Shown here one piece after another: positions 1-36,852 of a stretch of DNA of 36,852 bases. Both the position numbers and the translations under genes were made by a program. The notes beneath the pieces are model-generated. The model did no database searches, was not told the DNA's origin, and was given only the letters and a program-made list of their open reading frames with translations. Source of the stretch: a virus (taxonomy: Duplodnaviria; Heunggongvirae; Uroviricota; Caudoviricetes); IMG/VR virus record IMGVR_UViG_2537561875_000003, one strand, 5' to 3'. Within the stretch, counting starts at the first letter, position 1. Every line of letters begins with the position of its first letter.

Positions 1-663
1 TTAATCATTGATGGTGGTGAAGCTGAATTTGGCTGGCAGCGTGCGCAGCGCGACCCCTTTAGGCGCGATCTCCAGCGAGGAAAACGGGGCGACCATGCCG
101 GCAGCGTGTTTTTGTCCGTTAAGGGTGATGCTGTCGATGGTGATATAGCGCGCTGAGGCATTGCTCACCCGCAACCCGTTGCCCGTAGGAGCCAGCGCCC
201 AGTTCAGGGCTTTTTCCGCGGCTATTTTTTCCGCCGCCACGCCTGCCGGACGGTAAAACAGCTTGATACGCGACCGTATCGCGAGCTGCAGGTAATTGTC
301 AGTCTTGCCATTTTTCGGCTCAGGTGGGATATCCAGAAGATTGAACCAGAACAGCGATTCCCGATCCTGCGGCAGGCGGCTGCCGTTAAACACCAGGCGC
401 CAGCTCTGGCCTTTTCCCGGTTCGATGCGCACAATCGGCGGCAGCACAATAAACGGCGCCGCATCCTTTTCCGGTTGATTTTGCACGCGGCCATCGTCGA
501 CCCAGACCTGCGTCAGAGAGGGGGTCTCCCCCATATTGGTGGCCCGGACGGCGATCTCTTTTTTGTCGCCGGGAAAAATAATCCGTGTGCCGTCAATAAC
601 CATGCTGGCGTCCGCCGAGGGTAAATAGCTGGACAGCAGCAGTGCCAGAACCATACGCCGCAT
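1..663 (-). CDS. Fimbrial periplasmic chaperone (PapD/FimC family)
   Basis: Signal peptide MRRMVLALLLSSYLPSADA; family motifs IEPGKGQ, LPQDRESLFWFNLLDIPP, LQLAIRSRIKLFYRP. ATG at 663 follows AAGGAGGAGG RBS; stop TAA at 1-3. Confidence 0.9.
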   Translation of the reverse strand: MRRMVLALLLSSYLPSADASMVIDGTRIIFPGDKKEIAVRATNMGETPSLTQVWVDDGRVQNQPEKDAAPFIVLPPIVRIEPGKGQSWRLVFNGSRLPQDRESLFWFNLLDIPPEPKNGKTDNYLQLAIRSRIKLFYRPAGVAAEKIAAEKALNWALAPTGNGLRVSNASARYITIDSITLNGQKHAAGMVAPFSSLEIAPKGVALRTLPAKFSFTTIND

Positions 664-691
664 ATTCACCTCCTCCTTGTCGGGGGGATAA

Positions 692-712
692 ACGGCCCCT
701 GAGCGGGGCCGT
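692..712 (-). other. Intergenic stem-loop between major subunit and chaperone genes
   Basis: ACGGCCCC-tgagc-GGGGCCGT perfect 8-bp inverted repeat; such hairpins after the pilin gene are typical of chaperone-usher operons. Confidence 0.55.
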
Positions 713-721
713 GGACAGGGG

Positions 722-1282
722 TTACGGATAGACCACCGTAAAGTTGACGTAGGCTGCGACTTTTCCAGCCTTGGCGGCATCAGTCGCATAGTAGCGGGCA
801 TAGAAAGGCAGCGAGGCGGAACCATCCTGCTCAGCCACCGCCACCGGGATCGCTTCCAGGCGAGCAACTTTGCCGTCTGCAGCGACCGCCGGGGTCTCCG
901 CGAGGTTAATCGGCGTAAACCGGGTGTTCAGCAGCTCCACATCGACGTTTTCTGCTTGCGTGCCGTCAGTCAGAGTGTTTTTTAGTCGGCCCTCCGTGGA
1001 AACGTTTTGATCCTTCTCGAAGTACACCGAGACATTGGTCCCCGGGGAACAGCTCGTCAGATCGATAGTGAAGGGAACCACGCCCGCCGTCTCGCCCGCG
1101 CTGCTGAGCGCCGAGCGCTGGACCGTCGGCAGGGTTACCGTCTTGTCTTTATTCTTTACCGTACAGGTATTGTCGATGACTTCACCATTAAAGGTGACTT
1201 TGCCATCAGCAGCCTGCGCCGCTACCGGAGAAAGCATCATCATCACCACGAAAGATGCCATTCCTTTGCTGTATTTTTTCAT
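722..1282 (-). CDS. Major fimbrial subunit (chaperone-usher pilin)
   Basis: Signal peptide, GKVTFNGEVIDNTCTV, second Cys in LTSCS, C-terminal YYAT...GKVAAYVNFTVVYP with penultimate Tyr; ATG 1282 after GAGGAG. Confidence 0.92.
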   Translation of the reverse strand: MKKYSKGMASFVVMMMLSPVAAQAADGKVTFNGEVIDNTCTVKNKDKTVTLPTVQRSALSSAGETAGVVPFTIDLTSCSPGTNVSVYFEKDQNVSTEGRLKNTLTDGTQAENVDVELLNTRFTPINLAETPAVAADGKVARLEAIPVAVAEQDGSASLPFYARYYATDAAKAGKVAAYVNFTVVYP

Positions 1283-1607
1283 ATTCACTCCTCATCACCA
1301 CGCTTATGGAGAATCGTTCAGGAAATACCCCTGGCGTACTTTATACGTACAATTTATTAATACTCAGTCCATTGGATTAGCCTGTTATCTTTTAACCCCT
1401 TCCCTGCACTGACATCCTACTCACTTCATTATTTATTATTCAAATTCGCCACCAGGACCATTTCTACTTTTTATAGAAAAGTCTTAACACCACTCTGAAA
1501 AAGAAATACAACAAACGCACAATAAAAACATAACTAATTGTAAATAAAAGGTAATTTTTATTTTTTATTTTCTAAAAAACATTCGAGAAATGGGTAATGA
1601 CTCCAAC

Positions 1608-2111
1608 TTATTGATAGTGTTTTATGTTCAGATAATGCCCGATGACTTTGTCATGCAGCTCCACCGATTTTGAGAACGACAGCGACTTCCGTCCCAGCCG
1701 TGCCAGGTGCTGCCTCAGATTCAGGTTATGCCGCTCAATTCGCTGCGTATATCGCTTGCTGATTACGTGCAGCTTTCCCTTCAGGCGGGATTCATACAGC
1801 GGCCAGCCATCCGTCATCCATATCACCACGTCAAAGGGTGACAGCAGGCTCATAAGACGCCCCAGCGTCGCCATAGTGCGTTCACCGAATACGTGCGCAA
1901 CAACCGTCTTCCGGAGCCTGTCATACGCGTAAAACAGCCAGCGCTGGCGCGATTTAGCCCCGACGTATCCCCACTGTTCGTCCATTTCCGCGCAGACGAT
2001 GACGTCACTGCCCGGCTGTATGCGCGAGGTTACCGACTGCGGCCTGAGTTTTTTAAATGGCGGAAAATCGTGTTGAGGCCAACGCCCATAATGCGGGCGG
2101 TTGCCCGGCAT
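1608..2111 (-). CDS. insB: IS1 transposase InsB (expressed as InsAB by -1 frameshift)
   Basis: 167-aa ORF with [23 protein letters not shown] and [18 protein letters not shown]. Confidence 0.97.
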
Positions 2112-2305
2112 CCAACGCCATTCATGGCCATATCAATGATTTTCTGGTGCGTACCGGGTTGAGAAGCGGTGTAAGTGAACTGCAGTTGCCATGTTTTACG
2201 GCAGTGAGAGCAGAGATAGCGCTGATGTCCGGCGGTGCTTTTGCCGTTACGCACCACCCCGTCAGTAGCTGAACAGGAGGGACAGCTGATAGAAACAGAA
2301 GCCAC
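2030..2305 (-). CDS. insA: IS1 protein InsA
   Basis: 91-aa [35 protein letters not shown] zinc finger plus HTH. Confidence 0.98.
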
Positions 2306-2470
2306 TGGAGCACCTCAAAAACACCATCATACACTAAATCAGTAAGTTGGCAGCATCACCCATAAGGCAGATCCAACATGAGTGCAGATTTTAAAGAAAC
2401 TTGCAGAATGGCTAGACAGCCAGTCCTCTGATGCTCCGCCTAAATAAGATTTAAACAATGCAGAGGAAGC

Positions 2471-2590
2471 ATGTCTGACTTAGTTATCCCCATACTTATT
2501 ACTTTGCTGATTATCGGGTTGGTTGGGATAGTCCTCAGGCTGGACAAAATTTTCTTCAAGCGAAGGAGTGGGCGGGATGACTTTGAGTAA
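2471..2590 (+). CDS. 39-aa single-pass membrane peptide, phage-like (below ORF-track cutoff)
   Basis: MSDLVIPILITLLIIGLVGIVLRLDKIFFKRRSGRDDFE*, hand translated; GAGGA RBS upstream; hydrophobic helix then basic tail; terminator downstream. Confidence 0.65.
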   Translation: MSDLVIPILITLLIIGLVGIVLRLDKIFFKRRSGRDDFE

Positions 2591-2670
2591 GCCAGACCGG
2601 TAGTTCGATGTTTTTTGGTAATGCCGCAGACGTACAGGAAGCATGGGTAAGTAATCGGTGGGTAGAGATA

Positions 2671-2694
2671 GGTCGCAGAAATGCGGCTTTTTTT
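2671..2694 (+). terminator. Rho-independent terminator
   Basis: GGTCGCA-GAAA-TGCGGCT followed by a T tract. Confidence 0.7.
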
Positions 2695-2819
2695 ATTGGA
2701 TGGAATTGCAGGTGTAAAAAATCACAGCAATAAGCTGATCATTTTATTGAAGTTTCTTATTTTCCTGGGTAGGATTTGAGTGTTGCTTGAGCATTTTGTG
2801 CTCATACACAAAAGGAAAA

Positions 2820-2847
2820 CCCCTGAACAGTTGGAGCTGTTCAGGGG
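2820..2847 (-). terminator. Perfect 11-bp hairpin; terminator geometry on the minus strand
   Basis: CCCCTGAACAG-ttggag-CTGTTCAGGGG, followed on the minus strand by TTTTCCTTTT. Confidence 0.55.
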
Positions 2848-2959
2848 CTGCAAAACATCATTAATTGGCTAACAATGCTTTCTTGAGATCTCGGTTTAGA
2901 AGATTAACTCAAGCGAGATCCCCTGTAAAGCATTCGATGCCATCTTTTTAGGTGGTGCG

Positions 2960-3661
2960 ATGAGTCATCCTGTTGCTTTGAATGAGTTCGATTTTAACGG
3001 TAATGCCGTAAGAACTATGACTGATGAATATTCAGAGGTGTGGTTTGTAGCAAAAGATGTTGCGGATATTCTTGGATATGCAGAAACCAGCAACATGACT
3101 GAAAGGCTGGATGAGGATGAGAAAAGAAAACAGACCCTGCAAAATGGACGAAACTACACAAATCAGACACTTATTAATGAGTCTGGGTTATATAATGCAG
3201 TAATGGGGTCGCAGAAGGTAGAAGCGAAACATTTTAAAAAATGGGTTACTTCTGAGGTTCTTCCATCTATCCGTAAAACTGGCGGATATAACATGGTGCC
3301 TCAAACCTATGCTGATGCGCTTCGACAACTTGCCGATCAGGCAGAAGCGACTGAGCGTGCACAACTTATGCTGGAAAAGAAAGATGGTCAGTTTAAATCA
3401 GTGCGCGGCGCCTATGGTCAACATGTTATGCAGCACAACAAGTATGTTCATAGCAAAGGCGAAGGATTTAGGCACGCTACGATTGCGCATGTTAAAAGCG
3501 TTATGCCTGGAAAGTACAGTTGGCAGGCGCTGGCAAACTACTGCAGCTACCACAACCTATCAGTAGAAATTCTTACACCTCACTACCAATCCGTTCCATT
3601 AAACTCCTACCCTGCAGAAGCATGGATGGCGATCTACAATATCGACATCACAAAATTCTGA
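2960..3661 (+). CDS. Bro-N domain phage antirepressor-like protein
   Basis: FDFNGNAVRT..VWFVAKDVADILGY..LINESGLYNAVMGSQKVEAKHFKKWVTSEVLPSIRKTGGY is the Bro-N signature; GGTGG RBS-like sequence upstream. Confidence 0.88.
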   Translation: MSHPVALNEFDFNGNAVRTMTDEYSEVWFVAKDVADILGYAETSNMTERLDEDEKRKQTLQNGRNYTNQTLINESGLYNAVMGSQKVEAKHFKKWVTSEVLPSIRKTGGYNMVPQTYADALRQLADQAEATERAQLMLEKKDGQFKSVRGAYGQHVMQHNKYVHSKGEGFRHATIAHVKSVMPGKYSWQALANYCSYHNLSVEILTPHYQSVPLNSYPAEAWMAIYNIDITKF

Positions 3662-3690
3662 TGCCTATTTAATAAGAATGTAACGTCCAT

Positions 3691-3718
3691 AACCCGGCCA
3701 CCGTGCCGGGTTTCTTTT
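3691..3718 (+). terminator. Rho-independent terminator between convergent genes
   Basis: AACCCGGC-caccgt-GCCGGGTT then TCTTTT. Confidence 0.75.
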
Positions 3719-3722
3719 ACAC

Positions 3723-4700
3723 CTAACCCTTTGTAACCAAATTCATGAGAATAGCATCTACCTCATCTCGCCCTTCGTGTCGGTCACTTTTGAGTAACCA
3801 TTTCAGCACATCAATAGCCTCCTGCTGGTGGATAGGACTGATCGTAGCAAGTTGGGTATCAAGCCAGTCCTCTCGATCATAGACCTCCTGACTCAGCCCT
3901 TCTGAATACTGGTGACCTAACTCTCGCCCAGCAGCATCGCGTATCCAATAAAGCCACGTCCAGTAATCAAATTCGCGGACAACATCGGATAGTGTGTGAG
4001 GTGAAGGCAGTACATCCGTGAAACCATGATGTGCATCTTTCCGAGCATCATCCAGTTCCAGATATCGCTCGATACCTGAAATACTTCCATCGGCGACTTC
4101 TTCCCTCGTCAGCCCAAAATCCTCATCTACCAGAAATGCAGATCGTGAGATGAGCAACTCTGCTTCTACTGGTTCCATAGCAGCTTCATAACTACCAAAC
4201 ACAGCACGAACTTCGCTGGCCTTCCTGATATTCTCCCTGGCAAGCTTGAGGTAGTGCTGAGGATCATCCATGAAAAAGGTACCGAAAGCGGTTTGCAATA
4301 TGTCAGCACCATTAGCGACCATCCAGTCACGATACCGTTTCTCTACGTCTTTTGGGCTAATGGTAAGCTTCTCAAGTGCTGCCTCTGCAGCATCCAGATG
4401 TGCTGGCTCATTCAGCTTAATCACTTCCAGCACCCACAAATAAGCATCGGTCTGCTTATGACCAGTAATGACCTTTTGGGGCGGCAGTGCCTTTGTTAAC
4501 GCAGGTACGTTCGAAAAGCGCGCCTCAGGGATAGTGAAAAGAACCTTGTGAGCCGGATTATCAGCGAACAATCCACTGCGCTGGCAGAAGCTACTCACAG
4601 TGCTGGGCTTAAGTCCCATTTTATTCGCGATGGTGCGATACCCTACACCACTACGTTTGAGGCGAGCGATTTCCGCCTTCTGTTCTGTAGTCAGTCGCAT
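3723..4700 (-). CDS. 325-aa protein with N-terminal helix-turn-helix, function unknown
   Basis: LTTEQKAEIARLKRSGVGYRTIANKMGLKPSTVSSFCQR is an HTH pattern; ATG at 4700 preferred over the track's TTG at 4724. Confidence 0.7.
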   Translation of the reverse strand: MRLTTEQKAEIARLKRSGVGYRTIANKMGLKPSTVSSFCQRSGLFADNPAHKVLFTIPEARFSNVPALTKALPPQKVITGHKQTDAYLWVLEVIKLNEPAHLDAAEAALEKLTISPKDVEKRYRDWMVANGADILQTAFGTFFMDDPQHYLKLARENIRKASEVRAVFGSYEAAMEPVEAELLISRSAFLVDEDFGLTREEVADGSISGIERYLELDDARKDAHHGFTDVLPSPHTLSDVVREFDYWTWLYWIRDAAGRELGHQYSEGLSQEVYDREDWLDTQLATISPIHQQEAIDVLKWLLKSDRHEGRDEVDAILMNLVTKG

Positions 4701-4720
4701 GTTACTGATCCATACCCATG

Positions 4721-5164
4721 TCAAAAATCATCGTCATACGGAGGTGTCTGGTCGTATCCTTCATACCCGTTCGCGGGCGGTTGCTGCTCCTGGGCCCGGC
4801 GCAGGGCATCAGTAGCCTGTCCTTGTTGACCTACTTTACCGCCTGGGCGGACCGTTCTGGCGCTGAGTACACTGTCCGCAATAACCTGATAACCTTGCTG
4901 CATACCACCATCCTGACCAGTCCACTGATTGAGCTGCATATTGCCCGCCACGCTGACAAGGTCGCCTTTATGGTGTTTGGCCAGCGCGTCAACCTGCTTA
5001 CCAAAGGCAATCACGCCCAACCAGAAAGTAGCCTCTCCGTTATCTGCCGCATTACAGGGCAGAGCTACCGCCAGGCGGGCCATTGTCATGTTCGTACCTT
5101 TTCCCGTTGTTCTGGTCTGCGGGTCGGCCACCAGCCGGCCATACGCTGAAATTTGAGCTGTCAT
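4721..5164 (-). CDS. ssb: Single-stranded DNA-binding protein
   Basis: OB-fold motifs YGRLVADPQTR, KGDLVSVAGNMQLNQW; Q/P-rich linker; acidic tip YDDDF. Confidence 0.88.
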   Translation of the reverse strand: MTAQISAYGRLVADPQTRTTGKGTNMTMARLAVALPCNAADNGEATFWLGVIAFGKQVDALAKHHKGDLVSVAGNMQLNQWTGQDGGMQQGYQVIADSVLSARTVRPGGKVGQQGQATDALRRAQEQQPPANGYEGYDQTPPYDDDF

Positions 5165-5205
5165 CGCAGTGATCCTCTCTTCTGATACCCTGTACCTGAT
5201 TCAGT

Positions 5206-5316
5206 GTTGGTTCAAACTGGTAGTTTGTTGCCTCAATGTTGGTTCATTTTTTAAACATGAAACCTTATTAAACAGATATATATAACTACTGAGGCAACTG
5301 AACCAACTGAACCAAC
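5206..5316. repeat. Putative satellite replication origin: six 9-bp iterons in inverted arrangement around an AT-rich core
   Basis: GTTGGTTCA 5206, GTTGCCTCA 5227, GTTGGTTCA 5238; AT-rich 5247-5289; TGAGGCAAC 5290, TGAACCAAC 5299, TGAACCAAC 5308. Confidence 0.7.
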
Positions 5317-5345
5317 ACTTAATCTACACACATGAAAGAGTGCTT

Positions 5346-7460
5346 TTACTCTGGCTGGCCATCGTCCGGCAGATACTGCAGGACATAAACCCGAATCTGT
5401 CGCCCATCAATGCGTGGTGACTTTCTCTGAAACCCCCGGCCTGAAGTCGGCGGTGTCAGCATGCCAGCTTTCTTCAATACCTCCGCAAACTGACGAGTGT
5501 TAAAGCCGCGGGCGATCTCCCCTTCGAAGGCTGCCGGGAAGGTGTAGAACACCATCGGGTCAGTCTCATGACCGCCCTTCTGCCGGTATCCCGCCATGTT
5601 GGAGATGGGGAGACTGGTCGGGTCATACGGGAACGGTGCAAAGCGGCTCATGCCGTAAGCGTTCAGGAATGCCTCTGTCTGCTCAATAATTTGCTGATGC
5701 TCTTTGTTGCCGGTACCGAATTCACGCAACCAGGCGTTATAGCTGTACTGAATAGCATCCCGACACGTCTGCTCATCCCAGCCGGTGATCACATTACCTA
5801 ACAATAGTGCGGCTTCCAGAATGGCAAACCGGGCGCCAACACGATGGACCTGCTCCCCGTAATCCGACGGGATCAGACTACGCCAGCGCTCTTCCGCTGC
5901 TCTGACGGCGTTCACCGCCTCTTGCTGGTGGTCAGCCAGCCATTTCACCCACTCACGCCCAGCCACTCCATGGTGATGCTGGTATGCATCTTTGAGGGCA
6001 TCGGCATGGTGTTTGCCGTTGGCATGCTCATGGAAACGAACAGCCCGGCGCATCGGGATATTCAGCAGGCGAACCAGCTGGCCTGCTTTAGCCTTGCGAC
6101 CGGCGCTCGCAATGAAGGTTTCCAGATCCATCTCACCGGTACTGATGGCCACAGTACGCCAGCGCTTCAGATCACGGTTCCCCCCCTCCTTCGCGCCCTG
6201 CAGCTTACCCGTACCATTAAATAGCGCGTAGGCAGATTTGTAGACTTCCACCGGATCAGCGCCCTGCCCGATTTCGTCTAGCGGCATCAGCGCGTCGTTG
6301 TGTGCGGCAGCTTCATTCGCCAGCCCCAGCGCGGTACCGTACCAGGTAAGGCGCAATACATCAGGATTGCCGTAGAGACTGGATGCCACATTGGCAGTGG
6401 TGGTCTTACCGGCGCTCGACTGCTCATAGAGATGGATACCAAAACCATCAGCGCCGGCAAGGCCAATCAAAGGAGCTGACAGCGCTGCAGCCACGCCAGT
6501 CATCATCGAGTAGTTGCCAAAGGCCAGACGTCCAACGCTCTCTCGCCAGCTCTCAACAGTACCGCTGGTGGTATAACCGGATGCGGCAGAACTTCGTCCA
6601 TTAAACAGCACCGGTTGATCTGGAGTACCAATGATCTCGCCATCCGGCATGATGTAGGCGCCACACTGCCAGCCCGTAGCATGCGCAATGCGCCATACCT
6701 CACCATTGGCACAGCTCTGCAGCCAGTCGGCCAGCGTTGCACGTAAACCACTTTTGGTTGTGACGTTCAACCCACCAGCCTTAAGCGTTCGCCAGCCTTC
6801 GCGTTCACCAATATCAGCAAATGGTATTGCCTGGACAGTATCCCCCTTCGAACCGAATGGGCGCCAGCGCAGGATCAGATACCGGGTTTTACTGTCATCT
6901 ATGCCAGTGCCTATGACCTCCAGAGCAGAACACAGCCAGCTTTCACGGGTAGTTATTTCCCCGGTATCTTTGTCTGATTTGGGTTCAACCCAAAAAATAC
7001 CGTCAGCTCGGCTTTCAACATGTGGCTTCAGGTTGTCACTATTCGCAGATTTATTGGCTTTCAGAATTGATGTCGTTGTGTGCTCGCCCTGTTCTCTGAG
7101 TCTGGCCAGATATTGCCTCCAGTTTTCCGGTTTTTGGTCAGGAATTCCCTTATATAATTTCGCTTCCAGTACACCTGCCTGAGCAAGTTTTTCCCCAATG
7201 GCATTAATCATTATTGGCTCAATGCTTCCAGCCAGATAAACACGAGCACTGCGACGCCCTTTATCAATAATTTGCAGGTTCTCCAGTTCCGCCAGCTGCT
7301 TCGGTCCAAGATAAATGGGAGGTGTTCTGTCCTCAGCGACTTGTTTACCCATGCCCTCTTCCCATCCTTTTGCATGTGCATACGCATCGGTTCCAGCAAA
7401 AATAACTGCTTCAGTAAATTTTTCTTTTGGCAAATGTTTCAGGTTAGGTGCCAGTTTCAT
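5346..7460 (-). CDS. DUF927-family replication helicase (satellite Rep/primase-helicase slot)
   Basis: 704 aa; Walker A-like EQSSAGKTT, Walker B LMPLDEIG, WRTVAISTGE; N-terminus MKLAPNLKHLPKEKFTEAVIFAG resembles satellite primase-helicase N-termini. Confidence 0.82.
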   Translation of the reverse strand: MKLAPNLKHLPKEKFTEAVIFAGTDAYAHAKGWEEGMGKQVAEDRTPPIYLGPKQLAELENLQIIDKGRRSARVYLAGSIEPIMINAIGEKLAQAGVLEAKLYKGIPDQKPENWRQYLARLREQGEHTTTSILKANKSANSDNLKPHVESRADGIFWVEPKSDKDTGEITTRESWLCSALEVIGTGIDDSKTRYLILRWRPFGSKGDTVQAIPFADIGEREGWRTLKAGGLNVTTKSGLRATLADWLQSCANGEVWRIAHATGWQCGAYIMPDGEIIGTPDQPVLFNGRSSAASGYTTSGTVESWRESVGRLAFGNYSMMTGVAAALSAPLIGLAGADGFGIHLYEQSSAGKTTTANVASSLYGNPDVLRLTWYGTALGLANEAAAHNDALMPLDEIGQGADPVEVYKSAYALFNGTGKLQGAKEGGNRDLKRWRTVAISTGEMDLETFIASAGRKAKAGQLVRLLNIPMRRAVRFHEHANGKHHADALKDAYQHHHGVAGREWVKWLADHQQEAVNAVRAAEERWRSLIPSDYGEQVHRVGARFAILEAALLLGNVITGWDEQTCRDAIQYSYNAWLREFGTGNKEHQQIIEQTEAFLNAYGMSRFAPFPYDPTSLPISNMAGYRQKGGHETDPMVFYTFPAAFEGEIARGFNTRQFAEVLKKAGMLTPPTSGRGFQRKSPRIDGRQIRVYVLQYLPDDGQPE

Positions 7461-7672
7461 TGACGCTTCTCCCGATGTGCACGCAAGACGTAATCAGCAA
7501 GTTCTTCATCCGCCGTTTTAATCGTTTCTGGTACATCCTGGAGTAACGAGATCAGAGCACAAATTAACTGCATATCCCGTTCAGATGCTTTCGTGCCCTC
7601 TAACCATATTGAGAGCAGTGCCTGTGCTTGTTCAACACGACATTGGGCATCAATAAGCTGCATATCGCTCAT
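7457..7672 (-). CDS. Hypothetical satellite protein (71 aa)
   Basis: ATGA overlaps with both neighbours. Confidence 0.7.
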   Translation of the reverse strand: MSDMQLIDAQCRVEQAQALLSIWLEGTKASERDMQLICALISLLQDVPETIKTADEELADYVLRAHREKRQ

Positions 7673-7932
7673 ACCCTGACCTCCGCATCAATTCTGACCA
7701 TATCGACAATCGCCAGGACTTTATCCAGCCAGCAATGCACAACGACTGCTTGCTCAACGTCGAGGTATGGTGATAAATCGGTCATTACATGAACTAACCC
7801 ATTACGAGCGCGGGCCATACGTTCTGCGGTACGCTCTGCCAGAGTAAAATCTTCCGGATAAGGCTGCACACGGGATAGCGTCGCCTCGGCCTCAAGTTCG
7901 GCAGGATGGCGGTATATAGCGTTTATATTCAT
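7669..7932 (-). CDS. Hypothetical satellite protein (87 aa)
   Basis: ATGA-coupled in the operon. Confidence 0.7.
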   Translation of the reverse strand: MNINAIYRHPAELEAEATLSRVQPYPEDFTLAERTAERMARARNGLVHVMTDLSPYLDVEQAVVVHCWLDKVLAIVDMVRIDAEVRV

Positions 7933-8246
7933 TTGCCCGCCCTCATTTTTGATTCTTTGACGCAGTCAGAACGACACACACCCGCATTCGCTACGGTATC
8001 GTTAAGCGCCAGCACCACCTCACCAACCGTACCCAGCATTGCGCCTATTTTGCGCATGTCTCCCTTTGCGGTCTCCTCGGTGTAGTTGTTATTGTCCGTG
8101 GCCCAGAACATCAGACTTCCAATGGCACTAATGCCGAGCAACAAATCACTCACAGCCTCATCCATGCGGTTCTGAATGCCTTCCAGCTCATCAACGGTGG
8201 CGCCTTTGCCGAATTCGTGGCGAACTAAATCGTTATACAGGCTCAT
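7929..8246 (-). CDS. Hypothetical satellite protein (105 aa)
   Basis: ATGA-coupled; GGAGGT RBS. Confidence 0.72.
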   Translation of the reverse strand: MSLYNDLVRHEFGKGATVDELEGIQNRMDEAVSDLLLGISAIGSLMFWATDNNNYTEETAKGDMRKIGAMLGTVGEVVLALNDTVANAGVCRSDCVKESKMRAGK

Positions 8247-8422
8247 GCTGCCACCTCCTGTACGCGTGTAATGCGAACGTGGCTGAGACCTTCACGCTGC
8301 GCCTGAAGCACTGCGTGGGCCATTGCTGTTTTAGTGTCGCTGGATGTGAGTTGATAGCCGATGCCAACGGTTAAACCGCGCTTATTAACGGCGTAGCCGG
8401 TGATGCGGAAATTGTTACGCAT
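8243..8422 (-). CDS. Hypothetical satellite protein (59 aa)
   Basis: Start reassigned to ATG 8422 (GAGGTGGCTCATG), overlapping the icd-like stop. Confidence 0.62.
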   Translation of the reverse strand: MRNNFRITGYAVNKRGLTVGIGYQLTSSDTKTAMAHAVLQAQREGLSHVRITRVQEVAA

Positions 8423-8606
8423 GAGCCACCTCCAGACGGATGCGACCAGCGAAAAAGCAGACATGATCGCGAGCCAGTGAACGGCGGGCGTCACGTTCAG
8501 ACGGTGCGGCGATATGGTGAATTTGGGCTTTAATTGTCGTCATATCGCGGCGAACAGCGGCGATAATCCAGATAAACTGCGGATTTTGGGTAGGGGTAGT
8601 AGCCAC
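8415..8606 (-). CDS. Icd-like host cell division inhibitor (Ash/Icd family), 63 aa
   Basis: AAGGAGG RBS then GTG at 8606; MATTPTQNPQFIWIIAAVRRD..IAAPSERDARRSLARDHVCFFAGRIR matches the Icd-like pattern. An in-frame upstream extension to 9146 exists. Confidence 0.78.
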   Translation of the reverse strand: MATTPTQNPQFIWIIAAVRRDMTTIKAQIHHIAAPSERDARRSLARDHVCFFAGRIRLEVAHA

Positions 8607-8663
8607 AATGGCAGCCTCCTTGTACTGGGGATTAATCCCACCACCGGAAACGCCAATTTCACT

Positions 8664-8744
8664 GGTGGTGAGCTGAACAGGGTTGGCGTAACCGGCGTAC
8701 AAGGTAACCGGCGCGGATTTCTCCGCCCCCATCCAACTCACCAT
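8664..8744 (-). ncRNA. P4 CI / P1 C4-like immunity antisense RNA (~81 nt)
   Basis: 5' GGTGAGTTGGATGGGG pairs with 3' CCCTGTTCAGCTCACC; inner hairpin GCGGA-GAAA-TCCGC; unpaired ACGCCAA (8683-8689) is complementary to TTGGCGT upstream (8857-8863) and downstream (8650-8656). Confidence 0.75.
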
Positions 8745-8809
8745 AACTCTGCAAGCGGCACGGATTATAACCGCAGCGCTGAAAAAAGGGTGAGCGAATG
8801 TGAGGACAC

Positions 8810-8831
8810 AAAAAAAGACGCTAGGCGCGTC
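8810..8831 (-). terminator. Intrinsic terminator in the immunity leader
   Basis: GACGC-GCCTA-GCGTC followed by T7, between the upstream target site and the CI-like RNA. Confidence 0.65.
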
Positions 8832-9142
8832 ATGTGTCGCCTTGTACTTTTCCAGGACGCCAATCCCGGCACCAGATTTTGCTGGTGCGTTATAACCATA
8901 GACCGGGATGATGTAGAACATCAAGTCCTTTTTTATGGACTCCGAAAACACATTACTGCAGGTGTGATGTCCATCGCGCGTAATTGTCTCGAAACTCCGC
9001 CAGGCATTTTGTACGCCACTATCAGTGGCCCGCAATGTGACAGGTTTTGACAGGTTCACGCGGTGACACACCACCAGCAAAGCTTTAGCTTTTGCATTCA
9101 TCAGGCCAGCCAAAGAGAGGCTTTTACCCTGGACGGTGAAAA

Positions 9143-9322
9143 TCATTGCTTTACCTCCGAGAACTCCTTCATGAAACGCTCAATGGGCTGCACGCAAGGG
9201 AATTGGTAGCCCTTGCGGTAGAACGTCACGCGGTTATGCGCTACAGCGGTCACGTTCACCATCTGGCCGTGAGCGTCGCGGTAGGAGTGATTTGGTAACG
9301 GTGTGCTGGTGGGCTTATTCAT
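9143..9322 (-). CDS. DUF4222-like small protein (59 aa, missing from ORF track)
   Basis: Hand translated MNKPTSTPLPNHSYRDAHGQMVNVTAVAHNRVTFYRKGYQFPCVQPIERFMKEFSEVKQ*; overlaps the antA stop and the next ATG. Confidence 0.7.
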   Translation of the reverse strand: MNKPTSTPLPNHSYRDAHGQMVNVTAVAHNRVTFYRKGYQFPCVQPIERFMKEFSEVKQ

Positions 9323-10124
9323 CGTTAGCCCCCAGACGTTTAGCCAGCCAACGCTGAGAGAGGCGGGTTAATTCCGCTTTACGCTGGCCGTACTCCATGC
9401 CCATATCGATCAGCGTGATGTTTGTACCCTCCAGGTAGCTGAGGTGTTCCAGTTGGGCGGCGCTCATGCTATCGCGCGGTTCGCCGTCGATACCGTTCAC
9501 CTGCGCCCACTGCTTAGCGGTCATGCCACCCAGCACAATACGGGCGATCATGTTGCTTTCATTGCTGTAGTGCCGGGCTTGCGTCTCTTTCCCCTGTTCT
9601 GCCCGGGCAGCATCCAGAGCGGCGCACATCGGCTTGAAGAGGTTGGCAGCACCAATGCGGGCTTTGAGGTGCCGGCGATACTTCGCGGCGATTTCCGGCG
9701 CACTCAGCTGTAGCGCTTCCTCGCACTGGATGAAATAGCGGCGGACGGCGCGCCCCTGTTCATTGCGCTCAACCATTGCCACTTCTTTAGCCATATCCAG
9801 CGAGAGAAGGTAATCATGCTCGATTTGCTGGCGAAATTTTGCGCTCGCCCGTTTTGGTGAGCTCAAATTTTCAACACGGATATAGTCAGTCCCGGCCACA
9901 AATCCGTACTGGTCGATGCGGCCTTTAATCCAGTTGGTAAAGTCGCGGCCCACACCCAGCGCTTTATGCAAATCTCTGGCGCTCGCAATATTGGTTTCGC
10001 GCCCGCCAATTTGGCCGGGAATAACGGGAACGATGGCGGCAAAGTCATTGCCGTTAATTACGCCCGGGTTAACCTTGGGTTGAGGGGCGGCCTCAGAATT
10101 GAATCTGCTTTTTTCGATTTTCAT
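9315..10124 (-). CDS. AntA/AntB-family antirepressor
   Basis: SARDLHKALGVGRDFTNWIKGRIDQYGF..DY..YLLSLDMAKEVAMVERNEQGRAVRRYFIQCE is the AntA signature. Confidence 0.88.
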   Translation of the reverse strand: MKIEKSRFNSEAAPQPKVNPGVINGNDFAAIVPVIPGQIGGRETNIASARDLHKALGVGRDFTNWIKGRIDQYGFVAGTDYIRVENLSSPKRASAKFRQQIEHDYLLSLDMAKEVAMVERNEQGRAVRRYFIQCEEALQLSAPEIAAKYRRHLKARIGAANLFKPMCAALDAARAEQGKETQARHYSNESNMIARIVLGGMTAKQWAQVNGIDGEPRDSMSAAQLEHLSYLEGTNITLIDMGMEYGQRKAELTRLSQRWLAKRLGANDE

Positions 10125-10137
10125 TTTTTCGGCTCCG

Positions 10138-10569
10138 TTATGCGGCGGTGAAGTTGTCCGGGTAGAGGTTCAGAATGTCGGCGATATCCTGCTTTGAAAG
10201 CCCGTAATGTTGGTTGACTGCGGCCATGCGGTTAACGAACTGAATCACCTTCAGCACGTCACCACGGCACGCAAACCTGTAGCGCATGTGCGCACCGATA
10301 CCATCAGGGTTTTTCTCTTCCAAGCGCTCCAGGCAGATATCAAGCTCGCGCTCAAGTTCGCTCGCATAGTTGCGGCCAGATGAGAGTCGGCAATGGCGCA
10401 GGATATCGTTTTCTGTCCACCCACCAGTCCCACAGCGCAGCATATAGGTGCGGGCACGGTGTTTCTTCGGAATGCGCTTTGAGGCTTGAACGGTGTAGGC
10501 TGGTGGCGTAACATCAGATCCGCGAGTATCTGTGTTAGCCGCCTGTAATGGGCGGTTTTCTTTTGGCAT
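10138..10569 (-). CDS. Hypothetical protein, possibly winged-helix; start uncertain
   Basis: TGATG overlap with alpA; basic and helical core. Confidence 0.6.
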   Translation of the reverse strand: MPKENRPLQAANTDTRGSDVTPPAYTVQASKRIPKKHRARTYMLRCGTGGWTENDILRHCRLSSGRNYASELERELDICLERLEEKNPDGIGAHMRYRFACRGDVLKVIQFVNRMAAVNQHYGLSKQDIADILNLYPDNFTAA

Positions 10570-10781
10570 CAGACAACCTCACTACGAGATTCAGCGATGC
10601 GCTGATTGATCCATTCATCCACTTCACTTTCGATAAATGCGATAGAGCGAGAACCAATCTTTACTGGTTGTGGAAAACGTTTTTGCCCAATTAGTCGATA
10701 TAGCCATGCTTTACTATAACCCGTTCGCCGCTGTGCTTCAGCTAATCTGATCAGTGAATTGAAATGATTTTTTACTGGCAT
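10569..10781 (-). CDS. alpA: AlpA-family excisionase/transcriptional regulator
   Basis: LIRLAEAQRRTGYSKAWLYRLIGQKRFPQPVKIGSRSIAFIESEVDEWI; GGAGGAG RBS. Confidence 0.92.
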   Translation of the reverse strand: MPVKNHFNSLIRLAEAQRRTGYSKAWLYRLIGQKRFPQPVKIGSRSIAFIESEVDEWINQRIAESRSEVV

Positions 10782-10800
10782 AACTCCTCCCGCAATCTTA

Positions 10801-10835
10801 GATAGTCATTAGTAGACTTAAGTAGACTTCAGGAG
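10801..10835. repeat. Tandem 10-bp AGTAGACTT-type repeats upstream of alpA
   Basis: GATAGTCATT-AGTAGACTTA-AGTAGACTTC-AGGAG. Confidence 0.7.
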
Positions 10836-10892
10836 GATTGTGCTATTGGCCTGATCTAGTGTTGTGGAGTTTTAAGAAATTCTTTGGAGTTT

Positions 10893-11825
10893 CTAGCGGT
10901 CAATACCGCCTTTCCGAAGCCAATCAATCAGTGATTTATCATCTGCAGGAACTGATACCGTTGGCAATTTTCTTGCTATTTTTTTTCTGAGTTCACTGAT
11001 ACTGCCACTCAAATCACTATTAGTAAAACCAATCTCTTTCAAAATCCCGACGGTAAATTCTGATTGTTTTTTTGTCGTGTTTGTTTTTTTTGCATTATCT
11101 TTCTTAATCATGTCATCAAATGGAATCATTAGATTACTAATAATGTTTTTAATTTGAGTTTTTGTTACATATAGATTATCAAGGCTTAGTGAGATCGGTT
11201 TTTCTTGCTCATACCCCATAAATACAAAATCACCAACTTCATCTAAAGTATCTGCCGGGCGTAAAACAAAAGAGGTTGAATTAAGTGTATGCCTCATGCC
11301 ATTTTCAAATGGAAAGTCTAATGCCTCCAATAACTTAACCATAGTCCTTGTTTCACTACACTCCCCACCGATGACTGGGGGATTTTCTTTATCATAATAA
11401 TCAATTAACCCCATTGTTATGTTCGCAAGTTCCCATAATCCATCAATACGAACATCAAAACCATTTCGTGCGATGGTTGCTTCTGAAAACAATAGAAAAT
11501 CATTCTCTGTTTCCAAATCATAAATCTCTTCAGCATAAACTTTCGATAATGGGTAAGGCTTAATATCACCATAACCTCTACACATTATGTTTGTAGTGTG
11601 TTCTCCATGCATAAGTTCGCATAAAAACATAAGCAATTGTTCTGGTTCCGAAATGGCAGGAACAACCAACATGCCTTTAAGGTCTTGAACTTTAATACAG
11701 ATTTTTATTTTTCGTTCTTCGGCCCAATACAATAAGTCGTCAACCGAGCAATCAAGTAGCTCAGCCGCTCTTGTTATCTTGCAATACTCTAATGTTGGTA
11801 CTTTCTTATAAGTCGAATAATTCAT
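10893..11825 (-). CDS. AT-rich 310-aa hypothetical protein between int and alpA, N-terminal HTH-like segment
   Basis: Long ORF; ITRAAELLDCSVDDLLYWAE resembles a MerR/excisionase-like HTH; visibly more AT-rich than neighbours. Confidence 0.75.
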   Translation of the reverse strand: MNYSTYKKVPTLEYCKITRAAELLDCSVDDLLYWAEERKIKICIKVQDLKGMLVVPAISEPEQLLMFLCELMHGEHTTNIMCRGYGDIKPYPLSKVYAEEIYDLETENDFLLFSEATIARNGFDVRIDGLWELANITMGLIDYYDKENPPVIGGECSETRTMVKLLEALDFPFENGMRHTLNSTSFVLRPADTLDEVGDFVFMGYEQEKPISLSLDNLYVTKTQIKNIISNLMIPFDDMIKKDNAKKTNTTKKQSEFTVGILKEIGFTNSDLSGSISELRKKIARKLPTVSVPADDKSLIDWLRKGGIDR

Positions 11826-11854
11826 TACGCCACCTCACGCCCTCTGATTTTGGC

Positions 11855-11910
11855 GGCTATGCCAGCCCGCAGAGGTGTACGGGTTTTCGGGGATCAGCCT
11901 AGACATAGCC
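11855..11910 (-). ncRNA. Structured RNA downstream of integrase (possible int-alpA-type motif)
   Basis: GGCTATG..CATAGCC closing stem, CTAG/CTGG stem, CCCG-tacacctctg-CGGG hairpin, CTGATCCCCGAAA linker. Confidence 0.45.
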
Positions 11911-11920
11911 TATTCTTTGA

Positions 11921-11950
11921 TCGTCTATCTAAGTCTACTATCGTCTGTAT
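11921..11950. repeat. Inverted cluster of the AGTAGAC 10-bp repeat downstream of int
   Basis: The minus strand reads ATACAGACGA-TAGTAGACTT-AGATAGACGA. Confidence 0.6.
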
Positions 11951-11969
11951 ATACTGTCTATGCATCCAG

Positions 11970-13199
11970 TCAGGCACGTTTCCCGAACGAGCCATGCACC
12001 ACATTTTCACCATTCTCCAGCGCCTGCATATAGTCGGCATACCACTGGAGCATTTCCCGCCGGCCGTCCAGATACTGAGCGTGGTTGTATGTGCCGCGGA
12101 TTGAGTTCTTATCGACGTGGGCCAACTGCGTTTCAATCCAGGCGGTGTTATAGCCCTGTTCATGGAGTATGGTGCTCATAGTGTGCCGGAAGCCGTGACC
12201 AGTCGCTTTACCGTCATAGCCGATTCGTTTAATCACCTGGTTGATGCTGGCCTCACTCATTGGCTTACCGGCATCATTCCGTCCCGGGAAAATATACTTC
12301 CCTCGCCAGGTAAGCTGGTGGATTTCTTCAAGCAGTTCGCGAACCTGAGTTGAGATAGGAACGAGATGCGGCCGCCGCATCTTCATTCGCTCTGCAGGGA
12401 TATTCCAGACCCCCTTATCGAAGTCGATATCAACCCATTCAGAAGCACGGAGCTCAATTGTCCTGAGCCCAGTAAGCATAAGCAGGCGGGTAGCATTTCG
12501 AGTCACCACGCTGCCGCTATAGTCGTTCAAAGCTCGCAGAAAGTCAGGTATTTGTTCAACCGATAAATGAGGGAAGTGTTTTTGCTTTGGTGCTTTTAGA
12601 GTACTGGCGAGATCGACCACGGGATTATGTTCTGCTCTGCCGGTGATGACAGCATAGGTGAAGATCTGCCGGCAGGCTTGACGTGTCTTTTTGAGCTTAT
12701 CAAGTACTCCACGTTGTTCCATCTTGCGAAGAACAGCCAACATATCAACGGGCTTAATATCAGTGATCGACCGGGAGCCAATATAAGGAAAAATATCTTT
12801 TCTCAGATACTCCAGTATGTCACTGGCATAGCCTGCTGACCAGTTCATCGATTTATGTTCATGCCATTCCAGCGCCAGTCTCTCAAAGCTGTTTGATACG
12901 GCCATCGCCCTGGCATGTTTTTTTTCCTGCTTTTCCTGCCCCGGGTCACCACCAGCAGCCAATACTTTTTTAGCCTCTGCTCGTTTTTGACGTGCATCGG
13001 CCAGCGAGACTTCAGGGTATACACCTAAAGCCAACGACTTTTCTTTACCGGCGACCCGGTACTTCAGCCGCCAGTATCGAGCGCCGTTGGGGTTCACCAA
13101 GAGGTAAAGGCCACCGCCATCAGACAGTTTATAGGGTTTGTCCTTAGCTTTAGATGTATCGACCTGGCGGGCTGTAAGCTTCACTTGGGGGTATCTCAT
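11970..13199 (-). CDS. int: P4-family tyrosine integrase, intact
   Basis: KLTARQV..KPYKLSDGGGLYLLV arm-binding domain; catalytic TGLR, HGFR, QLAH, TYNHA. Start may be GTG at 13184. Confidence 0.95.
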   Translation of the reverse strand: MRYPQVKLTARQVDTSKAKDKPYKLSDGGGLYLLVNPNGARYWRLKYRVAGKEKSLALGVYPEVSLADARQKRAEAKKVLAAGGDPGQEKQEKKHARAMAVSNSFERLALEWHEHKSMNWSAGYASDILEYLRKDIFPYIGSRSITDIKPVDMLAVLRKMEQRGVLDKLKKTRQACRQIFTYAVITGRAEHNPVVDLASTLKAPKQKHFPHLSVEQIPDFLRALNDYSGSVVTRNATRLLMLTGLRTIELRASEWVDIDFDKGVWNIPAERMKMRRPHLVPISTQVRELLEEIHQLTWRGKYIFPGRNDAGKPMSEASINQVIKRIGYDGKATGHGFRHTMSTILHEQGYNTAWIETQLAHVDKNSIRGTYNHAQYLDGRREMLQWYADYMQALENGENVVHGSFGKRA

Positions 13200-13254
13200 T
13201 TCATTGAACAGGAATCTACCCCCAAATGTACCCCCACATGAATGTGGATTTCAA
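13186..13254 (-). promoter_or_regulatory. Putative int promoter overlapping integrase arm-type sites
   Basis: TACCCCCA at 13217 and 13229, inverted TGGGGGTA at 13186; -35 TTGAAA (13249-13254), 18-bp spacer, -10 TACATT (13225-13230). Confidence 0.55.
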
Positions 13255-13345
13255 TAGACCATAGTAGACGTTGGGATAATGAAATATTGGAGAATACCGC
13301 GTGTATGCTGGGTTGAGTAGACTTCAGGAGACGTTAAGAGAAGTG
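13253..13345. repeat. Two clusters of AGTAGAC-type 10-bp repeats between att and int
   Basis: AATAGACCAT-AGTAGACGTT (13253-13272); AGTAGACTTC-AGGAGACGTT-AAGAGAAGTG (13316-13345). Confidence 0.65.
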
Positions 13346-13349
13346 AGTA

Positions 13350-13394
13350 TGGCACGCCCTACAGGATTCGAACCTGTGACCTACGGCTTAGAAG
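13350..13394 (-). other. att site: duplicated 3' half of tRNA-Arg(UCU), not a complete tRNA
   Basis: Minus strand CTTCTAAGCCGTAGGTCACAGGTTCGAATCCTGTAGGGCGTGCCA runs from the anticodon loop (CT-TCT-AA) through the T arm (GTTCGAATC) to CCA; the upstream sequence cannot supply a D arm or the 5' acceptor strand. Confidence 0.9.
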
Positions 13395-13704
13395 AAAGTA
13401 GAGCGTTAAATAACACACTGTAATCACACATGTTTTCCGCGTTCGCATCCGGTTTTGTGTCTTTTCGTGTCGTTTGAATACATCCCTGTCTTTATCGTGC
13501 ATTCCTGTCACGCCACAACTACGACACACCCGTCACGCGACTTCTTCCAGGATCAGGATTCCATTTGCGCCATCTCCTGAGATGCCAAAATCTGCGAGCA
13601 GCTATCCAGATCGCAAAATCCCCGGTTTACCTCATCACCGGAAGGACGCATCATTAGCGCGCTAGTTAATCATGTAATTTTCGGTGCGCACCACTCTTTC
13701 ATGG

Positions 13705-14022
13705 TTAAACCGCCAGGCTATCGCCTCGCACATCACAAATGATATGTGTCACGACGCCGGCGACAGTGACATCATCCAGAGCCTCGCCTTCAATCGCTTC
13801 GCCATCTTCGGTTATAAGCGATCGCCCCATCAGCTTTGCAAGCTCAGACCTGCCATCGTATAAAATAATGAGCTGGCTTCCCTGCTTGGGTTTAAGCCCA
13901 ATATCTACTACGACATAACCGCCATCCCTTTCGAAAACGCGGGTGTTAGGGCCGACATTGCAGATCGAGTTAACAGACAACCTTTGCTCGACGTAATCCG
14001 TCGCGGGTGAAGGGAATCCCAT
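13705..14022 (-). CDS. UmuD'/HumD-like protein (105 aa) lacking the catalytic Ser segment
   Basis: Starts MGFPSPATDYVEQR (UmuD' begins GFPSPAADYVEQR) and ends VAGVVTHII; no SGDSM-like motif; TGATG coupling with the upstream gene. Confidence 0.72.
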   Translation of the reverse strand: MGFPSPATDYVEQRLSVNSICNVGPNTRVFERDGGYVVVDIGLKPKQGSQLIILYDGRSELAKLMGRSLITEDGEAIEGEALDDVTVAGVVTHIICDVRGDSLAV

Positions 14023-14261
14023 CAGATGACCCTCCCCATCCCTGCCATCATCCACAGGCGGTTTTCGCTATGGTCCGGCGTCTTATCGACAAAATACGTT
14101 TGTTCCCGCGCGATCCAGGAATTCGCCTCCACCTCGGTAAAATGAATGCCGCGCCGGCGAAGCGCAGTAACGAAGTCGCGGGTGTGAAGGTATTGAAACC
14201 CCTTGGAACTGCGCAAAATGGACTCGCGGAAAGCCGCGGCGATGTCTGACTGTCGAAGCAT
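14022..14261 (-). CDS. 79-aa SOS-inducible hypothetical protein
   Basis: GGAGGG RBS then ATG 14261; first gene after the LexA box. Confidence 0.78.
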   Translation of the reverse strand: MLRQSDIAAAFRESILRSSKGFQYLHTRDFVTALRRRGIHFTEVEANSWIAREQTYFVDKTPDHSENRLWMMAGMGRVI

Positions 14262-14279
14262 GATCTGCCCTCCGATAAA

Positions 14280-14322
14280 TACTGTTTGCATATACAGTAT
14301 TTTTTATCAGAAATAGGATCAA
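14280..14322 (-). promoter_or_regulatory. LexA (SOS) box overlapping a sigma70 promoter
   Basis: taCTGTttgcatatACAGta (CTGT-N8-ACAG, 14282-14297); -35 TTGATC (14317-14322), 17-bp spacer, -10 TACTGT (14294-14299). Confidence 0.88.
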
Positions 14323-14366
14323 TAGAGGTTGCGGCTATCAATTTAAATGACAGCCGCAAGTCTCTA
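14323..14366 (-). terminator. Long hairpin closing the late operon, immediately upstream of the SOS promoter
   Basis: TAGAG/CTCTA, TTGCGGCT/AGCCGCAA and TCA/TGA stems; weak U tract. Confidence 0.5.
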
Positions 14367-14377
14367 CAATCACTGCA

Positions 14378-15187
14378 TTAACCCAAATCGTTAATGCCCC
14401 ACGCAGCGTTCAGATACGCACTGATGCTGTCGATAACAGATGCTACTTCGGCCTGCGTTAGCGCTGCTTCAAAAATCAGTTCCATACCCATGGTGATATC
14501 CGCTCCGGCCGGGTATGCAGCACTGGCATGATGCGATCCAATCCTGATGGTTCTGCCAGTGTATGCCGTCCTGTTAGTTAGCGTTCGCGACCCCTGCCAT
14601 GCAAGCGCCCCTCCCTGCCGCCCACCGATTCGGGCAATGTTGTTATCGCCGTCGATCAGTGACACAAAAGCTGCCCATTTGGTTACGTCATAGTTGGTCG
14701 TGAAGTTATTAATAAGATTGGTCGGCGTGGCATTATTATCCTCAACGAAAGCGCCATAGATCGTGTTAGGCGCAGTGGTCGTATACATAAATGCGAGGCC
14801 ATCACCACGATAAACAATCGGTGACCCTGAGTAATTGTAGTTACCCATCATGAAAGCCTGTTGCTGCTCAGTAGCTGCAGTTGGCTTTACTGGCTTACAG
14901 ATGACGATGTGTGTCTGGTTCCGACTGGACACCCTTCCCGTATCAAAACAGTTGCTGAAATTACAAACGGCGCCAAAGGTCGGGGAGATTGTCGGCGTTC
15001 CTACCATGGTCAGCGGGGTGGTACTATCCGCCAGATTCCTGATGCTCAGTGCAGCATTACCACCCTGAATATGCATCCCTTTCAGACCGGTAGTAACAGG
15101 TAAATCGGGCACCATGAAGTGCCCTTTTTTGGGATGGCTCCCCGGAATAACAATGTCGCCCAGTTTTGGAATATAAATTGTGCTCAT
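14378..15187 (-). CDS. Tail-spike-associated protein, beta-rich, possibly ConA/LamG-like lectin fold
   Basis: 269 aa directly after the SGNH spike; alternating beta-strand pattern and C-terminal IFEAALTQAEV..YL motif. The fold is inferred. Confidence 0.5.
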   Translation of the reverse strand: MSTIYIPKLGDIVIPGSHPKKGHFMVPDLPVTTGLKGMHIQGGNAALSIRNLADSTTPLTMVGTPTISPTFGAVCNFSNCFDTGRVSSRNQTHIVICKPVKPTAATEQQQAFMMGNYNYSGSPIVYRGDGLAFMYTTTAPNTIYGAFVEDNNATPTNLINNFTTNYDVTKWAAFVSLIDGDNNIARIGGRQGGALAWQGSRTLTNRTAYTGRTIRIGSHHASAAYPAGADITMGMELIFEAALTQAEVASVIDSISAYLNAAWGINDLG

Positions 15188-15192
15188 ATTTT

Positions 15193-17418
15193 TTAGCCTT
15201 TGATCAGCGCGTTATTAAGGGATGAAGCGATCATGTTTCCACCGACGGTGCTGGGGTGAAGATTATCAATGAAGCAGCCAAGTCCGTTCATTTCCGTCCA
15301 GGTATCGAACAGGTCATAAATGCTGAAAAATTCACAGTTCAGCGTCTGAGAGAGGTCGTACATTACATCACGGAAATCAACGAGCGGCGTTACCGCTGTG
15401 CCGTTGGTTCTCGGGGGAGCCATGAGGATGAAACCCACATCAGGCAACACAGCACGACAGGCAGCCATATAGGTTTGCAGCGCTGTGCGAAATGTCTGGG
15501 TCCCTGTCGAAATGCGGTAGTCGTTGTTACCGATGACGATAGCGATCACATCAGGCTGAATGGTGCTGAGATACGTTGCTATTTTGTCGGAAAACAGCAA
15601 AAACTGATCAGCGAGAATACCAGCATTACCGGCCTTACTCATCACGCAACCAGAGACACCAGATCGCCAGAAATAGAATCCATGTATGGCCACCCGCCCG
15701 GTGTTACCATCAGTCTTGGTATAAATCGTCCTGACCTCATCAGTCATCCCTGTCAGCAATACTGATTTAGTCGTGCCTGTATTTCCACACACAACAGTGG
15801 TCCACTGTGTCACTCCGCCAACGTCGTAGCCGTACTGAAAGGTGCCATTCAGGTCCTGATAATAAATACGGCAATCAGTACAGCGGACATTAGTCACGTT
15901 GAAATAGGCCGTGTTCGTGGTGGTGTTGATGGACTGGCCGTCAATGCCGCAACCATAAAGCGGGGCGCCGCTCGTTGGCGAGGCGTCATATAAATCCCAG
16001 CCGGCAGAGCGAAAGATATTTGAACCATCGCGCGATGCGCCATAGTTCACAGTTCGCCAGCCTAAACCAGCGTCACCATATTCAGCGCTCAGGACACTTG
16101 CAATAGCGGTCGCAAGTTCATTGTTCTGCGTCCAACTGTCACCTGTGAGAAGGAAATTAGGCTGCGTAGCCATCCCTGCCTTGAGTTGCGCTTTTTTCGC
16201 ACGCCAGCGCCACAATGTGCGGCCGTCGGTATGCAAAGGCATGTTGTAATATGCGGTATACATCCTGCGCTGGTAAGCACTGGCGAGTGAGGCGCTAATG
16301 TTTGGCCCCACTTCATACGTATCAAATTTCCCATCCTGAAACCAGAACAGTACATTATCAGCACCATCTGTCATGCCCGGAACGAATCCCGTCGATACAA
16401 GCGGGACCGCTTTATTAAGAGCTGGTGAAATAATGGAGTTAATATAGTTCCATATTTTCGCTTTCAAGCTTTCAGAAATTATGGAAACATCAAAACCATT
16501 ATCCCACCAAACCGGAACGTTATTGCTGGCATCAATAAACAGCGGGAAGAAAGAATTTGATACGTCATTAACAACCGAGTTCAGCGCATCCCCTAGTCGG
16601 GAGTGAACATCATCATAAATCATCTGATAGAGCTCAGATGAAATTCGTGATACCGCAAACCCATCATCCCACCACAAGGGAACGTTGTCAGCGCCATCAG
16701 TGAAGAACGGGAAATAGTTGTTTCCAACGTCAGCGCTGACAATAAATTTGCTGATGAAATCAAAAACTGCGTTTATAGCTTCCTGTGAGGGCATTTTCCG
16801 CCCGGTAGGCTGCAGCGTCCCGCCGTTATTGATGACTTCAATAGCCAGCGCACTATCATCGGGGCTACGGTAATACGCAGTTGATCCTACCGGTATGTTG
16901 CCAGCATCTGCGTCTGCCTGCGCCGCAGCCAGCGTCGGAAACTCGCGGATTGTCCCTGTTATGGCCGCTGTACCCGGCTGCTTCGCCTGCAATACGGCCA
17001 CGCCTGCTTTGTTTTGATACTGCCATGCAGCGGAAAGCGCATCTGGGCCCTGGGCTACCCAGAACGACTGGCCATCAGTAGTTGCTGCCAGCCCTGCAAT
17101 GGTGCCGTCCGGATCAGTTGGTGTTTTGTAAAAAGTGAACTTGTTTTTAGCGTAGTCGGAGGCGTTAGCTGCAGCGGCGGCAGCCTCTATTTTTGCTGCT
17201 TCAGCCTCTTCTGCAGATTGAGCGGCATTGGTTTCTGATGTAGCCGCGCTCTGCTTGGATAAAAGAGCTGATCCAGCTGCATCCTGGGCTTGCTGGGCGG
17301 CAGCACTAGTATCCTGATATCCTTTCTCAGCCTCCAGCATGTATTGTTTGGCTTCTGCGGCACTAACGGCGGCATCTGCTGCTAATTGAGCAGTTTTTTG
17401 CGTTTCGGTGATTGTCAT
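15193..17418 (-). CDS. Tail spike / receptor-binding protein with C-terminal SGNH (GDSL) esterase
   Basis: Ala-rich N-terminal coiled coil; PDGTIAGLAAT and FPTLAAAQADADAG adaptor motifs; SGNH blocks TGDSW, AGNAG, IGNND, DNLHP. Confidence 0.85.
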   Translation of the reverse strand: MTITETQKTAQLAADAAVSAAEAKQYMLEAEKGYQDTSAAAQQAQDAAGSALLSKQSAATSETNAAQSAEEAEAAKIEAAAAAANASDYAKNKFTFYKTPTDPDGTIAGLAATTDGQSFWVAQGPDALSAAWQYQNKAGVAVLQAKQPGTAAITGTIREFPTLAAAQADADAGNIPVGSTAYYRSPDDSALAIEVINNGGTLQPTGRKMPSQEAINAVFDFISKFIVSADVGNNYFPFFTDGADNVPLWWDDGFAVSRISSELYQMIYDDVHSRLGDALNSVVNDVSNSFFPLFIDASNNVPVWWDNGFDVSIISESLKAKIWNYINSIISPALNKAVPLVSTGFVPGMTDGADNVLFWFQDGKFDTYEVGPNISASLASAYQRRMYTAYYNMPLHTDGRTLWRWRAKKAQLKAGMATQPNFLLTGDSWTQNNELATAIASVLSAEYGDAGLGWRTVNYGASRDGSNIFRSAGWDLYDASPTSGAPLYGCGIDGQSINTTTNTAYFNVTNVRCTDCRIYYQDLNGTFQYGYDVGGVTQWTTVVCGNTGTTKSVLLTGMTDEVRTIYTKTDGNTGRVAIHGFYFWRSGVSGCVMSKAGNAGILADQFLLFSDKIATYLSTIQPDVIAIVIGNNDYRISTGTQTFRTALQTYMAACRAVLPDVGFILMAPPRTNGTAVTPLVDFRDVMYDLSQTLNCEFFSIYDLFDTWTEMNGLGCFIDNLHPSTVGGNMIASSLNNALIKG

Positions 17419-17427
17419 TTTTTATTC

Positions 17428-18471
17428 TCATGAATATTCATAAATTATCACGATGCCTTCTTTCCCCCGGGCGCCATTCACTGCCGGAGAGGATGGTCCT
17501 TGTGAAGAACCAGATGCGCCTGAACCATATGCCTGTCCATCAATAGCCGGGTCTCCAAATGATGGCACCCATCCCCCGCCTCCAAAAACGCTACTTGCCC
17601 CAGGTGAGCCGAGAAATGACTGGGTCGCGTTAGCGTATGCAGGTGTAGATGGGGCTCCTGGAGAACCTATGATATTGGCTCCGGACGGGGCACTTGATGC
17701 GACATTACCCTGAGGAAGAAAAGGTGGATTTGCTGGTCCGGCAGATGGCCCTCTTGTTCCACCAGGCGCAACCATCAGCGATCCAAATGAGCTTGAGCCA
17801 CCAACAGAGCCAACCGGAGATGCTGCGGTCCCTCCCTGTCCGCCAGCGCCAACAACGATGCTAATGCTGGTGAAATTTATTGAAAATCTACCCTTAGCAT
17901 ATGACCCGGCCCCACCACCTGAAACTATTGACACCTGCCCCGCTCCAGTGGCTGGGGCAGCGTCGCTCCCTCCACCACCGCCAACCATTTCAACAACAAC
18001 TGACTTGGTACCAGGGGTCGGCGTATAGGTGCCGGATGATAAAAATGTCTGCACGTTCAGGAGTCGTCCGGATGAATAATTAATCCATCCAATCCCGCCA
18101 GCATCAGGATTTGTCGTGTTATTTTCGATAGTGCTTTGCCAGAACCCATCCCTGGCTGAATTGATAAGAATCGCGCCTTTTGGGTATCCACCGATAGCTG
18201 CAGAAAATGCAGAGTCGAATGTATAGAAACCTCCTGCTTGCTCCCATTGAAGGCGAGTATAGGCATCATTAAAAATCCCATTAAAATCCTGCCCTTTTGG
18301 CGGCTTACCGCCAGCAGATAGAGCGATGCGGGTCAGCGGAGGAAATCCTGAGTCCATCGCCGCAAGGCCATTGGCCAACGTTTCAGAGGTGGAATTGACC
18401 GGGATCGTGTTTTTGTCGCCACTCGCAGAAAAAACAACCGTCAGACGCGACGGCATGGCTGAATTGTTCAA
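17428..18471 (-). CDS. Tail fibre protein with glycine-rich C-terminal domain
   Basis: N-terminal GFPPLT..GGKPPKGQDFNGIF..GYPKGA baseplate anchor; YTPTPGTKSVVVEMVGGGGG..GKEGIVIIYEY Gly-rich domain. Confidence 0.8.
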   Translation of the reverse strand: MNNSAMPSRLTVVFSASGDKNTIPVNSTSETLANGLAAMDSGFPPLTRIALSAGGKPPKGQDFNGIFNDAYTRLQWEQAGGFYTFDSAFSAAIGGYPKGAILINSARDGFWQSTIENNTTNPDAGGIGWINYSSGRLLNVQTFLSSGTYTPTPGTKSVVVEMVGGGGGSDAAPATGAGQVSIVSGGGAGSYAKGRFSINFTSISIVVGAGGQGGTAASPVGSVGGSSSFGSLMVAPGGTRGPSAGPANPPFLPQGNVASSAPSGANIIGSPGAPSTPAYANATQSFLGSPGASSVFGGGGWVPSFGDPAIDGQAYGSGASGSSQGPSSPAVNGARGKEGIVIIYEYS

Positions 18472-18472
18472 T

Positions 18473-19060
18473 TCAGACCTCCTGAACGATGTTTACTTTT
18501 ACCCCAGGCGGGGAAGGAAGCGCGCCCGAGCTTTGCACTATGGCCAGCTCAGATTCGGAAAGTTGAAATTCGAATACGTAGCTCATGACATGGTTGCCAT
18601 CATCACGCACGTAAGCTCGCCCGCTGGAGCCGAACATGTACATCAGCATGCGATTCATGATCGGCACGGTGCAGTCGCTGATGTTAGCCATCGCTTTGCA
18701 CATGATCAGCTTGCGGTATGCATCATTGGTCAGGACCACTGTGTTCGTGTCCTGTACGCCGGTATAGAAAGGCGCCTGGTTAAAGGGTTGCGGGTCGGTG
18801 AGTTCTGCCGGGGTGCTGGTCGCTTCGCCAAACCCCAGAAACTGCTGGGATGGCGTCACAGTCAGCAAACGCTCTACATCAACGATTTTACCCCAGCACA
18901 TCAGCCCGTAATCGCCGCAGGTCTCGATGTTGAATACGAGGTCATAGAACGTGTCTATCCAGTCCTCTGGCGCTACAGAAGCGTTAAAGGTGTCAATCAG
19001 TGACCGCAGGCTGGTTGAGTTCACGTACTGCGCGTAGATCGTCCAGTCAACATTATTCAC
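18473..19060 (-). CDS. DUF2612 baseplate wedge protein
   Basis: NIETCGDYGLMCWGKIV..LTNDAYRKLIMCKAMANI..PPGV; follows baseplate J; GTG start. Confidence 0.82.
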   Translation of the reverse strand: MNNVDWTIYAQYVNSTSLRSLIDTFNASVAPEDWIDTFYDLVFNIETCGDYGLMCWGKIVDVERLLTVTPSQQFLGFGEATSTPAELTDPQPFNQAPFYTGVQDTNTVVLTNDAYRKLIMCKAMANISDCTVPIMNRMLMYMFGSSGRAYVRDDGNHVMSYVFEFQLSESELAIVQSSGALPSPPGVKVNIVQEV

Positions 19061-20285
19061 TTACCGCCTCCGTTATGATGTTTGTCGTATCGAGGGTCGG
19101 TTCCTGATCAATGCCCATGGTCAGCGCACTAGACCATGTTGTTCCGTTCAGAGATATCTGGACCGAAAGAACGTTCATGTTCTGTGCATCAAGCGCCTGA
19201 ATGGGTCCGATATAGCGGCTGCCATAAATTCGCGCGCCGGCACGCGCCCGGGTACCGCCATCTGCGCCGGTGAAGGCATTCAGGACGACCGCTCTGATCT
19301 GCACGTTGATATCTGACGGAAGGCCATCATTCGCTTCGTATTCCACCTTGATATGAACGCTCACCGCATCCAGCGTTTTCCACCTGTAGGTGTACTCCGG
19401 ATAAGGGGCGTCATAATTTTCGGTATCCTGCACGGTTCCGGTGGTGTCACCGTTCATAACGGTGCCCGGGGGGAGTTTTTTATTGATGGCCGCTGCAATC
19501 TCAGCCACTGCCCCGCCATAAACCCCGATATAAATCGAGCTGGCAAGCAGCGTGTAATTCGTGGAACCTTTTTCGACAGAAGTCGGCTCTTTGTTGTCGA
19601 TCACATAAACATCAAGCACCCCATCGACTTCCAGGACAGCAGCCCGCACAGCCGCTGCCGTGTTGAAGGCGTTACGTGCCACTGACTGGCGACGGCGATA
19701 CTCAAATGCAGATCGCCCTTCAACATTCGAGCCCGGTACACCCGCGGTCTCGTTGGTGATACTCGACCAGCCACTTACCGCGACATAGATGTTTGTCAGC
19801 GTACCAATGGGGCAAGCTATCGGCCCGGTAGTCAGGTTCTGGAACTCGATCTTTACCGTCCCGTCTGCGCCTATCGTTCCGGCCGCCAGGGACACGTACA
19901 TATAACCGTTGTCGTCGGTTGCATAGGACTGTGCCGGGATCACCGTTCCCGGTACGCCGGAGCATGTGGCCGTTACAACCGTACCCGCAGCAGCAATGCG
20001 ATCGAGGAAGTAAATCCTGCCGATGCCATCCTGAAACCTGCCGGAGGAAAAGTCCGGGTTCATGTTGTTTACGATGGCCAGAAGCTGATCGTTCTTGTCT
20101 GCAATGATTGCAGTATCAGTGACAGCCAGTTGCCCCTGCGGCGTCTTGAGGTTCGTGCTCATCGCCGTCCCGAATGCAGAACCAATATCTGCTATACGCC
20201 CGGCAAGAATGTCTCCCTCATCTGGAACATCAAGGCCAGTGGTGGAAAATGTCACGGCCGGTACTGCCGTAGAGATTGTCGTCAT
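19053..20285 (-). CDS. Baseplate J-like protein
   Basis: TPQGQL, GRFQDGIGRIY, EGRSAFEYRR, VDGVLDVYVIDN; start reassigned to ATG 20285. Confidence 0.88.
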   Translation of the reverse strand: MTTISTAVPAVTFSTTGLDVPDEGDILAGRIADIGSAFGTAMSTNLKTPQGQLAVTDTAIIADKNDQLLAIVNNMNPDFSSGRFQDGIGRIYFLDRIAAAGTVVTATCSGVPGTVIPAQSYATDDNGYMYVSLAAGTIGADGTVKIEFQNLTTGPIACPIGTLTNIYVAVSGWSSITNETAGVPGSNVEGRSAFEYRRRQSVARNAFNTAAAVRAAVLEVDGVLDVYVIDNKEPTSVEKGSTNYTLLASSIYIGVYGGAVAEIAAAINKKLPPGTVMNGDTTGTVQDTENYDAPYPEYTYRWKTLDAVSVHIKVEYEANDGLPSDINVQIRAVVLNAFTGADGGTRARAGARIYGSRYIGPIQALDAQNMNVLSVQISLNGTTWSSALTMGIDQEPTLDTTNIITEAVSE

Positions 20286-20292
20286 TTTTTCC

Positions 20293-20649
20293 TCACAGGG
20301 TGACGCTGGAATCCAGGCCGTTGGTATCCACGATCGCAATAACGCCGGTAGTGCGGCGCGTATCTCGGTTGTTAATCAGCGTCGGCTCAGCGCGTGCGAT
20401 ATAGCTCATCCGCAACGCTTCAACCTGAAGCGCGGCCGCCATGGCGCCAGTGCTGGCCTTAACGTTCAGCAGCTCTTTGTAATTAACGCCGGTATCTTTT
20501 TCGTAAATGCATTCACCGCGTATAGCCAGGCATGCCGTCGCTACGTCCTGAGCGCAGGCGTAGGGGTTTTCTACCGTGGCGATATTACCCAGCTCATCAA
20601 GGACAAGGTCCCAGGTTTCGGGATCGAGTTTGAGAGAGATTGTTTTCAT
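20293..20649 (-). CDS. gp25/W-like baseplate wedge protein
   Basis: LDPETWDLVLDELGNIA..AQDVATAC..RGECIY; position before J. Confidence 0.7.
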   Translation of the reverse strand: MKTISLKLDPETWDLVLDELGNIATVENPYACAQDVATACLAIRGECIYEKDTGVNYKELLNVKASTGAMAAALQVEALRMSYIARAEPTLINNRDTRRTTGVIAIVDTNGLDSSVTL

Positions 20650-20662
20650 GGATTTCGCCCAT

Positions 20663-20688
20663 AAAAAAACCCCGCCGAAGCGAGGTTT
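20663..20688 (-). terminator. Rho-independent terminator ending the antirepressor cassette
   Basis: AAACCTCGC-TTCG-GCGGGGTTT with a T tract. Confidence 0.8.
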
Positions 20689-20732
20689 GGTTTTCGAAGC
20701 ACTAATTAGTGCTTAGATTTATTATCAGATAG

Positions 20733-21485
20733 TTAGGCTACATCTGCGCCATGGATCAGGTGGCGCAATGCCTTTACACCTTCTGCATTGTAGCGGAACG
20801 CCTCAACCTGCTTATCTGAGTGTCTCGACTTATCCAGAAAGAACTTGCCGTACTGCTCTGTTTTCAGATTGTGTTTATTAGCCACACGACCGATCTTGTT
20901 CGCAGTGCAACCGAGCTGCGCCGCCACTTCACCCGCCGTATAGTAATGCTCTTCAATCGCCGGCAGTGGCACAACTTCATGACCGAGAAGTGGGTTAACG
21001 AGAGTGGCGACGATCACCTGGTTAGCCGATTCACCAAGCCGAGGGAACATTGACATCAGCTCGCGGGCCGATGCGATGTTTTTCTCCAGCGCCTGAGCTT
21101 TGAGTTGTTCAGCTTTGGCAAGCCGATATTCAGTAAGCCCTGAGGTGCTTTTGGTCGGCACCTGGATAGCCTGCATGTCTTCCAGCTTATCAACCAAAGA
21201 GCGGCGAACGGCTTTAGACTCACGGGCCGCCACGCGAAGGGCCTGCTTGATCGTCATGTCAATTACCTCAACAGGACGGCCGCCATTAGTGCCGGAGGGT
21301 TTTACACTTTTTGTGTAAAACTCCCCATCAAGTTCGTCGACTACTTTTTCAATGAACTTATTGTTGCGTACCTCTGGCTCCCCGCACTGCTTGCGAGCCT
21401 GATTGACCATCATCAGCAAAGACTGGCTGTCAATGGTTTTATCGGTGACAACACTGCTTTTTGGTGCTAAATTTAATGAAGTCAT
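20733..21485 (-). CDS. Putative phage antirepressor / Rha-like DNA-binding protein
   Basis: IDSQSLL..RNNKFIEK..GGRPVEVIDMTIKQALRVAARESKAVRRSLVD is a Rha/KilA-like N-terminus; C-terminal YTAGEVAAQLG helix motif. Confidence 0.55.
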   Translation of the reverse strand: MTSLNLAPKSSVVTDKTIDSQSLLMMVNQARKQCGEPEVRNNKFIEKVVDELDGEFYTKSVKPSGTNGGRPVEVIDMTIKQALRVAARESKAVRRSLVDKLEDMQAIQVPTKSTSGLTEYRLAKAEQLKAQALEKNIASARELMSMFPRLGESANQVIVATLVNPLLGHEVVPLPAIEEHYYTAGEVAAQLGCTANKIGRVANKHNLKTEQYGKFFLDKSRHSDKQVEAFRYNAEGVKALRHLIHGADVA

Positions 21486-21548
21486 TGGTTGGACCCTTAT
21501 GACAGATTTATGGATGGCCGGTAGCTCGTAACTACCGGCTTTTCTATT
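21480..21548 (+). ncRNA. Candidate sar-like antisense RNA against the 20733-21485 gene
   Basis: Extended -10 TGC-TAAATT (21465-21473), 5' hairpin GTCAT..ATGAC, terminator GCCGGTAG/CTACCGGC plus TTTTCTATTT. Confidence 0.45.
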
Positions 21549-21554
21549 TATGCA

Positions 21555-22190
21555 TCACTGCAACATCTCCTGACGCAGGTGTGGTAATACCCTGCTCCAG
21601 TTATCATCCTTCCATGGGTGAAATTCGATATGCGCCGTCTCGCGCTTAATCACTTCTCTTGCCTTGTTAATCGATCGTGGCAATTCCTGCCCGATTGAAT
21701 GAAAATGCCCAGCTTGGCGATGCCCAGCCACTTTCAACAACGGAGTGACGCTATCGCAGGCCTTGAGCATGATGTCGCTGGCACGCCATAACCATGCCAA
21801 AGAGCAAAGCTCATCATCACTGAACTGCTTCGCAATCGGCGAATGCGCCACTTCCCGATCCAGAATATCCAGAACCCAGCGGCGAAACTCTTTGGCTACC
21901 GGAGTGCGGGCAAACATTGCGATAAGATGGGCACCGCGCATAGAGAAGACGCGAACTTTCATCCTGCGGGTAGAGCCATTTATTCCATTGGTCACTGATT
22001 CAATGACCATTGTCATACCCTGAGAGAACTCATCTTCGTACTGAGCGAAGAGGTTAGAAATTGACTTGGTGCTTTTGTAACCGAGAGCCTTCGCAATATC
22101 TGCAGATGTCAGCCAGACACCTGTGACATTTTCTACCGGATTAAGCGTTACACCATGGAAGTTGAAATCTGATTTAGCTACAATGTTCAT
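21555..22190 (-). CDS. Antirepressor: Bro-N plus P22 Ant C-terminal-like domain
   Basis: FNFHGVTL..VWLTSADIAKALGY..RVFSMRGAHLIAMFARTPVAKEFRRWVLDIL, then FSDDELCSLAWLW; AAGGA RBS before ATG 22190. Confidence 0.82.
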   Translation of the reverse strand: MNIVAKSDFNFHGVTLNPVENVTGVWLTSADIAKALGYKSTKSISNLFAQYEDEFSQGMTMVIESVTNGINGSTRRMKVRVFSMRGAHLIAMFARTPVAKEFRRWVLDILDREVAHSPIAKQFSDDELCSLAWLWRASDIMLKACDSVTPLLKVAGHRQAGHFHSIGQELPRSINKAREVIKRETAHIEFHPWKDDNWSRVLPHLRQEMLQ

Positions 22191-22265
22191 GTCGATATTT
22201 CCTTCGCGGTTATTTTCGATAGAGGCCCGGATAGTGTTAGCGCACTTCCGGGCTTCGCTGTTTTT
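22191..22265 (+). ncRNA. sar-like antisense RNA covering the antirepressor RBS
   Basis: -10 TACAAT (22179-22184) inside the ant 5' end; ends in GAGGCCCGGA-T-AGTG/CACT-TCCGGGCTTC hairpin plus TTTTT; same layout as P22 sar. Confidence 0.6.
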
Positions 22266-22437
22266 AGCGACCATTCGCCACCTCTTCCCTCACGCCTTTT
22301 GCCAGCAAACGAACAATCGCCGAATTAAGAGAAATACAGTCCATTTCAGCTAGGCGGCGAACTTCCTCGTTTAGTCGTGATGGAAGACGTAGGTTGATTT
22401 TGATGTTTTTGCGCTCAGTGAAAAGTGTATCTTGCAT
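22264..22437 (-). CDS. Arc-like ribbon-helix-helix repressor (57 aa, missing from ORF track)
   Basis: Hand translated MQDTLFTERKNIKINLRLPSRLNEEVRRLAEMDCISLNSAIVRLLAKGVREEVANGR*; AAGGAG RBS. Confidence 0.85.
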   Translation of the reverse strand: MQDTLFTERKNIKINLRLPSRLNEEVRRLAEMDCISLNSAIVRLLAKGVREEVANGR

Positions 22438-22455
22438 TATCTAATCTCCTTTATT

Positions 22456-22521
22456 TGGTGCCAGAGTGACGCCATGTAGGCCACTATGCCACCATTGAAA
22501 TCGTATGGCAATATGGCACCA
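22456..22521. promoter_or_regulatory. Divergent promoter/operator region between the two RHH genes
   Basis: Minus-strand TTGCCA-17-CATAGT; GCCA/TGGC half-sites at 22460, 22471, 22480, 22488, 22506, 22514; flanking inverted repeat TGGTGCCA/TGGCACCA. Confidence 0.55.
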
Positions 22522-22544
22522 TGATTTTTTTTGAGGGATTTGCA

Positions 22545-22907
22545 ATGGCCGAAAAACAAGTAAAAGACTACGACAAGTTCAACCTTCGCTTTCCTGATGG
22601 TATGCGCGACGCCATAGCTGCGCGGGCCAAGCGCAACGGAAGGTCTATGAACTCTGAGATTGTCCAGATCCTTCAAGATGCGCTGGAGACAGAAAAGCTG
22701 ATAGCTGAAAGCGACATTGTCGATTTTGATTCAACTCAGGCGGCCTTGGATTCAAAATCCACGCCAGAGGAAAAAGCCGCGTTTCTCGCTGAGCTTGAAA
22801 AAAGAGACCCCTTTACCGCTGCAATTCTTCGTGAGGGAGAGGAACATAACAGAAGGCTTGCTGCAATCCTTGGGAAGCGCATGGGTTATCTTGACAACGA
22901 TAAATAG
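22545..22907 (+). CDS. Mnt/Arc-family ribbon-helix-helix repressor with C-terminal extension
   Basis: KFNLRFPDGMRDAIAARAKRNGRSMNSEIVQIL; ATG 22545 after GAGGGA. Confidence 0.9.
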   Translation: MAEKQVKDYDKFNLRFPDGMRDAIAARAKRNGRSMNSEIVQILQDALETEKLIAESDIVDFDSTQAALDSKSTPEEKAAFLAELEKRDPFTAAILREGEEHNRRLAAILGKRMGYLDNDK

Positions 22908-22924
22908 CAAAACCTCTGGAGAAC

Positions 22925-23131
22925 ATGATGGAATGGATTATTGGCGTAATCGTAATAGTGTTTCTCGTTAACCTTTTCAAACCAAGGCGTTGCGATGTAT
23001 GCGGCACAGGTTTTAAACGTAACTACTACACCTGGAAGATCGACGGCAAAAAGCAACACCTTTGCCCGAACTGCAATAGCAAAATGAAAAAAAGAAAAAG
23101 TGACATCAGCTTTAAAGACAGATTCGGCTGA
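22925..23131 (+). CDS. Small membrane-anchored zinc-finger protein (68 aa)
   Basis: N-terminal hydrophobic helix, CDVC..CPNC, basic tail; GGAGA RBS. Confidence 0.7.
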   Translation: MMEWIIGVIVIVFLVNLFKPRRCDVCGTGFKRNYYTWKIDGKKQHLCPNCNSKMKKRKSDISFKDRFG

Positions 23132-23157
23132 GGAGGTGCCCACACACGTGGGCATCA

Positions 23158-23538
23158 TCAATCGTGCATAGCTCCGAAAAGCAAAGCAACAGCCACAATA
23201 CCTCCTATGAGAATCAGCACCCGATCCCAAGCAATTTGAGTGCCGTTGTATTTTGGCTCTGGTAATACCATCGGGGTAATCTCACTCCCGCAATGCTTGC
23301 ACTTCGTAGCCTGATACTTCACTGGCTCTGCACAGTAGGGGCAGTCCCTCATTGGGCCCTTAGAATCAGCTACGGCAGCGCCAGAAGAATTAAGCGAGGG
23401 GACGAAAAGAACGTGAATAATTGCAACGATGAAAAGCAAGAATCCATAGAGCCACCAACCGCCGAAAGATCGCCCCTTACTTTGCGCAATGAACGCAGGT
23501 ATTAATCCCAACAATGCTGCAATAACTAAAAACGACAT
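23158..23538 (-). CDS. Membrane protein with zinc ribbon (126 aa)
   Basis: Two N-terminal TM segments (IPAFIAQSKGRSFGGWWLYG), CPYC..CKHC, C-terminal TM. Confidence 0.8.
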   Translation of the reverse strand: MSFLVIAALLGLIPAFIAQSKGRSFGGWWLYGFLLFIVAIIHVLFVPSLNSSGAAVADSKGPMRDCPYCAEPVKYQATKCKHCGSEITPMVLPEPKYNGTQIAWDRVLILIGGIVAVALLFGAMHD

Positions 23539-23549
23539 TTTTATTCCCT

Positions 23550-24140
23550 CTATGCCGCCCCCAGAGGATCGGTTCGGCTTCCTCCTGATACTACCCCACC
23601 ATGAGTATGCCCATCAACGATAGAGCCATCGACAAGCTCAAGTTTCCCGTCTGGGTGTACTTTCATGCCGTTGATGTTAACTACGCCAGGGCTCTTGATG
23701 TTTATGCCGCTACCGGTGAACTCTGCAAGCTCCGTCGGCTCATCATTCAGGCTAGCGATCGCCGTGATGTAAACAGCATCTGAGTATGAGTGGCGCCGCT
23801 GAGTTGGTGGAGGGCCTCCGCCTTTAGTTTTTTTCACATTTGTGATGTCTTTATCACAGGCAATCACCAAGCCAATATCACCTACTCTGGGCGTCATTTT
23901 TACCGAACTATTTCCAGCCTGGTACTGAATGAATGGAACATTGTAAACATCCTGGTTTTCAATTGATCCGCCAGAAGCGTTTGTTCCAGTAACCAGAGGA
24001 AAAACGGTAAGGGTCTTCCCATTCACTTTTTTGACTAAAACGATATCGGCAAATACGCAGCCCTTTATGGCTCCGGCTATAAGCGAAAGAACAGCATTCC
24101 CCTGACACGACATGTCACTAGGCTTTTGCTTGGTAAGCAT
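23550..24140 (-). CDS. Baseplate central spike (gpV/Gp138-like)
   Basis: VPFIQYQAGNS..PRVGDIGLVIACDKDI..RRHSYSDAVY; C-terminal HTH (His-x-His) metal-binding tip in GHTHGG. Confidence 0.85.
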   Translation of the reverse strand: MLTKQKPSDMSCQGNAVLSLIAGAIKGCVFADIVLVKKVNGKTLTVFPLVTGTNASGGSIENQDVYNVPFIQYQAGNSSVKMTPRVGDIGLVIACDKDITNVKKTKGGGPPPTQRRHSYSDAVYITAIASLNDEPTELAEFTGSGINIKSPGVVNINGMKVHPDGKLELVDGSIVDGHTHGGVVSGGSRTDPLGAA

Positions 24141-24141
24141 C

Positions 24142-24996
24142 TCACACTCCAAATACAAATCCGGGATAAGCTACAACGAATGTTTCCCATAGACCACCGG
24201 GGACCCTGCATGACAAGTAATGAGTGGTTCCATACTGGACTATCCAATCCCCGCTTGCGTGAGGGAGAGAGGTTTCCAGTTTTATTTTTCGAGCCAGCTT
24301 TATTGATGGTGAATAAATGCAGCGAAAATTTATACCAATATCATAAAAAATAGGATAGCCAATTAGTCCATGTTCTGGAGATATAAATGGAACCACAGAA
24401 TCAATAGGGCTTTCCCCCGTGTAGATTGTAACCGTCCCAAAGTCTATATCTGCAATAATATTGTGATCGGCCGCAATTTTCTGAATTTGCTCAATAGCAT
24501 TTCCCTCATAATAAGGGTTGCTATGCACCGATTTAACATCAACATTTACGAACTTCAAATCCACCTTAGAGGCCAGTGCTTTTATCATATCAGCGACAGA
24601 CGCTTCACCTTCAATTGAAGTTGGCTCGCATACGACAAGCTTTTCCTTTCCAATAGCGGAGGCCGTTATTTCAATCGGAGCATCAGGCATTTGATTCAGA
24701 TTAACCCTGGCAGATATTATCGTGCCCATAAACACGCAAACATCTCCAGTAAAAACCCGTATGGCGTTTTGCTGCTCACCGAAGAATTTTTCGGAGTTGG
24801 TGGTCAATTTAGCCATGTTATCAAGGGATAAGCCCCACAGGCTAAGCTCCATCATCGTCCCGGTAGCTCCCCCATAAGCCGAAACAGAAAGCTCGCACTT
24901 GAACCCTTCGGCTATGAGCGTGTTACCTTTTTTACCGTCAAAGGTCCCATTGGCCAGAGTAAACTCAACCGTTATCTCTCTTTCCTTGTAACTCAT
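24142..24996 (-). CDS. Baseplate hub protein
   Basis: Position between plug and spike; PFISPEHGLIGYP..IETSLPHASGDW. Confidence 0.72.
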   Translation of the reverse strand: MSYKEREITVEFTLANGTFDGKKGNTLIAEGFKCELSVSAYGGATGTMMELSLWGLSLDNMAKLTTNSEKFFGEQQNAIRVFTGDVCVFMGTIISARVNLNQMPDAPIEITASAIGKEKLVVCEPTSIEGEASVADMIKALASKVDLKFVNVDVKSVHSNPYYEGNAIEQIQKIAADHNIIADIDFGTVTIYTGESPIDSVVPFISPEHGLIGYPIFYDIGINFRCIYSPSIKLARKIKLETSLPHASGDWIVQYGTTHYLSCRVPGGLWETFVVAYPGFVFGV

Positions 24997-25298
24997 CGGC
25001 CCACCTCATCGCTCGATGCATAATAAAGCTTAAAGCGCGTCCCTATTTCGTCATAAACCGGATCGGAATCCCCTTTTGTGTCTACAAAAATGAGATCACC
25101 ATTAAATCCAAGATACTTATATCTGACAAGATATATACAGTTAAGGCAGAGAACACCTTGCATAATTGCCGTGTCATCAACATACAGGTCTATGTAGAAT
25201 CCAGTTGAGCGCTGATGAAGCTTGATCGCGCAGTTCTGTCCACCAAGCGTAACATACACCTTTTGAGAAAGTGACGGTGATAAGCTAATTTCCTGCAT
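24993..25298 (-). CDS. Small baseplate plug-like protein
   Basis: SQKVYVTLGGQNC..GDLIFVDTKGDSDP..IGTRFKLYY; conserved position. Confidence 0.65.
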   Translation of the reverse strand: MQEISLSPSLSQKVYVTLGGQNCAIKLHQRSTGFYIDLYVDDTAIMQGVLCLNCIYLVRYKYLGFNGDLIFVDTKGDSDPVYDEIGTRFKLYYASSDEVGR

Positions 25299-25299
25299 G

Positions 25300-26142
25300 T
25301 CACATCACCTTATTTTTAAGAAAATCAGCCACCGTGCTTTTGATCTGTTTTGAGACCGCTGTAGATGAGTTATCCCATACTTGCGATACCGATTTGGCCG
25401 CCGAATTGACACCTGAAACTATGGCACTGCCGGTAAGATCAATAGCGCTTGATAGCGATGAATTTCCGCTTGTCCATGCGTTTTTTGCGTCAGTAAGTGT
25501 TACTTCTTTAGTTGAAGCAGTGATCACCTCTGTTTTTGCAGCGCCCTTGTTGTTTGTTTTGTCGTTATTTGTCGGTGCCTTACCGGAAACCCCATTAGCG
25601 ATAATTACTTCACCGCTATCCATGATCTCCTCGAAAGTGCAGTTCGCCATCAACAACGTCTGCCCACGATACGACCCCACAAAGTAATCAAAGTGGGTCA
25701 GATCGTAGCTGTAATACACCGTATCAGGTGTCTCGATGTTGTAGGTGCTAGCCGTGTTTTTCATCTCATCAAGCTTTTTGATGAAATTACTTCGGCTAAG
25801 AAGAGAGAAGTTTGTCAGATTTGGAAGCGCTCCTGTATATGCGGTCCATCCTTCAAGCGCCAGGATCACCCTTAACTCCGATGGCTGCCGGACCTTGTTG
25901 TACGAAGTATACTGCCCATTTTCAACCGGCCCCTTCGTCACGTTAGCATCACCGTAGCGATCAACACTAACCCAGCCGGACGGAGAGAAAACCTCCTGCC
26001 CGGCTATTGCGGTTGAAATTGACTTATCCACCGTGTTGTAGGTGATCCGGTAAGTTGGCGACAGGGCGCTGTTAAGGACGGATAACAGGCTTCCTCCCTG
26101 AATGGCGGATAGCACTGTCGAGACATTCAGAGAAAACGACAT
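25300..26142 (-). CDS. Tail tube initiator / baseplate protein
   Basis: Directly after tape measure; PVENGQYTSYNKV motif. Confidence 0.6.
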   Translation of the reverse strand: MSFSLNVSTVLSAIQGGSLLSVLNSALSPTYRITYNTVDKSISTAIAGQEVFSPSGWVSVDRYGDANVTKGPVENGQYTSYNKVRQPSELRVILALEGWTAYTGALPNLTNFSLLSRSNFIKKLDEMKNTASTYNIETPDTVYYSYDLTHFDYFVGSYRGQTLLMANCTFEEIMDSGEVIIANGVSGKAPTNNDKTNNKGAAKTEVITASTKEVTLTDAKNAWTSGNSSLSSAIDLTGSAIVSGVNSAAKSVSQVWDNSSTAVSKQIKSTVADFLKNKVM

Positions 26143-26145
26143 GAG

Positions 26146-28062
26146 TTATTGTCCTGAGTAGCCAGCCATTAGCATGACGCGGTTGTCACCGTGCTTTTTG
26201 ATGTCGCTGGTAAGCTGTTGCACGTTCTGGGCCTGGGTAGTGATTTTGGTGCCATAAAAGTTATAAACACCGCCAGCCTGCCCGGGCATCGCTCGGTCTA
26301 CAGCCATACCGGCGCCGGGACGCATCCCGGCCATGACTTTAGGTACGTAATTGCGAGTTTCCGACGGCAGGTTATCCATGCCTTTCTTCTGGACGTTTCC
26401 GAGCCCCCAGTTATAGGAGGCAAGAGTTTTTTCAAGATCGCCGCCGGTAGCATCCAGCAGAAAGCGCAGATATCTTCCAGCGGCATCTGCAGATTTGTGG
26501 GGGTCGAAAACATCACGACCTTTCAGCCCCATATCCTTTGCGGTGCCTGGCATGAACTGGAACAAGCCTTTGGCTCCAGCTTTCGACTCCGCAAACGGGT
26601 CACCACCTGATTCAGTAGCAGCTACCGAAGACAGCAGACCGGCTGGAAGGCCATATTTACCTTCCAGCGATCCGAACTCCCCAGCCATTGCCTGAAGAAA
26701 TGCCTTTCCTTTAGCGCCAAGACGAGCGGCCTGAGCGTTAAGCGGGACGTTGGGCTGATACCCCCCGATACTTGGCTCTAAAGAGGAGGCGCCAGCAGGG
26801 GTGACAATGGCATCGGCTATTTTAGAAAGCAGAGTCTTTGTCGTATCCCAGTAAGACTTCTCATCTTGGTCCTTCTTTCTGTCCGAAGGTGTTCCCCCCA
26901 GCCACTCGGGTAGATACTTGTTCAGGAGGTCATTATATTTTTTATACGTGCTGTTTTCGTAAATGCTTTGGGAGTTACTTGTCACCCCGGGCAGCGCATC
27001 ATTACCGGTAGGCTTTCCGTCTTCAGTGCCGTACCACGCCTTTTTAAACTCATCGGCAGCCTTGGAGAAGTTGCCGTTGTTGAGCTCGTTTAAAGCGTTA
27101 CCCAAATGGTTGAGCACTTTTCCGAGCATGGAAAAGTTATCTTTGAGGTTGCGCAGATCGCTTGATAGCGTCCAGCCACCAAGGTCAATGCCTGTGATAT
27201 CGTTAATGTCCCGCTTCAGCTCTTTAAAGAATGAAGAGGATTTAACATTCCCTGATGACCATTCTTTTAGCAAGCCATTTAGGTCTCGAATGGTTGGTAT
27301 CAGACCTTCATAAATTTGGTTTTTTACCGTGTCGAGATTTTGCCCCAGCTCCGCCCATGCGGCTGTAAATTCCTTTGCGCCTTTGGTTGAGGCGTCTGTA
27401 ATGCCGGAGCTTTTTGTTAAGCGGTCAACATCCGGAAGAAATCTACCCTCCTGGTTTCGCTGAATGGTGGCATCATCGAAGCCACCCATAGCACCAATCT
27501 GGCGCCGAATGTTTGGGTCTTTAACTTTCCTGAGTGACTCCAGATAAGACCTTGCAAGTGACTTGGCATCCTTTGAATAGACGTCAAAAGTATCACCAGT
27601 TAACGCCGTAAGCATTCGCATTCCGCTAAAGATCGGGCTGCTGGTATCCCCAAATAGAGAACCTTGCTTTGCAGCCTGGAACCCCTGCAAGGCGGCCGTA
27701 ATCCTCTCAAAAGAGCTTCCGGCTGATTCTGCAGCCTTCCCGAAGCCATCAAGTTCTCTGGCTGTCATGCCAAGAGCCTTTGACTGAATGGAAAGGTCCA
27801 TCAGGCTAGACGTGGTATTTTTAACAAGGCTCATCAGGCCGCCGGCAGTGACGGTAACGCCAGTCAGTGCCAGCAATTCCGTCTTTATGCTGCTGAAGAA
27901 CGAAGCGGCTTTCTTGCCCTGCTCTGCCATTTCTTTGGCGGTGTTTTTGGCATCTTCGCGCTGCTTTTTCAGGTCGTCACTGACTTCCTGCTGGCCTTTG
28001 CGGAACTGAGAAGTATCAAGGCCCAGCGTTACCAGGAGGGCGTCAATTACCGTTGCTGCCAT
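26146..28062 (-). CDS. Tape measure protein with C-terminal lytic transglycosylase (SLT) domain
   Basis: Helical Ala/Lys-rich body; YGLPAGLLSSVAATESGG..GAKGLFQFMPGTA..LASYNWG SLT motifs. Confidence 0.9.
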   Translation of the reverse strand: MAATVIDALLVTLGLDTSQFRKGQQEVSDDLKKQREDAKNTAKEMAEQGKKAASFFSSIKTELLALTGVTVTAGGLMSLVKNTTSSLMDLSIQSKALGMTARELDGFGKAAESAGSSFERITAALQGFQAAKQGSLFGDTSSPIFSGMRMLTALTGDTFDVYSKDAKSLARSYLESLRKVKDPNIRRQIGAMGGFDDATIQRNQEGRFLPDVDRLTKSSGITDASTKGAKEFTAAWAELGQNLDTVKNQIYEGLIPTIRDLNGLLKEWSSGNVKSSSFFKELKRDINDITGIDLGGWTLSSDLRNLKDNFSMLGKVLNHLGNALNELNNGNFSKAADEFKKAWYGTEDGKPTGNDALPGVTSNSQSIYENSTYKKYNDLLNKYLPEWLGGTPSDRKKDQDEKSYWDTTKTLLSKIADAIVTPAGASSLEPSIGGYQPNVPLNAQAARLGAKGKAFLQAMAGEFGSLEGKYGLPAGLLSSVAATESGGDPFAESKAGAKGLFQFMPGTAKDMGLKGRDVFDPHKSADAAGRYLRFLLDATGGDLEKTLASYNWGLGNVQKKGMDNLPSETRNYVPKVMAGMRPGAGMAVDRAMPGQAGGVYNFYGTKITTQAQNVQQLTSDIKKHGDNRVMLMAGYSGQ

Positions 28063-28290
28063 GATCACTCTCCGCCGCTATGGCTCTGTTGGTGTTATCC
28101 ACGGTCATTATTTCAATCAGCCACCACATATCCTGGACGCTGTATACCGTGTCCAGTTCGTGGAGTGTCGCCATTTTCCCGGAGATCACCGCGGCGATAC
28201 TGCGCGGCACGTTCTCGTACTGAATGAAGCCACGATCTGAGTCTTCCGGGACGGATAAGGGGATTTCTAACTTGCGGTGGCTGCTACAAA
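28043..28290 (-). CDS. Tail assembly chaperone C-terminal extension (gpGT-like) in the -1 frame
   Basis: The -1 frame is open across the TAG at 28267: RKLEIPLSVPEDSDRGFIQYENVPRSIAAVISGKMATLHELDTVYSVQDMWWLIEIMTVDN..SNGN*. 5' boundary approximate. Confidence 0.55.
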
Positions 28291-28743
28291 AGCGATATGG
28301 AGTTTGAAGGCTTCGATTTTCAGGCGCGACCAGGTGCTGATTTCTTCGATCTGCCCTTCGTCAACAAGCGCTGTTTCGATACCGTTACCGCCGAGGAATT
28401 TCACACAGCCAAGCAGCTCATCAAGCAGAGGCTTTGACTGTGCGAACGGAACTTTGGCCAGTGAAGTGATACCCCACTGAGCAAGACCTGCCATGCCGCT
28501 GGCCATCACGCTTTCGTACAGCTCGCGAGCTTCTGCGTTATCCTCAGATGGGGCAGGCGCCACCGCAGCACCGATGGCCATCATCATATTGTCGGGAACG
28601 GTAACGCCGGCGCCAATCACGGCACACGCCAGGCGGATCGCCCATTCTTCTGCTTTGCGCGCCGGCATTTCGGTTATTTTGAACTGCTTACCCTTGTCAC
28701 GGTTATCTGCCTCAACCGTAAATACGATGCTTTTACGAGCCAT
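28267..28743 (-). CDS. Tail assembly chaperone
   Basis: Between tube and tape measure genes; DKGKQFKITEMPARKAEEWAIR. Confidence 0.75.
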   Translation of the reverse strand: MARKSIVFTVEADNRDKGKQFKITEMPARKAEEWAIRLACAVIGAGVTVPDNMMMAIGAAVAPAPSEDNAEARELYESVMASGMAGLAQWGITSLAKVPFAQSKPLLDELLGCVKFLGGNGIETALVDEGQIEEISTWSRLKIEAFKLHIAFVAATAS

Positions 28744-28773
28744 TTTTGTTTCCTGAATGAGTTATCTGGCAAT

Positions 28774-28798
28774 AAAAAAGCCCGGGCTTAGCCGGGCT
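28774..28798 (-). terminator. Rho-independent terminator after the tail tube gene
   Basis: AGCCCGG/CCGGGCT stem followed by TTTTTTATT. Confidence 0.75.
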
Positions 28799-28804
28799 GA
28801 TTGT

Positions 28805-29248
28805 TTACGCTGAGTACCCTGCCGGGGTGACGGTTTCCCACTGGATGAGACCCGTTACCGGCTGAAGCACGCGACCAGCGGATGGCATGCGTCGCGCGCG
28901 CTGCAGGATACCGTTGGTCATGATGTACTTTTTACCCAGCGACGGCAGGATCACCGTGCCATTGACACGCAGTACAGACCGTGTGGTTATCTGCGTGGTT
29001 TGCCAGTTGTCGATGTACTTAATCGACGGAGAGGATGCAGCCAGATGGAATGTCCACGGCAGATCACCATAAACAAAACCGCCCAGCAGTTTACCGTCAG
29101 CAGTACGCTGATACTCTGCCATGTCGGTATCGCCCATTTCGAAGATGTTCTGCGCTTCGAACTGTTCCAGGTTAAACCCAGACGGGTATAGCTCAGCGAT
29201 TACCAGCTCAATGATGGCGTCAGCCGACGTAATGTTTTGACCGGACAT
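28805..29248 (-). CDS. Tail tube protein
   Basis: 147 aa immediately after the sheath gene, TAATG coupling. Confidence 0.75.
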   Translation of the reverse strand: MSGQNITSADAIIELVIAELYPSGFNLEQFEAQNIFEMGDTDMAEYQRTADGKLLGGFVYGDLPWTFHLAASSPSIKYIDNWQTTQITTRSVLRVNGTVILPSLGKKYIMTNGILQRARRMPSAGRVLQPVTGLIQWETVTPAGYSA

Positions 29249-30729
29249 TACTGCACCTCCGTGCTATTAACGGTAATACCCTGGATGATCCCGCCGTCGG
29301 TGTACCAGAAGTAAACCGTTGGCTTGGTACGCGAGGCGCGCATTGCCGGGGTGAACGGGCCGATGTAGATGTAATACCCTTCAGCCAGAAGAGAATCCGT
29401 AACGTCGACGCCAGTGATGGCGTTAATCTGGTCGATCTGCGACTGGTCAAGGTCAGTGCCCGCCGTCATACCGCCCCACGCCCTGAATTGCTCAATGGTC
29501 GGCTTCATGCACGACTCAATGCGAGCCTTCCCGGCTGCAGCATAGGGCAGATTGCTCGCCTGCTGGAACAGCGCAACGAGAGCTGCCTGAAGCTGAGCAT
29601 TTACCCATACCTGACCCGCCCAGGCGTCAAGCCATGCGTAATCACCGGTAATAGAGCCGGGCGCCCACTGATTGGTTTCGACGGCATTCGAGGCATAGTT
29701 GCCATAGAAGTTATAGCCGTTGGCCTTGGCAGCCTCGTAATCAGTATCGTTACTGATCATCGGCAACAGGCCGGACACCTGACGGCCATTCAGCGAGCAG
29801 CGCCCATTGGCTTGAGTGAAGTTCAGCGCGGCCACAAAACCCATCGCGTTTGCTGCGTGGTTCGGGTAACCATACACGGGGCAGGTATCGTTGTAGGCGT
29901 AGGTGTTGATGATGTCATACACCAGTGCGTTCGAGCTGCCCGCCACGATCGCCGCTCCTGATGCGTCCCAGGGGACATAGGCAAAGCGGTGGTTCTTGCT
30001 GTTTACCCAGAGCGCAAACGCATTGGCCTGTTCTTTGGTTACAGCGAACGTCGTGGAGAATGTTACCCAGTCCTGCTCTTTGGCAAGAATGGCAGTAAAA
30101 ATATCGTCAACCACTGCCGGCGCAGCGCCCTGGGAAATTACCGCGCCAGTCGCCTCGGTCAGCTTGAGGCCAGCGGCCAGCGTACCGTCATCGGCGAAGG
30201 TGATCGAACTCTCTGAGCCGGTGGTGGCAGAGGTGATGATGAATTTCTTCAGCACGCTATCCCAGGTCACCACAACCGAGGAGCCAATCCCGGTTTCAAT
30301 CAGCTCTGCCGCGTTATCAAAACTGGTCGCGCCGCTGAGGTTAATAGCCGCTGAAGTCTCCTCCGTACCGTCGACGGTCAGAGTCAGCGTGCCGCTCAGT
30401 AACTTGAGCTGTGCCAGAGTGGTCGCGGCGTGCGATCCGGAACGAAGGAATGCAGCCACTGCCGCAGTATTGAATCGGCTAAAATACAGCTTGCCGGGCA
30501 TCTGCGTTTTGCCGTTGAAAGCAGCGAAATACAGCACCGCGGCGGTGTACTCAATCGACGCGCTGCCGAAGTACGCCTTTACCTCATCCGCACTGGCAAA
30601 TGAGGGTACTGCACCAACCGGCGCGTATGCGCTGTCGGTCAGGAACAGGCCATTGAGATCAATAGCCGTCCCTGTCGCCTTCAGTACGCCGGGAAGCATC
30701 TGGGCGATTTTTGATAGCGAAATTGCCAT
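29248..30729 (-). CDS. Tail sheath protein (DUF3383)
   Basis: 493 aa; MAISLSKIAQMLPGV..KANGYNFYG..FWYTDGG. Confidence 0.88.
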   Translation of the reverse strand: MAISLSKIAQMLPGVLKATGTAIDLNGLFLTDSAYAPVGAVPSFASADEVKAYFGSASIEYTAAVLYFAAFNGKTQMPGKLYFSRFNTAAVAAFLRSGSHAATTLAQLKLLSGTLTLTVDGTEETSAAINLSGATSFDNAAELIETGIGSSVVVTWDSVLKKFIITSATTGSESSITFADDGTLAAGLKLTEATGAVISQGAAPAVVDDIFTAILAKEQDWVTFSTTFAVTKEQANAFALWVNSKNHRFAYVPWDASGAAIVAGSSNALVYDIINTYAYNDTCPVYGYPNHAANAMGFVAALNFTQANGRCSLNGRQVSGLLPMISNDTDYEAAKANGYNFYGNYASNAVETNQWAPGSITGDYAWLDAWAGQVWVNAQLQAALVALFQQASNLPYAAAGKARIESCMKPTIEQFRAWGGMTAGTDLDQSQIDQINAITGVDVTDSLLAEGYYIYIGPFTPAMRASRTKPTVYFWYTDGGIIQGITVNSTEVQ

Positions 30730-30732
30730 TTA

Positions 30733-31284
30733 TTATTTCTCCGGAGGAAATCTCACGTCGACCGGCTGCGATATCACATCTGCGCCTGTCATAAACTGCT
30801 GAGGAACGCTGACGACAATCAGCGGGTTTGCGTGGAATTCAAGCGTCCAGCGGGATTCCCACTGTTTCTCGCCGTTGATCATCGAGGTTTGCCGCGGGGG
30901 GCCGGAATAAAGCGGCACTAGGACATTCGCATTTTCCCTGAACCAGGTGCATGCGAATTCAGAGCGTGCGATGCGCGAAAAGATGGTGGCATTGTTTTGC
31001 GCCTGATCCCCGTAGAAATCGAGCTGACACTGCCATTCATCAACGCGGCGAAGTTCTGCCCGCCCGTAATCACTGACGCCGTCATACTCGTAATCAACAG
31101 CACTGGTTGAGAGGTCAGTCAAAAAAAGCGGCGTCATGGTAATGAAACCGCCTTTCGGCATTGGGGTTTGGTTTTGCTGTGTCTGCGTGACTTCTGCGTC
31201 CGGGAAAAGAGCTGAAAGGAAATCGCCGGTCGCCTTAAACAGATCGCTTTCAGTGACCTGCAGGCCTACGTCAATTGTTGACAT
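30733..31284 (-). CDS. Tail terminator / neck protein
   Basis: Position before the sheath; WQCQLDFYG motif. Confidence 0.6.
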   Translation of the reverse strand: MSTIDVGLQVTESDLFKATGDFLSALFPDAEVTQTQQNQTPMPKGGFITMTPLFLTDLSTSAVDYEYDGVSDYGRAELRRVDEWQCQLDFYGDQAQNNATIFSRIARSEFACTWFRENANVLVPLYSGPPRQTSMINGEKQWESRWTLEFHANPLIVVSVPQQFMTGADVISQPVDVRFPPEK

Positions 31285-31634
31285 GCGATAACCCTCGTCC
31301 AGTCCGGCCAGACTTCAGGAACAGCCACAACCAGCCATGTTTCATTGCCGATAACGAACTTATCCCCACCCTGCTGCCGATCCCTGTTAATCCCGCACCA
31401 GTTGCCATCCGTCCAGATGCTGACCAGTACACCCTGGATATTCATGTTATCCATGTGCCTGATATCAGCCTGACTCAGCGCCTGCTTTTGCACCATCATC
31501 GTTACCGGCGGCGCGAAGCCAGGAGAAGTCGAGTAATCCGGGTTTTTGATTGGTCCGATCGAGCGGTAAATCTGCGCCTCGACGCGAGGATTAACCGCGC
31601 TAATGGCGCTTCGCACTATGGAATGAAGATTCAC
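31266..31634 (-). CDS. Head-tail adaptor / head closure protein
   Basis: MNLHSIVRSAISAVNP..WLVVAVPEVWPDWTRV; position in the neck cluster. Confidence 0.6.
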   Translation of the reverse strand: MNLHSIVRSAISAVNPRVEAQIYRSIGPIKNPDYSTSPGFAPPVTMMVQKQALSQADIRHMDNMNIQGVLVSIWTDGNWCGINRDRQQGGDKFVIGNETWLVVAVPEVWPDWTRVIACQQLT

Positions 31635-32194
31635 TCTTTCACCTCGTAGTCGACCGAGTTCAGCATGTGTGCCGAGTCGATTAACGGGTCATTAAACCCT
31701 TTTTTGTCGACCGTGCTTTTTGCGTTCGGCGGCTCAGAAAAAGCGATGATTGACGACTGAATCTGCCCCTTGATCCGCTCCCCCATCAGCGCCAGGCTTT
31801 TGCGGGCGTCAAAATCGTTTGCCTTCATGAGCTTCCCGAGCTCTCCGCCCCACTCCGGACCATGTTCAGAAATGGTCTTCCTGAAGTACGGTCGGGATGG
31901 GATCGTAACGATATGCTCGGGTATCATTACTGACTGCGCGAAATTGGCCTTTGATGGCTTAGCGAAGCGAGAAACGCCGTCACGGCGAACGTAAAAGTTC
32001 AAATCCCTGGTATGCGCCGGGATATTTACAGTGCCGCCAAATTCGTTGGTGGCTGCCACAAGTGCTACCGGCGTCCCGTCGGGGTATTTGGACCCTTCAA
32101 GGAAACCAACCTTCAAATCATCGCCAGAGGACAGCCCCTTTGCGATCGACTGCAGGTGCTCCATCAGCTTATCTCCGCCTGACATTCCATCCAT
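31631..32194 (-). CDS. Neck / tail completion protein
   Basis: LKVGFLEG..NEFG..IPSRPYFRKT..PLIDSAHM, HK97 gp10-like motifs. Confidence 0.62.
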   Translation of the reverse strand: MDGMSGGDKLMEHLQSIAKGLSSGDDLKVGFLEGSKYPDGTPVALVAATNEFGGTVNIPAHTRDLNFYVRRDGVSRFAKPSKANFAQSVMIPEHIVTIPSRPYFRKTISEHGPEWGGELGKLMKANDFDARKSLALMGERIKGQIQSSIIAFSEPPNAKSTVDKKGFNDPLIDSAHMLNSVDYEVKE

Positions 32195-32196
32195 AG

Positions 32197-32640
32197 CTAC
32201 CTCCGGATGAAAGAGCGGCGGTTATAATGGCCAGGGTACATCGAAGGAGAGGACCCAGGGACATATCGCACAGTGCGATAAGGGGCCGTAGCTTGCCAGT
32301 AAGCTGCACCGTATGGCGTCTGTAGATACCACCACGATGACGCGCTGGAAGGCCCCGCATCAGTCGAAACCGATACAGACCCCTCCGATGCGCTTGCCAC
32401 CCGACCTACCAGACCAGAAGCCTTCTCGCCGTTTACGCCTGAATTCAAAGCCGCGATGTGAGCAACCAGCATATTCAAGAAGACGGCGCGGACAGCAACA
32501 TCCGCAACCAGGCTGCGGTCCGTGTTATCAAGGTAAATCGTTGCCTCCGTGAAGTACGCATTAAGCAGCGTTTCACTTACGGCATCGAACTCCGGATAAC
32601 GCTCACGAAATGCGGCAACATCAAAGACAACGATCGCCAT
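32197..32640 (-). CDS. DUF4054 head-tail connector
   Basis: [40 protein letters not shown]. Confidence 0.82.
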
Positions 32641-32966
32641 TATTTTTTGTCCGCCTTCTCAATGCCCGGAGCCGGGTTGTTCTGATCCAGACCTTCCAGA
32701 CCAGTTTTCTCCGAAGCGTTTTCATTCGCTTTCGCCTGGGCGCTGCTGGTTTTCGCCTGGGCAAACACCAGCTCTTTGCGAACGTAGGGCTGATCAGCAT
32801 GTACTGCCAGCCACGCCTCAAAGGCTTCCTTGTCCACGTTTTCGGTCAGGCCATAGCCGCCGAAAACGAGAGAGGAGTTGGAGCCGTTAAGCTCCACTTT
32901 GTAGCCGCCCTGCTCCAGGATCAGGCCGTTCGGCAGTTTGCATCCTACAGTTACTGTTTCGGCCAT
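32640..32966 (-). CDS. Hypothetical head-associated protein
   Basis: 108 aa after the capsid gene; [22 protein letters not shown]. Confidence 0.7.
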
Positions 32967-32967
32967 G

Positions 32968-34005
32968 TTACACCCCGATCATGCTGGCGATGCCCAGCGG
33001 TTGACGAATGATTGCACCCCAGGTGCCACCGGATTTTTTCTGCCGCCAGGAAGACTCTTCCACCACGACAGCGTGCGCGCGCATCTTCTCGGTGAATGCT
33101 GCGTAAGCGGTGTCCTGCTCGCCCAGACGCTCAACAATCAGCTGTACAAGCTCGCCCGCGTCGGTGCTGTATTCAACAGCGGTTTCGATACGCATGTTCG
33201 GGAAGTTTTTCTTCAGCTGATCGGTGACGTTCACGTTGTACTGGTTCGTCTTGGTCAGGTTGACTTCCATTTCCGGAGACATACCGAGCACCATGCGATC
33301 GGTACGCTCTACGAGGCCTTTGGTCTGAGAGACCAACTGCTTATAGAGACGACCGGAGATGTCGTCATATACGGCTTGCCCGTCTTTAGTTGCCCAGGCA
33401 ACGCTACCGCCGGAACCAGTCGCCGCCGGCGTCACCGGAGCGCTCAGAGACGGATCGTTGAGCAGACCATAGTTTTCCAGTCCGGCGATGCCGTAGAAGT
33501 AGGACTTGTTCTGGAACTTGTTCAGCACAAGCGCAGAGGCCACGTTGAGCTCTGCGGCATAGCCGATACGCCCGGCGCCGTACATGTCCAGCTCGCGCTC
33601 ACCCCAGCGGGTGTGAGTCTGATAATGGAACGACTGGCGCGGCACCCAGTTGACGTTGGCGGACGTCATGCCGTTGTTGTTGAAGTCGCCGTAAGCGCTG
33701 GTTTCGCCAGTCGACTCGACGATCGGGAACTGCGAGGTCAGCGTCGTCCAGTCGCCTTTTTTCACTTCACCGATAATCTCTGCAGCCTTCATCGGAGTTA
33801 CGAGAACGCGGATAAGTTCCGGATCGACGTAGTTCGTGAAGTAGGCCGGGATACCGGCGTTATTCGCAGTAACCATTTGCGGCTGAGCATCCATCGCCAG
33901 CGCGAAATTCTCCGCAAACTCCGGCTTCAGGTAGTCCTTCGCGCCGGGCAGCACAATGCCATATTTCCCGCTGGCTGCGGCGTAGTGTCGCTGAAATTCG
34001 TTCAT
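32968..34005 (-). CDS. Major capsid protein (DUF2184)
   Basis: 345 aa; [25 protein letters not shown]. Confidence 0.88.
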
Positions 34006-34487
34006 TACTTGCTCCAGGTGCTGATTTTGACCAGCTCGCCAGCGTCACAATCGCTTGCGGCATAGAATTCGGTCTCGATAAAACCGGCCACGGTTGCGCC
34101 GGCTGCGGCGACTTGCACCTCACCGGTAGTCAGGGATGCAAAAACCTTCTGCCCGCGGGTGGCAGCGGTTGACGTTTTGGCCCAGAAGTCACCGGCAACC
34201 ATCAGGGTGATTTCGCGTCCGGGCTGGATAAGCATGGATGCCTGACCCAGCCAGATGGTGATCGACGCCTGACCGTCACGATGGACAAAGCCAGACGGAA
34301 CACCGCTACCGGCATTGGAAGCCACACCGTCAACAGCCCAGGCAAAGCGGCCGACAGTCAGGCCATCCTCGCCAGCAACCAGAGCGCCCTCGCCAGCCTG
34401 ATAGGTCGCGTGAGGGTTGGTGCCAGCAAAGGCCCCTTCGACGCCGGGGGCCGGATACTGGTTAATTCGTGTCTGAAAACCTGCCAT
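34005..34487 (-). CDS. Capsid decoration / cement protein
   Basis: 160 aa between scaffold and capsid genes; [19 protein letters not shown]. Confidence 0.68.
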
Positions 34488-34488
34488 G

Positions 34489-35661
<1,173 letters not shown>

Positions 35662-36489
35662 TCAATCCTGTTTTGAAAGCCCTGGAATGACAGCCTCCCA
35701 GGTGCAACGACAATTTGGTAATTCGCCTGGCATGATGTGCTCGCCATCGATGAGCATCCCTTCTGAGAGATCGAACAGCTTGCCATTAGCTTTTACATGG
35801 GACTGGCGAGGCTTTTTGCCTGCATGGGAGTGCTTCCATATTCCCTGGGTAATGCCGAGCGCCTGCTGTCGCGCAGACTGAACGAATGAGGTAGCCTTGT
35901 TGTTCTGATCTCGGGCAATGAACGCCGCACGGCGCCGGGTAATCCCGTATCGCTTCTGGAGTTCATCGGTGAGATAGGACAAGTCGCGCCCACGCGCTAC
36001 CGTCCGCATAACCAGCCCTTCCACCTCGGTGAAATACTTCTCGGGGATGGATCGGATTAGGCCGACATTCTCGGCGATGGTCGCCTGAAGAGCGTTATTC
36101 ATCTGCGAGGTCATCTTGAACTTGACAGTAAACCCCGCATCTTTGAAGGCTGTGGCCAGTGAAGCATCCGCGTTTTTCATGGCGTCGTTAGCGAACCTGT
36201 CGGCCAGCTTTTGCGCCATGTCATCAAACCGCCGCGTCCAGCGCTTAGCCAGTTTCTGCATGGCATTCCGCATCATCACTGCAGGTGATGCATCCATGGC
36301 GACAGCCGCGCCGCTGGCCCGATAGTTTGCCGACAGCCAGTAGACAACAGATGCCTGCATTTCCTGCACCTGCTTATCAAGCTGTCGGCGGTACCATGCT
36401 TCGACGCCAGCGTTAGGATGAACCGCCCTTATCGTCAGGGTCTGCTTCTTCCTCTTCGTCGTAGTCGTCTTCGATTTCGAGGTCATCAT
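35662..36489 (-). CDS. Head morphogenesis / minor head protein (Mu F, SPP1 gp7-like)
   Basis: RAAFIARDQNNK..GIW..RQSH..PGELPNCRC; start uncertain. Confidence 0.85.
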   Translation of the reverse strand: MMTSKSKTTTTKRKKQTLTIRAVHPNAGVEAWYRRQLDKQVQEMQASVVYWLSANYRASGAAVAMDASPAVMMRNAMQKLAKRWTRRFDDMAQKLADRFANDAMKNADASLATAFKDAGFTVKFKMTSQMNNALQATIAENVGLIRSIPEKYFTEVEGLVMRTVARGRDLSYLTDELQKRYGITRRRAAFIARDQNNKATSFVQSARQQALGITQGIWKHSHAGKKPRQSHVKANGKLFDLSEGMLIDGEHIMPGELPNCRCTWEAVIPGLSKQD

Positions 36490-36852
36490 TCAGGTCCAGA
36501 GAGTGATAAGGAGAGTCCAGGTCACCGGCGATTTTTTCGCGGACTTCGTTGCCAGAGAGCACGCTGGCGCCTACATAGACAGCGTCTGTGTCCGCGTCTA
36601 CTTTTCGAATTTCCGCCCGCTCTTTAGCACTCATTTCATACAGCGGCTCAAAGTCGAAGGTTATGCCATCGTCAATGTCGCCGAACTCAGAGAGCTGAAT
36701 GATGTCCATCACACGCTTCAGGTTGTCTTTAAAAACAGACTGCTGCAGGGCGTGAATGTAGTCGTAGAAAACGCGGATTTCGCCGTCAGACGTTGCGTTA
36801 AGGCCATTTGGAGTAATGCCCAGCAGTTTGACGAGCGGGATGCTCGAAACCG
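36413..36852 (-). CDS. Portal protein (DUF1073), C-terminal part
   Basis: Hand extended to the window edge: VSSIPLVKLLGITPNGLNATSDGEIRVFYDYI..FDFEPLYEMSAKERAEI. Confidence 0.85.
   Translation of the reverse strand, partial: VSSIPLVKLLGITPNGLNATSDGEIRVFYDYIHALQQSVFKDNLKRVMDIIQLSEFGDIDDGITFDFEPLYEMSAKERAEIRKVDADTDAVYVGASVLSGNEVREKIAGDLDSPYHSLDLNDDLEIEDDYDEEEEADPDDKGGSS

Follow-up and report, generated by a model that had tools for sequence, protein, structure and literature searches.

At the minus-strand locus analysed here, two small genes are arranged behind a promoter that carries a LexA (SOS) box. The whole stretch of DNA that was analysed, referred to as the window, is 36,852 nt long. On the minus strand, a -35 hexamer TTGATC (14317-14322), read from the sequence and, in most related loci, found at an unchanged distance from the box, is followed after a 17-nt spacer by a presumed -10, TACTGT (14294-14299). 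The latter forms the first six bases of the LexA box, TACTGTATATGCAAACAGTA in its minus-strand reading (14280-14299). Taking CTGT-N8-ACAG inside TACTGTATATATATACAGTA as the consensus, the box scores 17/20 and its core CTGT-N8-ACAG is perfect, which bears out the original prediction of a strong SOS box overlapping the -10. With up to one mismatch allowed, the pattern TACTGT-N8-ACAGTA was found once in the 36.8-kb window, compared with 0.01 occurrences expected from shuffles, and the complete 100.8-kb record holds two LexA boxes of this strength in total.

Downstream of the promoter, a Shine-Dalgarno sequence GGAGGG (14268-14273, minus strand), also read from the sequence and conserved in related loci, precedes gene 1 (14022-14261, minus strand; ATG at 14261, stop at 14024-14022), which encodes the 79-aa protein p1. 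The Shine-Dalgarno sequence of gene 2, GGGGAGGG (14030-14037, minus strand), is located within the last codons of gene 1, and gene 2 itself (13705-14022, minus strand; ATG at 14022-14020, stop ending at 13705) encodes the 105-aa protein p2. The two genes meet at the junction TGATG with a 1-nt overlap and, by this layout, are translationally coupled, as had been proposed. The possibility that p1 and p2 are joined by a programmed frameshift or by read-through was rejected, since both the spacing and the frame of the junction differ among relatives (TGATG, TAATG, TGAAATG, TAACCATG).

Between the stop codon of the neighbouring tail gene and the cassette promoter, a hairpin was found at 14322-14367 on the minus strand, with an RNA folding energy of -25.7 kcal/mol (z = -6.65, 200 shuffles). 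Its probable role is to shield the cassette from late transcription; no clear U-tract was seen at the hairpin, and no convincing terminator was found downstream of gene 2. The 3' arm of the hairpin holds the motif TTGATAG, and related loci show this motif again some 20 nt upstream of the -35.

The window is part of a provirus record of 100,807 bases, and the host prophage is Klebsiella-type and lambdoid-type. The cassette is the final gene block of the prophage, at its tail-fibre/att end. Its upstream neighbour is a tail gene (ORF 14378-15187, stop at 14378), the rest of the window is made up of tail and head genes, and the early region and integrase are found at about 49-61 kb of the record. 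The same location is seen in the related phages RothC, RCIP0114 and HK140, in which tail-fibre genes are followed by the cassette and then by attP/int. The earlier statement that no umuC lies nearby in the window was extended to the whole 100.8-kb record, in which no UmuC-type polymerase domain (PF00817) was detected; likewise, no umuC is annotated in cis in the phage and plasmid regions examined. UmuC homologues are encoded by the host, in all five of the cassette-bearing host genomes checked. The prophage CI repressor (locus L005, 16219-17052) combines an HTH_3 domain with a full Peptidase_S24 domain (E = 7e-29) and carries the Ala-Gly site as well as the GDSM and FKKL motifs. By these motifs, it is an ordinary RecA-cleavable repressor that should cleave itself on RecA*, and the cassette is therefore probably not the induction switch.

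A second complete cassette was found in the same record, 48 kb away (G000, 62,629-63,232; L006, 7629-8232, minus strand), adjoining a second, P4-type integrase (L006, 6327-7547). It has the LexA box TACTGTATTTATATACAGTA (19/20) and the -35 hexamer TTGATC, and it encodes a 79-aa p1 paralogue (32% identical) and a short p2 of 106 aa with a GTG start (56% identical). One cell would accordingly carry two diverged copies of the cassette.

The encoded proteins

Judged from its sequence and modelled fold, p2 is a homologue of UmuD' that is born cleaved and catalytically dead. It matched phrog_3469, 'UmuD-like protein', with E = 2e-46, and phmmer returned the UmuD structures 8gmt (E = 6e-8) and 1umu (E = 3e-7). 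The nearest NCBIfam family was the HumD family NF051876 (51.1 bits, E = 1e-13; below the curated cut-off of 120), and a search of Pfam gave no match at E <= 1, which places p2 below the gathering score of PF00717 (Peptidase S24). The original prediction had depended on a UmuD-like fold, and such a fold was recovered: the AF2 model (pLDDT 79.7) adopts an S24 beta-barrel, for which Foldseek returned UmuD/UmuD' as the top matches (TM about 0.6), followed by the C-domains of LexA, 186 CI and lambda CI (probability 1.00, TM 0.5-0.64). The best fold match was UmuD bound to the RecA filament (8gmt).

The alignment with UmuD describes how the protein has been shortened. The N-terminus of p2 is M-GFPSPATDYVEQR, aligned with UmuD residues 25-37, and the protein begins at the counterpart of UmuD Gly25, in agreement with the earlier observation that it begins Met-Gly-Phe-Pro-Ser-Pro at the UmuD cleavage point. 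This arm, GFPSPATDYVEQR, differs from E. coli UmuD 25-37 at one position. Further along, the alignment contains a gap of 11-12 residues in which the GDS60M loop with Ser60 is absent, and Ala62 occupies the position of Lys97; the loss of the Ser-containing catalytic loop had thus been correctly recognised. Throughout the short family to which p2 belongs, Lys97 is replaced by Ala, Val or Gly and the catalytic Ser-Lys dyad is absent, while a conserved Lys/Arg is found one position after the Lys97 site, aligned with Lys98. The terminal beta-strand motif V-x-G-V-V is kept in p2. Across 22 short-family members, M1, G2, F3, S5, P6 and A7 are invariant, and the most invariant element is an acidic stretch, ITEDGEAIEGEAL, which has no counterpart in UmuD. 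The p2 family as a whole is acidic, with a mean net charge of -8. Taken at the sequence level, p2 clearly derives from umuD/humD and not from a repressor, and the invariant acidic motif, together with the armless relatives described below, suggests that the globular domain has a function lacking in UmuD.

The partner p1, described as uncharacterised in the original prediction, indeed belongs to no Pfam or NCBIfam family and matched phrog_3893, of unknown function (E = 2e-39). Searches of Pfam, NCBIfam, PADLOC and PDB sequences gave nothing meaningful, including no HTH family and no DinI family model. The p1 family is narrow, since only 71 clusters at 50% identity were found among 1.8 billion representatives. 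Its AF2 model (pLDDT 90.2) shows the topology H-b-H-H-b-b with a wing, and in a VIA scan of 48,161 chains the best 50 matches were all winged-helix domains, with Z of 5-6.2, scores in the range of common arrangements. Foldseek against the PDB gave nothing at E <= 0.001 (E >= 0.1), and against BFVD it gave a single match at E <= 0.001, an unnamed protein 49% identical to p1 and probably a member of the same family. Conserved basic positions are limited to R3 and R68, and the family is mildly basic, with a mean net charge of +1.6. Because conserved basic residues are so few, a protein-binding role is favoured over a DNA-binding one, and p1 is most likely an accessory of p2 rather than a DNA-binding regulator. 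The C-terminal G-R-V-x of p1 looks like the UmuC end LLRVK. This resemblance is probably coincidental: the codons concerned carry the Shine-Dalgarno sequence of p2, and one p1 subclass ends in NPNGG instead.

Among longer database proteins, no p1-p2 fusion was found; the only longer forms were over-called starts and fusions of p1 to an invertase C-terminus. In many records that lack p2, p1 residues 1-73 form an in-frame fusion with the C-terminal part of a serine DNA invertase, comprising its E-helix and HTH_7 domain (P0316, P0327 and P0079 in Klebsiella and Raoultella records; phage hits H16/H17). Such proteins are named 'recombinase family protein' or 'putative invertase' in databases and are probably recombination products formed beside the tail-fibre region.

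Distribution, conservation and variants

The cassette is widely distributed among phages of Enterobacterales. By tblastn, 43 phage records contained p1 and 119 a p2-like protein; these are phages of Klebsiella, Escherichia, Enterobacter, Erwinia, Salmonella and Cronobacter, among them HK140, HK225, mEp390, N15, phiKO2 and P1. Of 30 genomic loci drawn from many genera of Enterobacterales, 23 have p1 immediately upstream of p2, and the start and stop codons of the paired genes overlap or are a few bases apart. Distant metagenomic relatives of p1 (33-40% identity) are likewise followed by a 107-aa p2. The first gene is preceded, at a distance of about 20 nt, by a LexA box scoring 15-19/20 in 11 of 12 loci and also in nearly all of 30 further genomic loci, which is consistent with the proposed control of the operon by LexA. 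The box is still present in relatives at 33-40% protein identity, and at loci that lack p1 it stands directly before p2. Both genes are under purifying selection, with dN/dS of 0.07-0.29 against close relatives (0.09-0.29 for p1 and 0.07-0.13 for p2).

Homologues of p1 were also found in 1,029 plasmids, 934 of them conjugative. On the IncX3 and IncFIB plasmids examined, the p1 homologue is paired with a HumD-like 'S24 family peptidase'. For instance, in the IncX3 plasmid NZ_MG252891.1 (L048, 39217-39815), the stretch bounded by ISKox3 and IS26, adjoining the blaNDM-5 region, encodes a p1 homologue and an 'S24 family peptidase' of 118 aa. The 118-aa protein is probably the 'umuD' of papers on IncX3.

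The two genes also occur in other combinations. p2 is found without p1 in P1, in phiKO2 and at loci L020 and L029, and p1 accompanies a long, HumD-type p2 in HK140 and at locus L047. p1 occurs without p2 at locus L015 and alone on a Pantoea plasmid. At L015 (555-1481), the p1 homologue has its own LexA box (15/20) and is convergent with a gene of the SRAP (YedK-type) family, which is associated with DNA damage.

Variation within p2 is seen chiefly at the N-terminus. In about one-eighth of loci, p2 is armless or arm-degenerate and retains the acidic motif. Relatives without the GFPSPA arm (L037, L040, L042, L044 and L007/L008) start with MQ(Q)TLDSICGV and keep ITEDGEAIEGEAL. Among them, a LexA box was found at L042, L044 and L007/L008 and coupling to p1 at L042 and L007/L008; at L037 and L040 neither was found. 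Since armless forms persist with the acidic motif, the arm is not essential to the core function of the p2 family.

Candidate functions

A UmuD' equivalent carried by a phage is classically explained as being immediately available for lesion bypass on phage DNA (Weigle reactivation). For the present cassette, action on host Pol V is the most likely function, because the arm that contacts UmuC is almost unchanged. The pair is proposed to be an SOS-induced accessory cassette (moron), silenced by LexA, in which the p2 arm acts on host UmuC to set Pol V activity, and we give this reading an even chance of being correct. In the lysogen, host LexA bound to the box overlapping the -10 would keep the operon silent, and removal of LexA upon DNA damage would allow both coupled genes to be expressed together. 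As a streamlined descendant of the HumD/UmuD' lineage, p2 would be made in the 'cleaved' form, with no need for RecA-mediated processing and with its own protease site deleted. Its arm may then engage host UmuC in the manner of the UmuD' arm in Pol V, with p2 acting either as a homodimer or paired with host UmuD/UmuD', and p1 may serve as its protein-binding accessory. By this route, the phage could adjust how active Pol V is on damaged DNA in the early phase of induction. LexA control in vivo, UmuC as the target and an interaction between p1 and p2 are what we infer from the evidence above.

The case for a UmuC contact is built on published work on Pol V. In an AlphaFold model of Pol V, one UmuD' arm lies beside the UmuC active site, and experiments cited with that model indicate that armless UmuD' dimerises but is dead for mutagenesis (PMC11791011). 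As p2 has no protease, self-cleavage cannot explain why its arm is nearly unchanged, and a contact with UmuC becomes the simplest explanation. The same model has the C-terminal carboxylate of UmuC held by UmuD' S36, T71, K73 and E69 (PMC11791011), renumbered here as UmuD S60, T95, K97 and E93. All four of these pocket residues are deleted or replaced in p2, and they are not conserved in the short family.

The four missing pocket residues, together with the armless relatives, keep a decoy or modulator role in play, and the armless relatives and the invariant acidic motif make it a serious rival. According to this possibility, which we regard as tentative and rather unlikely, p2 would act as a brake by occupying UmuC through the arm, host UmuD/UmuD' through heterodimers, or the groove of RecA* without forming an active Pol V, and would thereby damp mutagenesis or the co-protease activity of RecA*, with p1 as an adaptor. 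Such a role would account for a p2 that keeps the arm and lacks every modelled pocket residue for the UmuC C-terminus, and for armless variants that persist under LexA boxes when armless UmuD' is inactive in mutagenesis. In line with it are also the top fold match of p2, which is UmuD on the RecA filament, and the situation in HK140 and phiKO2, where one LexA site serves both the cassette and a divergent dinI-type gene for a RecA modulator. Against this, the annotation of P1 HumD, the only relative that has been tested, describes a positive role, the functional complementation of UmuD', and the pocket argument depends on a computational model. A bolder version, which we consider doubtful, holds that the cassette is not a Pol V helper but an SOS-timed decoy, in which the acidic ITEDGEAIEGEAL surface and the winged-helix partner would capture UmuC, UmuD/UmuD' or the RecA* filament. 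If that were true, error-prone synthesis or RecA* co-protease activity would be switched off or redirected during phage replication, and the cassette would represent a phage anti-mutagenesis or anti-SOS device made from a gutted UmuD'.

Other readings are considerably less probable. A winged-helix p1 coupled translationally to an S24-fold p2 that starts at the cleavage-site residue reproduces the domain order of LexA, and small partners of UmuD-type repressors exist by analogy, such as DdrR with UmuDAb. The pair might on these grounds be a two-piece regulator, with p1 binding DNA and p2 providing dimerisation, equivalent to a non-covalent, uncleavable LexA/CI-like factor made during SOS only. 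This is quite improbable in view of the p1 properties, namely two conserved basic positions with a near-neutral charge, no match by sequence to a Pfam HTH family or a solved structure, and fold scores in the common range; moreover, the two proteins are not found fused, p2 often occurs without p1, and its ancestry lies in umuD/humD and not in a repressor. A LexA-controlled antirepressor that wakes the prophage, comparable to Gifsy GfoA or 186 Tum, would fit a small LexA-controlled operon distant from the immunity region, and pairing between a dead S24-like domain and the S24 domain of CI is conceivable in principle. It is nevertheless highly unlikely, because the prophage CI, with its standard HTH_3 and Peptidase_S24 domains and motifs, is cleavable and needs no antirepressor, and because the cassette is carried by elements that do not integrate (the examined IncX3 and IncFIB plasmids, as well as phiKO2 and P1, where p1 is missing). 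Finally, the deleted catalytic loop, the IncX3 pair flanked and cut by insertion sequences, and the replacement of p2 by an invertase fragment in some Klebsiella lineages could be taken as signs of a decaying humD remnant without present function. That view is barely credible given the low dN/dS, the intact reading frames, and the motifs and LexA boxes conserved across genera.

Should the cassette tune host Pol V or the SOS response, as in the preferred reading of an accessory acting on UmuC, it would affect stress-induced mutagenesis, and hence adaptation, in clinically important Enterobacterales, as well as phage survival after DNA damage. Many prophages of Klebsiella, Enterobacter and E. 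coli carry it, and p1 homologues occur on about 1,000 plasmids; those examined include IncFIB plasmids and the IncX3 plasmid that bears blaNDM-5. In addition, p2 offers a natural dissection of UmuD', in which the arm is retained and the protease pocket is gone, and p1 represents an unstudied family of winged-helix partners. Both proteins are within reach of ordinary mutagenesis and interaction assays in E. coli K-12.

Comparison with known systems

E. coli UmuD', the accessory subunit of Pol V (1UMU, 1AY9, 8GMT), is the best match of p2 in both sequence and fold, and the arms of the two proteins are nearly identical. In contrast to UmuD', p2 is not made by cleavage, lacks the Ser-Lys dyad and the residues modelled to bind the UmuC C-terminus, and is not encoded in a umuC operon. 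With respect to gene order, phiKO2 genes 22/23 and HK140 genes 26-28 occupy the same site, between the tail-fibre genes and either attP or the partition genes, and likewise have a LexA-controlled promoter. The LexA site shared by dinI and the umuD-like gene is annotated in phiKO2 (L003), and the box in HK140 (L004) was found by scan. The divergent dinI-type gene of these phages is missing from the window cassette, which has the tail gene and the hairpin upstream instead.

A UmuD-derived protein with a small dedicated partner in the DNA-damage response is also known from Acinetobacter, in the form of UmuDAb and its corepressor DdrR. This is an analogy only; unlike p2, UmuDAb is a repressor of full length that can be cleaved and has an HTH of its own. 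Gifsy-1 STM14_3218-3220 was considered for comparison as well and set aside as irrelevant. In the literature searched, neither experimental work on the short p2 form or on p1 nor a transcriptome paper covering the cassette was found. The novelty claimed in the original prediction was overstated: the short, dyad-less p2 and the winged-helix p1 are already recognised as the PHROG families phrog_3469 and phrog_3893, and dozens of sequenced phages carry the cassette.

The closest known systems include P1 HumD and its kind (N15 gp26, phiKO2 gp23, HK140 gp28 and HK639; NF051876, phrog_811), which had been named as the precedent. Like p2, they are phage-borne UmuD homologues associated with a LexA box, which is annotated for P1 humD and phiKO2 gene 23. 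Proteins of both kinds start at the residue of the UmuD cleavage site, carry the N-terminal arm and a C-terminal extension beyond UmuD, and have no umuC nearby. McLenigan and colleagues reportedly found in 1999 that P1 HumD complements UmuD'. The two kinds differ in size, with 105 aa for p2 compared with 127-129 aa for the HumD kind (129 for P1 HumD), as had been pointed out. Two segments, one of them the 11-residue Ser60 loop, are missing from p2, which carries Ala at the Lys97 position; when the alignment is anchored on the conserved G-x-L-L-x-V-D segment, P1 HumD keeps both Ser60 and Lys97, and the phiKO2 and HK140 proteins have Thr at position 60. The invariant acidic motif ITEDGEAIEGEAL further distinguishes p2 from HumD. 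Moreover, p2 is usually preceded by p1, which is absent from P1, N15 and phiKO2 and present in HK140 and the IncX3 plasmids. With these differences, the cassette is of a known kind, that of the LexA-controlled, born-cleaved phage UmuD' represented by P1 HumD, N15 gp26 and phiKO2 gp23.
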